A stretch of 64,000 bases of DNA from an uncultured Verrucomicrobiae bacterium. GTDB lineage: Bacteria > Verrucomicrobiota > Verrucomicrobiia > Chthoniobacterales > UBA10450. Below are positions 1 through 64,000 of this stretch, one piece after another (position 1 is the first letter of the stretch; each line of letters begins with the position of its first letter). The notes under the pieces are model-generated. The model saw only the letters and a list, made by a program, of their open reading frames with translations, did no database searches and had not been told where the DNA came from. The position numbers were made by a program, and so were the translations under genes. The DNA is taken from contig CAVWPA010000003.1 of NCBI GenBank assembly GCA_963756875.1, positions 1,472,001-1,536,000 of the forward strand. The letters run 5' to 3'.

Positions 1-1633
1 CGGAAATGTGGCGCTCAGCAGCCCGGGAGTCTCTATTACCGGATTTCCTCCCGGAACCATCGTCGCAGGATCCCAATACATCGGTGCCGGGCTGGCTAAC
101 GATGCTCATACCGATGCATCCGCCGCTTATGCGCAAGTGGCCGGCGAGACATTGACGACAGACCTCTCGGGACAGGATTTGGGCGGCATGACACTCACGC
201 CGGGGGTATACTATTTCGGCACCGCGGCCCAATTGTCTGGAACGCTGATTCTAGACACCGACGGCGACCCCAACGCCGCTTTTCATTTTCAGATCGGCTC
301 GACTCTGACGACGGACCCGAACTCAGTGGTTTCGTTGCTCAATGGCAACACGGTGAACATTTTCTGGCAGGTCGGCACATCCGCCACGATTGGCGCCGAT
401 AGCACGTTTTACGGAAACATCCTGGTCGACCAAAGCATTACCGTGAACAGCGGGGCCACCATCAACGGGCGAGCCATCGCGATCAACGCCGCCATCACGT
501 TGAGCACCAATACGATCAACGGTTTCGAAACAGGAACCGTATGGAAGGGCGATCAGAGCAATCTCTGGTCGGGCGCGAACTGGTCTCCCAATGTTGCCGG
601 CGCCACCTCCTCTTCGCTGGCTCCCGACGCCGATGTTGTGTTTTCGGTCACGGGCGTTTCGCCGCAGAACCAAAATACCGTTCTCGATGTCGATACAACA
701 ATTTCAAGTCTAACCGTCAACGATTCGGCGACGATGACGATCGACGGTTCCCATACACTCTCGATCGACGGTTCCGGCGCTACCACCGGTATAACGGTCA
801 ACAGCGGCGCGGGCCTGGCGACGATTAACAGCAATCTTCTGCTGAGCGGGTCGTCGCAAATGATGACGGTGAACAATTCGGCTGGTTTGGTCGTCAATGG
901 CAGTGTGGATGGAAGCGTCGGCCTAACGAAAGCGGGGACCGGAACACTCACTCTGGCCGGCACCAATACCTATACCGGCACGACCGCCATCAATGCCGGT
1001 ACACTGGATGCGGGCGCAGCCGGCTCTCTGGGCGGAACTTCCAGCATTGTTATCAATTCGGGCGGGACGCTTCTTCTTAGCCAACCCGGAGGCGCAACGA
1101 ACGATCGAATAAACAACAGCAGCACAATGACGCTGGATGGCGGCACGTTTAACACGGGCGGGCTCAGCGAGCATGAACTCTCCGGATCTATCGTGACACC
1201 GGGCATTGGCGCCCTGACTCTTTTGAGCAGTTCCATCATTGATTTGGGCGGAGGGACAACCGTTCTCGCGTTCGCTAACAGCAGTGCGAGCACGTGGACC
1301 GGTATATTAAGCATATATAACTGGAGCGGAACTCCCGTGACAGGTGGTGGCACCGATCAACTCTATTTCGGTACCGATTCGACGGGGTTGACCTCGACGC
1401 AGCTAAGTCAAATCGCCTTCTATTCTGACTCCGGCGCGACATACCTCGGTTCGGCCGAATTCCTGAGCGGAATGACCGGTGAGCTCGGCCCGGTTCCCGA
1501 GCCGGCGACTTGGTTTTCGGCCGCTCTGGTTGCAGGGACTATCATCTGGTCTCAGCGGCGTCGTTTCACGCGCCGTTGGCTACGAGCCGCGCGCTTTGGT
1601 TGTTTCGCGTCTCAGATTGAGCAGCCTGGGTAG
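1..1633 (+). CDS. Surface protein: ice-binding-like (DUF3494) domain, autotransporter-associated beta-strand repeat and PEP-CTERM sorting signal; 5'-partial
   Basis: DLSGQDLGGMTLTPGVY, FQIGSTLTT and NIFWQVGTSATIG motifs; GLTKAGTGTLTLAGTNTYTG repeat; C-terminal VPEPATW-TM-RRR. The frame is open back to the window start. Confidence 0.8.
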   Translation, partial: GNVALSSPGVSITGFPPGTIVAGSQYIGAGLANDAHTDASAAYAQVAGETLTTDLSGQDLGGMTLTPGVYYFGTAAQLSGTLILDTDGDPNAAFHFQIGSTLTTDPNSVVSLLNGNTVNIFWQVGTSATIGADSTFYGNILVDQSITVNSGATINGRAIAINAAITLSTNTINGFETGTVWKGDQSNLWSGANWSPNVAGATSSSLAPDADVVFSVTGVSPQNQNTVLDVDTTISSLTVNDSATMTIDGSHTLSIDGSGATTGITVNSGAGLATINSNLLLSGSSQMMTVNNSAGLVVNGSVDGSVGLTKAGTGTLTLAGTNTYTGTTAINAGTLDAGAAGSLGGTSSIVINSGGTLLLSQPGGATNDRINNSSTMTLDGGTFNTGGLSEHELSGSIVTPGIGALTLLSSSIIDLGGGTTVLAFANSSASTWTGILSIYNWSGTPVTGGGTDQLYFGTDSTGLTSTQLSQIAFYSDSGATYLGSAEFLSGMTGELGPVPEPATWFSAALVAGTIIWSQRRRFTRRWLRAARFGCFASQIEQPG

Positions 1634-1695
1634 AATCGTCGTGCTCTAAAATTGCGAATGCCGCGCTAACAGGAGGGCGGATTCTGCGTTCTTGC

Positions 1696-1785
1696 CGAAG
1701 CAAGGAAGCTGGCTTCGATTTCCATCTCGCCAAGCCGGTGGACTTCCACGAGCTGCGCACGGTTCTCGCACAGGTTGGTTCTTGA
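1696..1785 (+). pseudogene. C-terminal fragment of a response-regulator receiver domain
   Basis: Translates RSKEAGFDFHLAKPVDFHELRTVLAQVGS*, with no start or N-terminal part. Confidence 0.6.
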
Positions 1786-2111
1786 TCTCTATCTCTGACC
1801 ACTGATCTCTCGTGACGTCTGCACTAGAGCATGACTCGCGACACAACAGCCAAGTGGCGACGACTGCAGGATTGTGCAGTAGTTGATATCGTAGGAGTTT
1901 GTTCAATTGGTTCGTGACACGCGCGTGGGCGATGCGTTGCAATCTACGCTTTCATGTCGCCGCGTCCGTCATTGCCACGTGGCCAGAATTGCCGTGATCT
2001 GAGATTGCGGACGCACGTCTGGGGGGCGAAAGCCTGCTCCGTATTTTCCACGTGGAAAAATGCGCATTCTCCGGCGCAAGCCGTGCATTGGCACTGCTTC
2101 TGTAATGCCGC

Positions 2112-2924
2112 ATGACGGGCAATGAATTCTCAGGGAGAAATGATCCTTTGATATCTAACCGGGCCTTGTGGCTCGGGATCGTATTATACGCCGCTTTGTT
2201 TGCTACGGTTGCGGTCGTAGTCGGCGGCACGGCGCCGCCGACCACAACGCGAATCGCTTGGGAAGCGAACTCCGCAGGCACGCTAATTTTCGGAAATAGC
2301 GAACAGACTGGAGTAAGCGAGGGAAGTCGCTCGGATTACTTCCTCCTCCGCAACAGCTATGAAACTCAAGGTGCGCTGACGCTCCGTTCACAGTCGGTCC
2401 TCGTTTCTTCCTTAAGATCAAGCCGATCAATCTCGCAAGAGCTGGTTTCGGTGAGGGCATATAATCCGAGAATTGCCGACGCGCCGTGGGCACGCGTTAG
2501 CCCGCCTCGTTTCAACGCACCAATTGTTTCAGGAGGAAGCGAAGGAGGGATCACGGCGCCGCAGTTAGCCTTCGCCGATCAAAGCGGGTTTACCCTGGAA
2601 GAGATCGGTCCAGTTTCCGAGCCGGCGACCTGGCTCTCGACCGCGCTGATTACAGGCGTGATTGCATGGAGCCAACGGCGTCGTTTTATCCGAAGTGTCC
2701 GAAGTCGCGCACGACCTGGGAAACGTGCTGTTTGCGCGAATCGATTCTGGCCAATTCTCGCTGGGCCGCTTCTTATTTGCATTCTCAGCGCACCCGCAAA
2801 TCTCTTAGCCGTGCCCCGTGAAACTAACGATGTAGGGCGTTTAGAATCATCGCTGGCGCGGGTTGCGGCGGTTAGCAAGTCCTTAGCGAAATTCCATGGT
2901 TCCGATCTCTATCAGACATTTTGA
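2112..2924 (+). CDS. Hypothetical, degenerate PEP-CTERM-like protein
   Basis: GPVSEPATWLSTALITGVIAWSQRRRF closely parallels the sorting tail of the upstream gene. Confidence 0.45.
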   Translation: MTGNEFSGRNDPLISNRALWLGIVLYAALFATVAVVVGGTAPPTTTRIAWEANSAGTLIFGNSEQTGVSEGSRSDYFLLRNSYETQGALTLRSQSVLVSSLRSSRSISQELVSVRAYNPRIADAPWARVSPPRFNAPIVSGGSEGGITAPQLAFADQSGFTLEEIGPVSEPATWLSTALITGVIAWSQRRRFIRSVRSRARPGKRAVCANRFWPILAGPLLICILSAPANLLAVPRETNDVGRLESSLARVAAVSKSLAKFHGSDLYQTF

Positions 2925-3095
2925 TTATAATTCTCGCAGCTGAGCTGTGGAATTTTTTCAAAACGATTGTTTTGGACGGAAGGGATCTGGCACTGTCGCC
3001 GGGACTGGCGGGTTTCTTGCTCAATTGAGTCTCGGATCCGATGAAAATTCCCAGGATTGCCGCCATAACTTCTTTGCCGCGATAAAGACTTCGTA

Positions 3096-3572
3096 ATGCA
3101 CTTGCCTCTTCGGTTGCGTGCCGGAGTCCGTTCCTTCGCGTGGATCGCGGCGATCGCCGCTTTTCTCGCCCTGGGTGCGCCGGCGGTTTTTCGAAGCGCC
3201 GCCGAAGGCTCGATCCAGTTCGCCGGTCCATTTCATTCCAGCGACAGCTTTTTGAATTTCGCCACCGGCGTAAACAACGGTTCCAAAAAACTCATCGCGT
3301 TGTTTGGCTCTTTGCCCTCTTCAAAAGAAATCCTGATCGTCGTGCAGAACGACGACCAGCGGAGCGCCTTTCTCGGAGCGTTGGTCGCGTATCTGGCATG
3401 GCCGCATTCGGTGCGGGTTATTGATCTTCACGATGCTGGATCTTTCCGTTCCGCACGGCCGGACGCCATTGCTGCCGTCGCTTTTTGTCGTGTTCGACGG
3501 CCGCCATCGTGGGATCGGGGCGAACGCTTCGGCGATTCGTTGGAGATCGTACCGGTTCGGGTAACAAAATGA
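3096..3572 (+). CDS. Hypothetical protein with N-terminal membrane anchor
   Basis: 158-aa ORF; its stop overlaps the next start (ATGA). Confidence 0.55.
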   Translation: MHLPLRLRAGVRSFAWIAAIAAFLALGAPAVFRSAAEGSIQFAGPFHSSDSFLNFATGVNNGSKKLIALFGSLPSSKEILIVVQNDDQRSAFLGALVAYLAWPHSVRVIDLHDAGSFRSARPDAIAAVAFCRVRRPPSWDRGERFGDSLEIVPVRVTK

Positions 3573-5056
3573 ATTTCCTCGCGCTTCTCGGGGCGATTGC
3601 AACAATTCTCGGCGCAGGTTCCGTTTTCCTTCTGTTTATACCTGCACAAAGAGGTCCGGGTATTGCAACACAACTTGCGCTCTCGTGGATCTTCGGCACT
3701 GGCCTTGTTTCGCTTCTTATCTGGCTCCTCGGATTCTTCTTGAGCGCTCCGCTTTTACCCGCACTGATCACGGTGGTCTGCATGACGCTTGGGGTGCTTA
3801 CAATCAAGATGCGCGGCTATTCCCCAACGCGGCCTCGAATATCGGGAACATCACAGCCGATTGCGCTTTTCCTTGGAACCGTCATCGCGCTCGAACTCAT
3901 ATTTATTTTTTACTTCTCCTTCGTCCACACTCTGGGAGGCGACGGACTGTTGAATTGGGAGATCAAGGCCCGCTATGCCTATGCAAACGCAGGCGCGCTG
4001 CCGTCGGCTTATTTTCACGATGCCGGCCGGGCCACCAGTCACCCGGAATACCCGCTGGCGATTCCTTACACGGAGCTCTGGCTCTATTTCTGGCTCGGAG
4101 ACACAAACCAGTTTTTGGCGAAGACAATCTTTCCGCTCTTCTACGCCGCCGGCATCGCGTTGCTTGTCTCGATCAGTCGCCGTTTAACCGGTAAAACATG
4201 GCCCGGTCTGCTGGTCTCGAGCCTCTATTTTTTCATTCCCCAGATTTCCACGGGGACCGGGAGCGCCGTGGTTGGCTACGCAGACTTTCCATTGAGCGTG
4301 TTTTACCTGGCCGCCATTGGAAACCTGTTATGTGCGTGCCGTCAGAATGACGATGGTCGCGACAACGGCGCATTTGCAATTTATGCCGTTGCTCTGGCGA
4401 TGCTGCCCTGGATAAAGCGCGAGGGCGCGATCCTGTGGTTTGTCGGTGCGCTTTGCGGTCTGTTTGTTATTTGGCGAAGAAAAAAATCGCCGGTCTCTCT
4501 TCTGGCGCTTCTGCCCGGTTTGATCCTGATCGGTGGATGGCATTTTTATCTCGCGCGAATGCACGCGGTTTCCTCGTCGGACTTTATGCCGCTCAGCCTT
4601 GCCGGTTTGGGCGCGAATATTCATCGGCTCGGTCCCATCCTATCGATGTTGTTTTCGGAATTCATCAACACGGATGTTTGGAGCCTGTTCTGGCCGGCCG
4701 TTGCGCTGGCGAGCGGATTCTTCCTGTTTCGGTTTCGCGGAAGCTCTGCCGTCATGCTGATTGTGTCGATCGCGGCTCCCATCTGCATTTACACCGGTGC
4801 GTATATTTTTAGCAATTGGCCGGATTATCACGACCATGTCGCACTCTCGATCGACCGGCTGCTGATGCATGTTGCACCGCTGGCCGCGCTGATGATTTCG
4901 GCCGTTCTGGCCTCCGATTTGAAGCGTTCGAGCAGGCCGGAAACTTTTCCGCTGGCAGCAAGTCGTTCCCCGTTGGACGTTCAACCGCTTGAAACCTGCG
5001 CTTCAGTCGCCGGACCGTGTCCGGACAATGTTTGGATCGATCGCGGCGCGATATGA
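3569..5056 (+). CDS. Multi-pass membrane protein, GT-C/ArnT-like glycosyltransferase
   Basis: Many TM helices with DGLLNWEIKA, HPEYPL, GYADFPL and WIKREG motifs; ATG at 3569. Confidence 0.65.
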   Translation: MNFLALLGAIATILGAGSVFLLFIPAQRGPGIATQLALSWIFGTGLVSLLIWLLGFFLSAPLLPALITVVCMTLGVLTIKMRGYSPTRPRISGTSQPIALFLGTVIALELIFIFYFSFVHTLGGDGLLNWEIKARYAYANAGALPSAYFHDAGRATSHPEYPLAIPYTELWLYFWLGDTNQFLAKTIFPLFYAAGIALLVSISRRLTGKTWPGLLVSSLYFFIPQISTGTGSAVVGYADFPLSVFYLAAIGNLLCACRQNDDGRDNGAFAIYAVALAMLPWIKREGAILWFVGALCGLFVIWRRKKSPVSLLALLPGLILIGGWHFYLARMHAVSSSDFMPLSLAGLGANIHRLGPILSMLFSEFINTDVWSLFWPAVALASGFFLFRFRGSSAVMLIVSIAAPICIYTGAYIFSNWPDYHDHVALSIDRLLMHVAPLAALMISAVLASDLKRSSRPETFPLAASRSPLDVQPLETCASVAGPCPDNVWIDRGAI

Positions 5057-5684
5057 TCTTGCCAACCATCTCCTGAGTTGCGGCTTCGATTTCCGGTGGC
5101 GCGGGCGGGCTGCTGAAATTGTTGCGAACTGGCGGCCGGCCAAATTGGTCGATCTCGCTACCGGCACGGGTGATCTCGCGCTCGCGATCCAGCAGAAGCT
5201 GCCGCGGACCGAACTTGTAGGTGTCGATTTTTCCATGGAAATGCTGGAACTCGCGAAAGCGAAAGGCGTCAGGCAAACGATCTTCGCCGATGCGATGAAA
5301 TTGCCGTTCGCGGACGGGTCGTTCGATTGCGTGACCATTGCGTTCGGGTTGCGCAATTTGCCGGACATCGAGCTGGCGCTGCGTGAAATGGCGCGAGTTC
5401 TCAATTCGAGCGGCAATCTGCTGGTGCTGGAATTTTCGCTGCCGCGCGTGTCAGCCGTGCGCGCCCTCTACAGGTTATACTTGCACCGCTGCCTGCCGGT
5501 GTTCGGTTCGTTTCTTACAAAGAAGAAGAGCGCTTACGATTATCTCGGCGACTCAATCGAAGAGTTCCCGAGCGGCGAGGCCATGCTGAGCCTGATGAAG
5601 ACTGCCGGATTTCGCAACGCGCGCGCGGAGCCGTTGACTGCCGGCATCGTCACGATTTACACGGCGGAGAAAGCCAAGTTGTAG
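4989..5684 (+). CDS. ubiE: Ubiquinone/menaquinone biosynthesis C-methyltransferase
   Basis: MFGSIAARYDLANHLLS, DLATGTGD, IAFGLRN and LEFS motifs. Confidence 0.9.
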   Translation: MKPALQSPDRVRTMFGSIAARYDLANHLLSCGFDFRWRGRAAEIVANWRPAKLVDLATGTGDLALAIQQKLPRTELVGVDFSMEMLELAKAKGVRQTIFADAMKLPFADGSFDCVTIAFGLRNLPDIELALREMARVLNSSGNLLVLEFSLPRVSAVRALYRLYLHRCLPVFGSFLTKKKSAYDYLGDSIEEFPSGEAMLSLMKTAGFRNARAEPLTAGIVTIYTAEKAKL

Positions 5685-5745
5685 CGGCCCCGAAAGCATT
5701 CGGGGTGGCATGAATTTATCCGGCGCTCACAGAGCGCCGCTGCAG
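5680..5745. repeat. GTAG-type REP doublet (REPIN-like) between convergent genes, containing a CCCGAAAGCATTCGGG hairpin
   Basis: TGTAGCGGC...GCCGCTGCA inverted ends; inner CGGCGCTCACAGAGCGCCG hairpin; same family as 42808-42911. Confidence 0.7.
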
Positions 5746-5749
5746 AAAA

Positions 5750-7627
5750 TCACCGCTTCGCAGTCGGCGCAGGCGTAGATGAAGAGGCGACGCTCGGATG
5801 CGGGGAGGCGGCTATGCTGGCTGAGCGCGCAGGCGACGGGGGAGCCTGGTTGACGAGATTCAGTCTGAACGCGCTGAGATCCGGGTTGTTCATGACGAAT
5901 GTACCTTCGCGCTCGTCCACTTTCGCAAACCACATGGCTTGAGGCGCCGCATCGCCCACCATAAACTTGTGCGTCGCCTTGTCGTCCGGCGAAGTCGTAA
6001 AGGTCACAACCAGGCGCGGTTTCCCGAATCCTTGTTGCGGCGTCGTCGGGCCCACCCAGCGTACGGCGTGTAAATTCGACAACGTGTTCAGCAGTGATTG
6101 CACGTTCGTTTGATTGATCTCGCCTTTGCCCTTCGCCAACGTCCATTGGTTTTTTGCGCCGCGCACCACTTCCACGGCCTGGCCCTGTTCCATCTCGACG
6201 CGGATGCGGTGAATCTGTTCCGGCTTGAATTTAAAGATCGCCAGGTCCTGCCATTGTATTGGATCGGTGAAGATCTGGTCGAGCAAACCGCGCGGCACCG
6301 CGACGACGAACGGTTCGTCGCCGACGCGGGCGTAAACATCGTTTCCGTCGATTTTTCCAAATGCGATCGTGGCAAACGGGCGCTCGCCGGCATTTGTCTC
6401 CGCCGTGTTTTCCGAGGCGAACGAGCTGAACGTCAGTTGCAGTTGCGGTTTATCAAGCCCGTACCTGGACAGATTGGAAGCGACATCTTCGACAAACCTG
6501 CTGACCTTCTCGTTTTGTAAAACGTCGATCAACCGTCGCACCTCACTCGAATTGGCCGGAGTATTCTTCTTGTTCGCAATCGTCCAGTCTTCATCCTTGC
6601 GCGCCAAAACCGTTTTGCCTTTTTCAGGGGCGTCAATGGTGATCCTGTCGAGATTCTTCGTGTCGATGCGCGCCAGATGCCGGTCTCGTAAATCGTTCGG
6701 TTTTGTATTGAGCAGGTCTTCGATTTTTTTCGGTAGCGTGTAAACCGAACCCCGCGCTGCAAACCGCACGTACACCTGGTCCTTCTCTTTCTCGGGCGTG
6801 TTGCCGATTTGCAACATCTGCCCCTGTTTGTCGCCCTGGCCGAAGAGGGTGACCGAGCCCTTTGGTTCGGCCAGACCGTAGGGATGCAGGTCGCCGCGGT
6901 CGTCAGCGACGAATTTTTGAATTTGGGCGGTCGTCACCTGGGCAATCAAGTCGCCAATCTTCTGGTCGTCGCCTCGTGCCTGCAGCGGTTTGGTAATCTC
7001 CCAGTGCTCGTCTTGCTTTTGCAGCTCCATTTCGCCGGCCGGCGACTTGAGAACAACCCGGGTCACCTGTGCCTCGATCAAGTCTGTTAACCTTCTGTCG
7101 CGAAAATCCTCGGGCTTTTTTTCGATGTCTTTCTTCACCGATTGCCCGGCGATAAAAGCTTCCTTCGAATTCTCAAAACGCACGTAGATCTTGCCCTCAA
7201 GGGCGGCGTCCTTGCCAAAGAAAATCTCCGGCGGCGCGCCCGGTCCGAGCAGTTTCAGCCGCAGCTTCGCTCTATTCAGGCCGTACTCACTCAGTCTGTT
7301 TTTGTCTGCCGCGATTTCTTTTGCCGGGATGGTCGCGTCCTTTTGCCAGCTCTCAAGATCGAGCAGAAGATTTTCGATGGCGGAATTGTTTGCCTGATCC
7401 TTGATGGGTGCTTCCAGACGCCATTTTTCGTCGTTGCGTCGCAGCTCGATCCTTTCGCCGCCGTTGTGAATGACAATGCCGTCGATCTTGTCGCGATCGA
7501 AATTAATGACCTTCTCGGACTGGCGCGCTGCTTCCTGCGTTCCCGGCGCTGTGCGCTCGTAGAAATAAAGGTAGGCAAAAACGGCGCCGGTAATGATCAG
7601 CAGAACAAGTGTCGTTTTCCACTTCAT
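5750..7627 (-). CDS. DUF4340 domain protein (ABC module accessory)
   Basis: MKWKTTLVLL anchor and repeated FRDRRL / YGLxxP units; follows a GldG-like gene. Confidence 0.8.
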   Translation of the reverse strand: MKWKTTLVLLIITGAVFAYLYFYERTAPGTQEAARQSEKVINFDRDKIDGIVIHNGGERIELRRNDEKWRLEAPIKDQANNSAIENLLLDLESWQKDATIPAKEIAADKNRLSEYGLNRAKLRLKLLGPGAPPEIFFGKDAALEGKIYVRFENSKEAFIAGQSVKKDIEKKPEDFRDRRLTDLIEAQVTRVVLKSPAGEMELQKQDEHWEITKPLQARGDDQKIGDLIAQVTTAQIQKFVADDRGDLHPYGLAEPKGSVTLFGQGDKQGQMLQIGNTPEKEKDQVYVRFAARGSVYTLPKKIEDLLNTKPNDLRDRHLARIDTKNLDRITIDAPEKGKTVLARKDEDWTIANKKNTPANSSEVRRLIDVLQNEKVSRFVEDVASNLSRYGLDKPQLQLTFSSFASENTAETNAGERPFATIAFGKIDGNDVYARVGDEPFVVAVPRGLLDQIFTDPIQWQDLAIFKFKPEQIHRIRVEMEQGQAVEVVRGAKNQWTLAKGKGEINQTNVQSLLNTLSNLHAVRWVGPTTPQQGFGKPRLVVTFTTSPDDKATHKFMVGDAAPQAMWFAKVDEREGTFVMNNPDLSAFRLNLVNQAPPSPARSASIAASPHPSVASSSTPAPTAKR

Positions 7628-7643
7628 GACATCGAATGATTCG

Positions 7644-9143
7644 TCAGGCGCGCCGGCGCCACCAAACCGCCGTCCCCAGAACCACAAAAATCAGCGGGAT
7701 GAAAACAAGAATAACCCAGCGCACACCGCGCAACGCATTTGCATCGAGAGTAAAAGTGAGCGTTTGCGGCACCTTGGGCGCGATCCCGATAAGCTGCTCG
7801 CGGCTCAGCAGCCAGTTGATGCTCGCCGATACGAAGTCGAGGGCCTGCTGGTCCTGCGTGAGCGCCTTGTCCTGGACGAAGGTTGCGTTGCTTACCACCA
7901 CCATGCGCGCTGAATTCATCTGCACCCGCTCGTCGGCGCTGCCGCCTTTCTCGATCGATACGCCGACGATTATCGGAGCCCCCGTGCTCTGGTTCGCGTC
8001 GGCCTGCAGCTTCGTCTGGTCCCTCGACTCATAGTCGCGTTCCGCGAAATAACCCTTCTGCGCCTGGATCAGCGGTGTGAGGCGAATGTTGGCCGCGCGC
8101 ACTCGTTGCGGCTCAAGTGTCAACGAAGAGGTGCCGCCAAAAAACAACGCCTGCACTCCCGCCAGCCGTTTCGTGATCGGGCTGCCTGCAAGAAAATGGC
8201 CCTGCACGTCGCGCGTAAGAGCGATTTCTTCGATGCCGGTTTTCAGAAATGCCAGCAACCGATCGTCGTTCACTCTTACGCCGGCCTCGTTGAGAAATGC
8301 GTCGAGCTTCGGCGTCTTCGCCGCCGGATCGATCAGGAACAAAATCCGGCCCTGCTTGTTCCAGAAATCGCGAAGCAACTTCATCTCACGATCGGAGAAA
8401 TCGGACCGAGGCCCGTCAACAACGATGGCTTTCATCCCGGCAGGAATCGCGCCGACATTGAAAAGGTTCAGCTCCTGAAACTTGACGTTCTCGTTCTCGA
8501 TGAACGTTTTCAAGATCGAGACCGGGCTCTGACCGGGGCCGGTGACAGGTGGTTCCCGGTGTCCGGTCACGTAGCCGACAATGTTCTTCTTGCCTTCCAC
8601 CAGGTCCATCATGGCGCTGGTGATTGCTTGCTCGCCTTTGAACGCTGTTACCCGTGGGCCTTCGCCGAAAGCCACCCCGCTTTGATCGATGTCGGCCATC
8701 TCCGACGCTTTGACGGTCTTGTTGCGCCCGTTGTAATCGATCACCAGCAGGCTCTCGTCGCTCACTACCTTGTACTTGTCGAACATCTCTTTTGCCCGGG
8801 TGAGATCGCGCGTCGGATCGATGTACTCGATATCGATTTTTTCCCTGGCCGCGTACTGGTATTCCGTCAACAGATTCTGCGCGTCGGTGGTAATCGGCGT
8901 ATTCGGCGAGAAAAAGACTGTGATGCGCATTTTCCCCTTGATCGTTTTGAGGAAACGCTTCGTTTTGTCCGAGAGCGCATATTTCTGGTCGCGCGAAAAA
9001 TCCCAGCGCTTGTAATGCTTGAACGCAATCGAATTGACCATCAGCGCGAGAAACAACACCAAAAACACCTGCACCAGCACATTGAATCCAATCTGGATGC
9101 GGTGGATTTTTTTTGGTTTTGTCTGGTCCTTCTCCGTCGCCAT
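7644..9143 (-). CDS. GldG-family ABC transporter auxiliary protein
   Basis: RWDFSRDQKYALSDKT, FKGEQAIT and GYVTGHRE motifs, C-terminal TM-WWRRR. Confidence 0.85.
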   Translation of the reverse strand: MATEKDQTKPKKIHRIQIGFNVLVQVFLVLFLALMVNSIAFKHYKRWDFSRDQKYALSDKTKRFLKTIKGKMRITVFFSPNTPITTDAQNLLTEYQYAAREKIDIEYIDPTRDLTRAKEMFDKYKVVSDESLLVIDYNGRNKTVKASEMADIDQSGVAFGEGPRVTAFKGEQAITSAMMDLVEGKKNIVGYVTGHREPPVTGPGQSPVSILKTFIENENVKFQELNLFNVGAIPAGMKAIVVDGPRSDFSDREMKLLRDFWNKQGRILFLIDPAAKTPKLDAFLNEAGVRVNDDRLLAFLKTGIEEIALTRDVQGHFLAGSPITKRLAGVQALFFGGTSSLTLEPQRVRAANIRLTPLIQAQKGYFAERDYESRDQTKLQADANQSTGAPIIVGVSIEKGGSADERVQMNSARMVVVSNATFVQDKALTQDQQALDFVSASINWLLSREQLIGIAPKVPQTLTFTLDANALRGVRWVILVFIPLIFVVLGTAVWWRRRA

Positions 9144-9898
9144 CACACCCTCCATTTGCGCGATTGAAACGCCTGATGCGTGAGCGTCAGCAGAACGATC
9201 GTCATACTCACATAGAAAACGATGGGGCGCGTATCGATTATCCCGCGCGAGAATGTGCCCATGTGTTCAATGGCCGAGAAGTAACCGAGCAACTCGCGAG
9301 TCGTTGAACTGATATCGAGAAGAATGAATTGAATGAGGCCGAGAAAGAAAAGGAGCGTAATGGTGCAAAAGGAAATGATCGCGGCCACGATCTGATTTTT
9401 TGTCAGCACGGACGCAAGGCAGCCGACGGAAATATAGAACATTCCAAGCAACAAAAGCATCAGATAAGACCCCCAATAGGCGCCCGCGGAGTTGGCCGCC
9501 GGTTGATGGGTGATCTTCTGGAAGATGGCAAAGTAAAGCGCGGTGGGAAGCCAGAGGATGATGTAGAAAACAAGCGCCCCGAAGAACTTCGCGAGAACGA
9601 CCTGCCAATCCCGCACCGGGGCGGTGGTGAGAGGTTCGATCGTGCCGAGCTTAAACTCCTCCGCAAAAAGGCGCATCGTGATCAGCGGAAAAATCAGGAC
9701 GAACGCGAACCAGAAAAAGACGGAGTTAAAAAATGCTTCCTCCACGGTGTAATCGATCGGGCGCTGGTTCATGAACGAAATCTGAAAATAAAAATCGACC
9801 CCGCTGACCAGCAGGAAGAACACGAGAACGATGTAAGCGATTGGAGAGTAGAAGTAGCTCCGTATTTCGCGGGAAAGAAGTGTGTAGAACTTACGCAT
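9143..9898 (-). CDS. ABC-2 permease (GldF-like)
   Basis: REIRSYFYSPIAY and TMRLFAEEFKLGTIE motifs. Confidence 0.9.
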   Translation of the reverse strand: MRKFYTLLSREIRSYFYSPIAYIVLVFFLLVSGVDFYFQISFMNQRPIDYTVEEAFFNSVFFWFAFVLIFPLITMRLFAEEFKLGTIEPLTTAPVRDWQVVLAKFFGALVFYIILWLPTALYFAIFQKITHQPAANSAGAYWGSYLMLLLLGMFYISVGCLASVLTKNQIVAAIISFCTITLLFFLGLIQFILLDISSTTRELLGYFSAIEHMGTFSRGIIDTRPIVFYVSMTIVLLTLTHQAFQSRKWRV

Positions 9899-9904
9899 GG
9901 GCTC

Positions 9905-10072
9905 GGAGCGTTGGAGTCGTGGAGTTTTGGAGTGATGGAGTAGTGATGTATTCCTCCGGGTCCTCGGCGATGCGGGCGATCACACCGCATCGATCACGAG
10001 CATGAGCATGAGCATGAGCATGAGCACTGTGCTGCATTCGACGTTGGGCGTTGGAAGTTGGACGTTGAGCGT
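9905..10072. repeat. Cluster of simple tandem repeats: 8-mer GGAGYNNT x5, 6-mer GAGCAT x about 5, 7-mer TTRRRCG-like x5
   Basis: Visible at 9905-9944, 9998-10026 and 10038-10072. Confidence 0.8.
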
Positions 10073-10087
10073 TTGCTTCTTGCATCT

Positions 10088-11029
10088 TTAGATTTCGTCC
10101 GGATGGGTCAGTTCGACGAACACGTCTTCGAGCGTGGCGCGGCGCTGCGTCAACTCACGCACCGTCCAATGCCGCGCGGTCGCGAGCCGGAAGATTTCCT
10201 CGCGTAAGTCCACTCCCGATTCCACTCGTAACGAGAAGAGTTTCCAATCGCCATCGACATCCGTCGTCACGTCGCGCACCCCGGAGATTTTTTGCAATTC
10301 CTCGGCGCCGTCATCGTTCCCGACTTTCGCTTCGACAACCACGCCGCCCGCGCGCCGGATTTTTCCGAGCAGGTTTCCCGGAGTATCACACGCCTCGATT
10401 CGTCCTTTGTGGATGATAATGACCCGGCTGCAAGTCATCTCCACCTCCGGTAAAATATGTGTCGAAAGCAAAATGGTGTGCTGTTTGCCCAGGTTCTTGA
10501 TCAGCTCGCGCACCTGTCGGATTTGGTTTGGGTCGAGACCGATCGTTGGTTCGTCGAGAATCAGAAGATCCGGCTCGTGCAACAGCGCGTCCGCCAGGCC
10601 GACACGCTGGCGATAACCCTTCGATAATGTGCCGATTATCTTTTTCTCCACGTCCTTGAGCCCGCAAAGCTCTTTCACGTCGCCTACGCGTTCCGCTACT
10701 TTGCGATGCGGCACGTCTTTTAGCGCCGCGCGATAATCGAGGTACTCGGTCACGCGCATATCATTATAGAGAGGCACGCTTTCCGGCATGTAACCGAGGT
10801 GCGCGCGCGCCTGGAGCGATTGGTCGAAAATGTCGAAGCCGGCGATCGACGCCCGGCCGGACGTGGCGGGCATGAACCCGGCCAGGATGCGCATGGTCGT
10901 TGTTTTGCCCGCGCCGTTCGGGCCGAGGAACCCCATGATTTCGCCCTGACCGACCTCGAAGCTTAAATCTTTGATGGCGGTATGGCCTGCGTAACGCTTG
11001 GTAAGATTTTCGACTTTAATCATTGCCAA
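10088..11029 (-). CDS. ABC transporter ATP-binding protein (GldA-like)
   Basis: GPNGAGKTT, LSKGYRQR and LILDEPTIGLDP motifs. Confidence 0.95.
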   Translation of the reverse strand: MAMIKVENLTKRYAGHTAIKDLSFEVGQGEIMGFLGPNGAGKTTTMRILAGFMPATSGRASIAGFDIFDQSLQARAHLGYMPESVPLYNDMRVTEYLDYRAALKDVPHRKVAERVGDVKELCGLKDVEKKIIGTLSKGYRQRVGLADALLHEPDLLILDEPTIGLDPNQIRQVRELIKNLGKQHTILLSTHILPEVEMTCSRVIIIHKGRIEACDTPGNLLGKIRRAGGVVVEAKVGNDDGAEELQKISGVRDVTTDVDGDWKLFSLRVESGVDLREEIFRLATARHWTVRELTQRRATLEDVFVELTHPDEI

Positions 11030-11087
11030 TTCTTTGATGAGACAACCGAAACGCTCTGGCGTTGGCGAAAATTTTTTCTAAAATTAT

Positions 11088-12302
11088 TTAGCGCGCTGTC
11101 AACCGCACGGTCTCGATTCGATGTTGAGCGCCATTGGAACGGACCACGCCCACCGCGAAATCGACATTCGATCCACTCTTCACCGCGCTGAGTAAATGTT
11201 CAACCTGTGCGACCGAATTGACCTCCTGCTGACCCACCCGGTAAATCACAAGGCCCCGTTCGATTCCCACTTCGTCGGCGGGGCTGTCGGGCTCCACGGA
11301 GCTCACCAGTACGCCATGGCCGCGCGCGTATCCAAGCGCGTCGGCCAGTTCTCCGGTCAGATCCTGTAACTGCATCCCGAAGAAACGTTCGGTGTTGGAT
11401 GCCGCTGTCGTTTCGGCTGCCGGTTTCTCGTTAGGCGGCGGCTGTTTCTCGGCTATTTTTTTAAATCGGGCGACGCTTTCTCGCACTATGCTTGCCGGGA
11501 TGGCAAAGCCGAGTCCCTGAGTTGGAATTCCCTGAGGAGTGAAAGCCATCTTCGCGGAGCTGATGCCGACAAGCCGCCCCGAAATGTCGATGAGCGGGCC
11601 ACCGCTGTTCCCCGGATTGATCGCGGCATCCGTCTGCACCAAATCTTTGTACTGGGTGTTCTCCACGACGATGTTGCGGTTGGTTGCGCTTAATACGCCG
11701 CGGCTGATCGAGCTGCCGTAACCGACTGCGTTGCCCACCACGATCACGGTTTCGCCCAGCAGGTTTGGTGAAATGTTATCGAGATTGATAAATGGGAACG
11801 GCCCTTTCGCGTCGATCTTAATAAATGCCAGGTCCTTCTTGTCGTCGCCGGTGATGTAATGTGCCTTGTACGTTTTACCGTCATTCGTCGTGACCTGTAT
11901 TTTCAAATCGGCGGCCCGCTCGACCACGTGCTGGTTGGTGACGATGTAGCCCGCCGGGTCGACGATGAAACCTGAGCCGAGGCTTTGCAGAGTCTGGCGA
12001 ATCTCCCGGGGACGGCTCCGGTAATACCCAAAGAATTGCGCGTAGAAATCGTCGAAAGGATCGCGCACCGTGCGCCGGACGACTCGCTCGGTGTCGATAT
12101 TCACAACTGCGGGAAGAACTTTTGCCACCGCTCGAACAACCGGCTCGGCTGCCGGGTCGGTTTGCGCGAACGAAGGGATTCGATGCGGTAAAGAGGAGAG
12201 CTGGCTGAGAAGATCGCGCGGGCATGCACCCGATTCGGGTAGCGCACGCGCTCTCGCGTGCCGGCGCTGCGCGTCCTCGCGCTCGCGAACTTTTCTTGGC
12301 AT
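11088..12302 (-). CDS. HtrA/DegP-family serine protease with PDZ domain; true N-terminus uncertain
   Basis: SLGSGFIVD, TNQHVV and QTDAAINPGNSGGPL motifs, C-terminal PDZ. The ORF-track N-terminus runs through a REPIN. Confidence 0.85.
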   Translation of the reverse strand: MPRKVREREDAQRRHARARALPESGACPRDLLSQLSSLPHRIPSFAQTDPAAEPVVRAVAKVLPAVVNIDTERVVRRTVRDPFDDFYAQFFGYYRSRPREIRQTLQSLGSGFIVDPAGYIVTNQHVVERAADLKIQVTTNDGKTYKAHYITGDDKKDLAFIKIDAKGPFPFINLDNISPNLLGETVIVVGNAVGYGSSISRGVLSATNRNIVVENTQYKDLVQTDAAINPGNSGGPLIDISGRLVGISSAKMAFTPQGIPTQGLGFAIPASIVRESVARFKKIAEKQPPPNEKPAAETTAASNTERFFGMQLQDLTGELADALGYARGHGVLVSSVEPDSPADEVGIERGLVIYRVGQQEVNSVAQVEHLLSAVKSGSNVDFAVGVVRSNGAQHRIETVRLTAR

Positions 12303-12403
12303 GCGAAGCGGAATTTTGTCGTCCGATGGAGCCGAAAACCGGACGGGAAGTTCGTCCCAGCGGGACGCCGGGACAGCGCGCGAGATCGCGTCGCGCTGAC
12401 CGG
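12236..12403. repeat. REPIN-like composite inverted repeat
   Basis: GGTAGCGCACGCGCTCTCGCGTGC is answered by GCGCGCGAGATCGCGTCGCGCTGACC, with inner hairpins. Confidence 0.6.
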
Positions 12404-12532
12404 GAGTGCCGCGCTAATCGCGCGCAACGATCCAAACATTTCCAAAGCCGTCATGCATTGCGAAGCAAGTAACGAGGCTGCGTCGGGACTGTCAACTTGC
12501 CGCTCCACGTAATGGGCGCAGATTAAATCATA

Positions 12533-15319
12533 ATGCACACTTCAATCGCGGCCCGGGCAAATCTGGAGCTGATAGAAGAAAATTACCGGCGTTGGCAGGC
12601 GGATCCCGATTCGGTCGACTCAGGTTGGTCGGCATTTTTCGAGGGGTTCGAGCTTGGGAACCTGCCTCAGCGAAATGGCGCGGCGGTTGGTGCTGCACCG
12701 CGCCAGCGCGGCGTTCGTGAGAGCCCGCTGCAAACGCGCATCGACGGGCTGGTCTACGCCTATCGCACGCTTGGTCATACCATCGCGCGCGTCAATCCAC
12801 TCGCCGAGAAGCGTCCGGAAAATCCGTTGCTAGCTCTGCGCGAACTCGGTTTCAGCGAAAAGGACCTCGATCTTCGCGTTTCGTCGAAGTTCTTCCTCGA
12901 CAACAAAGAGATGACGTTGCGCGAGATGATCGCCCGCCTGGAAAGAATTTATGCCGACACCATCGGCGCCGAGTTTATGCACATCCAGAACACGCGTATT
13001 CGCAACTGGGTGCGGCACCGACTGGAATCGCGGCCCGACAAGCATTCCACTCCGCGTCAGGTGCAGGTGGCGTTGTTGCGCGCGTTGCTCGAGGCCGAAT
13101 CGTTCGAGATCTTTTTGCACTCGCGCTACGTCGGCCAGAAACGCTTCTCGCTACAGGGTGCCGAGTCGTTGATGGTGATTCTCGATACGATCCTTCACAA
13201 ATGCCCTGGTTCGGGCATCGAAGAAATCTGCATGGGGATGGCCCATCGCGGCCGTCTGAACGTGCTGGCAAATCTTTTGAAGAAATCGCTGCGTGTGATC
13301 TTCACCGAGTTTAGCGACAATTATATCCCTAACCTGGTGTCCGGCGACGGCGACGTAAAATATCACCTTGGGTATCGGACCGTTCGAAAGCTTTCGTCAG
13401 GCGCGGAAGTGGAGATTCGCCTCTCCGCAAACCCGAGCCACCTCGAAGCGGTTGATCCGGTTGTCGAAGGCACCGCGCGCGCACGCCAGCGGATCCGCGG
13501 CGACATCGAACATCGCCGCAAGGTCCTGCCGCTTCTGATCCATGGCGACGCGGCTTTTGCGGGGCAGGGGATTGTCGCGGAGACATTGAACATGTCGCAA
13601 CTGGAAGGTTACGGAACCGGCGGCACCGTCCACGTAGTGGTGAACAATCAGATCGGCTTCACGACACTTCCCGAAGACGCGCGCTCGTCGCTGTACGCCA
13701 CCGACATCGCAAAAATGATCGAGGCGCCGATTTTTCATGTGAACGGCGATGATCCCCTTGCGAACATGTTCGTTAGTCAGCTGGCGCTCGATTTTCGCCA
13801 GGAATTCGGGCGCGACGTTTTCATCGACATGTATTGCTATCGCCGTTACGGGCACAACGAGGGCGACGAGCCGGCGTTCACTCAGCCCGATCTCTACGCC
13901 AGGATCGACAAGCGCCCGTCGGTCACGCAGTTGTACAAACGCGAGCTTCTCGAAGCTGGAACGCTGACTGACGACGACGCGGCGTCTCTCGAAACGGAGT
14001 TCGATCTCCGGCTGGAGATGGCGCTCGATCGTGTAAAGGCGATCGAGAAAGAGAAAGCAGGCAAGCAGGCGAGATTCATAGAATCCACTGCTGTCTTTCA
14101 ACCGGAATACAGCAGCCTTTCGGGACCGACCGCAATCAGCGAGGAGATGCTAAAGACGATCGTCGCCGGCCTGGTGCGCGTGCCGGACGATTTCGACGTT
14201 CAGCCGAAGATCAAACGGATCGTGCTCGAATATCGGCGCAAAGTTTTCGAGGAAGGCGGGCCGTATGAATGGCATTACGCCGAGTTGCTGGCCCTGGGCT
14301 CGCTTCTGCTGGAGGGGATTCCAGTGAGATTGTCCGGGCAGGACAGCGCGCGCGGGACTTTCAGCACGCGGCACGCGATCCTTTACGACGCAAAGACCGG
14401 CGCGCCGTACGTGCCACTCATGCATCTGGGTGAAAAACCCTCCTCCGCCGAGGCTACGGCGGGCAGGCAGGCGCGCATCTGCATTTATAACAGTCCGCTC
14501 TCGGAATCCGCTGTTCTTGGATTCGACTATGGATACTCGCTCAATTATCCCGACTTGTTGTGTTTGTGGGAAGCGCAGTTCGGCGATTTTGCCAACGGCG
14601 CGCAAACAATTATCGATCAGTTCATTGTTTCGGCGGAATCAAAGTGGCAGCGGCCCAGCGGGATCGTATTGCTTCTGCCGCACGGTTATGAAGGCCAGGG
14701 ACCGGAGCATTCCAGTGCGCGGCTCGAACGTTTTCTGCAGCTTTGCGCCGAGGACAACATCCAGGTTTGCAATCTAACGACTGCTGCCCAGTACTTTCAC
14801 GTTTTACGGCGCCAGATGAAACGCAACTTCATCAAGCCGCTGGTCATCATGACGCCTAAAAGTTTGCTGCGCGCGAAGTTCGCGTCTTCTCCGGCGGAGG
14901 AATTCATCAATGGCCGGTTCGAGGAAATTCTCGGTTCGTCTGGCACAGTGGGTTCCGCCGGCAAAATGAAGCGGATCATCCTTTGTTCCGGCAAGGTGTA
15001 TTACGACCTGGTCGATTACCGAACCAAACGAAAGATTAACAATGCGGCCATCATTCGCATCGAGCAGCTTTATCCGCTCGCGGAGAAAAAGCTTCGCGAA
15101 ATGCTCAAGCCGTTTCCGAAAGGCGCGAAACTCATTTGGTGCCAGGAAGAACCGCGAAACATGGGCGCGTGGAGCTTCATCGAGCCGCGGCTGCGCACCA
15201 TGTTCTGCCGTGACATCGCGTATGCGGGACGCAGCGCCAGCGCCAGTCCTGCCGTCGGCGCGCTGGCCCGGCACAAGCGCGAACAGGCGACGCTCATCGC
15301 CGACGCGTTTTCGCTTTAA
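12533..15319 (+). CDS. sucA: 2-oxoglutarate dehydrogenase E1
   Basis: GMAHRGRLN, GDVKYHLG, HGDAAFAGQG and GQGPEHSSARLER motifs. Confidence 0.97.
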   Translation: MHTSIAARANLELIEENYRRWQADPDSVDSGWSAFFEGFELGNLPQRNGAAVGAAPRQRGVRESPLQTRIDGLVYAYRTLGHTIARVNPLAEKRPENPLLALRELGFSEKDLDLRVSSKFFLDNKEMTLREMIARLERIYADTIGAEFMHIQNTRIRNWVRHRLESRPDKHSTPRQVQVALLRALLEAESFEIFLHSRYVGQKRFSLQGAESLMVILDTILHKCPGSGIEEICMGMAHRGRLNVLANLLKKSLRVIFTEFSDNYIPNLVSGDGDVKYHLGYRTVRKLSSGAEVEIRLSANPSHLEAVDPVVEGTARARQRIRGDIEHRRKVLPLLIHGDAAFAGQGIVAETLNMSQLEGYGTGGTVHVVVNNQIGFTTLPEDARSSLYATDIAKMIEAPIFHVNGDDPLANMFVSQLALDFRQEFGRDVFIDMYCYRRYGHNEGDEPAFTQPDLYARIDKRPSVTQLYKRELLEAGTLTDDDAASLETEFDLRLEMALDRVKAIEKEKAGKQARFIESTAVFQPEYSSLSGPTAISEEMLKTIVAGLVRVPDDFDVQPKIKRIVLEYRRKVFEEGGPYEWHYAELLALGSLLLEGIPVRLSGQDSARGTFSTRHAILYDAKTGAPYVPLMHLGEKPSSAEATAGRQARICIYNSPLSESAVLGFDYGYSLNYPDLLCLWEAQFGDFANGAQTIIDQFIVSAESKWQRPSGIVLLLPHGYEGQGPEHSSARLERFLQLCAEDNIQVCNLTTAAQYFHVLRRQMKRNFIKPLVIMTPKSLLRAKFASSPAEEFINGRFEEILGSSGTVGSAGKMKRIILCSGKVYYDLVDYRTKRKINNAAIIRIEQLYPLAEKKLREMLKPFPKGAKLIWCQEEPRNMGAWSFIEPRLRTMFCRDIAYAGRSASASPAVGALARHKREQATLIADAFSL
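14438..14467 (+). repeat. 30-bp palindromic repeat inserted in frame in sucA (PSSAEATAGR)
   Basis: CCTCCGCCGAGGCTACGGCGGGCAGG; related copies at 44423-44448, 42870-42895, and reversed at 44292-44318 and 35016-35055. Confidence 0.75.
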
Positions 15320-15326
15320 GGATTGT

Positions 15327-15387
15327 TGTAGAGGCAGGCGTGTCGCCTGCAATCTTCTTAAAGCAGCCGACACGGCTGCCTCTACAG
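15327..15387. repeat. GTAG-type REPIN between sucA and sucB
   Basis: TGTAGAGGCAG...CTGCCTCTACA terminal inverted repeat with two inner hairpins. Confidence 0.8.
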
Positions 15388-15488
15388 CGCTCTCGCTGCC
15401 GATTTATGGTCGCTCTCACGCGTGTCATCCCGAGCGGAGCGAATGTTTGATTCGACCAGTGGTTTTTTCTGCGCTTAGTTAGGCGCAG

Positions 15489-16754
15489 ATGGCAATCGAA
15501 GTAAAAATTCCCGCAGTCGGCGAGTCGATCTCCAGCGGTATCGTGTCAGTCTGGCACAAAAAATCCGGTGATTTTGTCAATGCCGGCGACGCGCTTTTTA
15601 CCCTCGAGACCGACAAGGTTTCCACCGAGATCACGGCGGAAAAAGCAGGCCTGCTCGAAACAATGGTACCGGAAGGCCAGGAAGTGAAAATCGGCGAAGT
15701 GGTGGCCACGATCGACGATTCCAAAACAGCTCCTGCCCCTGTACCCGCCCCGAAAGCTTTCGGGGCTGACCGCGGCCAGCCCGCTAGCGCGCGGGCTGAA
15801 GAAGATCACAGAAAACCGGGGTCGGCGACCCCGGCTGCAGGCGCGCTTTCTCCTGCCGTGCGCCGAATCGTTGAGGAAGAACATATCGCACCGGCAAAAA
15901 TTTCCGGGACCGGCAGGGGCGGCCGCCTAACGAAAGGGGATGTCCTCGCCGCGACGGAGGAGAAATCTGAATCTGTAGGGGAAGCTGCCTCGCTCGCGAA
16001 GCCTTTCGGAGTTAGCTTCCCGTCGTCGGTCTCAGAAAATCGCCAATCCTCCGATGGCCGGTTTGTTCGCAAACGAATGTCGCCGTTGCGCCGCAAAATC
16101 GCGGCTCAACTGGTCATGGCGCAACATACCGCTGCCATTCTCACCACGTTCAACGAATGCGACATGACGGCCGTCCAGGAATTGCGCACAAAATCGCAGG
16201 AAGCATTCACAAAAAAGAACGGCGTAAAGCTGGGGTTCATGTCGTTCTTCATTAAAGCCTGCGTGGAAGCGCTGAAAACCGTGCCCGTAGTCAATGGCCG
16301 CATCGAGGACGAAGATTTCATTCAAAACAATTTCTACGACATTGGCGTGGCGGTAGGGACGGAACGCGGACTCATCGTGCCGGTGGTGCGCGACGCCGAT
16401 AAAAAGAGTTTTGCCGATCTGGAGCGGGACATCGCTGATTACGCGGCCAAGGCCCGCGAGGGAAAAGTGAAGATTGAAGATTTGCAGGGCGGTACATTCA
16501 CCATCTCCAACGGCGGAGTGTACGGCTCGCTATTGAGCACACCGATTTTGAATCCGCCACAGAGCGGAATTCTGGGCATGCACAAAATCATGCCGCGCCC
16601 GGTGGCAATCGACGGCAAGGTCGAAGTGCGCCCCATGATGTATCTCGCGCTCAGTTACGATCACCGCGCGGTGGACGGAAAAGAAGGGGTCGCGTTCCTC
16701 ATCAAAGTGAAGGAATGCATCGAGGACCCCAAAAATTTGCCCCTCGATTTCTAG
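15489..16754 (+). CDS. sucB: Dihydrolipoyllysine-residue succinyltransferase E2
   Basis: ETDKV lipoyl site, [13 protein letters not shown] and [11 protein letters not shown] motifs. Confidence 0.97.
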
Positions 16755-16832
16755 ACAGGCAGGGACAAACGCCGGTGTTAATGAGAGGGCAAAGTTGCAT
16801 CCGCGGATTTCTTCGGCGATTGCAGATCTGTT

Positions 16833-18267
16833 ATGTCGAGTGAAAGTGCCAGTCCGGCTCGGACAAAATTTGATGTTGTGATCATCGGCTCCGGCCCGGG
16901 CGGCTACGTTGCCGCGATTCGCGCCGGACAGCTTGGATTAAAGACGGCCATCGTTGAAAAAGACAAGGAACTTGGCGGCACTTGTCTGAACATCGGCTGC
17001 ATTCCGAGCAAAGCGCTCCTGACTTCGAGCGATCACTTCGTGTTCGCGAAAAAGGAAGCCGAGAAACACGGCATCGTGATCGATAACGTCCATGTCGATC
17101 TTCCGAAGATGCAGCAGCGCAAGGAAAAGGTGGTCAAAACGCTTACCGGCGGCGTGCGGGCGCTGATGAAAACCAACAAGGTCGTTACCTTCGAAGGGTT
17201 CGGCACCATCGTCGCGCCGGGAAAAGTGTCGGTTCAATCCTCAAAAGGCGACACGCAGGAAATTGAGACGACAAATATCGTGATCGCCACCGGCAGCGTG
17301 CCGGTTGAGCTGCCATTTGCGAAATTCGACGGCGAAACGATTGTCAGCAGCACGGAAGCTCTTTGCTTCACCGAAGCGCCGAAGAAATTTCTCGTCATTG
17401 GCGCAGGCGCGATTGGTCTTGAGCTCGGGTCGGTCTGGAACCGGCTCGGATCGGAAGTGACTATCCTCGAATTCTTGCCGCGCATCGCCATTGGGTTCGA
17501 TCTCGAGTTGTCGAACATGCTTCAACGGTCGCTCACCGCGCAGGGGATCACATTCCACCTCGAAGCCAAAGTGAGCGCGGTCAAAGTTGAGAACGGGCGC
17601 GTCACAGCCACGGCGACGAAAGGCAAGGAGGAATTGAAGTTCGAGGCGGACAAGGTGCTGGTGTCAGTCGGGCGCCGTCCGTTCAGCGAAGGCGTCGGCG
17701 CGGAAAAGATCGGTGTCGAATTCGATGAAAGAAAGCGGATCAAAGTGGACAAACAGTACCAAGACCAGCGTCGAAGGCATTTACGCCATTGGCGACGTGA
17801 TCGACGGCCCGATGCTGGCGCATAAGGCCGAAGACGAGGGGATTGCCTGCGTCGAAAATATCGCCGGCCAATCAGGCCACGTGAATTATGACGCGATCGC
17901 AGGAATCATTTACACGAATCCGGAGCTTGCCGGAGTCGGACTCACCGAAGATCAGGCGAAAGAAAAAAGCGTCGATGTGCGGATTGGAAAGTTTCCATTT
18001 CGCGCCAACGGCCGCGCGCTGGCGAACGACGAGCTCGACGGCGTGGTCAAGTTCGTGGCGGAGGCAAAGACCGACCGCGTTCTCGGCGTGCATATTTTGC
18101 AGCACGCGGCTTCGGAATTGATCGCTGAAGCCGTATCGGTCATTGAATTCGGAGGCAGCTCGGAAGATGTCGCGCGGACCTGTCATTCGCATCCGACGCT
18201 TAGCGAGGCAGTCAAAGAAGCAGCGATGAATGTGGAGAAACGCGCGCTGCACATCGTGAATCGGTAA
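16833..18267 (+). CDS. lpdA: Dihydrolipoyl dehydrogenase E3, split by a +1 frameshift near 17760
   Basis: [13 protein letters not shown] in frame 16833-17825 and HPTLSEA in frame 17713-18267; extra C in CAGTACCAAG. Confidence 0.93.
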
Positions 18268-18440
18268 GGCGCGATTGGCGCCCGCTTGTCTCTGCGAAAC
18301 GGAACAAGGATGTTCGATGGAATGCCGCGACCTCACTTGGGCCTCCCGACGCTGCACTGCCTCGTTAGACTTGACTGCTTAAAGCAGTCAAGTTCCAGGC
18401 ACGCTGCTTCCCTTGAAGATTTGGATCGCGAGCCGCCAAA

Positions 18441-19730
18441 CTACCTCGCGTTTGCTTCGCGGCGTCGGATTGCAAATAGCGTGACGAACCCCGAGACCGC
18501 GCAAACGATCGCGCCAAAACCAAGTGCGAACGGCGTGCCTAGCCAATGCGCAAGTACTCCGGCTTCCAGACTGCCAAGCGGGATCATCGCGCCAAAAACG
18601 AGCGACCAGACACCCATGACGCGGCCGCGCATCTCATCGGGCACTATTGTTTGCAGCACCGTGTTTGAGGTCGAAAAGAACAGAAGCATCCCGAAGCCGG
18701 AGAAGAGAAGAAAAACAAGCGCGAGGTAAAAATTTTGCGTCAATGAAAACGCCAGCAACGCTGCGGAAAACATCCAGACGCCGCCGAGGGCAAGTTTCCG
18801 GGGAGTGAACAGATGCCCGTAGGTGGCCACCACCAGGGCGCCGACAAGCGCGCCGGTCCCACTGGCCGACATCAGGATCCCGTATCCATTTGCGCCCCGC
18901 CCGAGCACGTCGCGCGCAAACGCCGGCATCAGCACGGCGTACGACCAGCCAAAAGCTCCTACCGCGAAAAACAACAGCAAAATCGTGCGGACGCGTTGAT
19001 GCCTTATTGAATACACAATGCCGTTCCATGCATGTTCCCGGGCGGAAACGACCCGGGCCGGCCGCTCGAACGGCGCCAGGCGCATCATCAGCAGGCCGGC
19101 GATCACCGCGACAAAGGTGATGCCGTTCAGGAAAAAACACATCGCCACACCGACCGCCCCGATGATCAGCCCTGCGATCGACGGACCAACGACACGCGCA
19201 CCGTTGACGATCGAACTGTTTAACGAGATGGCGTTCAGCAAATCTTCACGGCTCGCCATCTCGACCGTGAAAGCCTGGCGCGCAGGCATGTCGAAGCCCA
19301 TGGCGATGCCATTGAGCGCCGAGATGACGATGATAAAGAGTGGCGTTGCAAATCCGGCCCATGCGCCGGCAGCCAGCAAAAACGCGAAGAGCATTTGTGC
19401 GCTTTGTGTGGCCAGAAGAATCGATCGTTTCGGGTAAAGATCGGCCAGCGTTCCGCCCCAGATCGAGAACAACATCATCGGCGCGGACCCGACAGCCGCT
19501 ACCGTGCCGAGCAACAGTTTTGAATGTGTAATGTCGTACACGAACCAACTCATCGCGGTCTGTTGCATCCAGGTGCCAGTGAGCGACACCAGTTGTCCCC
19601 AAAAAAAGAGGCGGTAATTCCGATGCCGCAGCGCCCGGAACGTGTGTCGCCATGTCACTCCACCCACCGGCATCCGCCGTGGCCGGCCGCTGATGTCTTC
19701 CGGTACGCGGGCGGTTTCCGTTGTTGGCAT
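18441..19730 (-). CDS. MFS transporter
   Basis: FRALRHRNYRLFFWGQLVS and VPDEMRGRVM motifs; about 12 TM helices. Confidence 0.9.
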   Translation of the reverse strand: MPTTETARVPEDISGRPRRMPVGGVTWRHTFRALRHRNYRLFFWGQLVSLTGTWMQQTAMSWFVYDITHSKLLLGTVAAVGSAPMMLFSIWGGTLADLYPKRSILLATQSAQMLFAFLLAAGAWAGFATPLFIIVISALNGIAMGFDMPARQAFTVEMASREDLLNAISLNSSIVNGARVVGPSIAGLIIGAVGVAMCFFLNGITFVAVIAGLLMMRLAPFERPARVVSAREHAWNGIVYSIRHQRVRTILLLFFAVGAFGWSYAVLMPAFARDVLGRGANGYGILMSASGTGALVGALVVATYGHLFTPRKLALGGVWMFSAALLAFSLTQNFYLALVFLLFSGFGMLLFFSTSNTVLQTIVPDEMRGRVMGVWSLVFGAMIPLGSLEAGVLAHWLGTPFALGFGAIVCAVSGFVTLFAIRRREANAR

Positions 19731-19874
19731 CGCTTGATAAAGCCCGTCTATGACCGGCGGTCAACGACGGGAACAGCGATCCTGCGCCGGGGAGCGAGGC
19801 AAACCCCCTAACAATTTATGCTTGGCAGCATGTGTCATTTACGGTCAAATGCCGCGACCGGATCGAAAGCAGCC

Positions 19875-20831
19875 ATGCAAATCAAGTTTTTGAAGCTAAA
19901 TGTGCTCTCACAAGGTGCAGCCTTGTGTGGCGTGATTGTGATGCTCGCGACCGGGGCCAGCAATGCGCGCGCAGGACTGTTTGATGTTCCAGCCGGGCCG
20001 GCCGACTGGAACGGACCGTACGTGGGGTTCGATACGGGCGTCGTGTGGGATCATTATGATATCGGAACCTACCGCGGGGCCGTCAATCTTGGAGGACAGT
20101 TTGACCAAATCGTGATCAAGATGCCTTCTCCCGGCGACGGCGCCCAGCAAATCGATCCCCCAATTGCCCCAATCGGTTTCATCTCATTTTTCGCCCCCGG
20201 ACATAGCGACACCGACATGGCGCCCATCGGCGGTTTGCACGTTGGCTACAACAAGCAATTCGGCCACATTGTCGCGGGTTTTGAATTCGGATTTGACGGC
20301 ACCCAAACCAGCAAAGGATCGGAGTTTCGGGATTTTCAAACCAACTTCCTTTTCGACAATCTGTTTCGGTCCGAGACGCGTTTCGATTCCAGCCGGCGTG
20401 CGGAAAGGAACTGGGACGGGTACGTGGGCGGGCAGTTAGGCTATGCCTGGGGGCGTTTCCTTTTTTATGCTTCCGGCGGCTATACCTTTGCGGATGTGGC
20501 TGTCTACTCCTTCGACAGAGCCAGGACCGCTTTCTTTGAGAACCTGTTTACGGATGGACTGCCAATCAACGGCTTTATCGGTCAGGTATCGAGCCGGGAG
20601 TATTCGGTGACCAGCGATATACAAAATGGATGGTTTGCCGGCGGCGGCACCCAGTACGCGCTCAATAATAAGGTGAGCATTGGACTGGAGTACCGGCACT
20701 CGGATTTTGGTGATGAAACCTATCGCTTCAAGCCGATGCATCCGATCTTCTCCGGAGCGACCAATGTCAACCTGAGCAGCGATCAGGTAGAGTTTAAGGT
20801 CGATGTCATGCTTGGCCATTTGGGCCACTGA
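19875..20831 (+). CDS. Outer-membrane beta-barrel protein (Omp25/RopB/opacity-like), paralog 1
   Basis: Signal peptide; DWNGPYVG, GGLHVGYNKQFG, LGYAWGRFLFY and GLEYRHSDFG strands. Confidence 0.85.
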   Translation: MQIKFLKLNVLSQGAALCGVIVMLATGASNARAGLFDVPAGPADWNGPYVGFDTGVVWDHYDIGTYRGAVNLGGQFDQIVIKMPSPGDGAQQIDPPIAPIGFISFFAPGHSDTDMAPIGGLHVGYNKQFGHIVAGFEFGFDGTQTSKGSEFRDFQTNFLFDNLFRSETRFDSSRRAERNWDGYVGGQLGYAWGRFLFYASGGYTFADVAVYSFDRARTAFFENLFTDGLPINGFIGQVSSREYSVTSDIQNGWFAGGGTQYALNNKVSIGLEYRHSDFGDETYRFKPMHPIFSGATNVNLSSDQVEFKVDVMLGHLGH

Positions 20832-20943
20832 GCGACCGGGCAGGTATTACTGCTGAGGCAGGGAAGGCTCAGCAAGATTATCCTTGGCGGGCCTGCCGTT
20901 TTCCTGTCAAATGCCCTAAGCCTTAACCAAGGAGAAAACAAAG

Positions 20944-21930
20944 ATGCAGATGAAGCTTTTGAAAAAAGAGATGCGCTCGGCGAGCACCGCCGCCCTGTGC
21001 ACAATTGTAATGGCAGTTGCAGGTGCGGCGGGGACCGCGCACGCAGGACTCTTTAACGTTCCGAATGAGCCGGCAGATTGGAACGGGCCCTACATGGGGT
21101 TCAACGCCGGTGTCGTCTGGGACCATTACGATGTCGGAAGATACGGCACAGCCCTCAATCTTGACGGGCAGTTTTCTCAAGTCGCTGACGGGACGCTTGA
21201 TGGGAAAACCCCTGATGTGGACGGCATGATCCAAATTATCACTCTATTCGGTTCCACCTCCTTTCTTACTGACGGACACAGCGACACCGACGTCGCGCCG
21301 ATTGGCGGCGTACACTTCGGTTACAACAAACAATTTGGCCATTTTGTCGCGGGCTTCGAATTCGGGTTTGAAGGCACCCAAACCAGCAAGGGATCGGAGT
21401 CCCGAAGTTTTCAAACAAACTTTCCCCAGCTGCATATGGATCAATTCCTGGATTTTGAAGCCGATACACGCTTCGATTCCAGCCGGCGGGCGGAGCGGAA
21501 CTGGGATGGTTGGTTGGGTGGACAATTGGGATACGCCTGGGGGCGTTTCCTCTTTTACGGCACCGGCGGCTACACCTTTGCCGATGTTGCCGTGTACTCC
21601 TTCGACAGAGCCAGGACGGCGTTCTTTGAATTCGCAGACGGGGACGGCGGCGGGGACCAGCCAATCGGCGGTTTCATCGGTCAGGTGTCAACTCGTCAAT
21701 ACACAAACACCAGCGACATCATGAATGGATGGTTTGCCGGTGGCGGCACGCAGTACGCGCTCAACGACAAGGTGGCTATCGGGCTGGAGTACCGGCATTC
21801 GGATTTTGGCGATGAAACTTTCCGGTTCAAACCGATGCATCCGATTTTCCCCGGAGCGACCAATGTCAACCTGAGCAGCGACCAGGTGGAATTTACGGTC
21901 AACGTCATGCTTGGCCATTTGGGCCACTGA
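20944..21930 (+). CDS. Outer-membrane beta-barrel protein, paralog 2
   Basis: Same framework as paralog 1; AAGGAG RBS. Confidence 0.85.
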   Translation: MQMKLLKKEMRSASTAALCTIVMAVAGAAGTAHAGLFNVPNEPADWNGPYMGFNAGVVWDHYDVGRYGTALNLDGQFSQVADGTLDGKTPDVDGMIQIITLFGSTSFLTDGHSDTDVAPIGGVHFGYNKQFGHFVAGFEFGFEGTQTSKGSESRSFQTNFPQLHMDQFLDFEADTRFDSSRRAERNWDGWLGGQLGYAWGRFLFYGTGGYTFADVAVYSFDRARTAFFEFADGDGGGDQPIGGFIGQVSTRQYTNTSDIMNGWFAGGGTQYALNDKVAIGLEYRHSDFGDETFRFKPMHPIFPGATNVNLSSDQVEFTVNVMLGHLGH

Positions 21931-22041
21931 GCGGCGACCGGGTCGGGGCTGGACCGGCTGAGGCAGGACAAGGCCTTGCAAATTTCGCTTGGCAGGGCTC
22001 CCGGTTTCCTGTCAAATGCCCTAACCAAGGAGAAAACAAGC

Positions 22042-23001
22042 ATGAATATGAAGCTTTTAAGGAGCGCCGCCCTGTGCGCAATTGCAATGGCACTTGCAGG
22101 CGTGGCGGGGACCGCGCGCGCAGGACTGTTCAATGTTCCGACCGAACCGGCCGACTGGAACGGGATTTACATGGGGTTCAATGCGGGCGTCGTCTGGGAC
22201 CACTACGACGTTGGACCGTACCGCACAGCCCTCAATCTCGACCAACAGTTTTTCCAGATCATTGCCATGGAGGCTGTTGACAACAAGCCTGCCTTGGACC
22301 CCCCTATCCGAAAAGGTCTGTTCGGTTCCACCTCGTTTTCTGCTGATGGACATAGCGACACCGACGTCGCGCCGATCGGCGGTTTGCATGTTGGCTACAA
22401 GAAACAATTTGGCCATTTTGTGGCGGGCCTTGAATTTGGCTTCGAGGGCACTCAAACCAGCAAGGGATCGGAGTCCCGAAGTTTTCAAACAAACTTTCCC
22501 GTTGTTTTAGGGGACGAGCCCATCGGTCTCGAGGCCGAGACGCATTTTGATTCCAGCCGGCGGGCGGAGCGGAACTGGGATGGTTGGTTGGGCGGACAAT
22601 TGGGATACGCCTGGGGGCGTTTCCTCTTTTACGGTACCGGCGGTTACACCTTTGCCGATGTTGCCGTGTACTCCTTCGACAGAGCCAGGACCGGTTTCTT
22701 TGAATCCGGATTCGACGGGAACGGCGACCAGCCGATCGGCAGTTTCATTGGTCAGGTGTCAACTCGTCAATACTCAAACACCAGCGACATCATGAATGGA
22801 TGGTTTGCCGGTGGCGGCACGCAGTACGCGCTCAACGACAAGGTGGCTATCGGGCTGGAGTACCGGCATTCGGATTTTGGCGATGAAACTTTCCGGTTCA
22901 AACCGACGCACCCGATTTTCCCCGGGGCGACCAATGTCAACCTGAGCAGCGACCAGGTGGAATTCACGGTCAATATCATGCTCGGGCACCTGGGCCACTA
23001 A
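22042..23001 (+). CDS. Outer-membrane beta-barrel protein, paralog 3
   Basis: Same framework; AAGGAG RBS before ATG 22042. Confidence 0.85.
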   Translation: MNMKLLRSAALCAIAMALAGVAGTARAGLFNVPTEPADWNGIYMGFNAGVVWDHYDVGPYRTALNLDQQFFQIIAMEAVDNKPALDPPIRKGLFGSTSFSADGHSDTDVAPIGGLHVGYKKQFGHFVAGLEFGFEGTQTSKGSESRSFQTNFPVVLGDEPIGLEAETHFDSSRRAERNWDGWLGGQLGYAWGRFLFYGTGGYTFADVAVYSFDRARTGFFESGFDGNGDQPIGSFIGQVSTRQYSNTSDIMNGWFAGGGTQYALNDKVAIGLEYRHSDFGDETFRFKPTHPIFPGATNVNLSSDQVEFTVNIMLGHLGH

Positions 23002-23130
23002 GCTTCGCCCGTGATGGCGGTTAGGCCCCCCTGGGAGGCCCCCTAAAATTTACGAAAAGTTTTTCTTGGCAAAGGTCGGGTTTTCTGGCAAATGCTTGAT
23101 CCCAAGGAGAAACACCCAAGGAGAAACAAT

Positions 23131-24073
23131 ATGCAAATTACATTTTTAAAGAAAAGCGTGCACATGGCCAGCATGGCATTGTGCGGAATGACTGTGGCGT
23201 TCATTGGTGCAGCAACCAGTGCGCAAGGAGGACTGTTTAACGTTCCGGCCGAGCCGGCCGATTGGAACGGGCCGTACTTCGGATTCAACGCGGGCGTCGT
23301 GTTGGATCATTATGATATAGGAGACTACTGGGGGCGCGTAAAACTCGGAGCGCAACTCAATAACGCCCTGATGCTCGACCCATACGTCGACGACGGTGCC
23401 GAAACGGCTGACCCGTTTCTCGCCTATTTTTATTCCTGGGGCCATAGCGATACGGACATGGCGCCAATCGGAGGCATCCACTTCGGCTATAACAAACAGT
23501 GGGGCCATTTTGTTGGAGGCTTTGAACTTGGTTTCGAGGGCACTCAAACCAGTAAAAGCGCCGTGTCTCGGAGCTTTCAAACCAACGTCCTTACCGACTC
23601 TGACGAGAGTGATGTTGAAGCTAGCACGCGTTTCGATTCCTACCGACGGGCGGAACGGAACTGGGATGGTTGGTTGGGCGGACAGCTGGGGTACGCCTGG
23701 GGGCGTTTCCTTTTTTACGCCAATGGCGGCTACACCTTTGCCGATGTTTCCATGTACCTCGTACGACCAGGCCCGGACCCTTTTCATCGATGATCCGGGC
23801 GATGGTGAGCCAGAATTTACGCGGCACGCGAACACCAAGGAGTATTCGGTGGGCAACGACATCATGGAGGGCTGGTATGCCGGCGGCGGCACCAAGTTTG
23901 CGCTGAATAACAAGGTGGCCATTGGGATACAGTACCGGCATTCGGACTTTGGCGATGAAGTTTTCCGATTCAAACCGACGTTTCCGATTATGCCGGGTGC
24001 GACCAGGGTTGATCTGACCAGCGACCAGGTGGAGTTCACGGTCGACATCATGCTCGGCCATTTGGGAAACTGA
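23131..24073 (+). CDS. Outer-membrane beta-barrel protein, paralog 4, with a +1 frameshift near 23758
   Basis: The framework continues in a second frame (SYDQARTLF...) after ATGTACCTCG; the 14-bp RBS block CCCAAGGAGAAACA is tandemly duplicated at 23101-23128. Confidence 0.8.
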
Positions 24074-24163
24074 TCGGTTCACAGTCCGTTGCTGGTCCTT
24101 TGCCAGCGTCACGGGTCTGGCACGGCAGGCGAATTCTTGCGTCTGCCGTGCTAGATTACCGGG

Positions 24164-24745
24164 ATGGACAGCACGGCCGCGATCCTGTTGCGCAAGCGGA
24201 AATTCAGTGACACCAGCCTGATCATCTCCTGGTGCACGGAAACGCGCGGTTGCATTCACACCATGGCCAAAGGGGCCCGGCGCGCCAAGAGCCCATTCGC
24301 AGGGAAACTGGATTTGTTTTTTGAAGCCGAGATCTCACTAATTCCAAGTCGAAAATCGGACCTGCATACGCTGACCGAAGTTGCACTGAGGAATACGTTT
24401 TCCGGAATTCGTCAGAACTACCGGCGCACGGAAGTTGCCGCTTATTTTGTCGAACTGGTGGAGATTTGCACGGAACGCGACCATGCCGAGCCGGAGCTCT
24501 TTGCGCTGTTGCGGCGCGCTTTCGGATATCTCGATGCCAACGATCCAAATCTGCGGGCGATCTCGCACTTTGAAACCGAGTTGGCGCGTATTGCCGGGGT
24601 GCATGATGCCCGGAGACTGAAGGGCGACCCGGCTTTTGCGCTTGGAAATTTGTTTGGGAGACTGCCATTGTCGCGGACGCCGCTTTTGAAGACGCTTGCG
24701 TCGGCGCGGTCGATAGACCAGGAGTCCGTTGGGCCAAATACGTAA
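24164..24745 (+). CDS. recO: DNA repair protein RecO
   Basis: AILLRKRKFSDTSLI and AKGARRAKSPFAGKLDLF motifs. Confidence 0.9.
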   Translation: MDSTAAILLRKRKFSDTSLIISWCTETRGCIHTMAKGARRAKSPFAGKLDLFFEAEISLIPSRKSDLHTLTEVALRNTFSGIRQNYRRTEVAAYFVELVEICTERDHAEPELFALLRRAFGYLDANDPNLRAISHFETELARIAGVHDARRLKGDPAFALGNLFGRLPLSRTPLLKTLASARSIDQESVGPNT

Positions 24746-24797
24746 ACTCACCGGCTCAACGGGAATGCGGCTCCGCCAAATACGAAAGGAATACGGA

Positions 24798-25391
24798 ATG
24801 AAATTATTGGTGCGGTTTACTTCTCTCGCTTTGGCTTTGGCAGCACTCAGTCCGGCCGCGTTCGCAAATGACACTTACAAATTCAATCAAACCGGCTCGA
24901 CCATTGCTTTTCGAGTTCACCAGTTTCTTGGAACCGCGCGCGGCAAATTCACACGTTTCGAAGGCAGAATCGATATCGATCGCGACCATATCGAGCGCTC
25001 CTCGGTCTGGGTGAGAATCGACGCGAGCAGCATCGACACCGGAATTGCCACGCGCGACAAACATTTGCGGGGCCCGGAGTTTTTTAATGTCGCAAAATTC
25101 CCTGCAATCACCTTCAAAAGCCGCGGCGTGAAGCAAACCGGCGGGGAGAGTGCCGATATCGTGGGTGATCTGACCATGCATGGGACGACCCGGCCCATTA
25201 CACTGCATGTGAAGTTAATCAGTCCGCTGGCGCAACAAATGTCGATGTCCCAGATGCGCTGGCAGGTTACAGCCGACCCAATCAAGCGCGGCAACTTTGG
25301 ACTGGTGTGGAGTCCGAGCGTGGAAGCAATCTCGATGATCAGCCAGGACGTTTCTTCCAGGATCGAGATCGAGGCGAAGCATGCTGAATAA
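24798..25391 (+). CDS. YceI-family periplasmic protein
   Basis: Signal peptide; SIDTGIATRDKHLRGPEFF and GDLTMHG motifs. Confidence 0.9.
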   Translation: MKLLVRFTSLALALAALSPAAFANDTYKFNQTGSTIAFRVHQFLGTARGKFTRFEGRIDIDRDHIERSSVWVRIDASSIDTGIATRDKHLRGPEFFNVAKFPAITFKSRGVKQTGGESADIVGDLTMHGTTRPITLHVKLISPLAQQMSMSQMRWQVTADPIKRGNFGLVWSPSVEAISMISQDVSSRIEIEAKHAE

Positions 25392-25592
25392 GCCTTCCGG
25401 CTGGGGCGCGTGGTCCTTTGCTGGACCCTGGCGCGCCGAAAAACATCGAGACCACACTCAGCATGGGCGTAACGGGCGATAATCGCACTCGAGCGATGCG
25501 GTCGGCATAAAGACTTCGTCGGATGTTTCTCGCTGAACGAGTTTAAAATACAAAATTAGAGATTAAGAATCCAGAACGCCCAAACCGTCGCC

Positions 25593-26315
25593 ATGGAGAC
25601 ACCGATTACCATCGTGCCCCTGGGAGATTCTGCGCTCATCGTTCGTGTTTGCGAAGGCTTTGCAGACGCGCCCGATAAAACACTCAGCGCTGTCCTGAAG
25701 GCGCAGCGTCGGCTGGAAAAAGCGGGCTTGCCGGGCCTTATAGAAACCGCGGCGGGCTACACGACCGTCGCGCTCTTTTTCGACCCGCTACGTCTCCTGG
25801 ATGCCAGAGCGGAACCGGAAACGGTATTCGACTGGCTGGCGGATCGTGTGCGTGAAGCGTTGGCGGATCGCAGGGTGCGCACTTTTGCGGGCAAGGTTCG
25901 TCGAATCGAAATCCCGGTCTGCTATGACCGTGAATTTGCGCCGGATCTGGATGAAGTCGCACGACATGCGGGGCTCACAGTGCAAAGAGTTATCGATCTT
26001 CACTCTGGCGCTGAATATCGCGTCCACTGTCTCGGATTCACGCCTGGATTTCCATACCTGAGCGGATTGCCCGGCGAACTCGCGACGCCGCGCCGCATCA
26101 TGCCGCAAAAGGAAGTCGCCGCCGGCTCGGTTGCGATCGGCGGAACTCAAACCGGCATTTATCCGGTGAAATCTCCGGGCGGTTGGAATGTGATCGGTCG
26201 TACGCCGTTGCTTTTGTTCGATGCACAAAAAGACCAGCCAGCGCTGTTATTCGCAGGAGATCGGGTTCGTTTTCGCGCGATCACACGCGAGGAGTTTGAA
26301 ACGATGAAAGGTTGA
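25593..26315 (+). CDS. pxpB: 5-oxoprolinase subunit B
   Basis: PLGDSAL, LGFTPGFPYL and GIYPVKSPGGWNVIG motifs. Confidence 0.92.
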   Translation: METPITIVPLGDSALIVRVCEGFADAPDKTLSAVLKAQRRLEKAGLPGLIETAAGYTTVALFFDPLRLLDARAEPETVFDWLADRVREALADRRVRTFAGKVRRIEIPVCYDREFAPDLDEVARHAGLTVQRVIDLHSGAEYRVHCLGFTPGFPYLSGLPGELATPRRIMPQKEVAAGSVAIGGTQTGIYPVKSPGGWNVIGRTPLLLFDAQKDQPALLFAGDRVRFRAITREEFETMKG

Positions 26316-26327
26316 GTCGTTGAAGCG

Positions 26328-27314
26328 ATGCACATGATTGTTACCCAGGCCGGTCTTTTGAGTAGCGTTCAGGATCTGGGTCGCGCCGGTTGGCGCAAAT
26401 TCGGCGTCTCTCCTGGCGGCGCGCTCGATTCGCACGCGGCCCGCGTGGCGAACCTGCTCGTTGGCAATGCCGAGTCGGAAGCGGTGCTCGAAGTCACGTT
26501 CGGCGGGGTGCATTTGCAATTCACCGACAAACGAATTGTAGCGTGGTGCGGCGGCAGGTTTGATGTTCGTATGGGATCGATACCGCTTCCCGCCGGTCGC
26601 GCAGCGCTGGTTTACCAGGACGAAGAAATGAGAATTGATCGGCCCCAAATCGGTTGTCGTGCCTGGATCGCGATTTCTGGCGGAATCGACGTCGCGCAGG
26701 TGCTGAAGAGTCGCTCCACCGATCTGCGCGCGAGTTTTGGCGGATTTAACGGTCGCGCGTTGCGAGACGGCGACAAAATTCCGCTCGGTAAGAATCCCCG
26801 AAATGCAGAGATTCTGGCCGACGAACTGTGCATGGAAAAAATCGCGTCGTGGTGTTCTCCCCACAACTGGTCGAGTCCGGCGCAAACTGAGCCGGTTTTG
26901 CGCTTCATTCGAGGCGCGGATTGGACCCGGTTCGACGATGTAACGATTCAACGTTTTACTAGGGGGCCGTTCTCGGTTTCGCCGGATTCCAACCGTATGG
27001 GCGTGCGACTCGACGGTCCGGAACTAAGACGAAGTGATGTTGGCGATCTCGTCTCCGAGGCGGTCGCACCAGGGACCATCCAGGTGCCACCGAGCGGTCA
27101 GCCGATTCTTTTGCTTGGAGATTGCCAAACCATCGGCGGTTATCCAAAGATCGCCCACGTGATCACAGTCGACCTCCCGATTGCCGCACAGTTGAGCGCT
27201 GGCGGCCGGGTTCGGTATCGCGAAGTTGCCCTTGCGGACGCCTATGGCCTTTTGCTCGAACGCGAAAGGGACCTCGAACAATTCCGGTGCGGACTCAAAC
27301 TGCATTCCCCATGA
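26328..27314 (+). CDS. pxpC: 5-oxoprolinase subunit C
   Basis: QDLGR, SNRMGVRL and DCQTIGGYPKI motifs. Confidence 0.9.
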   Translation: MHMIVTQAGLLSSVQDLGRAGWRKFGVSPGGALDSHAARVANLLVGNAESEAVLEVTFGGVHLQFTDKRIVAWCGGRFDVRMGSIPLPAGRAALVYQDEEMRIDRPQIGCRAWIAISGGIDVAQVLKSRSTDLRASFGGFNGRALRDGDKIPLGKNPRNAEILADELCMEKIASWCSPHNWSSPAQTEPVLRFIRGADWTRFDDVTIQRFTRGPFSVSPDSNRMGVRLDGPELRRSDVGDLVSEAVAPGTIQVPPSGQPILLLGDCQTIGGYPKIAHVITVDLPIAAQLSAGGRVRYREVALADAYGLLLERERDLEQFRCGLKLHSP

Positions 27315-28066
27315 GCCTGGTCGTGGATCTGAACTCGGATCTTGGCGAAGGCGCCGGACACGACAACGAACTGCTGGAGCTCGTAACATCTGCCAACATC
27401 ACCTGCGGTTTTCACGTGGGCGATCCGGTATCGATTCTTCGATCGATCCGCGATGCGAAGGAGCGCAATACTGCGGTAGGAGCGCATCCCAGTTTCGCGG
27501 ACCGGGAGAATTTCGGACGAACCGAGCTTGCGCTAAAGCCGGCCGAAATTTTTTCGCAAATAACCTATCAGCTTGGCGCCTTCGCGGCGCTGGCAAGCGC
27601 GGCCGGCACCCGTATGAATCACGTTAAGCCACATGGCGCTCTTTATAATATGGCCGCGCGCGACAAACAGATCGCCGACGCGGTCGTGAGCGCGATGCTG
27701 GTTGTCGATCCCTATTTGATCTTGTTCGCGCCACCCAACAGCGCGCTCGAGAGGGCAGGGGAAGCGGAGAAATTTCGGGTCGTCAGGGAAGTTTTCGCGG
27801 ATCGAAATTATATGGCTGATGGCTTGCTTGTTCCGCGTGCCCGGGCTGACGCTTTACTGCGCGATCCGGAAGCTGCGGCCAGGCGCATCCTGCGCATGCT
27901 GCGAGAGGGCAAGGTGCAATCGGTCGAAGGCCGTGACGTCGATGTCCATGCGGAAACCATCTGCGTGCACGGCGACACGCCCGGAGCGGTCGATTTTGCA
28001 CGCGCTTTGCGCTCGGAATTGGAATATAACGGCGTGGAGATCCGCGCGCCGGAAAGCTCGTTATGA
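27311..28066 (+). CDS. pxpA: 5-oxoprolinase subunit A (LamB/YcsF)
   Basis: DLNSDLGE, HVKPHGALYN and ICVHGDTP motifs. Confidence 0.92.
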   Translation: MSLVVDLNSDLGEGAGHDNELLELVTSANITCGFHVGDPVSILRSIRDAKERNTAVGAHPSFADRENFGRTELALKPAEIFSQITYQLGAFAALASAAGTRMNHVKPHGALYNMAARDKQIADAVVSAMLVVDPYLILFAPPNSALERAGEAEKFRVVREVFADRNYMADGLLVPRARADALLRDPEAAARRILRMLREGKVQSVEGRDVDVHAETICVHGDTPGAVDFARALRSELEYNGVEIRAPESSL

Positions 28067-29607
28067 ACGGCGACCCCGACAATACTCAAGAACAGGCCGA
28101 TACTCCTGTCCCGGGAAATCCCGCGGCTTCTCCCGCTGGACTTGTTCGCGCACTCGGACCCATCGACGCAACCATGATCGTTATGGGTTCAATGATCGGT
28201 TCGGGCATTTTTATCACCTCGGCGGAATCATCGCGATTGAGCGGCGCGCCGGGTTGGTTGGTGCTGGCGTGGGCGGTCGCCGGTTTGATGACGATTACGG
28301 GCGCGCTTTGTTGCTCGGAGCTCGCCACCATGATGCCGCGCGCCGGTGGCGTCTATGTCTTCCTGCGCGAAGCCTACGGTCATTCGCTCGGATTCTTATA
28401 CGGCTGGACATTGTTCCTGGTCATTCAAACCGGGACCATCGCCGCCGTGGCCATCGCTTTTGCAAAATTTCTCGGCGTCTTCTTTCCCGCCGTCGCGTCG
28501 GACCATTACTTGATTGCGCCGATCTCTCTTGGCGATTACGCCCTTAGTTTATCGACGGAACAACTGGTCGCGATCGCGCTGATTGCGCTTTTGACCTGGA
28601 CAAACACACGCGGCCTGGAAGTCGGAAAACTGGTGCAAAACACATTCACCTTTGCCAAGACAGCTGCTCTCGCAGGCGTGGTGGTTGTCGGCCTGTGGTT
28701 AGGCTGGCATGCCAACAGCGCGGCGCGCTCCGCCGCCTGGTGGGATTCCTGGGCGAACGGCTGGACCCCGCAGATTGCGCAGCCAGGTTTCACACTCGCC
28801 GGCGGCCTCGCGCTTCTGTTGCTGTTCGGCAAATCGATGGTAGGCCCCCTGTTTGCGCAGACCGCCTGGAACAATGTCACTTTTATCGGGAGCGAAGTCC
28901 GCAATCCCGGGAAAAATCTTGCCCGTGCGTTGCTCTGGGGCTGCGCCATCGTTGTGCTCCTTTATCTGCTCGCCAACATGGCGTACATCGCGCTTCTTTC
29001 GTTCCCCGGGATCCAGCACGCGCCGCAGGATCGGGTCGCAGTCGCGGCAATGAGGAATGCATTTGGCAACCTCGGGGCGATGTGCATGGCGGCCGCGATC
29101 ATGGTTTCTACCTTCGGCTGCGATAACGGTCTGATTCTCTCCGGGGCCCGCGTCTATTTTGCCATGGCGCGCGATCGCCTGTTTTTCAAAAAGGTTGGCA
29201 CGACCAATCGTTATCACGTTCCGGCGGCCGCGCTCCTCGCGCAGGGAGTCTGGACTGTGTTCCTGACGTTGCCGCGAACAGTCACCACCGATGCTGCAAC
29301 GCACCGGATCGCTTACGGCAACGTTTACACGCAACTACTTGAGTATATCGTTTCCGCCGATTTGGTTTTTTATCTTCTGATGGTTGCGGCGGTTATCATT
29401 TTGCGGCGAAAGACGCCTGCTGCCGACCGGCCATATCGCACCTGGGGTTATCCCTTCGTGCCCATCATCTCAATCCTGCTCGCCAGCCTGCTCATTCTCG
29501 ATCTTGCCTGGCTTGCGCCGACCACTTCCGGGATCGGCATTGCCATCGTGCTCACCGGCCTCCCCGTCTATTTTATATGGACGAGACGGAGTAGCCCGGC
29601 GGTTTAA
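28063..29607 (+). CDS. APC-family amino acid permease
   Basis: GSMIGSGIF, AGGVYVFLREAYG and RPYRTWGYP motifs; translationally coupled to pxpA. Confidence 0.9.
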   Translation: MNGDPDNTQEQADTPVPGNPAASPAGLVRALGPIDATMIVMGSMIGSGIFITSAESSRLSGAPGWLVLAWAVAGLMTITGALCCSELATMMPRAGGVYVFLREAYGHSLGFLYGWTLFLVIQTGTIAAVAIAFAKFLGVFFPAVASDHYLIAPISLGDYALSLSTEQLVAIALIALLTWTNTRGLEVGKLVQNTFTFAKTAALAGVVVVGLWLGWHANSAARSAAWWDSWANGWTPQIAQPGFTLAGGLALLLLFGKSMVGPLFAQTAWNNVTFIGSEVRNPGKNLARALLWGCAIVVLLYLLANMAYIALLSFPGIQHAPQDRVAVAAMRNAFGNLGAMCMAAAIMVSTFGCDNGLILSGARVYFAMARDRLFFKKVGTTNRYHVPAAALLAQGVWTVFLTLPRTVTTDAATHRIAYGNVYTQLLEYIVSADLVFYLLMVAAVIILRRKTPAADRPYRTWGYPFVPIISILLASLLILDLAWLAPTTSGIGIAIVLTGLPVYFIWTRRSSPAV

Positions 29608-29623
29608 CGAGCGGGACCGCCGG

Positions 29624-30709
29624 TCAACGCTTGCGCCCTCTGGCTTCGACCTGGGTGAATTTGCCGCCGAAGCGGTTTGCCAGAGTCTGAAGCATCTGGC
29701 GCTCGTCCGCTTTATCTGCTCCGGTGACATAATAGATAGTGTGAATTTTCGCCGGCCTTCTCAGGGTCTTTTCTCCATCTTCGACCACTTTATAGATGTC
29801 TTCGGGAGTAATTTTTCTTCCTGGTTGAATGCTCGATTCGCCGGTGGCGTTGCCGTCGGTGAGCAGGTAAATCACTCCTCCGTCGGGATGGAGCTTAAAA
29901 GCTTCTTCAAAAGCATAATCGTGGCGTGTTCCTCCCGGTTTGCCGCGTCTTTTCGGCGCCTTGTGGTAATCGAGTTCTTTCTGGATGTGCTCAATCGCGG
30001 CCTTCTTGTTTTCCTCCGTGGCTGGCACCAGCTCCGGCTTCCATGCGTAAGCGCCGCCGGAAAAACGAACAATCCCGAAAGATACGGCCGGTGTCAGGCC
30101 TTTGATCAGTTCGATCGCCTCGTCGCGTACCGCCTGGAAACTCTGCTCCTTGCCGTGCTTGACCAGCTTGCGTGACTTGTAATCCGCGTCGCCGGTGCGG
30201 CCGAACATTGAGTCGGAGACGTCTACGATGATCACAACATTGCTGCTGACATCGCGAATACCGAAAAAATTGATTTGCGCGCCACTGCCCGTGCCGCCGG
30301 CTGACGCCATGGATGGCACGCCGGCCAGAAACCCGCGGCTTTGCCCCGCCCCGCTCATGAGTGGTGGCGGTGACGCAGAGTCGGCCGGAAGACTCGGTAA
30401 CGCCGGCAACTGGATCCTGGCGGCTCCGGTTGTGAGCACGCGCTTCGGGACGGCTGGCGGCGCGCTTGTGGTCCGCAATCTTTGTTGGATCTGCACCCGA
30501 TGCTGGAGCGCGCGTTCTGCCGGATTAGGCGACTTTGGTCCCGCGGCGAACGTAAGTTTGTGCCCGGCGACATATCTCGAGACCACGAAAAACGTCGCCC
30601 CAATGGCGAACAGCAGGTGAACTCCAATGCTGATTACCAGCACGCGCCGGCTTAATCTCTTCTGCGGTTTGGATATGCGTGTCGGTGGAGATTCGGTTTC
30701 GACAGCCAC
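29624..30709 (-). CDS. Membrane-anchored vWA-domain protein
   Basis: ISIGVHLL anchor; NFFGI, DVSDSM MIDAS and YLLTDG motifs. Confidence 0.75.
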   Translation of the reverse strand: MAVETESPPTRISKPQKRLSRRVLVISIGVHLLFAIGATFFVVSRYVAGHKLTFAAGPKSPNPAERALQHRVQIQQRLRTTSAPPAVPKRVLTTGAARIQLPALPSLPADSASPPPLMSGAGQSRGFLAGVPSMASAGGTGSGAQINFFGIRDVSSNVVIIVDVSDSMFGRTGDADYKSRKLVKHGKEQSFQAVRDEAIELIKGLTPAVSFGIVRFSGGAYAWKPELVPATEENKKAAIEHIQKELDYHKAPKRRGKPGGTRHDYAFEEAFKLHPDGGVIYLLTDGNATGESSIQPGRKITPEDIYKVVEDGEKTLRRPAKIHTIYYVTGADKADERQMLQTLANRFGGKFTQVEARGRKR

Positions 30710-30828
30710 CCGCTAATTTAGGCGCATAATCGGATTTTTCGCGAGAACACAATCGCGGTGGCCTGCGTCCATGCGCGCACAGCGCGAGTGCCCTTCAGGG
30801 AGAACGATGAATGGGAGCGGCTGCGTGG

Positions 30829-31443
30829 TCAGGCCTGCGGCGCTTTTGACGCCACGCGCTTGAGGCGGTAACCGTCTGCTCTCGCACCATAGCCCGCCGA
30901 ATATTCGACAAGCCCGACGTTTTTTCTCCAGACAATCCGTTTGAAGTGGCCGGAAGGATGGTTGGTTTCGTAGATACAAAGATCGCGTTTTAACGTGATG
31001 GTCGTTTTCCATAGCCCATCTTGCACACTCAGACCGCCGCGCGTGATTCCGTAAATCTCTCCTTTGTTGAATGAAGGCGCTTTATCCAGTGCCGAAATGT
31101 GCTGAATCGCCTTGTCTATGTCCTCTTCATTCAACAAAACGATGAGATCATCTGTGACCACGAAATACTCAGTCGAGATTTCCCGGGGTTGCGGCGCGCG
31201 CGATTTGATGTCGGCAAATTCGATTTTGTAAATTCCGCCCCACGGCATTCTGGCAACGCGTGTCGTCACCACGCGCGCCGTAAACGGAATTTCTTCCTCC
31301 GAGATGCTGTCTCCCCATTCTACGCCGTGAAACTCCGCCGATACCGGCTTGTCGTCAGGGGCGTCCAGAAAAGGATTGGCAGCCTGGGCCACGGCCGTCA
31401 GTAGAATCGATACCGAAAAAGCCCCAAGCCGTGTGCGACGCAT
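30829..31443 (-). CDS. Hypothetical secreted protein
   Basis: Signal peptide ending AQA; coding-like composition. Confidence 0.6.
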   Translation of the reverse strand: MRRTRLGAFSVSILLTAVAQAANPFLDAPDDKPVSAEFHGVEWGDSISEEEIPFTARVVTTRVARMPWGGIYKIEFADIKSRAPQPREISTEYFVVTDDLIVLLNEEDIDKAIQHISALDKAPSFNKGEIYGITRGGLSVQDGLWKTTITLKRDLCIYETNHPSGHFKRIVWRKNVGLVEYSAGYGARADGYRLKRVASKAPQA

Positions 31444-31582
31444 CAAGAGAAATCGTAGCCAGCTATGGATTGACAATGCACGCACGAATTTTCAATCTGG
31501 GAATCACGAAAAACCCTCCTTTCGATTCCGAGAATCATTGACTTTCGCTTGGGGAACCGATCAGCATCGCGTCGTGAATAGG

Positions 31583-32137
31583 ATGTTTGCGGTCTCGTTT
31601 GCCGCCCTCGCCCTGCTCCTTCTTTGCAGCCGAGGTTCCGCGCAGGATACGTTTCCTGGAGGGATTGTTTACGGGCCGAAAGCGGCGTTCAAGGTGGACG
31701 CGCCCCAAGGGTGGGTCCTGGACAACACCGCCGGCGCCGAGCAAGGGTTGCCCTGCGTTCTTTATCCCAAGGGGTCGTCATGGGCCGATGCGGCGACGAT
31801 TATGTACGCAAAGATCGCAGGCACACAGTTCGAAGACGTCGAACAATTCGTCGCCATGGCAATCAAAGAAATGAAAAAGACCCATGGGACGCCAAAACAA
31901 AAGATCGCATCCGGAAAAACGGCTGACGGCAAGCCGTACTTCATCAACGAATATCCGGCGACGAAATCGTATTCACAGTGGGAGCGCGTCGCTTACGTAC
32001 AGCTGCCGCACGCCGTCGCCTACGTCGTTCTCTCATCGCGAGACGAGGCCAGCTACCGTAAAGATTCGGCCGCCCTGCAGCAAGTGCTCAAGACCTTCGC
32101 CTACCTTGAGCCCAAAACCGCGACCAAGCCACATTAA
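31583..32137 (+). CDS. Hypothetical secreted protein
   Basis: Signal peptide MFAVSFAALALLLLCSRGSAQ. Confidence 0.65.
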   Translation: MFAVSFAALALLLLCSRGSAQDTFPGGIVYGPKAAFKVDAPQGWVLDNTAGAEQGLPCVLYPKGSSWADAATIMYAKIAGTQFEDVEQFVAMAIKEMKKTHGTPKQKIASGKTADGKPYFINEYPATKSYSQWERVAYVQLPHAVAYVVLSSRDEASYRKDSAALQQVLKTFAYLEPKTATKPH

Positions 32138-34032
32138 CCGCGTCGCTCTTTGATCGACTGCAGGATCTCCGCGATCACGTCTCCGCGCGGTTTGGCGCCG
32201 AGATTTCCTTTGCCGTGCACGCGAACGCTGACGGCGTCGGCGTCCATGTCGCGCTTTCCGATTACGAACATGGTGTGCACCTTCATCTGCTCGGCGCGCT
32301 GGATTTTGCCGTTGATCTTGTCGGTGCTGAGATCGAGTTCGGCGCGGACTTGATGGGCGCGCAGCTCGTCGTGGATCTTGCGCGCGTAATCAAGGAGGGC
32401 CGGCTCATCGCCAATCGTAAGAATGCGCACCTGTTCGGGAGCAAGCCAGAGCGGGAAGTTGCCCGCGTAATGTTCGATCAAAAACCCGATGAAGCGCTCG
32501 TGCGTGCCCAGCGGCGCGCGATGGATGCAGAGCGGTGTCTTTTCGGTGTTGTCGCGATCCTTGTAAACCAGATTGAACCGGCGCGGCTGCGCGAAATCGA
32601 CCTGGTTGGTGGCGATGGAAAATTCACGTCCGATGGCGCTCCAGGCCTGGACGTCGATCTTCGGCCCGTAAAAAGCCGCTTCATTTGGCACTTCGACAAA
32701 ATTGATTCCGGAACGCTTTAGAACGTTGCGGGTCATTTCTTCGGTTTGTTTCCAAAGCTCCGGTTCGTCGACGAACTTCTGCCCAAGCTTGGATGGATCG
32801 TGCGTGGAGAAACGCATCAGATATTTCTCGATCCCGAAGAGCTTGAAATATTTCAGATACATCTGGTTCACGGCGTTAAATTCCTCTTCGAACTGCTCCG
32901 GCGTGCAGTAGATGTGCGCGTCGTTCATCTGCATCGAGCGCACCCGCATCAATCCGAACAACTCGCCGCTCTGCTCGTACCGGTAACAGGTCCCGTACTC
33001 CGCCAGCCGCAACGGCAGATCGCGATAACTGCGCGGAATCGCCGCAAACAACGTGTGATGGTGCGGACAGTTCATCGCCTTGAGGTAGTAACGATCGGCG
33101 CTGTGCTCGTGAGCGATGCTGGATGCCGGATGCTCGATGCTGGATGAGCGCCGAAGATCCAGTATCGAGGATCTAGCATCTTCGCTGAGCTCCATCGGCG
33201 GAAACATGGAATCGGCGTAGTAGGGGAGGTGGCCGCTTTTCAGATACATGCTTTCGCGTGCGATGTGCGGTGTGCGCACGCGTTGATACCCGGCGGCGAA
33301 CTCGGTTTCTTTGGCGAGCTTTTCCAGTTCCTCGACGATCACCGCGCCGCGCGGCAGAAACATTGGGAGACCCGGGCCGACGTCGTCGTCGAACGTGAAT
33401 AGCTCGAGTTCTTTGCCGAGCTTGCGATGGTCGCGCTTCTTCGCTTCCTCGAGCATCGCGAAGTAATCGTCGAGTTCTTTCCTCGTTTTGAACGCGGTGC
33501 CGTACACGCGCTGGAGCTGCGGATTTTTCTCGTCGCCCTTGTAATAAGCGCTGGCCACGTTGGTGAGCTTGAACGCGCCGACGTTTCCCGTGCGCATCAC
33601 GTGGGGCCCTGCGCAAAGGTCGATGAAGTCGCCGCTACGATAGAGCGAGATTTTTTCGTCGGGCGGAATGTTCTCGATGATGTCGAGCTTGTATCTGCTC
33701 GGCTCGGGCCGCTCACCCAGCGCGGCGAGCCTGCCTTTCTTGCCGAGCTCCAGCGCTTCATCTCTCGAAACTTCCATCCGCTCGAACGGACGGTTCGCTT
33801 TGATCTCCTTTTTCATCTCCGCCTCGATTTTTTCGAAGTCATCGGGAGAAATCCGGTGGGGAAGATCGACATCGTAATAAAAGCCGTTTTCGACCGGCGG
33901 CCCTGCGGCAAACTGCGCTTCCGGCCAGATTTTCAAAATGGCCGTCGCCAGTACGTGCGACGCCGAATGCCGAAGACGTTCGATGTCCGTCATCTGCGCG
34001 CGTTCTTCTAAAGTCTTTCGTTCTTCACTCAT
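32134..34032 (-). CDS. thrS: Threonine--tRNA ligase
   Basis: RHSASHVLA, DLCAGPH, RDHRKLG, MNCPHH and FYGPKID motifs. Confidence 0.97.
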   Translation of the reverse strand: MSEERKTLEERAQMTDIERLRHSASHVLATAILKIWPEAQFAAGPPVENGFYYDVDLPHRISPDDFEKIEAEMKKEIKANRPFERMEVSRDEALELGKKGRLAALGERPEPSRYKLDIIENIPPDEKISLYRSGDFIDLCAGPHVMRTGNVGAFKLTNVASAYYKGDEKNPQLQRVYGTAFKTRKELDDYFAMLEEAKKRDHRKLGKELELFTFDDDVGPGLPMFLPRGAVIVEELEKLAKETEFAAGYQRVRTPHIARESMYLKSGHLPYYADSMFPPMELSEDARSSILDLRRSSSIEHPASSIAHEHSADRYYLKAMNCPHHHTLFAAIPRSYRDLPLRLAEYGTCYRYEQSGELFGLMRVRSMQMNDAHIYCTPEQFEEEFNAVNQMYLKYFKLFGIEKYLMRFSTHDPSKLGQKFVDEPELWKQTEEMTRNVLKRSGINFVEVPNEAAFYGPKIDVQAWSAIGREFSIATNQVDFAQPRRFNLVYKDRDNTEKTPLCIHRAPLGTHERFIGFLIEHYAGNFPLWLAPEQVRILTIGDEPALLDYARKIHDELRAHQVRAELDLSTDKINGKIQRAEQMKVHTMFVIGKRDMDADAVSVRVHGKGNLGAKPRGDVIAEILQSIKERRG

Positions 34033-34111
34033 GAAAGCCGGGTGAAATTAACCACGAAGAGCGCGAAGAACAGCAGGAAATTTGCAGCAGCTCCGCGTGC
34101 TCGAGAGAACA

Positions 34112-34216
34112 GCTGGGGAGCGCAGGCTGCCAGCCTGTGGTTTTCGGCAGCTTGCCGAAAACAGTTTCGTCGGCAAGCTGCTGACGAATGCAGGCCAGCG
34201 GCCTGCGCTGCCCGGA
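34112..34216. repeat. REPIN-like composite inverted repeat between thrS and pcm
   Basis: AGCGCAGGC...GCCTGCGCT ends with an inner TTTTCGGCAGCTTGCCGAAAA hairpin. Confidence 0.7.
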
Positions 34217-34272
34217 GCCGGACCGCGCCGCCCGCCAACTTTCTGGGGCGAGCGTTTGTGTTACTATCGATC

Positions 34273-34986
34273 ATGCGATTGCTATTGATCGCAACTGCGA
34301 CGGCGTTGATCGGAACAAGTTGCAGCCGAACCCGGAACTCAGCCTCTGATTTTGCGCCGCAACGGCAACGCATGGTGGCGCAGCAACTCACGTCGCGCGG
34401 TATCCATGACGCGCGCGTTCTGGCTGCGATGCGCAAAGTGCCGCGTGAGGAGTTTGTGCCGGCCAATTTTCGCAGGGAGAGTTATGAGGACGAACCTTTG
34501 CCGATCGGGTACGGCCAAACCATCTCGCAGCCGTACATCGTGGCGCTTATGACCGAGCAACTGCATCTCCAGCCAACAGACCGCGTTCTCGAGATCGGAA
34601 CCGGATCGGGTTACCAGGCGGCCGTTCTGGCGGAGCTGGTGGCGGAAGTTTACACCATCGACATCATTCAGGCGCTTGCCAAAAGCGCCGAGACGACGCT
34701 GCGACACCTCGGTTACAACAACGTGCACGTGAAAGCGGGCGACGGTTACAAAGGCTGGCCGGAACGCGCCCCATTCGACGCCGTCATCGTCACATGCGCG
34801 CCGGATCACGTGCCACAGCCACTTGTCGATCAACTGAAGGATGGCGGCCGGATGATTATCCCAGTGGGCGGCCGGCTCGCTCAGGAATTATATCTCTTGG
34901 AAAAACGCAACGGCGCAATCCGGCAGGAAGCGGTGTTACCGGTTCGATTTGTCCCGATGACTGGGCAAGGCCCGGACGACAAATAA
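34273..34986 (+). CDS. pcm: Protein-L-isoaspartate O-methyltransferase
   Basis: GQTISQPY, LEIGTGSGYQAA and PVRFVPM motifs. Confidence 0.93.
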   Translation: MRLLLIATATALIGTSCSRTRNSASDFAPQRQRMVAQQLTSRGIHDARVLAAMRKVPREEFVPANFRRESYEDEPLPIGYGQTISQPYIVALMTEQLHLQPTDRVLEIGTGSGYQAAVLAELVAEVYTIDIIQALAKSAETTLRHLGYNNVHVKAGDGYKGWPERAPFDAVIVTCAPDHVPQPLVDQLKDGGRMIIPVGGRLAQELYLLEKRNGAIRQEAVLPVRFVPMTGQGPDDK

Positions 34987-35068
34987 TTTATCGTCACGTT
35001 GCAGGCCGTCTCTGTCTGCCACGCCGTAGTCCGGCAGCTGCCGGACGGAGGCGGGTGAGACGGCTCCG

Positions 35069-35638
35069 CTACTTTATCTCGGCCAGCTTTTTGAGATCGA
35101 TTCGCTTGACCCATTCCTGCAATTCCTTGGGGTCCTGGTTCCGCAACTCGATCTCGACGAAATAACGCTTCCCCACCATCACCCAGAGAGAGGCGTGCTT
35201 TTGTTCCACTTCATACGCTTCAAAACCGGGGTTTCCATCGACCGTCGCGGGTTTGCTGTAACCTTCCATACTTTCGCTTTTTTGGGTCCACGTCCCGGTC
35301 GTTGCAGTCACGTAATCGGGATTAGCCGCTGAATCGATGATGGTGATTCCGGCGGACGGCGCGTCGTTTCCTTCGCCTTTGCGATAATCGCGATGGACGT
35401 CTGTAATTTTGAATCCTCCCACGTCTTCAGTCGATCCATCCGCGGCTTCTGCCGTCCAACCAGACGGGCCTTCCGGCAGGATCGGGATCAATTTCTTATA
35501 ATCGACGACGCCCGGAACCAGAATGGGCTCGTCCTGAGCGCGCAGTTGAAAAGCGGCAAAGCAGCCGGACAAAATAAGCCCGGCAAACAGAAGCGATGCG
35601 ATCAGCCGGCCTGAACGGGGAGAAATGCGGGTTTTCAT
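35069..35638 (-). CDS. Hypothetical secreted protein
   Basis: Signal peptide followed by a soluble domain (VDYKKLIPILP). Confidence 0.65.
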   Translation of the reverse strand: MKTRISPRSGRLIASLLFAGLILSGCFAAFQLRAQDEPILVPGVVDYKKLIPILPEGPSGWTAEAADGSTEDVGGFKITDVHRDYRKGEGNDAPSAGITIIDSAANPDYVTATTGTWTQKSESMEGYSKPATVDGNPGFEAYEVEQKHASLWVMVGKRYFVEIELRNQDPKELQEWVKRIDLKKLAEIK

Positions 35639-35790
35639 GAGCGCGCGTTTCGCGGGGGCGAAACCTGCCTGTACTCGATTCACTTTATGTCGGCGGTTTG
35701 TCAAGACGCGATAATCTTCGCTGGCCGCCTGGCCCAGGATGTCCTGGCTGAGCTAGTTTTGCCGGATTAGATTATGAAACCGCGATTCGA

Positions 35791-36291
35791 ATGAAGACCG
35801 AGCTAAAGAATTTTACGATTCGTCCGGCAACGGCCGCAGACGTGCCGATCATTCTCGAGTTGATTCGCGCGCTGGCCACTTACGAGCGCGCGCCCGATGC
35901 GGTAACCGCAACCGAAGAACATCTGACTGATGTCCTGTTCGGCAAAAAACCGGCGGCGGAAGTCCTGCTCGCCTTTGAAAGCGATGTTCCTGTGGGGTTC
36001 GCAGTTTTCTTTTTCAATTTTTCGACGTGGCTGGGCCGCCCTGGACTTTATCTTGAAGACCTGTTCGTCCGGCCGGAAAAGCGGGGCCACGGGTACGGCC
36101 GCGCGCTGCTCGTTTATCTGGCGAAAATCGCCTGCGATCGCGGCTGCGGCCGGATGGAATGGGCGGTGCTCGATTGGAACGAGCCGGCCATCGAGTTTTA
36201 CAGGAAGCTTGGCGCCCGCCCGCTCGACGATTGGAAAATCTTTCGCCTGACTCGCGAAGGCATCGGCGCGTTGGCCGAAGATTCCGGCTAA
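35791..36291 (+). CDS. GNAT acetyltransferase (diamine/SSAT-like)
   Basis: FSTWLGRPGLYLEDLFV and VLDWNEPAIEFY motifs. Confidence 0.9.
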   Translation: MKTELKNFTIRPATAADVPIILELIRALATYERAPDAVTATEEHLTDVLFGKKPAAEVLLAFESDVPVGFAVFFFNFSTWLGRPGLYLEDLFVRPEKRGHGYGRALLVYLAKIACDRGCGRMEWAVLDWNEPAIEFYRKLGARPLDDWKIFRLTREGIGALAEDSG

Positions 36292-36304
36292 CGATCTGCT
36301 CGGT

Positions 36305-37252
36305 TTAAGCGCTGCGCACCAGACGGAAGATTAAGTCTTCGCTCGTGACAATGCCGATCAGCTTTTTCTTTTGATCGGTTACCGCGGCCAGCCTGAGTCG
36401 AGCCGCACGCAGTCGCTGGATAATTCGATAGGCCGGCTCGTTTTCCTGAGCAGTCACGATGCGTCGCATATAAGGGCCGAGCGATTGCGCTCCATTCTTG
36501 TCCAACAGGATGTCGAGTGCATTGACGAGTCCGACCGCTTCGCCCCGGGATGTAATCACGGGCAAACGATCGAACCCGGTTGCTCGACTCAGGTTGAGAA
36601 CCTCGCTTATCGGCGCGTCCGGCGTGACGGATCTTACTGTCGAAAGCGGCATCATCACATCGCGCGCGGTCACGCTGCGAAAATCGACCACGTTATGGAT
36701 CATTGCGCGCTCGGTTGCGGTGAGGGAGCCTTCACGCTCGCTTTGGGTGGCGATTTGTTTCAACTCTTCCCGCGCAGCGAAAAGCCGGCCGGGGCGCGCC
36801 CGCCGCGGCAGAATAAAATGTTCGAAATAGTGTCCGAACTGCAAAACAGGCCACAGCAGAATCGACGTCAGTTGCAGCAGTCCCGCTAGCGCTGCGAGGG
36901 CCCGAAACGGAAACCGACGGAAAAGTGACTTTGCCAGGACCGACAGAACGAAAAGATAAATGGGCAGTGCAACAAGGAACGTCACGAAAAATCCTGGCGG
37001 GCCGAACATCCAAACCAGTCGCCGCGTAAACAGAAGGAGCCCGAGAATGTCCGCAAAATTCGTCACCAATAACACGGTGACCAGGAGCCGCTCGGGTCTT
37101 TTTAGTAATCGATTGAGCCGGACCGCCGCCGGCACTTTTTGTTTTACGTGATAGCGCAAGCGGACGGGATCGATCGACATCAGGCCGGCTTCGATCCCAT
37201 TGAACAGGAACGAGACGCCCCAGCAGCAGAAAATGATCACCATGTCTCTCAT
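36305..37252 (-). CDS. CNNM (DUF21) + CBS domain protein
   Basis: FNGIEAG, LLVTVLLVTN and a CBS pair. Confidence 0.85.
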   Translation of the reverse strand: MRDMVIIFCCWGVSFLFNGIEAGLMSIDPVRLRYHVKQKVPAAVRLNRLLKRPERLLVTVLLVTNFADILGLLLFTRRLVWMFGPPGFFVTFLVALPIYLFVLSVLAKSLFRRFPFRALAALAGLLQLTSILLWPVLQFGHYFEHFILPRRARPGRLFAAREELKQIATQSEREGSLTATERAMIHNVVDFRSVTARDVMMPLSTVRSVTPDAPISEVLNLSRATGFDRLPVITSRGEAVGLVNALDILLDKNGAQSLGPYMRRIVTAQENEPAYRIIQRLRAARLRLAAVTDQKKKLIGIVTSEDLIFRLVRSA

Positions 37253-38541
37253 GACTGGTTGATGTCGGTCTCCTTTGTTTGATCGGCTGTGTTCTGGCAC
37301 GTCGTCTTTTCCAGCAGCAATTCTTCGATCCTTTTCCTGCCTGCGCGTCGCACCGTAATGATCAGACGCGGCAGCTCCATGCGCGTGCCCGGTGGCGGCA
37401 AATAGCCAAGCCGGTTGAAAACAAAGCCGCCGATGGTGTCGATCCCGTCCTCTTCCAATTCGAAGCCGAGATGCTCGCTCAGATCGTCGAGCCGCGCATC
37501 GCCGCTGACCAGAAACTTTCCGTCCTCAAGCGGCTCAATCTCCAGATCGGCACCGCCGCGCGGCGCCGCCTCGCTTAAGATCTCCTCGACAATGTCCGAC
37601 ATGGTGATGATGCCCTCTGTGCCGCCAAATTCATCGACCACGATGGCCAGCCCCTGGGTGTGGGTCAGAAAAAGTTTGAGTAAATCCAGGGCGCGCATTG
37701 TTTCGGGCACGAACGACGGCGCCAGCAATGTCTCCGTGTAGTGTTCGCTTGGATCGAACAGGAATTTTTTTACATCGATAATGCCGACAATGTTGTCCGG
37801 CGTGTCCGCGTAGACCGGAACGCGGCGATAGCGTTTTTCTTTCAATTGCGCGATCGCCGTCTCGTTAGTCAGATCGTCGGGTAACGCAAACGTATCCACT
37901 CGCGGAGTCACGCAATCCTTTGCCGTTTTGTCGCCCAGCTTGATGATTTCCTGAATCATCTCGCCCTCGGTCTCCTGCAGCGTGCCTTCTTCCTCGCCGA
38001 TCTCGACCAGGGTTTCGAGCTCCTCGTCGCTCAGACGCGAGCGGGTGCGCAGTTTTGATGGCGTAATCAGATCGACTACGAGCGTGCTTGCCCTTTCCAG
38101 GAACCGCCCGACACGATCCAGCAGCGGCATCGAAGCTTGCAATGTGAGCGCGCCAATGGTCGAGAGCCGGTACGGCGCGGATAATGCCAGCAACTTCGGA
38201 ATGAGATCGCAGAGCACAACCATGATCGCGAAAATGGCGACTGCGGCCAGCCACTGCGGAACGCGCCCGGCCAGTGGCCCTTCCCACACCAAAAAGAGGC
38301 AGAGCAGCACGAGCGGCACCTTTACCAATGCGTCCCCCAAAAGGAGCACGTTAAGAACCCGGCGCGGTTTATCGCGAAAAACCTGGATGAACTTGGTCAG
38401 CCCGGGGCGATTTTCGGCCAGTCGCCGCAATTGGTGCGGCCGAAGAGAAAAAAGTGCTGTCTCCAGTCCGGAAAAAAGCGCCGACCAGAAAATCAAAATT
38501 GCAATCGCCGCAAGAAGAACTGCGAATCCAGCGAGCGTCAT
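37249..38541 (-). CDS. Hemolysin-family CNNM-CBS-CorC protein
   Basis: FSGLETALFSL, VVDEFGGTEG and DTIGGFV motifs. Confidence 0.9.
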   Translation of the reverse strand: MTLAGFAVLLAAIAILIFWSALFSGLETALFSLRPHQLRRLAENRPGLTKFIQVFRDKPRRVLNVLLLGDALVKVPLVLLCLFLVWEGPLAGRVPQWLAAVAIFAIMVVLCDLIPKLLALSAPYRLSTIGALTLQASMPLLDRVGRFLERASTLVVDLITPSKLRTRSRLSDEELETLVEIGEEEGTLQETEGEMIQEIIKLGDKTAKDCVTPRVDTFALPDDLTNETAIAQLKEKRYRRVPVYADTPDNIVGIIDVKKFLFDPSEHYTETLLAPSFVPETMRALDLLKLFLTHTQGLAIVVDEFGGTEGIITMSDIVEEILSEAAPRGGADLEIEPLEDGKFLVSGDARLDDLSEHLGFELEEDGIDTIGGFVFNRLGYLPPPGTRMELPRLIITVRRAGRKRIEELLLEKTTCQNTADQTKETDINQS

Positions 38542-38642
38542 TGTTGTAGCCGCTGTTGCTGACTGCGGCTGCGCCTGCCCTCCGGAAAAGTGAAGCGTGC
38601 GAGTTTGCTCATCATTCGAGCCACGATGAAGTTAAGCCCTTC

Positions 38643-39113
38643 ATGAGCAAAGGCGAGAGGATTTCGCGACTGGTGCGCGAACTGGGAGGTGAGGGGACCA
38701 ATTTGCAGGGCGGCCCGGTTGCGAACCATCCCTATTACCGCGCCTATTTTCAATGCTGGAACGAGCAGCTTTACTACGAGGCGCATGATGTTCTCGAGCA
38801 GATCTGGCTAAACAAGGATTCAGATGACGACAATTTCTTCAAAGGCCTGATCCAGGCAGCCGGCGCGTTCGTTCATTTGAAAAAGAATTTCGAGCACCCG
38901 TCCCATGCCAAACATGGCCGCCGTTTGCAGCCCGCGGTGCGTTTGTTTCGGCTCGCAGAGAAAAACCTGTCGCGCTTCGGTCCGCAACATCACGGCATGG
39001 ACGTTGCCGCATTCTGCCAATTGTTGCGTTCCTACGCGGCCCGCATCGTCGCCTCCGATTATAAAACTAATCCCTGGTCGCCGAAAACCGCGCCAAAACT
39101 GAAGTTAGGGTAG
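38643..39113 (+). CDS. DUF309 domain protein
   Basis: YYEAHDVLEQIW and KGLIQAAGAFVH motifs. Confidence 0.85.
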   Translation: MSKGERISRLVRELGGEGTNLQGGPVANHPYYRAYFQCWNEQLYYEAHDVLEQIWLNKDSDDDNFFKGLIQAAGAFVHLKKNFEHPSHAKHGRRLQPAVRLFRLAEKNLSRFGPQHHGMDVAAFCQLLRSYAARIVASDYKTNPWSPKTAPKLKLG

Positions 39114-39159
39114 GGACGGCGCGCTGCGCCGTCCGGACCCCGCAGCGCCGCGTCCCTAC
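39110..39159. repeat. GTAG-type REP doublet overlapping both convergent stop codons
   Basis: GTAGGGACG...CGTCCCTAC. Confidence 0.8.
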
Positions 39160-39893
39160 ATTGTAAAAATCAATTTGAAGCCGGCGATGAAAAGCACCGT
39201 TGCCAGCAGGAGCGAGATGGCACGGACTGGAAAACGCCGGCTGCCCAGATGAGAACCAAGCGTGCCGCCAATGATCGCGGCTGCCGCAAGGAGAAAGCCG
39301 AGCGACGGAATGGAATGCCTCGCCGTGACAAAGCCGCCAAGGCCCGCGGCTGAGTTCACCAGGATAAACAGAGCAGAAACCGCTGCGGCCTGGCGAATGT
39401 GCGCCCAGCGGCAGAACAGCAGAAGCGGTGTGAGAAAAATTCCGCCGCCGGTCCCGGTTAGGCCGGAGAGAAATCCGAGGCCTGCTCCAACACCGATCGC
39501 AGTCGGTCGCGACGGAGTAGTTACTTGCGGCGGGTCACTCCGGCGAAAGGTCAGGCGCACGGCGGAGAAAAGCAGCACAAGCCCGATCAAAATTCGCAGG
39601 GCCGAGGCGGACGGTTGCAGATAGCCTCCGAAATACGCGGCAGGAATCGAAAGGAGTGCAAACGGCCAAAACAATTTCCATGAAAAATGTCCGGCCCGCC
39701 AAAATTGGAACGTGCCAATGATGGCGACGAGAATGTTGAGGACCAGCGCGGTCGGGCGAATGATCGCTGGCGCGAGCCCGAACAGCGTCATCGTTGCGAT
39801 GTATCCCGATGCGCCTGCATGACCGACCGACGAATAAAGAAAGGCGATGACGCCGATTGCCAGAAAGAGCAAAACGAAAAGCGCGTGGTCCAT
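39156..39893 (-). CDS. Sulfite exporter TauE/SafE family
   Basis: YSSVGHAGASGY and SGLTGTGGGIFL motifs. Confidence 0.9.
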   Translation of the reverse strand: MDHALFVLLFLAIGVIAFLYSSVGHAGASGYIATMTLFGLAPAIIRPTALVLNILVAIIGTFQFWRAGHFSWKLFWPFALLSIPAAYFGGYLQPSASALRILIGLVLLFSAVRLTFRRSDPPQVTTPSRPTAIGVGAGLGFLSGLTGTGGGIFLTPLLLFCRWAHIRQAAAVSALFILVNSAAGLGGFVTARHSIPSLGFLLAAAAIIGGTLGSHLGSRRFPVRAISLLLATVLFIAGFKLIFTM

Positions 39894-39908
39894 TCCTGAT
39901 TGAAGTGA

Positions 39909-39971
39909 AACCACGAATGAACACGAATGGACACGAATCAGGAAGGCTGGAATTCGTGTTCATTCGTGGTT
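39909..39971. repeat. Inverted repeat built from 10-mer ACACGAATGR units
   Basis: AACCACGAATGAACACGAAT ... ATTCGTGTTCATTCGTGGTT. Confidence 0.75.
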
Positions 39972-40003
39972 GGAGAGTCTTCTCAAAAGCGACCAGAGAA
40001 TCC

Positions 40004-41611
40004 TCACCTTAATCGTCCCCGGACGTGGCGGGAGAAGCGGACTTGTGTGTGGAAATTTCCCGGTGTTGCCATGGCGCCGCCTGAGACTTGCTCGACGCGA
40101 TAGAATTGCACCGGCTGGCTGAAGGCATTGCTCACGGTAACCTGCGCAATGCCGCCATTTCCCGGAGCAGGGCTACCCAGCGAATTCCAGCCGTCGAGCA
40201 GTAGACCGGATTGGCTCTGCAATTGATAGTTTCTGTCCACGACGCTGTCGAAGCTGATGCGAAGATCGGTGCCGAGTTTCTCAACGTTTGTAATGCGCAA
40301 CCGGCTTGCTTCGTAAGCGCCGATGTCGCTGCCATCGCCCCCGGCGGCATTTGCAACATTCGGATCGTCAAATGGCCGCGGCTCTTTCCGCTGGTCGCTG
40401 TTTATTGCCAGCGTCGCGATGGTGTCACGTTTGCCTTTGTCTATCGCGGGACTGCTGGCTTGCAGAGCGATCGTATCGGTTAGGCCGCCGTTATCGCGAA
40501 GTCCGGCGGGATCCAATAATGGGTCGGTGTTAATCTGGTCGCCAGTGCCGGTCAGGAACCCGCCGCCGTCATCACTGCTAAGATTATAGCCGGCTGACGT
40601 GATCGTTCCGGAAGTTGTCGTAATTAGGGTGTGCTCCTGCGCGCCGGCTTGAAGAATATTGTTGCCTAGCGTTGCGGTGGCTCCGTTGCTGTTGTAGACG
40701 GCGCCTCCCGCGTAGTTGGCAGGTTCGTTGTTGCTGACGACCGTGCTGTTGCCGACCTTCGCGGAAGCGGTGCTGGTCTGGCGCGAATTATTGATCTGGC
40801 TGCCTGTAGCGCTGGAGCCCGAAACGATGTTATCGCTGAGCGTGCAATTGTTCACGGTCAACGACGCCGAGGATCCGATATCGGCATTGGCTACGCCACC
40901 GCCGTGTGTTGCTGCGTTTGCATGGAACAGGCAACCGGTTGCGGTCACCGTTCCACTGGCGTTATAAACCCCGCCACCGGCAAGAGCGCTGTTATTGTCG
41001 ATTGTGCTGTCGCGAAGAGTCAGAGTGGACGCGAAACTGTTGTAGATCCCGCCGCCGTTGCCGCCCGCCGTGTTGGTGTCGATTGCGCAACCGGTCACGG
41101 TGAGATGCGACACATTATTATAGATGCCACCGCCCGCGGCTGTGCTCCCGCCCGTTGCGTTATTGTTGCTCAGGACACAATCCGCCAAGGTCACTGTGGC
41201 GTGATCGACGTAGATCCCTGCGCCTACGCCTCCGGCGCTCGCCAGGCCGCCGGTGATCGTCAGGTTCGAAATCGTGGCGGTGTTGGATGTTCCAATCTTG
41301 AACACGCGGCTGCTATTGTTCCCGCTTACCGTCAGATTGGCCGCGCCCGGTCCCGCGATGGTCACGTTGTTCGCGACGAACAGCTCGCCGCTGCTCAAGA
41401 GGATCGTTGCCGGATAGCTTAGGGCGAAGTCGATCACGTCATTATTGCCCGCGCTCACCAGCGCCGCGCGCAACGTGCCTAGTCCGTCGTCGGCGGTACT
41501 GGTGACCGTAATCGTTGCGGCCTGCACTGCCGATGTCATCGCCTGGAACAACAGCACAATCCCGACGGTGACGACCGACATGGCCGACCGTCTTATACCC
41601 ACGCCACGCAA
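40004..41611 (-). CDS. Secreted beta-helix protein (polymorphic-membrane-type GGxIxN repeats, choice-of-anchor-Q-like C-terminus)
   Basis: ATITVTSTADDGLGTLRAAL, GGGIYN repeats, DNGGLTDTIALQASSPAIDKG and DIGAYE. Confidence 0.8.
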   Translation of the reverse strand: MRGVGIRRSAMSVVTVGIVLLFQAMTSAVQAATITVTSTADDGLGTLRAALVSAGNNDVIDFALSYPATILLSSGELFVANNVTIAGPGAANLTVSGNNSSRVFKIGTSNTATISNLTITGGLASAGGVGAGIYVDHATVTLADCVLSNNNATGGSTAAGGGIYNNVSHLTVTGCAIDTNTAGGNGGGIYNSFASTLTLRDSTIDNNSALAGGGVYNASGTVTATGCLFHANAATHGGGVANADIGSSASLTVNNCTLSDNIVSGSSATGSQINNSRQTSTASAKVGNSTVVSNNEPANYAGGAVYNSNGATATLGNNILQAGAQEHTLITTTSGTITSAGYNLSSDDGGGFLTGTGDQINTDPLLDPAGLRDNGGLTDTIALQASSPAIDKGKRDTIATLAINSDQRKEPRPFDDPNVANAAGGDGSDIGAYEASRLRITNVEKLGTDLRISFDSVVDRNYQLQSQSGLLLDGWNSLGSPAPGNGGIAQVTVSNAFSQPVQFYRVEQVSGGAMATPGNFHTQVRFSRHVRGRLR

Positions 41612-41732
41612 AGTAGGAATAATTGTATTTTTTTTAAAGCAGTTCTGTCAAGGGGGGCGTTCGACGGCTCGACAGAGTCTCGCCCCACCAGCAGGCGCGT
41701 TGCTACAGCATCTACCCTCGGTAATATGACGC

Positions 41733-44078
41733 GTGACGCCGACCCATATCGCTGTTGAACCCACGCCGGGAGTTGCACAACACACCAACCGGCTGGCGCA
41801 TGAAAAATCGCCTTACCTTCTCCAGCACGCGCACAACCCGGTCGATTGGTATCCGTGGGGCGAAGAAGCATTCGCCAAGGCACGCCGCGAAAACAAACCG
41901 ATTTTTCTCTCGATCGGTTACTCGACCTGTCACTGGTGTCATGTCATGGAGCACGAGTCGTTCGAGAACAAAGAGACGGCCGCGATCATGAATCACGATT
42001 TCGTGAACATCAAAGTCGATCGCGAAGAACGGCCCGATGTCGATCGTGTTTACATGACCTTCGTCCAGGCGACCACCGGCGGCGGGGGCTGGCCGATGAG
42101 CGTTTGGTTGACTCCGGATCTCAAACCGTTTGTCGGCGGCACTTATTTTCCTCCGGAAGACCGTTACGGTCAGCCGGCTTTCAGGAAGGTTCTGGAACGA
42201 ATCGCCGCGGCGTGGAAGCAGGACCACGAAAACATTATCGACCAAAGTTCCAAGATCCTTTCGGCACTGCGCGAATCACAGACCTCACAAACCGCCGCCG
42301 GCGGGGAGATCGATGCCCGCGTTTTGCAAGGCGCTTATGAGCAGTTTAACCATTCGTTCGATCCAAAAGAAGGCGGCTTTGGTACCGCGCCAAAGTTCCC
42401 GAGACCTGTCGCGCTCAACTTTCTGACACGATTCTACGCGCGTACTCGTATTGTAGGGCAAGCGCACCGCTTGCCGGACCAGGGTGACCCGGGCTCAGCA
42501 GGCCAGAGCAACCACGCGCTGGAGATGGATCTGTTCACGCTGCGCAAAATGGCCACGGGCGGAATTCACGATCATATCGGCGGCGGATTTCACCGTTACT
42601 CCGTCGATCGTTACTGGCACGTGCCGCATTTCGAAAAGATGCTTTACGATCAGGCGCAGCTCGCAGTCGCGTACCTCGACGCGTTTCAGATCGCACAAGA
42701 TCGACAATACGCGGATGTTGCCCGTGACATTCTCGATTACGTCTCGCGCGATATGACCGCGAAAGACGGCGGATTCTTCTCTGCCGAAGACGCAGATAGC
42801 GTTGTACCTGTAGCGGCCCCGAAAGCGTTCGGGGTCGCATCAGACCCCAAAGTCAGCGACGCTCATCCGCCTTCGCCTGGCTACGGCGCGACTGGTAGAG
42901 CGCCGCTACAGAAGAAGGCCGAAGGCGCCTTCTACGTCTGGACCGAAAAGGAAATCGACAACGCCCTGGGCGCCGACGCTGAGATCTTCAAGTTTCACTA
43001 CGGCGTGCAACCAAACGGCAACGCGCCGGAAGGCAGCGATCCGCAGGATGAATTTCGCGGCAAGAATATCCTGATCGAGCGGCATACGATCGCCGAGACG
43101 GCCGGACATTTTAAAAAGAGCGAAGATGAAGTTCGACAACTGCTCGCGCGCAGCGGCGAAAAGTTATTGGAGATTCGCAACAAGCGTCCGCGCCCCCATC
43201 TCGACGACAAAATCATCGCAGCCTGGAACGGCTTGATGATTTCGGCTTATGCCCGGGCGGCACAAGTTTTGGGCAATGACAGTGGCGCGGGCTTCCAGGC
43301 CGTAAATTCAGGATCTGATACGCGCTACCTGGATAGCGCGACGCGCGCAGCCCGATTTCTTCGGGCAAATCTGTATGATGAGAAAAACAAAGTTCTTTAT
43401 CGCAGTTATCGCGATGGGCGCGGCGACGTCCAAGGTTTCGCCGACGACTACGCGTTCGTCATCCAGGGGCTTCTCGATCTTTACGAAGCTTCCTTCGATG
43501 TGGAATGGCTGAAATTTGCAGTGGAGCTTCAGGAAACGCAGGACCGTTTGTTTTTCGACGAAAAAAACGGCGGTTATTTCACTACGAGCGGAAAAGATTC
43601 GAGCGTCCTGTTACGGATGAAAGACGACAACGACAGCGCCGAGCCGGCCGCAAGCTCGGTCGCCGCGCTGAATCTTTTGCGATTGGCGCAGATTCGTAAC
43701 GATAAGGAAATGGAAGATCGCGCGAAGAAAACGATCGACGCATTCAGCGCAACGTTTTCACATTTCGCGAGCGCCATGCCGCAAATGCTGGTTGCCTTGG
43801 ATTATTAGTTAAGCAAACCGCGCCAGATCGTGATTGCGGGAAAACCTGACGCGCCAGAAACGAAGGCCCTCGTCGCCGGGGTCTACCGGCATTTTCTTCC
43901 GAACACAATTTTACTGTTGGCCGATGGCGGCGCCGGTCAAAAATATCTCGGCGAAAAGAACGAAGCGATCCGCGCGATGTCGCCGATCGACGGCAAACCC
44001 GCCGCTTATGTCTGTGAAAATTTCACCTGCAAAGCCCCGGTGACAGACCCGAAAGCGCTCGCGGCATTGCTGCCATAA
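41733..44078 (+). CDS. YyaL/SPATA20-like thioredoxin-domain protein; in-frame TAG at 43806-43808
   Basis: [28 protein letters not shown] and [10 protein letters not shown] motifs; AYVCENFTC continues in the same frame after the TAG. Confidence 0.88.
42808..42911. repeat. Nested REPIN inserted in frame in the YyaL-like gene
   Basis: CTGTAGCGGC...GCCGCTACAG containing two other repeat types. Confidence 0.8.
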
Positions 44079-44079
44079 G

Positions 44080-44460
44080 GTGGATCGTGCGCTCTCTCTG
44101 CGCCGTCGGCTCTACGCAGCCAGAGGCCGGCGCCCGGTGCTAAAACAAAGAGCGGGAAACCGGCGGCTTCCCCTACAGGAAGGAAGACGGCAAGCGATGC
44201 GCTCGCCCTACAGCGGTAGACCTGTCGGAGAAAACCTTAGTTGTCTTCGTTATCTTGTGTTCGAATTGCTTCTCTTTCGCGCCCATTGGCGCCTGCCGCG
44301 CCGTAGCCAAGCAGGGGCGAGTGTTTAGCGGATAAATTGTCTTCGGCTCGACGGAGTCTCGCCCCACCAGCCGAGACGGGCTAAGCCCCTTCGACGACGA
44401 TCATGTTCGTTTTGGCGGCCCACCTACGCCAAGGCTACGGCGGGCAAGTAGCGGCGGTGC
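44080..44460. repeat. Intergenic pile-up of REP-like repeats
   Basis: ...CCCTACAG ends at about 44178 and 44212; TTCGRCGGCTCGAC/TTCGGCTCGACRGAGTCTCGCCCCACCAG at 44342-44370 matches 41666-41691; GGCTACGGCG repeats at 44292 and 44423. Confidence 0.7.
44381..44420 (-). pseudogene. 3' remnant of a third DUF1330 copy
   Basis: Translates AAKTNMIVVEGA*, matching the C-termini of the two adjacent genes. Confidence 0.6.
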
Positions 44461-44481
44461 CATCAGCCGTCTGCGCTGTCA

Positions 44482-44769
44482 TTACACGCCATCAACAACA
44501 ATCATCCGCGTTTTGGCAGCCTGATGGCGCATTTTGCGCGGCTCGCGATATTCTTCGCTGTTGAGCCATTCCTTGGCGCGTTGCATTGACTCGAACTGAA
44601 GCACCACGATCCGCTTCGGCTTCCAATCGCCTTCCATTACTTCCGTTTTACCGCCGCGCACAACGTATTTGCCGCCGTACTTCTCAACGGTCGCCCCGGC
44701 GAGCTTTTTGTACTCTTCGTATCCGACAGGGTCTGTGATTTCAATTTCGACGATGAGGTATGCGGCCAT
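44482..44769 (-). CDS. DUF1330 domain protein
   Basis: EKYGGKYVVRGG, EGDWKP and F-S-AKEW motifs. Confidence 0.9.
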   Translation of the reverse strand: MAAYLIVEIEITDPVGYEEYKKLAGATVEKYGGKYVVRGGKTEVMEGDWKPKRIVVLQFESMQRAKEWLNSEEYREPRKMRHQAAKTRMIVVDGV

Positions 44770-44835
44770 CGTCGAAAGTAAAAAGCAGAAATTGGAAACT
44801 AGAAAGGGAAAACTCAGCGACTGGCGGAGACGTGG

Positions 44836-45123
44836 CTACAACCCCTCGACGAGGATCATATTTGTTTTGGCGGCACACTGGCGCATTTTGCGCGGCTCGC
44901 GGTATTCATCGCAATTGAGCCATTCTTCGGCGCGCTTCATCGATGGGAATTCGATTACGACAATGCGTCTCGGGTTCCAATCGCCCTCCAGTATTTTGAG
45001 CGCGCCAGCGGCCACGATGTATTTGCCGCCGTATTTCTCGATAATTGGAACAACGCGCTTCTTGTATTCCTCGAAACCGGCGGGATCGGTGATTTCGATA
45101 TCGACGATCAAATACGCAGGCAT
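44836..45123 (-). CDS. DUF1330 domain protein (tandem paralog)
   Basis: Same motifs as the neighbouring gene. Confidence 0.9.
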   Translation of the reverse strand: MPAYLIVDIEITDPAGFEEYKKRVVPIIEKYGGKYIVAAGALKILEGDWNPRRIVVIEFPSMKRAEEWLNCDEYREPRKMRQCAAKTNMILVEGL

Positions 45124-45237
45124 TTTTAGAGTGCGGATTGGGGAGTGCGGATTGCGGATTGAAGAGCTAAATCGCTAAATAGTTAAATCGTTAGACGGTG
45201 GTTGTGGTCAGTAGTCCCGTGGTCAGTGGTCTTGTCG

Positions 45238-45966
45238 TCAGTGGTCGTTGTGGCCGCTGTCTTTGGCGGCGAGCTCGGGGATTTTTTTGCGGCGCCGGAG
45301 ACGGAGCCAGTTGTTCCAGGTTTTGCGCAGGCTGTCGCGTGGAGTGAGATACTTCTGGTTCAATTCGTTGCTCTTTAGAATCTGGGCGAGGACGCCTTTC
45401 ACCGACAGATCGTCCGTATTCAAGATTGTATAGGCGGTGCCGACGGCGGCGGCATGGTGTGCGTCGCTACCGGCGACCATGGGCAGGCCGCGAATCTGGG
45501 CATATTTGAACGCGTACCGGTTGTAACGCCGCAAAGTGGTCGCGGCATTGAACACTTCGATGGCATCGACCGGTAGCGTTTCCAGCACAGCAAACCGGAT
45601 TCCCGCCCGGAACAAATCATAGGGATGCGGTGGAATGGCGAGCCCGCCGCGCTCATGAATCATGTCGCACACTTCACGGGCCGGTTTCCCTTTCAAATAT
45701 GGAAGCTCCGCGCCGATGCAAAGCAGATGGCCATCGGCGGTGGTGACCTCGACACCTGGCACGACCAAAAAATCATCAACCGGCTGCCCGTCGGGACGCA
45801 TCAGGCCTTTCTCGAGCAAATAGGTCACCGCGTCGCAAGTGTTATGGTCGGTGATGGCGATGCCATTCAGTCCTTTGGCACGCGCGGCCGCGATCAACTC
45901 TTCCGGGCTCGATACGCCATCCCCGGAAAAAAAGGTATGCGTGTGCAGATCGAAGTTGAGCGGCAT
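45238..45966 (-). CDS. PHP-domain metal-dependent phosphoesterase
   Basis: DLHTHT, AITDHN, GVEVTT and GSDAH motifs. Confidence 0.9.
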   Translation of the reverse strand: MPLNFDLHTHTFFSGDGVSSPEELIAAARAKGLNGIAITDHNTCDAVTYLLEKGLMRPDGQPVDDFLVVPGVEVTTADGHLLCIGAELPYLKGKPAREVCDMIHERGGLAIPPHPYDLFRAGIRFAVLETLPVDAIEVFNAATTLRRYNRYAFKYAQIRGLPMVAGSDAHHAAAVGTAYTILNTDDLSVKGVLAQILKSNELNQKYLTPRDSLRKTWNNWLRLRRRKKIPELAAKDSGHNDH

Positions 45967-45996
45967 CCTGAGTAGAACGTAAGTTGAAGCCAGCAA

Positions 45997-46584
45997 ATGG
46001 AAAGGGTCGGTTTCAAAGAGTGGGCGATTGTCTGCGAAGCGCTGGGGCGCGGGCGGCAAAGCATCATTCTGCGCAAGGGAGGCATCGCCGAAGGACGAGA
46101 GGGATTTAGCTTTCGTTACCACGAATTTTTTCTGTTCCCCACCTGGTTTCACGAGCAACCGCAAAAGGTGCGCGGTGCGGAAATCATCGGCGAGACGCCG
46201 ATGCCACAGGAGAAGATCGAAATCAGGTTCGCGGCGAAACTCGATCTTTGCCGCACGATCACTTCCTGGCCAATCGCGCAAGCGCTGGAGCCTGTGCATA
46301 TTTTAAAACCCGAAGTGGTCCGTGAGCGGTTCGAATACGATCAGGCGCCGGGTTTGCACGTCGCGTTGGTCCGAATTTCCCGGGTTGTCCCGGCGTGGAC
46401 GTTTCCTAACGAGAAGAGATACGGCGGCTGCCGGTCCTGGGTGAATTTGCCGAATATGCCGGCGGGTTTGCGCTTTGAGCCGGTGTTGAGTGACGAAGAG
46501 CATGTAAAACGCTGCGACGCGTTCCTGAAGATCGTGGGAGACGAACCGGCGGCGATTGCGTGTCCTGCCGCGCCGAAATTGTAG
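45997..46584 (+). CDS. DUF1802 family protein
   Basis: FKEWA, LRKGGIAE, FFLFPT and YGGCRSWV motifs. Confidence 0.85.
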   Translation: MERVGFKEWAIVCEALGRGRQSIILRKGGIAEGREGFSFRYHEFFLFPTWFHEQPQKVRGAEIIGETPMPQEKIEIRFAAKLDLCRTITSWPIAQALEPVHILKPEVVRERFEYDQAPGLHVALVRISRVVPAWTFPNEKRYGGCRSWVNLPNMPAGLRFEPVLSDEEHVKRCDAFLKIVGDEPAAIACPAAPKL

Positions 46585-46814
46585 GGCGTTTGATTCGCTT
46601 TTTCCCAAAAAGCTCGCCCTGTCGGGCCTTCCCGTCTATGTCGCTCGCGTCCCTGCGGCTCCATTCTGCGAAACGCCGATTCTGCATCAGATGGCGTCTG
46701 ACACAGACGCCCTACAGGTGGAAACGCATCGTGCGCGAGCCAATGTAACGATGTAACCCCGAATGCGTTCGGGCTGTCCGATGGCGAGCCCCTTTTAACG
46801 AGTCACGTCCGACA

Positions 46815-48701
46815 TCAAACCAGCTCTTCTTCGAGAATATCCGGCTCGGCTGCTGTCTCCGATGACGGCTCAAGCGCGCGATTGAATTGCAGATCGTAAA
46901 GGCGCCGGTAATGACCCGATTTCTCGAGCAACTCGGCGTGCGTGCCGACCTCTTTGATTTGGCCCTGGTCCATGACTACGATCTGGTCAGCTGACAAAAC
47001 CGTTGAAAGCCGGTGGGCAATGGCGATGACTGTTCGCCCGGCCGCCAGTTTTTCGAGCGCCATTTGAATTTGTTTCTCCGATTCGGAATCGAGCGAGGAG
47101 GTCGCCTCGTCCAGCAGCAGGATAGGCGCGTTCCTCAGGAGTGCGCGTGCGATTGCGAGTCGCTGCTGCTGGCCGCCGGAGAGCAAACAGCCCTTGTCGC
47201 CGATTACGGTTTTGTAGCCGAGGGGCTGCGCCATGATGAAGTCGTGCGCGTAGGCGGTTTTCGCCGCGGCGTAAACCTCCTCCGGCGACGCATCCGGCCG
47301 GCCAAACTGGATGTTCCTGAAAATTGTGTCGTGAAATAGAAATGTTTCCTGGGTAACCAGACCGATCTGCGCGCGCAACGATTCCTGGGTGACCTTGCGC
47401 AAATCCTGGCCATCGATTTTCACCGCGCCCGCCGTCGGATCGTACAGTCGCAGGATCAGCGACAGGATGGTGCTTTTGCCTGCGCCGCTCGGTCCGACCA
47501 GTGCGTAGTTTTTTCCGGGTTCGATGCGCAGGTTTAAATCGCGCACGGCATCGGCGACGGCCCTGGAGTACCGGAACGTCACGTTCTCGAAATCGAGCCG
47601 GCCCTCGGATGAAGGAAGCGCAGTCGCGTCGGGCGCGTCCTGGACGCTCGGAACTGAATCGAGAATCGAGAAAATTTCAGTAGTGGCCGCCAAAGAACGC
47701 TGCATCAACACATGGATCTTGCTGAGTTTCTTGATCGGATCGTAAAGAATAAAGAACCCCACGATCAGGCCGAGAAACTTGGCCGCGCTCTGGTTGGCAA
47801 AGTAAACGTACAACAGCGTTAGTCCGACACCAAGAGAGGCAATGATCTCTACCAGCGGTCCAGTGGCTTCCGTTGCCTTGGTGGTGCGCATTGCGTTAGA
47901 GAACTGCAAATGGCTCCCGCGCTCGAACGATTTCTCCTGATGTTTCTCGCGGCCGAAAGATTTGATCACCCGGATGCCTGCGAACGTTTCCTGCATGGTG
48001 GCGGACATTTGTCCCATGGCCCTCTGGCCTTGTCGCACAGAGGTGCGCGCACGTCTTCCATAGAATTGGATCGGGATCAGGCAAATCGGGAAGAGCACCA
48101 GCGTTACGAGTGTGAATCTCCAGTCCATCAAGAAAAGGACCGCGATTGCGCCGACGGCCGTGACCGGCTGTTTGAACAGGTCGCTGCTCACCGTGGTCAG
48201 CGCGCCCTGCACACTTCGCGTGTCGTTGCTAACGCGCGACATCAGAAATCCGGAACGCATCCGGTTAAAGAAATCCATCGATTGGCGGACGATCTTCCTG
48301 AACAGCTGGTTACGAATGTCCATCACCACGCGGTTGCTCACCCACGTCATGAAGTACGTGTTGGCGTAATCGCAGAAGCCTCGCGCAATCATTACCACGG
48401 GGATGGCGAGGCAGATCACCGCGATCGAATTAATCTTCGGCCCAAGAGTCAGCAGTTCCCGGTGTGCAACGAGCGCCCGCGGATTCGGCGCCGCGCCATG
48501 AAAGATAACGCTCGAGACTTTTGCTACCACCAGCGGGATCAGAGAGCTGACGCCGCCGAACGCAATACCGAAGCCCAAGCCGAGAGCAAAGCGCCACCGG
48601 TACGGTTTGACGTAGCTGTAAATCCGCTTGTACGGACCCCAGACGCTCCGTATGGTTTCAAGAAATGAAGGCTTCGCCTTCTCGGCTTCTGTTTCGCTCA
48701 T
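46815..48701 (-). CDS. msbA: MsbA-like ABC exporter (TM + ATPase)
   Basis: GPSGAGKST, LSGGQQQRL and LDEATSSLD motifs; next to LPS glycosyltransferases. Confidence 0.8.
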   Translation of the reverse strand: MSETEAEKAKPSFLETIRSVWGPYKRIYSYVKPYRWRFALGLGFGIAFGGVSSLIPLVVAKVSSVIFHGAAPNPRALVAHRELLTLGPKINSIAVICLAIPVVMIARGFCDYANTYFMTWVSNRVVMDIRNQLFRKIVRQSMDFFNRMRSGFLMSRVSNDTRSVQGALTTVSSDLFKQPVTAVGAIAVLFLMDWRFTLVTLVLFPICLIPIQFYGRRARTSVRQGQRAMGQMSATMQETFAGIRVIKSFGREKHQEKSFERGSHLQFSNAMRTTKATEATGPLVEIIASLGVGLTLLYVYFANQSAAKFLGLIVGFFILYDPIKKLSKIHVLMQRSLAATTEIFSILDSVPSVQDAPDATALPSSEGRLDFENVTFRYSRAVADAVRDLNLRIEPGKNYALVGPSGAGKSTILSLILRLYDPTAGAVKIDGQDLRKVTQESLRAQIGLVTQETFLFHDTIFRNIQFGRPDASPEEVYAAAKTAYAHDFIMAQPLGYKTVIGDKGCLLSGGQQQRLAIARALLRNAPILLLDEATSSLDSESEKQIQMALEKLAAGRTVIAIAHRLSTVLSADQIVVMDQGQIKEVGTHAELLEKSGHYRRLYDLQFNRALEPSSETAAEPDILEEELV

Positions 48702-49717
48702 GAGCCTTGTGCTACCGGGAACGACAGCAGCCCATTCATAGCATCGATCACCGCCTGCGTCGAGATCTGCTTCATCGGTATCCGTGGCTGTTTTGGAATA
48801 AACTCCGTGACCGGCGATGTAGATGCCCCTTGTAAAATCAACGCCGGACTCTCCCGTGGCCGCCAATGAAACGGGTTGGTTGGCCCGAACAGAATTACCT
48901 GAGGCGTCCGAGTAGCCGCCGCAAGGTGCACTGGCGCGGAATCGACCGTCACCAATAATCGCGCCTCGCCGATCAACGCCGCCAGGGTCAGCAAGTCGGT
49001 CTTGCCGGAAAGATCGACAACCGGTTGCCGCACCTTGGATTTGATCTCGGCAAGGTGCGCCTGCTCGAACCGACCGGTCCCGCCGGTCAGAATCACGTCG
49101 AGTCCCTGATTCTTTTGTGTGTGTTCGATCGCTTCCGCCCAACGCTGCGGTTCCCAGAATTTCTCCGTGCGCGCGGAGCCCGGATGAAAAACGGCAAATG
49201 AATCGCCGATGCGGCGTTCCTTGCGCAATGCATTTGCCTTCTGGCGCGCGTCCGCGGGCACGTTCAACCGGATCGCGCGCGAGGCGTCGTGAATGTCGAG
49301 CGGCTGAAGCAACGCCAGATTATAATCGACCGTGTGCATGTCGCGCAGCCGAGCGACAACGAATTCGTTGTAGAACAAGCGCCGAATCTTTGACAGCGAC
49401 TTGATCCGCCGCGCGACAATTCGCCTTGGTGCGCGCGACAAAAGCGTGAGAAATGCCGAGCGATCGTTCCTGGTGAAATCGATGCAGTAATCGAACTTTG
49501 CTCGCGCGACGGCGAGGCAGGCCGCAAAATCAAGGAGACCGCGTTGCATCACGATCGCGCGGTTCACATCGGTTAGGGCCGGAAGCAACTCCGCTGGCCC
49601 GCGAGCAACGACGAGAGTGAGGTTCGCGTCGGGAAATTTTGACCGCAACGCCGCGATTGCCGGCGTGGTCAGCATCAGGTCGCCAATGCGTTTAAGTTGG
49701 AGAAGAAGAATGTTCAC
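48698..49717 (-). CDS. GT9 LPS heptosyltransferase
   Basis: QLKRIGDLML, DSAPVHLAAA and LFGPT motifs; GTG start at 49717. Confidence 0.9.
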   Translation of the reverse strand: MNILLLQLKRIGDLMLTTPAIAALRSKFPDANLTLVVARGPAELLPALTDVNRAIVMQRGLLDFAACLAVARAKFDYCIDFTRNDRSAFLTLLSRAPRRIVARRIKSLSKIRRLFYNEFVVARLRDMHTVDYNLALLQPLDIHDASRAIRLNVPADARQKANALRKERRIGDSFAVFHPGSARTEKFWEPQRWAEAIEHTQKNQGLDVILTGGTGRFEQAHLAEIKSKVRQPVVDLSGKTDLLTLAALIGEARLLVTVDSAPVHLAAATRTPQVILFGPTNPFHWRPRESPALILQGASTSPVTEFIPKQPRIPMKQISTQAVIDAMNGLLSFPVAQGS

Positions 49718-49758
49718 CTGTAGCGGCCGCGAAAGCGTTCGGGGTCGTATTGATTCAA

Positions 49759-51033
49759 TCATCGCGCCATTTGCATCGCGATCTCGTAAGCTTGGAGCAA
49801 GCGCGCACGGCAATGGTCCCATGTAAAGTTCTCGACGACGCGTTTGCGTGCCGCCGCGGCCATTTGATCGACCACTTCAGGGTGTTTGTAGAGGCGCAAA
49901 ATCCCAGCCATTACCGCCTCCACGTCTCCCGGCGGTACAATAATTCCTTCGACGCCGTCATTGACCACATCGCCGGATTCGCGCGTTGTGATGATCGGCA
50001 AACCACACGCGGCGGCTTCGTTAACGGTCTTGGCATTCCCTTCCAACCGCGACGGAAAAACGTAAATCGTCCCCTGGTTGAGATATTTTTCAATGTCCCG
50101 CCTGAATCCGAACAGCTTAATATTTTCACGCCAGAATTTCTTGAGATGCGGCTTCGCCTCGTCGTGCACCGTGCCGATCAACCAGAGTTCCGCGTCTTTT
50201 AGATCGAGCCGGTGCCAGGCCTCGAGCACAACATGAATCCCTTTGCGCTCGATCAACGCGCCCGAGAAGATGGCGCGAAAAATCGACGGGCGCACGCCCG
50301 GCTTGAACCGGCTTACATCCACTCCGTTTGGGAGATAGAAAAGCTTTTGCTCCGCGAACCCTTGAGACCGAAACGATTCGGCCGCCTTATGTGAAAAAAC
50401 GAGCAGCAAATCCGCGAGTTCGTATTCCTCAAGGTACCGCGCTTTTTCGGGCAACAGACTGGACTTCCATTTTGCAAACCAGGACGAGCTGGCGGCTGCG
50501 GCCGGCTTGGTCGATTGCGCGCCTTTTCGCGTTCCACCCTCCCGGTGCCAGGTTGGGATCTCAAGAAGGGAAGGGATCTTCAGTTTTTTCGTTACGCGCA
50601 ATGACAACAGCGAATCGCCGGACCAGCCGTGAAACAGATCGTATCGGCCGGTCGCCAGCTGTCGCGATGCAACCCAATCGACATACTTCTTTTTCGCCCC
50701 GTAATAGTAAGGGCGATCGAGAAATGAAATCAGGCGGACCGGGTGCCAGCGTAACGATTGAACCAACGAGGCCGGAATCTCCGACTGTTGATCAGCGTAA
50801 CCAATCACCCTGCCTAAAAATCCGCCCCGATACGCAGCCAGACATTTCTCGAGCGCCTCGACGTCCAGCCCGGTCCCGCCGATGCGCGCTGACGTCGAGT
50901 AAAGCAGGCTTTTAGGAAGCCGGCGCGGGGCTGCGGCGGATTGCATGGACGCTGGGCTTGTCGCCGCAACCGGGCCCACCTGCTGCGCCGCAGCGCCCGG
51001 AGCCCCAGGCGAAGATTGGGAGAGATCTCTCAT
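49759..51033 (-). CDS. GT4 glycosyltransferase
   Basis: RKG, VFPSRLEG and EAAACGLP motifs. Confidence 0.88.
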   Translation of the reverse strand: MRDLSQSSPGAPGAAAQQVGPVAATSPASMQSAAAPRRLPKSLLYSTSARIGGTGLDVEALEKCLAAYRGGFLGRVIGYADQQSEIPASLVQSLRWHPVRLISFLDRPYYYGAKKKYVDWVASRQLATGRYDLFHGWSGDSLLSLRVTKKLKIPSLLEIPTWHREGGTRKGAQSTKPAAAASSSWFAKWKSSLLPEKARYLEEYELADLLLVFSHKAAESFRSQGFAEQKLFYLPNGVDVSRFKPGVRPSIFRAIFSGALIERKGIHVVLEAWHRLDLKDAELWLIGTVHDEAKPHLKKFWRENIKLFGFRRDIEKYLNQGTIYVFPSRLEGNAKTVNEAAACGLPIITTRESGDVVNDGVEGIIVPPGDVEAVMAGILRLYKHPEVVDQMAAAARKRVVENFTWDHCRARLLQAYEIAMQMAR

Positions 51034-51096
51034 TAATTATAAACAGCAAGAGATTCCTCGACTTCGCCCGGAATGACAAGTTTGGTACCGTCTTCG

Positions 51097-52209
51097 ATGC
51101 CCAAGGAGAAACTCATCGTCGGCCTGGCCCGGCGCGGCTATTCGCCCAGCGGCGGCGCGGAAGCGTATTTGAAGCGGCTTGGACGCGGGCTTGCCGATCT
51201 GGGCCACGAAGCGCGGCTTTTCACGACGAACGATTGGCCGTCGGAAGAATGGCCATTCGGCGAAGTCACGCGATTGAGCGCGCGATCTGCGGCCGGCTTT
51301 GCCGACGAAATGGAGAAACGGCGAGGGCAGGGCCGTTGCGACGTGTTGATGAGTCTGGAGCGCATTTGGCGATGCGATGTTTACCGGGCCGGCGACGGTG
51401 TTCATCGTGCATGGCTGGATCGGCGCCGGAAATTTGAAACGCCGGCGCAACGGTTCGCTCACGGGTTCAATCGCAAACACAAAGAACTCCTGCGGTTGGA
51501 GCAATACCTGCTCGGCGAGCGCGGCGCTGAACGCGTGATTGCCAATTCGAAGATGGTGAAGGACGAAATTTTCGATCTCTACAATTATCTGCCGGACAGG
51601 ATCGACATCGTGCGAAACGGGATCCCGCTCGACCGTTTTCGCTTTGATTCGGCTCTGCGCGAAAAATCACGCGCCGATTTGGGACTTCAGAGCAATGAAA
51701 TCGTGGCGCTCTTTGCTGGATCGGGCTGGGAGCGCAAGGGACTTCGTTACGCCATCAAAGCGATCGAAGCGTGCGCCAGACCCGGGATGCGATTGCTCGT
51801 TGCCGGCCGTGGCCCGGCGCGCCAGTTCAAATCCGCGCGCACTCGTTTTCTCGGCGAGGTTGTCGATCTTTTGCCGATCTACGCGGCGGCGGATATTTTT
51901 ATTTTGCCGAGCATATACGATCCGTTTTCTAACGCTTGCCTGGAAGCGCTCGCTTGCGGACTGCCCGTGGTCACGACGCGCGCCAACGGTTTCAGCGAGA
52001 TTATCGAGGACCGGATTCACGGCTCGATTGTTGATACAGCCGATAATGTCACGGAGTTACGCAATGGTTTGGAACTTTGGTCCGACCCCGTCCGGCGAAC
52101 AGCAGCAAGGCCAACGATTTTGAAGCGCGCGTCGGAATTCGACATCTCAAAGAACGTCGAGAAAACGCTCGGGATCCTTCTTGAAGTGGCCGCCAGTCAT
52201 CCATCGTAA
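51097..52209 (+). CDS. GT4 glycosyltransferase (WaaG-like)
   Basis: GGAE, YRAGDGVH and PSIYDPFSNACLEA motifs. Confidence 0.88.
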   Translation: MPKEKLIVGLARRGYSPSGGAEAYLKRLGRGLADLGHEARLFTTNDWPSEEWPFGEVTRLSARSAAGFADEMEKRRGQGRCDVLMSLERIWRCDVYRAGDGVHRAWLDRRRKFETPAQRFAHGFNRKHKELLRLEQYLLGERGAERVIANSKMVKDEIFDLYNYLPDRIDIVRNGIPLDRFRFDSALREKSRADLGLQSNEIVALFAGSGWERKGLRYAIKAIEACARPGMRLLVAGRGPARQFKSARTRFLGEVVDLLPIYAAADIFILPSIYDPFSNACLEALACGLPVVTTRANGFSEIIEDRIHGSIVDTADNVTELRNGLELWSDPVRRTAARPTILKRASEFDISKNVEKTLGILLEVAASHPS

Positions 52210-52302
52210 GCCGCTTACGATAGATCGCTGCTGCGAACGCATGCGCGCGTGGCTATGTGCTTTCCTAAATGGCGCGTGGGAGCGCCGTCGCCGTCCTTCG
52301 GA

Positions 52303-52956
52303 TTAGCGCAATGCTTCGTGGGGCTGGCGCCGGCGTAACCGCCGCAACGCCAGGATAACCAGCAGTCCACCGCCGGCCAGCAGGAAGCTGCTTGGTTCCG
52401 GGACTACAACCGGGGACCAGGTGCCGGCAGGCACTAGACTCGTCGAAGGAGGGGCAAAGCCTGCGTCGTTATCCAGGGTCAGGGTTCCCTGGTCCCCTCC
52501 AGTTGTAGAGGATATGGTGTAAGTAGCGAAAAAATCATTTGGATCTTCCCCCGGGACTGCGGGGTAGGAGGCAAACAAGGTCTGAGTTATGTTCCATGAC
52601 GTGATGTTGCCCATCGAGTCGGTTCCAATCAAAACGACCGGGGAACCGGTCATAAGATAGTAGGCTGAACCAAAAGCGCCCCCGATAGGGAATCCGCCTG
52701 TGTCCTGATTCGGCCAGCCGTTCGGGTTAATTGCGAAGGAAGGCCCGAGGTCGGCCGATATGTTCGTGTTGGCTGGTAGATCTTGCAACGCGGCCCCCAT
52801 CAACGTCGTATCCAGCGTTATGGTTACCTGGAAGGCCCCTTGCGCTGTGCTGAGCGAATTACCCGTGTACGTGTAAGTGGTGTCCGCCCACAGCGATCCC
52901 GGGAGGACTACGCACAGCAAGCCACCCATAATAATAAATCGCAACCTCGAATACAT
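52303..52956 (-). CDS. PEP-CTERM surface protein
   Basis: Signal peptide; C-terminal VPEPSS-TM-RRLRRR. Confidence 0.85.
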   Translation of the reverse strand: MYSRLRFIIMGGLLCVVLPGSLWADTTYTYTGNSLSTAQGAFQVTITLDTTLMGAALQDLPANTNISADLGPSFAINPNGWPNQDTGGFPIGGAFGSAYYLMTGSPVVLIGTDSMGNITSWNITQTLFASYPAVPGEDPNDFFATYTISSTTGGDQGTLTLDNDAGFAPPSTSLVPAGTWSPVVVPEPSSFLLAGGGLLVILALRRLRRRQPHEALR

Positions 52957-53146
52957 TGAGTTCCCCTTGGGCAGGGCTTCCGTCACTGTTGCCCTGAGTT
53001 TCCGCCGATTGAATCAGGACAGTCCAAAAAAGTCAAGGTCGGACCGGGCAAAACCAGGGGCGATCTCGGCTGTGCGTCCAACCGAAATCAGAGATGCAAA
53101 GAAAAGAATCGTGTCGCGAACTTACGCGACGTGAGCCTCTCGAATG

Positions 53147-53461
53147 TTACTTGCCTTTGAGGCCATCACGAAAGGCAATCGCTTCAAGCTCCACCCGGAC
53201 AGCGTCCATGACGGGAACCACCGGTCGGGCCTCGAATACAAACGCAGGCAACATCGAGCAGAACTTGTGAACTGCCAGCGGATCGTCGCAATCCAACATC
53301 ATATATCCACCCCAGTCACCCACTCGTATTACGAACAACTCAATCTTGAAATTGGCGGGCGCCTTCCATTGAGTAAAAACTTCCAGAATCCGCTTCTGAG
53401 CATTCTCGTATTCCATGGGCGATCCTTGCGGACGTTCGGACCAGGTGAGCATGTATTTCAT
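53147..53461 (-). CDS. Small conserved protein (DUF3303-like)
   Basis: MKYMLTWSERP...; AAGGAG RBS. Confidence 0.7.
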   Translation of the reverse strand: MKYMLTWSERPQGSPMEYENAQKRILEVFTQWKAPANFKIELFVIRVGDWGGYMMLDCDDPLAVHKFCSMLPAFVFEARPVVPVMDAVRVELEAIAFRDGLKGK

Positions 53462-53509
53462 AGGTATTCTCCTTTATTAAGTTGATATCATCGGAATGTT
53501 AGAACCCAT

Positions 53510-53593
53510 CTCTAACCCTCAATCTTCTCAGTACAAGCGCCGGCGCGCCTCTTCGTGAACGCTTTAGGCGTTAGCTGCATCGTTTGGTCAGGC
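53510..53593 (-). other. attC 1 (degenerate; R''/L'' arm intact)
   Basis: GTTAGCTGCATCGTTTGGTCAGGC at 53570-53593; CTCTAAC at 53510. Confidence 0.55.
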
Positions 53594-53603
53594 TGTAGTC
53601 GCC

Positions 53604-53798
53604 TCAATCATTCCTGGCGTTCGTCGATGTCAAAAGAGCCCCGGCTGCGACGCCGAAAGCTGCTCCAAAAGCAACTCCCATCGCTACGTTGTGCATCGCA
53701 GCACCTGCTGCTGCTCCGATCCCTATGCCGATGGCGATCACGACGCCCATCAGCGCTCCTCGGCGACCGCTTTTTCTTCTTGTTTGTTGTGGTTCCAT
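53604..53798 (-). CDS. Cassette gene: small glycine-zipper membrane protein
   Basis: GxxxG-rich 64-aa ORF between attC sites. Confidence 0.65.
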   Translation of the reverse strand: MEPQQTRRKSGRRGALMGVVIAIGIGIGAAAGAAMHNVAMGVAFGAAFGVAAGALLTSTNARND

Positions 53799-53818
53799 AT
53801 TGGTGTGCTTTCGATGCG

Positions 53819-53922
53819 GCCTAACGAGAAGTAGTTCAGCTACCGAGAGTGAGGTCTCTCCCTGATAACAGATAACTTATAACGAATAACCTGCCCTTCA
53901 AAACTGAATCGCCGGGTCAGGT
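53819..53922 (-). other. attC 2 (degenerate)
   Basis: GCCTAACGAGAA...CTGAATCGCCGGGTCAGGT; loop GATAACAGATAAC shared with attC 7. Confidence 0.65.
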
Positions 53923-54004
53923 TCCCAGGAATCATGGGTGTCCTCGTTCAATTTGCGCCAGATAGGATAATTGTTCGAACGAAATGGGTTTTAGCGTTCC
54001 GTAG

Positions 54005-54045
54005 GCCTAACGAGAACAGATCAGCTACGGCTACCGACGTCGAGC
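54005..54045 (-). other. attC 3, half-site only (L'/R' arm)
   Basis: GCCTAACGAGAACAGATCAGCTACGGCTACCG; overlapped by the gltA 3' end. Confidence 0.7.
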
Positions 54046-55353
54046 TTCTACTCCCCGCTTCTCGATGGGGACGAAATCGCGCACGTCGTGGCCAATGTAG
54101 ATTTGTCGCGGACGGGCAATCTTCTGCTCCGGATCCGTCAGCATCTCCTGCCACTGGGCCAGCCAGCCGACCGTGCGTGGAATGGCAAACAGCGCGGTGA
54201 ACATCTCGGGCATGAAGCCCATAGCCTGGTAGATGATCCCGGAGTAGAAGTCTACGTTCGGATAGAGCTTCCGCTTGATGAAGTATTCGTCTTCCAGCGC
54301 GATCCGCTCCAGTTCCAGGGCAATCTCCAACTTGGGGTTTCCGCCGGTAACTTGGAAGACTTGGTCGGCCGCCCACTTAATAATCCGCGCGCGAGGATCG
54401 TAGTTCTTGTAGATCCGGTGGCCAAATCCCATCAGCTTGCCGTGACCTGCCTTGACGCCCTCAATGTAAGCGGGGACGCGGCTTTTGGACCCGATCTCGT
54501 CCAGCATCTTCAACACCTTTTCGTTGGCGCCGCCATGCAGTGGGCCCGAAAGCGCAGCGGCAGCGGCGGCGGTAGCAACGAATGGGTCCGCCTGGGAGCT
54601 GCCCACGGCCCGCATGACGTTGGTACTGCAGTTCTGCTCGTGGTCCGCATGCAGAATAAACAAAATGTCGAGCGCCCGGGCCAAAGTCGAATTCGCCTGG
54701 TACTTAGGCTCTACCATCCTCCACAGCATGTTCATGAAATTCTCGGTATAACTCAGATCGTTGTCAGGATAAACGTAGGGGAAGCCGAGGCTGTGGCGGT
54801 AGCAGTAGGCGGCGATGGTTGGGACCTTGCCGATGAGGCGATGGATTTGCAGGTTGCGCACCTCCGGATCCAGTACATTCCTGGCGTCCGGGTAAACCGT
54901 GGAGAGCGCCGCCACAGTGCTGACGAACATGCCCATCGGATGGGCGTCGTGCTGAAAACCTTCCAGGAACTTCTTGGTGTTTTCGTGCAGCATGGTGTGA
55001 TGGGTGATCTTGTCGGTCCAGTCCTTTAGTTCCGGCTCAGTGGGCAGTTCGCCGAACAGGACCAGATAGGCCACTTCGAGAAAGGTGCACTTCTCCGCCA
55101 GTTGCTCGATGGGATAACCGCGATAACGCAGGATGCCCTTGTCGCCATCAATGAATGTGACCGCGCTCTGGCAGGACGCCGTGTTTAAGAACGCGGGGTC
55201 GTAGCTCATGACCCCGAAATCTTCGGGGCCTGTCTTGATCTGGCGCAAATCCATGGCCCGAACGGCACCATTGGCAAGAGGGAGGTCGTAGGTAGCCTTG
55301 GTGCGTTTGTCGACTATGCCCAGGACTTCGTTTTCCATGAATTCACTTCCCAT
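54031..55353 (-). CDS. gltA: Citrate synthase
   Basis: IDGDKGILRYRGY, HADHEQN, GPLHGGAN, GFGHRIY and YPNVDFYSG motifs. Confidence 0.96.
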   Translation of the reverse strand: MGSEFMENEVLGIVDKRTKATYDLPLANGAVRAMDLRQIKTGPEDFGVMSYDPAFLNTASCQSAVTFIDGDKGILRYRGYPIEQLAEKCTFLEVAYLVLFGELPTEPELKDWTDKITHHTMLHENTKKFLEGFQHDAHPMGMFVSTVAALSTVYPDARNVLDPEVRNLQIHRLIGKVPTIAAYCYRHSLGFPYVYPDNDLSYTENFMNMLWRMVEPKYQANSTLARALDILFILHADHEQNCSTNVMRAVGSSQADPFVATAAAAAALSGPLHGGANEKVLKMLDEIGSKSRVPAYIEGVKAGHGKLMGFGHRIYKNYDPRARIIKWAADQVFQVTGGNPKLEIALELERIALEDEYFIKRKLYPNVDFYSGIIYQAMGFMPEMFTALFAIPRTVGWLAQWQEMLTDPEQKIARPRQIYIGHDVRDFVPIEKRGVEARRR

Positions 55354-55536
55354 CTCTACGATTTATAATCACCGCGCGACGCCGCAGCGCCTCTGCGTGC
55401 CTTCACACTTTGCGGACTCATCTTAATTGTGCTTAGCCGGAAGTGCGCCGCGATGCCAGCAAAAACTCACGGCTCTTTGACTGTGCGCCGCAAACAGCCT
55501 CGATGAGCGTCATATTCATGCCACGCAGCCGTTTCG

Positions 55537-55828
55537 ATCGAACGAGAACAAGATCAGCATCAGGATTACTGATCATTTAATCCCTTTCCATTGAGAATTT
55601 GCTCCCGGGTTTTGGATTGTTTGGCTGCAGAAAAATAAAGAATACATCAGGGGCGTCGTTTTCCGGCCGCAAGCATCACGCAGGCTTTCTCGATCCGGCG
55701 TCTATGTGCCTCCGGCTGTTTGGCTGAGTCCATCCAACCGATAAAGTCCCTGCGCTCGATCGGCGTGAGATCGCTTTCGGAGTTGGTACACTCGCGAAGA
55801 CTTTCGGAGCTGCAGCGCATGGTCAGGT
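55537..55828 (-). other. attC 4 (or two fused half-sites) enclosing foreign DNA
   Basis: ATCGAACGAGAACAAGATCAGC at 55537 and GCTGCAGCGCATGGTCAGGT at 55809-55828. Confidence 0.6.
55647..55772 (-). pseudogene. Fragment of a YdeI/OmpD-associated family gene
   Basis: Translates DLTPIERRDFIGWMDSAKQPEAHRRRIEKACVMLAAGKRRP*, with no start. Confidence 0.7.
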
Positions 55829-55895
55829 GGCATGGTTTGCGTGTGCCCGTGGCAAAGGCACGAGACCGCGAACATTGAAGGCTCCCGTCGCCTCA

Positions 55896-56489
55896 TCACA
55901 AGCGCCGCAGCACGCGCACCCGCTCCCGGCCCTCGCGCCCGGCAAAGGCCACATCCGGCACATAATCATCCACGATCTCGTAGCCCTCGGCAAAGAGCGC
56001 CGTCAGTTCAGCCACGCTCAAAGGGTAGGGAGGCCCCTCATCACCCGGATCGAGCACAGGATCGATGAACCACACCCCGATCAGCAAGCCTCCGCGCCGC
56101 AGAGTCAGATCGATGCCGCGCCGGTAGTCAGCGCGCATCGCCGGAGGCAGTGCGCTCATGCACGTGTGCTCCAGTACCACATCAAATGCGCCGCGCATCT
56201 CCTGCGGCGGATCAAACAAACTCCCCGTCACGAAGCGCTGTGCCAAATGCGGATACAGCGCGCGCGCCTCCGCTACCCCGGTTGGCGCGATGTCCAGCCC
56301 CGTCGCATCCAACCCGTGCGCCACCGCCAGCGCTACTTCATGCCCGCGACCGCAGCCCGGCACCAGTGCGCGCTCACGCACCGTATGACGCTCCAGATAC
56401 TGCTTCATCGCTGGCGCCGGCGCGCCCTTATCCCAAAACACCTCGTCTTTTTGGTAATACTCATCCCAGTCCACGTGCGTCCCATTCAA
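55896..56489 (-). CDS. Thiopurine/thiol S-methyltransferase-like protein
   Basis: WDKGAPAP, LVPGCGRGHE, EHTCMSAL and GPPYPL motifs. Confidence 0.85.
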   Translation of the reverse strand: MNGTHVDWDEYYQKDEVFWDKGAPAPAMKQYLERHTVRERALVPGCGRGHEVALAVAHGLDATGLDIAPTGVAEARALYPHLAQRFVTGSLFDPPQEMRGAFDVVLEHTCMSALPPAMRADYRRGIDLTLRRGGLLIGVWFIDPVLDPGDEGPPYPLSVAELTALFAEGYEIVDDYVPDVAFAGREGRERVRVLRRL

Positions 56490-56600
56490 TCTGTTGTCAC
56501 TGCGATGTCAATCGCCAGAGCAACTGCTTCTCTTGGAGCGCTCGGTGTTCATCCACCCTAGCCTGAAAGCAGCGCCCACGTCCCGGTTATCCTCTGTTTT

Positions 56601-56663
56601 CACACCGGCCAGCCCGCCCACTCGTGAACATTTTCGGAAGTCGGCTGCAGCGATTGGTTAGGC
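56601..56663 (-). other. attC 5, half-site only (R''/L'' arm)
   Basis: ACACCGGCC[insert]GTCGGCTGCAGCGATTGGTTAGGC; resembles the right end of attC 9. Confidence 0.7.
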
Positions 56664-56693
56664 CATGCCGTGTTCATGTCGAAAACGGCCGCG

Positions 56694-57104
56694 TCAAAAG
56701 AACCCGCGGAGGAACGCCGCCGCTTCATCCGAGATGCCGACAATCTTGTTCGTTGCCTGACGATAAAATTTGAAATTAAGCTCGGTCTCGGGTCGACCGT
56801 CGTTCCAGTCGGAAAAAAGTCTGAGCTCGCTTCGCCCCAGGCGTCGCTTCGCGCGCGCGGTGCGTCTGATGGTGATGCTCACGCGCGGCGTTTGCCGGGC
56901 GATCCCGCGTTTCTTTGCGATCGCTTGGGCCGAGGTGACGACGCCGCTGGCGATGAGACCTGGCCCGCCTTCGTTCTCGCTCGCGAAGATGAAGATCGTA
57001 TCGCCTTTGGCGATGTGCTTGCCGCCATACATCGTCTTCTGCGCGCTGAACGCAAAAGTCTCCGCCCACGGGTCGCTAACCTCGGCTTTGATCGCGAATA
57101 TCAT
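56694..57104 (-). CDS. Cassette gene: conserved hypothetical protein
   Basis: 136-aa ORF with GAGGAG RBS; QKTMYGGK and FASENEGG. Confidence 0.75.
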   Translation of the reverse strand: MIFAIKAEVSDPWAETFAFSAQKTMYGGKHIAKGDTIFIFASENEGGPGLIASGVVTSAQAIAKKRGIARQTPRVSITIRRTARAKRRLGRSELRLFSDWNDGRPETELNFKFYRQATNKIVGISDEAAAFLRGFF

Positions 57105-57151
57105 GCTCCTCGTCTCGCACCATTAATTTCCATGGACGCCCATGGGGCTCG

Positions 57152-57255
57152 GCCTGACGAGAACAAGATCAGCCACCCAGTACTTTGAAAGAGAGGCTGC
57201 GCTTGTCGAGGAAGTTGCAACAAAGTGCTGGGTTAGCTGCATCGGCTGGTTGGAT
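57152..57255 (-). other. attC 6 (104 bp)
   Basis: GCCTGAC-N8-GATCAGC...GCTGCATC-N5-GTTGGAT; CCCAGTACTTTG/CAAAGTGCTGGG stem. Confidence 0.85.
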
Positions 57256-57264
57256 GCGGCGGCG

Positions 57265-57747
57265 TCATTGCAAGGGAAAGACCATCGACATGCTTTCTTT
57301 GGCAAGCTCGACTTCAACTGTGTTTTCGCCCTCATGCCATACGAATGGGTATGCTAAGCCGATGGAGGTCTTGGTAAGCTCGCTGACTTTCTCGTCGCGT
57401 CGGCGAAACAGAATGAGCTTCCCGGAACGGCCGTCCTGATAGATGGCGAAGTTGCCACTGGGCGAGATCGACGGAGGCGCGACGATTTGGCAAAGGAGGC
57501 GATTACGATAGTAAAGAAACGGATAATGACCCAGTTCTCCGAATTTGTTGAATTTAGCAATTGTTACACGCCGAAAACCAAAGCCGAGATCTTCGACATG
57601 CTCTACCCCTCTCATCAGCTCTGCCCGATGATAGCGTTCGTAGCTGTAAACCAGGGCCGAAAACGCGACGAGACCTGCAACAACTACTCCAGCGGCGATC
57701 TGGCATCTTTGTCGAGGCGTCCAGGCGTGTGAGTGCGGGAAAAGCAT
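57265..57747 (-). CDS. Cassette gene: hypothetical membrane-anchored protein
   Basis: ATG overlaps the R' core of attC 7; fills the inter-attC space. Confidence 0.6.
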   Translation of the reverse strand: MLFPHSHAWTPRQRCQIAAGVVVAGLVAFSALVYSYERYHRAELMRGVEHVEDLGFGFRRVTIAKFNKFGELGHYPFLYYRNRLLCQIVAPPSISPSGNFAIYQDGRSGKLILFRRRDEKVSELTKTSIGLAYPFVWHEGENTVEVELAKESMSMVFPLQ

Positions 57748-57869
57748 CTAGCGAGAACAAAATCAGCTACGGCTACCGATGCCGCAACCTCTTCCCGATA
57801 ACAGATAACTCACAACAAAAATAACTGGGCCTCGCACCGGTGGCAGTCAACCCCATCGCCTGGTTAGGC
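57746..57869 (-). other. attC 7 (124 bp, partly degenerate)
   Basis: ATCTAGCGAGAACAAAATCAGC...CATCGCCTGGTTAGGC. Confidence 0.75.
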
Positions 57870-57909
57870 TATTAGCGGCCAATCAAATTGCGCGATGCAA
57901 AGGGCTTTA

Positions 57910-58323
57910 TCACCTGGCGGCGCTCCAGGCCGCAAGCACCAGGCAGACGGTGATGACCCCGGAGAAGATTACCGGCAACATGAAAAAGTATCTCCAGCTC
58001 AGAAACGTCACCACCAGAAAGCATGCTGCGAGACCCCATGTCGCGAGCGGCATGGCCGCGAGATACTCCTTCGGCAATCCCCCGAGCTGCCACGCCAGGA
58101 CGGCGACGAAGACCAGCAGCACGGTGACGAAAAGCCCAAACCCAACGAAGAAATCCCAGTAAGTCCGATCAAAGCCTTGCGCGAGAAAGCGAGTCGATCG
58201 CATCGTCCCTATGAGCGAATCGATTCCCCAGCGCGGATCCACCCGCCGGAAACCCAGCGTATGTCCGAGCGCGAACAGGATCAGCAGGACGGAAGCAATG
58301 CGATAGAGCAGAGAGGCTTTCAT
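57910..58323 (-). CDS. Cassette gene: small four-TM membrane protein
   Basis: MKASLLYRIASVLLILFALGHTLGF, RTYWDFFVGFG and SWRYFF. Confidence 0.8.
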   Translation of the reverse strand: MKASLLYRIASVLLILFALGHTLGFRRVDPRWGIDSLIGTMRSTRFLAQGFDRTYWDFFVGFGLFVTVLLVFVAVLAWQLGGLPKEYLAAMPLATWGLAACFLVVTFLSWRYFFMLPVIFSGVITVCLVLAAWSAAR

Positions 58324-58346
58324 AGGAATACTTCGAATTCCCCTCA

Positions 58347-58376
58347 TTTATAGGCGACAGCCCGACCGACAGTCAA
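58347..58376 (-). promoter_or_regulatory. Putative sigma70 promoter inside the cassette
   Basis: TTGACT-N18-TATAAA on the minus strand, 23 nt upstream of ATG 58323. Confidence 0.5.
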
Positions 58377-58468
58377 GCCAGAGGCCGCCCGCTTACAAAC
58401 AACTTTTTCCGTCCAGCTTCCCATCGTCTCATTACTCCCCCGTTCCCAAGTTGCAGCCGTTTATTTGC

Positions 58469-58591
58469 ATCTAACGAGAAGAAGATGAGCTGCCGGGACC
58501 GGGGGTAACCATTGAGCGGAGCGAAACGGTTCTGGCCATCGAAAACGTGGATCGTACGCTGGTCCCGGTCAGCTCCATCGCATGGTTAGGC
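58469..58591 (-). other. attC 8 (123 bp)
   Basis: ATCTAAC-N8-GATGAGCTGCCGGGACC...GGTCCCGGTCAGCTCCATC-N5-GTTAGGC. Confidence 0.92.
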
Positions 58592-58617
58592 GTTTGGTCC
58601 ACTGCGAGAAGTGCGTC

Positions 58618-59307
58618 TCAAAAAACCGCCCCAAACAAAGCGCCGACTCCTGCCGTTAGCGCCATCGCCAGCGCGCCCCAAAAAGTGACGCGCACAGCGG
58701 CCCGCAACACGGATGAACCCCCAGCCCGGGCCGCTAAGGAACCCAGGAGCGCAAGAAAGAACAACGAACTGCCCGAAACGGTCCAAATGAGCGCGGCGGT
58801 AGGCACCAGGACGACGAGGAGAAGCGGCAGCGCTGCACCGACCGTGAAGGTGGCAGCGGAAGCCATTGCCGCCTGAACGGGGCGTGCGCTGAGGGTGTCG
58901 GAGATGCCTAGCTCGTCACGGGCGTGAGCGCCCAGCGCATCCTTAGCCATCAATTGGGTGGCCACTTCGTCCGCCAGCGCGGCGTCCAGTCCGCGCTCGA
59001 CGTAGATGGCGGCCAGTTCGGCGTGTTCGTACTGGCCGTCTTTGGCCAACTCCTCGCGTTCTCGACCGATGTCGGCTTGCTCGGTATCGGCTTGGGAACT
59101 GACGGAGACGTACTCACCTGCAGCCATCGACATCGCGCCCGCTACCAAGCCGGCAATGCCAGCGACCAGAATGCTGCTGCGGCTGGACTCGGCTGCGGCC
59201 ACGCCCACGATCAAACTGGCGGTCGAGACGATCCCGTCGTTGGCACCAAGCACGGCGGCACGCAGCCATCCGATGCGGTGGGTTCGGTGATGTTCGGCAT
59301 GTCTCAT
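58618..59307 (-). CDS. Cassette gene: VIT1/CCC1 iron/manganese transporter
   Basis: LRAAVLGANDGIVS and SMAAGEYVSVSSQ motifs. Confidence 0.93.
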   Translation of the reverse strand: MRHAEHHRTHRIGWLRAAVLGANDGIVSTASLIVGVAAAESSRSSILVAGIAGLVAGAMSMAAGEYVSVSSQADTEQADIGREREELAKDGQYEHAELAAIYVERGLDAALADEVATQLMAKDALGAHARDELGISDTLSARPVQAAMASAATFTVGAALPLLLVVLVPTAALIWTVSGSSLFFLALLGSLAARAGGSSVLRAAVRVTFWGALAMALTAGVGALFGAVF

Positions 59308-59329
59308 GGTAAATGGGCGAGCGCAGAAA

Positions 59330-59654
59330 GCCTAACGAGACACAAGATCAGCCGCCGCTAGCGTTGAACAACATTACGGCGGGAGTGCGTGAGCGCAGCG
59401 AATGGAGCTGCGGGTCAAGCGACATGGAAGGTAAAACGACGAGGGTAGGAGCGAGTGAGTGTGGGCAACGAACGAGTTTCAATCGCACCAGGGAAGCCGG
59501 GCACCTGGAGATATTCCAGGCGGGAGCGCGCGTCGCTCGTGGTCTGTGGTCAGTAGTCATGTTGTCCTGTATTTATACACCGGCCAGCGTGCCTGCTTGC
59601 CTGCCGCCGTGGCGGGCGAAAGCTTTCGGAGTTGGCTGGAGCGATTGGTTAGGC
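59330..59654 (-). other. attC 9 (325 bp; 121 bp after removing two inserts)
   Basis: GCCTAAC...GTTAGGC with inserts at 59364-59522 and 59586-59630. Confidence 0.85.
59364..59520. mobile_element. 157-bp non-coding element inserted in attC 9, flanked by CG
   Basis: Near-identical to 61347-61504, at the same position relative to the L' box. Confidence 0.75.
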
Positions 59655-59696
59655 CGAGGCCCACAGCTCCACGTCGCCAATTGACGGCAAGATCCT

Positions 59697-60185
59697 CTAG
59701 GGCCCCTTTACGTCCACATTGTGGTAGGCTGCTATGTTCCATTCACCTTTGTTGTTTACGAACACCTCCTGCAAGCGCGTGCGCATTTTACCATCGCCCC
59801 TGCTCGTCACGCCAGGCGGCACACCGTGAAGCTCGCTCAATTCCGTCGAGATATCGACGATTGCTACATCGGGCCGGAGGAAATGAATCTTGTCTACCGA
59901 CATAGTGAGCCTGCTGCCCTTGAAAAACGTCCTGAAAATTTCCGCGTGCCGATCTTCGAAGGCTCGATGGCCGTAAAATACAGTTCCACGGATGTTCGTG
60001 AAACTCCCGTCTTCGGCGAATCTTCGCGAAAAAGCCTTGGCGTCGCCGACATTCCACGCCGCAACTTGGTCGGCGACGATCTGACGAATTCGCGATTCGT
60101 CGCCGTGTGATTGTGCGGCGAGAGGTAACGAGGTGACGAGGAGGAAAAGGTAAGCTGAGACGATTGTAATTGCTTTTGTTTTCAT
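59697..60185 (-). CDS. Cassette gene: secreted NTF2/SnoaL-like (SgcJ/EcaC, DUF4440) protein
   Basis: AAWNVGDAKAF, FAEDGSFTN, FLRPDVAIVD and WNIAAYHN motifs. Confidence 0.85.
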   Translation of the reverse strand: MKTKAITIVSAYLFLLVTSLPLAAQSHGDESRIRQIVADQVAAWNVGDAKAFSRRFAEDGSFTNIRGTVFYGHRAFEDRHAEIFRTFFKGSRLTMSVDKIHFLRPDVAIVDISTELSELHGVPPGVTSRGDGKMRTRLQEVFVNNKGEWNIAAYHNVDVKGP

Positions 60186-60199
60186 GAAAGGAGATTGAG

Positions 60200-60346
60200 G
60201 TCTAACGAGAACAAGCTGAGTTACGGCTACCGGAGGCGGGCGTCAAATGCGATCTGAATGTTTTAGTCATCGAAAATGTAAATGCACAACGGGTAGCCAG
60301 CCTGCTCGCGAAAGCCTTCGGAGTTAGCCCGAGCGCCTGGTTAGAC
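60200..60346 (-). other. attC 10 (147 bp; 123 bp without the 24-bp insert)
   Basis: GTCTAAC...GTTAGAC; loop similar to attC 13. Confidence 0.88.
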
Positions 60347-60356
60347 CTCAGCTATA

Positions 60357-60725
60357 TCATTTCCAACGTATAGCTTTGCCTTTTCCCTGAGCTTGGTTGG
60401 AAAGAATTGATCTGCGGTTAAGAATAGAGGCAACCGGCAAAGCGTCTACTATGACGGCCTGCGCCCCGAGCTTAGCCGCCGCTTCACGGAACTTGCGCCT
60501 AACATCTTCGTCAGAAACACCAATCGTCTTATCGACTGAAACAAAGCCGATAACATTGAAGGGACGCTGCGGCGTTTGATACAGGATCTGTACCTTACTG
60601 GGATCGGTCGGATGATACGTGATACCTGGCACAGCGTTTGTGCCAGATGTGGCACAAGCAACAAGGGTAAGCGCGATAACAATCGCGCTAAACGAAGCGA
60701 GGAACGTGCGTTTGATGTTGATCAT
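60357..60725 (-). CDS. Cassette gene: small lipoprotein
   Basis: LVAC lipobox; AAKLGAQAVI motif. Confidence 0.75.
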   Translation of the reverse strand: MINIKRTFLASFSAIVIALTLVACATSGTNAVPGITYHPTDPSKVQILYQTPQRPFNVIGFVSVDKTIGVSDEDVRRKFREAAAKLGAQAVIVDALPVASILNRRSILSNQAQGKGKAIRWK

Positions 60726-60747
60726 GGCGTGTGTGGTGTTGGGTTAG

Positions 60748-60871
60748 GCCTAACTAGACGGAGCTCAGCTGCCGCTGACGAAACCGAGCTTTGATAACAT
60801 TGAGAACTCTCTCATAAAATTCCAGTTTGGTCACGCGACGGTCAGCGATTAGCTGCAGCGATGGGTTAGCC
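60748..60871 (-). other. attC 11 (124 bp)
   Basis: GCCTAAC-N8-GCTCAGCT..CGCTGAC...GTCAGCG..AGCTGCAGC-N5-GTTAGCC. Confidence 0.9.
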
Positions 60872-61267
60872 CTTTGCTCGCACGCGTTCTTTCATGTCGG
60901 TGTACGCAGTATCGATTAGCTTCGTTAGAGCCGTGGCATCGAAGTCACGATCGGGTCGGAGCTTCACGTGACGCATAAACTTGCCTGTGCCTTCCAACAG
61001 ACCCTCCGGATCGGCTATTTCGGCGCCACGAAAGAATCCGACATTCACGTGCGCTTTGAAAACGTTGACGTACCCGAATGCCGCGTCAGCTATACACGCC
61101 GTTGGATGGCCATCATGCAACAGTTCTCGCACATCGTCTCCACACTTACGCATAACCTCAAACCAATGCCGCGCGATTACACCCAATTCCTCTGTATGCG
61201 CTTTCATCCAGGTCTCGATGGTTGGATCACGCTTAACCGAACCGGAGAACCGCAGGAGCTGATTCAT
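60866..61267 (-). CDS. Cassette gene: DUF1801 domain protein
   Basis: HVNVGFFRGA and LLEGTGKFMRHVKL motifs; stop lies in R''. Confidence 0.88.
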   Translation of the reverse strand: MNQLLRFSGSVKRDPTIETWMKAHTEELGVIARHWFEVMRKCGDDVRELLHDGHPTACIADAAFGYVNVFKAHVNVGFFRGAEIADPEGLLEGTGKFMRHVKLRPDRDFDATALTKLIDTAYTDMKERVRAKG

Positions 61268-61346
61268 GACCGTTACACAAGAAACAGAGTGTGGGAGTAA
61301 TTCGGGGTCTTGGGCCTAACGGGAACAAGATGAGCGACGGCTTCCG

Positions 61347-61504
61347 TTGCTACAACAATACGGCGGGAGTGCGCGAGCGCAGCGAATGGAGCTGCGGGTC
61401 AAGCGACATGGAAGGTAAAACGACGAGGGTAGGAGCGAGTGAGTGTGGGCAACGAACGAGTTTCAATCGCACTAGGGAAGCCGGGGTCTTGGATAAAATC
61501 CAAG
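61347..61504. mobile_element. 158-bp non-coding element inserted in attC 12, flanked by CG
   Basis: Second copy of 59364-59520. Confidence 0.75.
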
Positions 61505-61528
61505 CGAGGGCGCCCGTCGCTCGGAGTG

Positions 61529-61598
61529 AATGGAGTGGACTGTCAAGCCACGACATAGACGGGAAGCCCGGAGGGGATGGGAGCAGCGCGACCATATC
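61529..61598. mobile_element. 70-bp insert in the attC 12 loop
   Basis: Its removal restores the CGTC-N22-TCAT spacing seen in attC 9, 10 and 13. Confidence 0.6.
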
Positions 61599-61668
61599 AA
61601 AGTGTGGAAGTCATCTCAAAAAGTGGAGGGTACAACGGTCCGCCGTTCGCTCCATCGCATGGTTAGGC

Positions 61669-62052
61669 CTATTCGAGCGCACTGATCGTGAGATAGTATC
61701 CATCAGGGTCCCTGAGTGAGAATTCCCTTGTTTGAGTGTTCGGGTTCACGTGGGGCTCCTCCTCGAGCCGAGCGACGAGAGCGCGTGCCCTTGGCAGCGC
61801 CATGTCAAAATCATCGACACGGAAAAACAAGAGGAGGCCGTTGCCAGGTGTCGCCCGCTCCGGGCTCATCAACGACGGATGCTCGTGCGTGCCCCATTGG
61901 TGGAGGCAGAGCAGGACAGTTCCATCCGAATCGAGGATCTGACCAAAGTAGGCATGGCCCGGTTGTGTCTCGGGCTGGCCGAAGAGCGACTGGTACCATT
62001 TGAAGCTACTTGGTACATCGCTTACGCCGATGATCGTCCACGTGCGTTTCAT
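61669..62052 (-). CDS. Cassette gene: VOC/glyoxalase family protein
   Basis: GNGLLLFFRVDD and REFSLRDPDGY motifs. Confidence 0.9.
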   Translation of the reverse strand: MKRTWTIIGVSDVPSSFKWYQSLFGQPETQPGHAYFGQILDSDGTVLLCLHQWGTHEHPSLMSPERATPGNGLLLFFRVDDFDMALPRARALVARLEEEPHVNPNTQTREFSLRDPDGYYLTISALE

Positions 62053-62068
62053 AGCATTTACGCTGCTG

Positions 62069-62191
62069 GCCTAACGAGACAAAGCTGAGCTGCGGCTGCC
62101 GGAGCCGAGCGTCAAATGCAGTGTGGAGGTTTTGATCATGGAAAATGGAATTGCACAGCGGGTAGCCGTTCGCTCCAGCGCTTGGTTAGGC
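62069..62191 (-). other. attC 13 (123 bp)
   Basis: GCCTAAC-N8-GCTGAGC...GCTCCAGC-N5-GTTAGGC. Confidence 0.92.
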
Positions 62192-62686
62192 GTTTCGCGT
62201 CTCATTGGCTGAGAAACGTTGCATGGGCACAAAGCGAATACCGTGAACGCACTGCTCTGAACCAGTGACACGAAAACCTAAACGCTCGTAGGCAGAAACG
62301 GCATTCGGTGAAGAGCTGACAGTGAACTCGCAATCCGTATCGCCAGCTAGCGTGCTCGCAGCCGCGAGCAGCCCACGGCCGATGCCGCTGCACTGCCGGG
62401 AAGACTGAACAAAGAGCATGGCGACGTGGCAAGGCTCGCGCAAATGAAGCATGCCGATCAACTTGCCCGAGTGCTCGGCGACTAAGGTGATGTGACCAGA
62501 CTCGTGACGCTGCGAAAGGGCCTCAGCAGAAGCATAGCGGTGAAACTCCGTGACGCCCTCGGTTTGGTAGTGCGGTGCGACAAACTGGTCGAACGCCTCG
62601 CGCGCAAGAGAAGACACGGCTGCGATTTCCGACGGGTGAATCTGGCGATAAATTACCGAACTCACGATGGGCGAAATGGCTTTCAT
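62186..62686 (-). CDS. Cassette gene: GNAT acetyltransferase
   Basis: MLFVQSSRQCSGIGRGL and SSPNAVSAYERLGF motifs; stop lies in R''. Confidence 0.85.
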   Translation of the reverse strand: MKAISPIVSSVIYRQIHPSEIAAVSSLAREAFDQFVAPHYQTEGVTEFHRYASAEALSQRHESGHITLVAEHSGKLIGMLHLREPCHVAMLFVQSSRQCSGIGRGLLAAASTLAGDTDCEFTVSSSPNAVSAYERLGFRVTGSEQCVHGIRFVPMQRFSANETRNA

Positions 62687-62708
62687 TTACACGAGGTGCG
62701 CAGCAAAG

Positions 62709-62801
62709 ACCTAACGACCCAAGCTCAGCGACCCGGCCCGCGGGACGCGTGGATTGCAACCAGAGCGCGATGGCCGGGTTCGCTGTAGCGCATGGTTAGG
62801 C
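62709..62801 (-). other. attC 14 (93 bp, different sequence type)
   Basis: ACCTAAC-N7-GCTCAGCGACCCGGCC...GGCCGGGTTCGCTGTAGC-N5-GTTAGGC. Confidence 0.92.
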
Positions 62802-62814
62802 CTCGTTCCTTGAT

Positions 62815-63252
62815 TCACGGGTGATCTCCGCAATGGTTTTGAACAGTAATTCTTTCTTGATTGGTTTGCTTCAGCTTGCGATTCCGACGAGCGCCGACGA
62901 TGGCACAAGCAACCCCAACAAAGAAGCAGAGGCGAAACAGATTGATGACAAAAAAAGAAACTGAACGGAATGTGCCCGGCGGCATAGACTCCGCCGCCGG
63001 TGCGAGCGGGAGAGGTGCAACGATACCGAGCAGAATCAGGAGAACGCCAAGTGGCACCAGAATGGATTTCTTCGGTGCCGACGATATCCACATCCAAAAA
63101 CCCGAAAGGACTATGAAAGGCAGGGCGACATATCGAACAATGGGCGCGTAATTCGGAAGTTGTTCAAACGGACTGTAAATGTAACCGAGTATCGGAATGC
63201 CGAAAATAATGTGAATCCAGCGAAGGATCGAACGTTTGGTAGCATTACTCAT
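62815..63252 (-). CDS. Cassette gene: hypothetical four-TM membrane protein
   Basis: KRSILRWIH...GYIYSP; fills the inter-attC space. Confidence 0.7.
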   Translation of the reverse strand: MSNATKRSILRWIHIIFGIPILGYIYSPFEQLPNYAPIVRYVALPFIVLSGFWMWISSAPKKSILVPLGVLLILLGIVAPLPLAPAAESMPPGTFRSVSFFVINLFRLCFFVGVACAIVGARRNRKLKQTNQERITVQNHCGDHP

Positions 63253-63300
63253 AATTGGTTGATATATCTATTTATCGGCAAAAGCGCATCAATTACTCTA

Positions 63301-63428
63301 GCCTAACGAGACAAAGATAAGCTACGGCCACCAGCGCTGAGGCCAATCTGTGGAGGAAGTAAGTAAATCATCGAAAAGCATGTCCAAGGCGTACCGCAGT
63401 GGCCGTTAGCTTCATCGTGTGGTTAGAT
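63301..63428 (-). other. attC 15 (128 bp)
   Basis: GCCTAAC-N8-GATAAGCTACGGCCAC...GTGGCCGTTAGCTTCATC-N5-GTTAGAT. Confidence 0.92.
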
Positions 63429-63441
63429 GCGGACGTGAAAA

Positions 63442-63657
63442 TCACAGATCGTTTGGCGTCAGACCTGTTCTCTTCGCAATGCGCGCCAGCATGCGGGGAC
63501 CAATCTCCTCCGAATCGTGAAATGCGAACACGGTGTCCGGCCAGCCCGGCCGTGACAGAATCCGGTGAGAGCCTCCGCTCTCGCGCTTGATGGTCCAGCC
63601 GATCCGCAGCAGCGCGGCCAGAACTCGGCGCGCTTTTGCAGAACCCCATTGGCTCAT
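63442..63657 (-). CDS. hicA: HicA-family toxin
   Basis: LLRIGW, GSH motif and EEIGPRMLARIAK. Confidence 0.9.
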   Translation of the reverse strand: MSQWGSAKARRVLAALLRIGWTIKRESGGSHRILSRPGWPDTVFAFHDSEEIGPRMLARIAKRTGLTPNDL

Positions 63658-63863
63658 GCCGTGGCGACGGAGAAAACTTGGTCAATCTCGGGGGAATTCT
63701 CGCCCTGCTCAATACGCTCGGCTAAAACACGGAGCCCGAGCGCCTGAACCCGCGCAACCGCTTCCTGGCGCGAACTCCCGTACGCCAGTGCGCCGGGAAT
63801 CTGTGGAACCTCGGCGATCCAACGGCCATCTGTCTCTTGCTCGGTCTCGACTGTGAACTTCAC
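63654..63863 (-). CDS. hicB: HicB-family antitoxin (short form)
   Basis: EQETDGRWIAEVPQIPGALAYG; GTG start; ATGA overlap with hicA. Confidence 0.88.
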   Translation of the reverse strand: MKFTVETEQETDGRWIAEVPQIPGALAYGSSRQEAVARVQALGLRVLAERIEQGENSPEIDQVFSVATA

Positions 63864-63869
63864 AATACA

Positions 63870-63898
63870 ATTATGCCGCAAATAGCGAGAGAGCACAA
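63870..63898 (-). promoter_or_regulatory. Putative promoter of the hicBA cassette (leaderless)
   Basis: TTGTGC-N17-CATAAT ends 6 nt before the GTG start; no RBS. Confidence 0.55.
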
Positions 63899-63911
63899 GC
63901 CAGGCCTCACC

Positions 63912-64000
63912 ATCTAACGAGAACAAGATGAGCGACGGCTTCCGTTTGTTACAACAATACGGCGGGAGTGCGTGATAATCGCACTCAGCGGTTCGCAGGC
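63912..64000 (-). other. attC 16 (truncated by the window edge), carrying a variant of the 157-bp element from 63945
   Basis: ATCTAACGAGAACAAGATGAGCGACGGCTTCCG followed by TTTGTTACAACAATACGGCGGGAGTGCG. Confidence 0.85.

Follow-up and report, generated by a model that had tools for sequence, protein, structure and literature searches.

The 64,000-nucleotide stretch of DNA analysed here (the window), from an uncultured Verrucomicrobiae bacterium, overlaps a complete chromosomal integron of a soil bacterium in which a hairpin-rich, non-coding insert of ~159 bases recurs at the same spot in several attC sites. All four copies lie in this integron, each within an attC: two complete ones in the window, a third, nested variant that runs beyond its end, and a fourth, full-length copy 3.7 kb past it (Table 1). 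The array's ordinary attC sites measure 124–126 nt; the four filled sites measure 326, 356, 290 and 352 nt. No open reading frame occurs within the 159-nt element. At attC 9 the − strand encodes the cassette ORFs; the extra unpaired bases are found in the + strand's 3' arm. attC 12 carries a second insert, which contigs from three soil-metagenome runs skip exactly. In attC 16, whose two arms mismatch each other, a whole unit of the intergenic type sits within the 3' core of a unit of the attC type.

Table 1. Features of the element and its host sites. Plain numbers are window positions; C3 marks positions on the contig.
Feature	Position	Strand	Remark
attC 9	59331..59653	+	Read as bottom strand CCTAAC ... 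GGTTAGG; 326 nt
Element copy 1, P1 to P3	59362..59520	+	159 nt; bounds from the empty look-alike at C3:1544187-1544311
P1 mini-hairpin CGTTGAACAAC	59362..59372	+	
5' conserved core ACGGCGGGAG	59376..59385	+	Its CGGC pairs with GCCG of the 3' core; last G starts P2
Helix P2	59385..59488	+	Base GTGCG ... CGCAC; module nested in tip
Nested 83-nt module GAATGGAGC ... GAGTTTCAA	59400..59482	+	Separate repeat family
3' conserved core CAGGGAAGCCGG	59489..59501	+	
P3 hairpin	59504..59520	+	CCTGGA...TCCAGG; compensated in copy 2 (CTTGGA...TCCAAG)
attC without element, example	60200..60347	+	
Further element-free attC sites	~60748-60872, 62069-62192, 63301-63429		
attC 12	61315..61667	+	Bottom strand; 356 nt
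Element copy 2	61345..61504	+	160 nt; stretch skipped by soil-metagenome contigs
Parts of copy 2	P1 61345-61356; 5' core 61360-61369; module 61384-61466; 3' core 61473-61484; P3 61488-61504		
Second insert in attC 12	61529..61598	+	70 nt; unrelated to the element
attC 16	63913..64000	+	Continues to C3:1536201
Element copy 3	63943 to ~C3:1536109		Nested variant; leaves the window
Element copy 4	C3:1539663-1539822		Full copy
Empty look-alike of attC 9	C3:1544187-1544311		
Empty look-alike of attC 12	C3:1540575-1540700		
Module alone	C3:5971-6054	−	~75–82% identity (all four)
Module alone	C3:132163-132251	−	
Module alone	C3:1317102-1317188	+	
Module alone	C3:1363707-1363790	+	

A sequence-only reading of this DNA had described two near-identical copies of 157 and 158 nt. 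With its bounds we obtain the same lengths and the same match between cores (59368–59501 and 61352–61485, identical at 131 of 134 positions), and a repeat finder independently returned this pair at 92% over 172 nt. The CG dinucleotides that it had noted are also where it placed them, 5' of three copies (59362–63, 61345–46 and 63943–44) and 3' of both complete ones. Their meaning changes. Because every subtype of the element begins with CG, we assign the first CG to the element, where it is better read as the opening two bases of P1; of the bounds formerly given for copy 1 (59364–59520), the end therefore stands and the start moves outward by this dinucleotide. The second CG belongs to the attC, which resumes there with CGRGAGCG, so that the pair is neither a target duplication nor a shared core dinucleotide.

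The element is a composite rather than the single 157-mer first proposed. Its outer frame is an ~86-nt motif of three hairpins (P1, ACGGCGGGAG, P2, CUAGGGAAGCCGG, P3), in which an 83-nt module, independent of that frame, is nested. The module is found alone at four other places on the contig, and the motif itself occurs both in a short form without the module and in a module-bearing form. A CGCAGC/GCTGCG hairpin predicted earlier crosses the boundary between the P2 tip and the nested module. The junctions of the unit are invariant and purine-rich, with tandem G·A pairs, and GGG(A) is exposed again and again in loops and junctions.

Across 89 distinct sequences, 95.6% of cells in the fold are paired, compared with 75.7% in shuffled sequences (0 of 500 shuffles as high) and at most 45.8% in slid controls. 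At four P2 pairs both bases have changed in compensation in 32–39 of the 89 sequences, and at one pair position G-U is the most frequent pair. The long-range GTGCG/CGCAC pairing of the sequence-only reading is thus the covariation-backed base of P2, and its terminal hairpin, with the CCTGGA/CTTGGA compensatory change, is P3. P3 beats shuffled sequence in folding in 63 of 76 cases, as does the P1 window in 63 of 76 family members. Folding was better on the motif strand than on its complement for all three helices (76 cases; P1 51 versus 21, P2 60 versus 15, P3 55 versus 17). From this asymmetry and the G-U pairs we take the + strand of the window, the attC bottom strand, to be the folded strand.

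Of 61 genomes from the host's family, 30 gave covariance-model hits to the motif, spread over 22 of 36 genera at 1–26 copies per genome. An exact core pattern gave at least 127 matches in at least 123 stretches of a species-genome collection; with 18 loci lacking P1 and P3, from other phyla, left out among the matches listed, at least 107 distinct copies were kept, nearly all in Verrucomicrobiota, Chthoniobacterales or Candidatus Udaeobacter assemblies. The copies lie in attC sites, in intergenic heptamer tracts, beside a tRNA gene, upstream of nadE and within a DNA-methyltransferase gene, and most are outside attC sites. The motif family is therefore lineage-specific and not peculiar to attC, contrary to the targeting specificity first ascribed to it. 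The attC insert represents one branch within this larger and apparently undescribed family of small structured repeats, dispersed over the genomes of related soil Verrucomicrobia. Rfam 15 returned no match in the window at the gathering score; when E values up to 1 were allowed, four loci that together include attC-type and intergenic-type copies and the module yielded only two matches at chance level, one a plant miRNA and the other an archaeal snoRNA.

Within attC, the position of the insert is nearly constant, as the sequence-only reading had claimed for a discrete, structured, non-coding insert. We collected 39 distinct TAAC-to-core contexts from many genomes and judged four of them non-attC (L066, L083, L148 and L182). 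In the 35 attC contexts the core lies 37–42 nt from the R' box TAAC, and exactly 38 nt in 26 of them; the element starts 24–28 nt past this TAAC, adjoining L', and in all 35 the strand that folds runs antisense to the genes of the cassettes. GC skew places the attC bottom strands on the inferred lagging-strand template. Neither the 21 intergenic copies nor the attC copies show a target-sequence duplication at the ends of the insert, and the ends of the attC subtype have no inverted repeat between them. The four bases 5' of the 21 intergenic copies favour TCAG (positions −4 to −1: T 13, C 15, A 12, G 16), those before attC copies read GTAG, CTAG, CTAT or CTTC, and those before the methyltransferase-gene copies TTAG, CGAG or CTGG. 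This target preference is weak and may partly reflect the heptamer tracts that hold the intergenic copies.

Filled and empty sites both exist. Besides the two empty look-alikes in the same genome, an empty counterpart occurs in another genome (locus L165), and soil-metagenome contigs join 61341 directly to 61505. The element is also better conserved than the sites that carry it: between attC 9 and attC 12 it is identical at 148 of 160 positions (92.5%), compared with 21 of 30 in the left arm and 88 of 170 in the right part, so that the arms are only 52–70% identical. Filled attC sites fall into at least five distinct arm types, and the copies are thus not the property of one attC type that has no empty sites. 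Outside the integron, copies break into the methyltransferase gene's reading frame in two separate places; in one of these, another copy of the gene is uninterrupted. No circles, excision junctions or recent strain-level insertions were seen. Most attC copies have related left arms, and common descent with precise loss may account for some of them.

We consider it about an even chance (roughly 0.5) that the insert comprises two nested members of small structured repeat families, the outer unit being a non-autonomous, strand-specific insertion element that probably moved as single-stranded DNA. The outer unit would insert in a single orientation, bounded by the opening base of P1 and the closing base of P3, without making a target duplication and usually just 3' of a YYAG-like tetranucleotide. 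Members of the attC subfamily always have the L' arm on one side and the central region on the other, with the folding strand on the recombinogenic bottom strand, and would fold there as a side domain of their own within the variable terminal structure; copies may persist only where position and orientation spare the R and L boxes. Movement would resemble that of REP/RAYT or IS200/IS605-type elements, with the enzyme supplied in trans. The end hairpins and absent target duplication are suggestive of a single-strand route, as are the TCAG-like 5' flank, the presence of Y1 genes and the placement on the lagging-strand template. The observation behind the sequence-only reading is thus confirmed overall, and its interpretation, which included mobilisation in trans, is partly supported.

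No partner transposase, reverse transcriptase or TnpB was found for the element. The host genome (87.6% complete) gave no match to DEDD transposase (PF01548), reverse transcriptase (PF00078) or TnpB, and six matches to Y1 (RAYT-like, Y1_Tnp) genes. At least four of these six have GTAG hairpin repeats of their own on their flanks, distinct from the motif, which is absent from the flanks of all six. Y1 genes occur in 52 of the 61 family genomes and are missing, at the threshold used, from 3 of the 30 that bear the motif; being near-universal in the family, they do not track it. Reverse transcriptase genes occur in only 5 of the 61.

Other features of the unit pull against a mobile element. Invariant junctions, tandem G·A pairs and strong covariation are seen more typically in functional RNAs than at transposon ends, and copies linked to nadE or adjacent to a tRNA gene point to retention for function. 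We therefore weighed a functional structured RNA (protein-binding, concerned with processing or stability, or a cis-regulator) that was copied around the genome and is tolerated in attC loops as an antisense or read-through domain; this is possible, though we think it unlikely. In genome G000 and at four other loci, one subtype precedes nadE by 109–142 nt on the nadE strand, with P2 covarying across these copies; L055 and L180, two of the four, have like sequences and may come from a single genome. One copy directly abuts the 3' end of a tRNA gene on the tRNA's strand, and the 83-nt module also lies between nuoC-like and nuoD-like ORFs on theirs. The G-U pairs on one strand and the recurrently exposed GGG(A) fit an RNA as well. 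Yet the folding strand is antisense to the cassettes in every attC context and also within the methyltransferase gene, decayed copies are present, no conserved promoter or terminator was seen, Rfam families do not match, and CsrA was not found in the host genome, at its 87.6% completeness. The genes beside 17 non-attC copies, moreover, share no function and vary in orientation, which speaks against a functional RNA in general and a riboswitch or cis-regulatory leader in particular; the nadE-linked subtype is the only one with a consistent gene neighbour.

An immobile lineage of unusually long attC sites, in which local duplication would have enlarged the variable terminal structure and recombination would explain similarity elsewhere, was already disfavoured and is quite improbable. 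Passages of PMC5027507 do describe chromosomal-integron attC sites with long, branched variable structures, every copy in G008 is in a single attC sequence type, and attC 12 and the copy at C3:1539632 have both arms and element in common; but the empty twins, the conservation of the element beyond that of the arms of attC 9 and attC 12, the copies in coding sequence, beside a tRNA gene and in intergenic tracts, and the nesting of one copy in another all speak against it.

The outer unit could also be a small self-cleaving or otherwise catalytic RNA whose head-to-tail 84-nt arrays are processed to monomers, which we regard as quite improbable. Small ribozymes show a distribution like that of this unit in size, three-helix layout, multi-copy spread and tandem arrays, and here, too, junctions are conserved and one attC type carries one, two or three 84-nt units that abut head-to-tail in direct tandem. 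These arrays, however, were seen only in that one attC type of one genome (not the host's), evidence of transcription is absent, and the Rfam ribozyme families remain unmatched even at E up to 1.

It is very improbable that the element is an attC-targeting miniature of IS1111-attC (IS110) elements, moved in trans by a DEDD transposase with CG as shared core dinucleotide: such elements and group IIC-attC introns have the same bottom-strand orientation (in passages of PMC3001079) and 21 of the 61 family genomes carry IS110-family genes, some of them within integron arrays, but there is no DEDD match in the host genome or in G072, which has 22 motif copies, the overlap is weak (IS110 in 12 of 30 motif-bearing and 9 of 31 motif-free genomes), in G058 the IS110-family IS occupies the R'' end of an attC that bears the motif, away from the motif position and with no end in common with it, no CG follows the last unit of a tandem array, and the majority of the family is outside attC. 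An IS110-type core dinucleotide at both junctions was rejected separately, as elements in G008 and G075 are followed directly by GG or GT.

Among known systems, the preferred reading, a non-autonomous strand-specific insertion element, has mechanistic parallels in REP/REPIN sequences with their RAYTs and in PATEs, the protein-less relatives of IS200/IS605. These are short, strand-specific hairpin repeats that make no target duplication and have a GC-rich hairpin immediately preceded by a conserved tetranucleotide. Terminal hairpins, strand specificity and the lack of target duplication hold for our element as well; REPs, however, are not known for a three-helix unit with an invariant purine-rich junction, and no linkage to a Y1 gene was found here, where RAYT-like genes are flanked by other, classical GTAG repeats. 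Correia elements, Rickettsia palindromic elements, BOX, ERIC and MITEs are multi-copy, structured repeats of ~100–150 nt, sometimes modular or inside genes, and so resemble the element in size, copy number and modularity. MITEs differ in their terminal inverted repeats and target duplications, neither of which the three-hairpin unit shows, and we know of none of these repeats in attC sites.

Residents of attC offer a second comparison. IS1111-attC elements (ISPa21, ISPst6 and ISKpn4, of the IS110/IS1111 family) occupy a fixed attC position on the strand antisense to the cassettes, according to passages of PMC3001079 and PMC11187229, and share these traits with our element. They are kilobase-sized, however, encode a DEDD transposase and a seekRNA, and lie near the other (5', R'') end of attC, as does the IS in G058, whereas our element adjoins L' and has no ORF. 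Group IIC-attC introns target the bottom strand of attC and so lie against the direction in which cassettes are transcribed (again in passages of PMC3001079). These introns are structured RNA elements whose sense strand is the attC bottom strand, the strand on which our element folds; but they have a reverse transcriptase and group II ribozyme domains, and here the genome shows no reverse transcriptase and the window no group II match in Rfam. The variable terminal structure of chromosomal-integron attC sites provides the setting: the element sits where length variation is tolerated, is purine-rich on the bottom strand, and in several copies from related genomes ends P3 in a GAA loop resembling the attC loops with GAA described in parts of PMC5027507. 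The filled sites, at 290–356 nt, exceed the 57–141 bp quoted there, and the element differs from a variable terminal structure in that it is a discrete unit and has relatives of its own family beyond integrons.

The right end of the window runs into a chromosomal integron of the host genome, an assembly of 2.69 Mb in three contigs (C1 to C3) that is 87.6% complete. Its integrase gene scores 330 bits with TIGR02249 (cut-off 265) and lies on the same strand as the cassettes, not divergent from them. Because the cassette ORFs are on the minus strand, and the plus-strand sites (RYYYAAC ... GTTRRRY) carry extra unpaired bases in their 3' arm, we assign the plus strand of the window to the recombinogenic bottom strand, using the attC anatomy set out in excerpts of PMC5027507. 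Predicting minimum-free-energy folds for entire attC strands under DNA parameters was uninformative, since the canonical attC stem was missed even in empty sites.

Ordinary attC sites of this array measure 124-126 nt, while four filled sites reach 326, 356, 290 and 352 nt. For the two complete copies in attC 9 and attC 12, the sequence-only reading had given lengths of 157 and 158 nt, a core identity of 131/134, and CG dinucleotides at 59362-63, 61345-46 and 63943-44 and again after both complete copies, all of which direct comparison bore out; a blind repeat search recovered the same pair independently. The third copy is a variant extending past the window end, and a fourth, complete copy lies beyond it. 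The proposal of one fixed attC position also held: the R' box and the core are 37-42 nt apart in 35 attC contexts (38 nt in 26 of them), and the position stays constant over several genera and at least five types of arm.

Several independent lines of comparison indicate that the element is an insert. As had been anticipated, filled and empty sites both exist, with empty twins in the host genome, in the relative G075 and in soil-metagenome contigs. The twin of attC 9 matches it on either side of the insert, and attC 12 has an empty twin as well; in G075 one attC type is represented by a filled site and, approximately 1.2 kb away, by an empty one, and contigs of two soil runs connect 61341 directly to 61505 without the element. 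Between attC 9 and attC 12, identity is 148/160 in the element, 21/30 in the left arm and 88/170 in the right part. In G008, a genome of another genus, one, two or three units stand head-to-tail in one attC type, and in attC 16, whose two arms mismatch each other, an attC-type unit has a complete unit of the intergenic type nested in its 3' core. Another subtype, in antisense orientation, interrupts a gene at two separate points of its 3' part. In tblastn the interrupted fragment matched class I SAM-dependent DNA methyltransferase genes of annotated plasmids (62.7% identity, E 1e-17), and NCBIfam gave no name for these fragments. One of the two interruption points is intact in another copy of the methyltransferase gene, and at this locus the open frame is plainly the ancestral state. 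At one locus, L196, five methyltransferase 3'-end fragments, several of them interrupted by the motif, fall within ~6.5 kb downstream of sucA/sucB/msrB-like genes, an array-like arrangement in which clear attC sites were not seen.

The wider frame is a three-hairpin unit in the order P1, a short U-rich linker, ACGGCGGGAG, P2, CUAGGGAAGCCGG and P3. Scanning one genome per species for the exact pattern gave at least 123 stretches holding at least 127 matches. Among the matches listed, 18 loci in other phyla that lacked P1 and P3 were set aside, and at least 107 distinct copies remained, nearly all in Verrucomicrobiota assemblies. The exact pattern occurs in 7 of 41 relatives (6/24 in the same family, 0/16 in other families of the order), and a reversed-pattern control gave one match. 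The sequence-only reading had suggested a covariance model and an Rfam check. The model, built from 107 copies, has matches in 30 of 61 family genomes, spread over 22 of 36 genera, and each of these genomes holds 1-26 copies; no Rfam family matched. These 61-genome tallies take in two unpublished genomes, G007 and G014, both without the motif and both with Y1 matches; the other conclusions do not depend on this pair. Viral contigs gave three pattern matches, two of them apparently genuine, too small a number for interpretation. Intergenic regions of these genomes are rich in tandem heptamers (GGAGGTC, GCCGAAC, GGGCAAG, GTTGRRC, GGAGCTR and others), and the intergenic subtype frequently lies within GGTCAG tracts.

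RNAalifold on the 107 copies recovered an invariant CGGC/GCCG helix and a five-pair P2, with compensatory changes in 35-63 sequences per pair. In the model-based alignment from which the pairing statistics were taken (96 hits, 89 distinct), 95.6% of cells paired against 75.7 +/- 1.1% in shuffles (0/500 as high), the covariation score was 0.466 against 0.121, and slid controls paired at 45.8% or less. Four P2 pairs are altered on both sides in 32-39 sequences, and compensations occur, rarely, at two outer-helix pairs, such as CGAU/AUCG in the genome G017. Fitting this alignment to the model biases it towards the structure; an independent MAFFT alignment showed the same pattern. P1, P2 and P3 fold better than shuffles in 63, 71 and 63 of 76 copies, and better on this strand than on its complement in 51 versus 21, 60 versus 15 and 55 versus 17; G-U is the most frequent pair at one P2 position. 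Given this G-U usage and folding asymmetry, the structure belongs to one strand only, the attC bottom strand, antisense to the cassettes, and may form in RNA or in single-stranded DNA.

Every subtype starts with CG, the first bases of P1 (CGTTGAAC, CGGTTCGC or CGCTGGC), and ends at the last base of P3; tandem units abut directly, and microhomology leaves a junction uncertainty of ~2-3 nt. The second CG, noted earlier after both complete copies, is supplied in the host genome by the attC's own CGRGAGCG. Because GG or GT follows instead in G008 and G075, and tandem units abut, we find neither a target duplication nor a shared core dinucleotide. The 5' flank of 21 intergenic copies is biased towards TCAG (T in 13, C in 15, A in 12, G in 16), and TCAG precedes the nested copy of attC 16. 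Other attC copies are preceded by GTAG, CTAG or CTAT, and methyltransferase-gene copies by TTAG, CGAG or CTGG. An integrase-based reading was dropped: the copy 1 junction, G/TTGAAC, fits GTTRRRY, but other P1 variants do not. Nor is the unit a dedicated attC-targeting element, as had been supposed, since six non-attC places of the host genome hold the same frame, there with a different P1 and P3. In two 'double' variants an extra P1-like hairpin and ~50 nt split the 5' core (ACGGC / ... / CGGGAG), and the pieces also occur at the locus L188.

Aligned against its relatives, the attC element reads as a composite, an 83-nt module inside the wider three-hairpin frame. These middle 83 nt recur alone at four non-attC places of the host genome with 75-82% identity, one of them between nuoC-like and nuoD-like ORFs. 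In G008 the attC insert is 84 nt without the module, 157 nt with it, or holds a different insert in the same hairpin tip, and the short form without the module is also found in soil-metagenome contigs. The module forms a separate repeat family, with 43 distinct matches in the DNA searched. Direct repeats of 8-10 nt flank it at two free-standing copies, ACACAGATGA for the one with nuoC-like and nuoD-like neighbours and AAGCTGAA for the one near C3:1363.7k. These sequences suggest that the module, unlike the outer unit, makes a target duplication. RNAalifold found no consensus structure for it; by eye, in the alignment, two module hairpins alternate Watson-Crick pairs with tandem G.A pairs. Other small inserts share these sites. 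A second insert of 70 nt lies in attC 12 and is omitted exactly by contigs from three soil runs, and pieces resembling it occur in the genome G020 (locus L176) and beside methyltransferase fragments at locus L097. A hairpin piece of ~25 nt resembling GCCTGCTCGCGAAAGCCTTCGGAGTT turns up repeatedly, in several attC right arms and elsewhere, as another small insert type.

Coordinates of the features discussed (unprefixed positions, window; C1 to C3, host contigs; G and L numbers, other genomes and motif-bearing loci)
Feature	Position	Location or remark
Integron integrase gene	C3:1548368-1549393(-)	host
attC array	~C3:1529796-1547994	host
Complete element copies 1 and 2, first CG included	59362-59520, 61345-61504	window
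Fourth complete copy	C3:1539663-1539822	host
Empty twin of attC 9	C3:1544187-1544311	host
Empty twin of attC 12	C3:1540575-1540700	host
83-nt module in element	59400-59482, 61384-61466	window
Free-standing 83-nt module	C3:132163-132251(-), 1363707-1363790(+), 1317102-1317188(+), 5971-6054(-)	host
70-nt insert in attC 12	61529-61598	window
~25-nt hairpin piece	window ~59585-59635; C3:1532200-1532347; C3:1543663-1543811; L008; L050	
'Double' variants	C3:614560-614700(+), C3:1308060-1308250(-)	host
Heptamer tracts flanking intergenic copies (examples)	C3:6160-6200, C3:1334100-1334600, L160, L163, L169, L171	
RAYT-like Y1 genes with GTAG + hairpin REP doublet arrays	C3:11960-12448(-), C2:136825-137307, C1:672206-672703	host
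RAYT-like Y1 gene, flank with GTAG + hairpin REP doublets	C2 ~27.8-28.1 kb	host, DNA flanking the long frame C2:23183-27811
Motif copy at tRNA gene 3' end	~1480-1610	L163 (G021:C2:540646-543755)
Methyltransferase fragments		L196 (G077:C464:14000-25236)
IS110-family element	721-2190	L190 (G058:C1:1244800-1247600)

The main rival to a mobile unit is that the three hairpins form a functional RNA. In its favour are the invariant, purine-rich junctions and a conserved tandem G.A motif in P2. One subtype, with covarying P2, is also retained on the nadE strand 109-142 nt upstream of that gene in the genome G000 and four other loci (two of these nadE-linked loci, L055 and L180, have like sequences and may represent a single genome); the neighbour was confirmed as NAD synthase. 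One copy also starts at the very next base after a tRNA gene's 3' end, in the orientation of the tRNA. A single regulatory role is opposed by the neighbours of 17 non-attC copies, which share no function and vary in orientation, and by the attC and methyltransferase-gene copies, which are antisense to genes. No mobile-element gene occurs among the neighbours of these 17 copies, and a search for CsrA in the host genome (87.6% complete) returned none.

For a mobile unit, we looked for the enzyme that could move it. The longer, enzyme-enclosing copies that had been envisaged did not appear, as no pair of 5' and 3' cores within 6 kb of each other encloses an ORF in the host genome. That genome, at 87.6% completeness, yielded no IS110 DEDD, reverse transcriptase or TnpB zinc-ribbon match. 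Across the 61 family genomes, IS110 occurs in 21 (12 of 30 with the motif, 9 of 31 without) and reverse transcriptase in 5, and none of IS110, reverse transcriptase and Y1 tracks the motif. Y1 (RAYT-like) genes, with six matches in the host genome, are the only candidate class present; they match in 52 of the 61 genomes and, being nearly universal, do not discriminate. At least four of the six host genes have classical GTAG hairpin repeats of their own in their flanks and not the motif, and the C3 gene of the table has several tandem REP doublets on each side. In the genome G058, a 1470-bp IS110-family element, present in two copies 99.6% alike, sits at the R'' end of a motif-bearing attC and looks like an IS1111-attC-type insertion in a Verrucomicrobial integron, the R'' end being the location described for such elements in excerpts of PMC3001079. 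Because it sits there, this insertion sequence and the motif are independent occupants of attC in G058.

Single-strand HUH systems combine a tetranucleotide, a GC-rich terminal hairpin, one active strand and an absence of duplication. The unit resembles them in its GC-rich terminal hairpin, strand specificity and lack of duplication, and its 5' flank shows a weak preference for a YYAG-like tetranucleotide. GC skew places the attC bottom strands on the inferred lagging-strand template, and the sense strand lies there in 8 of 10 copies and 5 of 7 independent places, a sample too small to carry weight. Because of this architecture and the template position of the attC bottom strands we favour a single-strand DNA route, by which the unit would move. 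A more radical reading would have undescribed protein-free mobile modules: units that fold by themselves on one specific strand, seek out DNA in single-stranded or hairpin form, the attC recombinogenic strand among it, nest in each other's hairpin tips, spread by an RNA-catalytic or otherwise new route without a known transposase, and tune cassette excision through attC length and folding. We consider this unlikely, at roughly one chance in seven.

The three-hairpin unit may represent a transposon end, a regulatory RNA or a ribozyme. Rfam 15 gave no match over the window at gathering score, and a permissive scan of four loci gave chance-level matches only. We found no description in Rfam 15 or the open-access literature of a unit that combines three helices and an invariant junction with nested modules and a subfamily resident in attC, and among the papers listed by searches of an open-access literature subset with the core strings, Udaeobacter/Chthoniobacterales repeats and attC/VTS/Verrucomicrobia, none described such an element. 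The unit is a well-supported structured motif (strong covariation, strand asymmetry), absent from Rfam and present in 30/61 genomes of a family whose lineage is dominant in soil and little studied. For integron biology, a small non-coding occupant at a third fixed attC position would be new, and filled sites of up to 356 nt would provide a natural test of the structured cargo tolerated in the attC variable loop. To our knowledge, attC colonisers are of two kinds only, IS1111-attC elements and group IIC-attC introns, both kilobase-sized and enzyme-encoding. As the source excerpts describe them, each has the bottom-strand orientation in common with the element, but its size, its coding capacity and its position are different. 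In function the element comes closest to REP/RAYT-type repeats and other small interspersed repeats, and we rate the element among small, structured, non-autonomous repeats.
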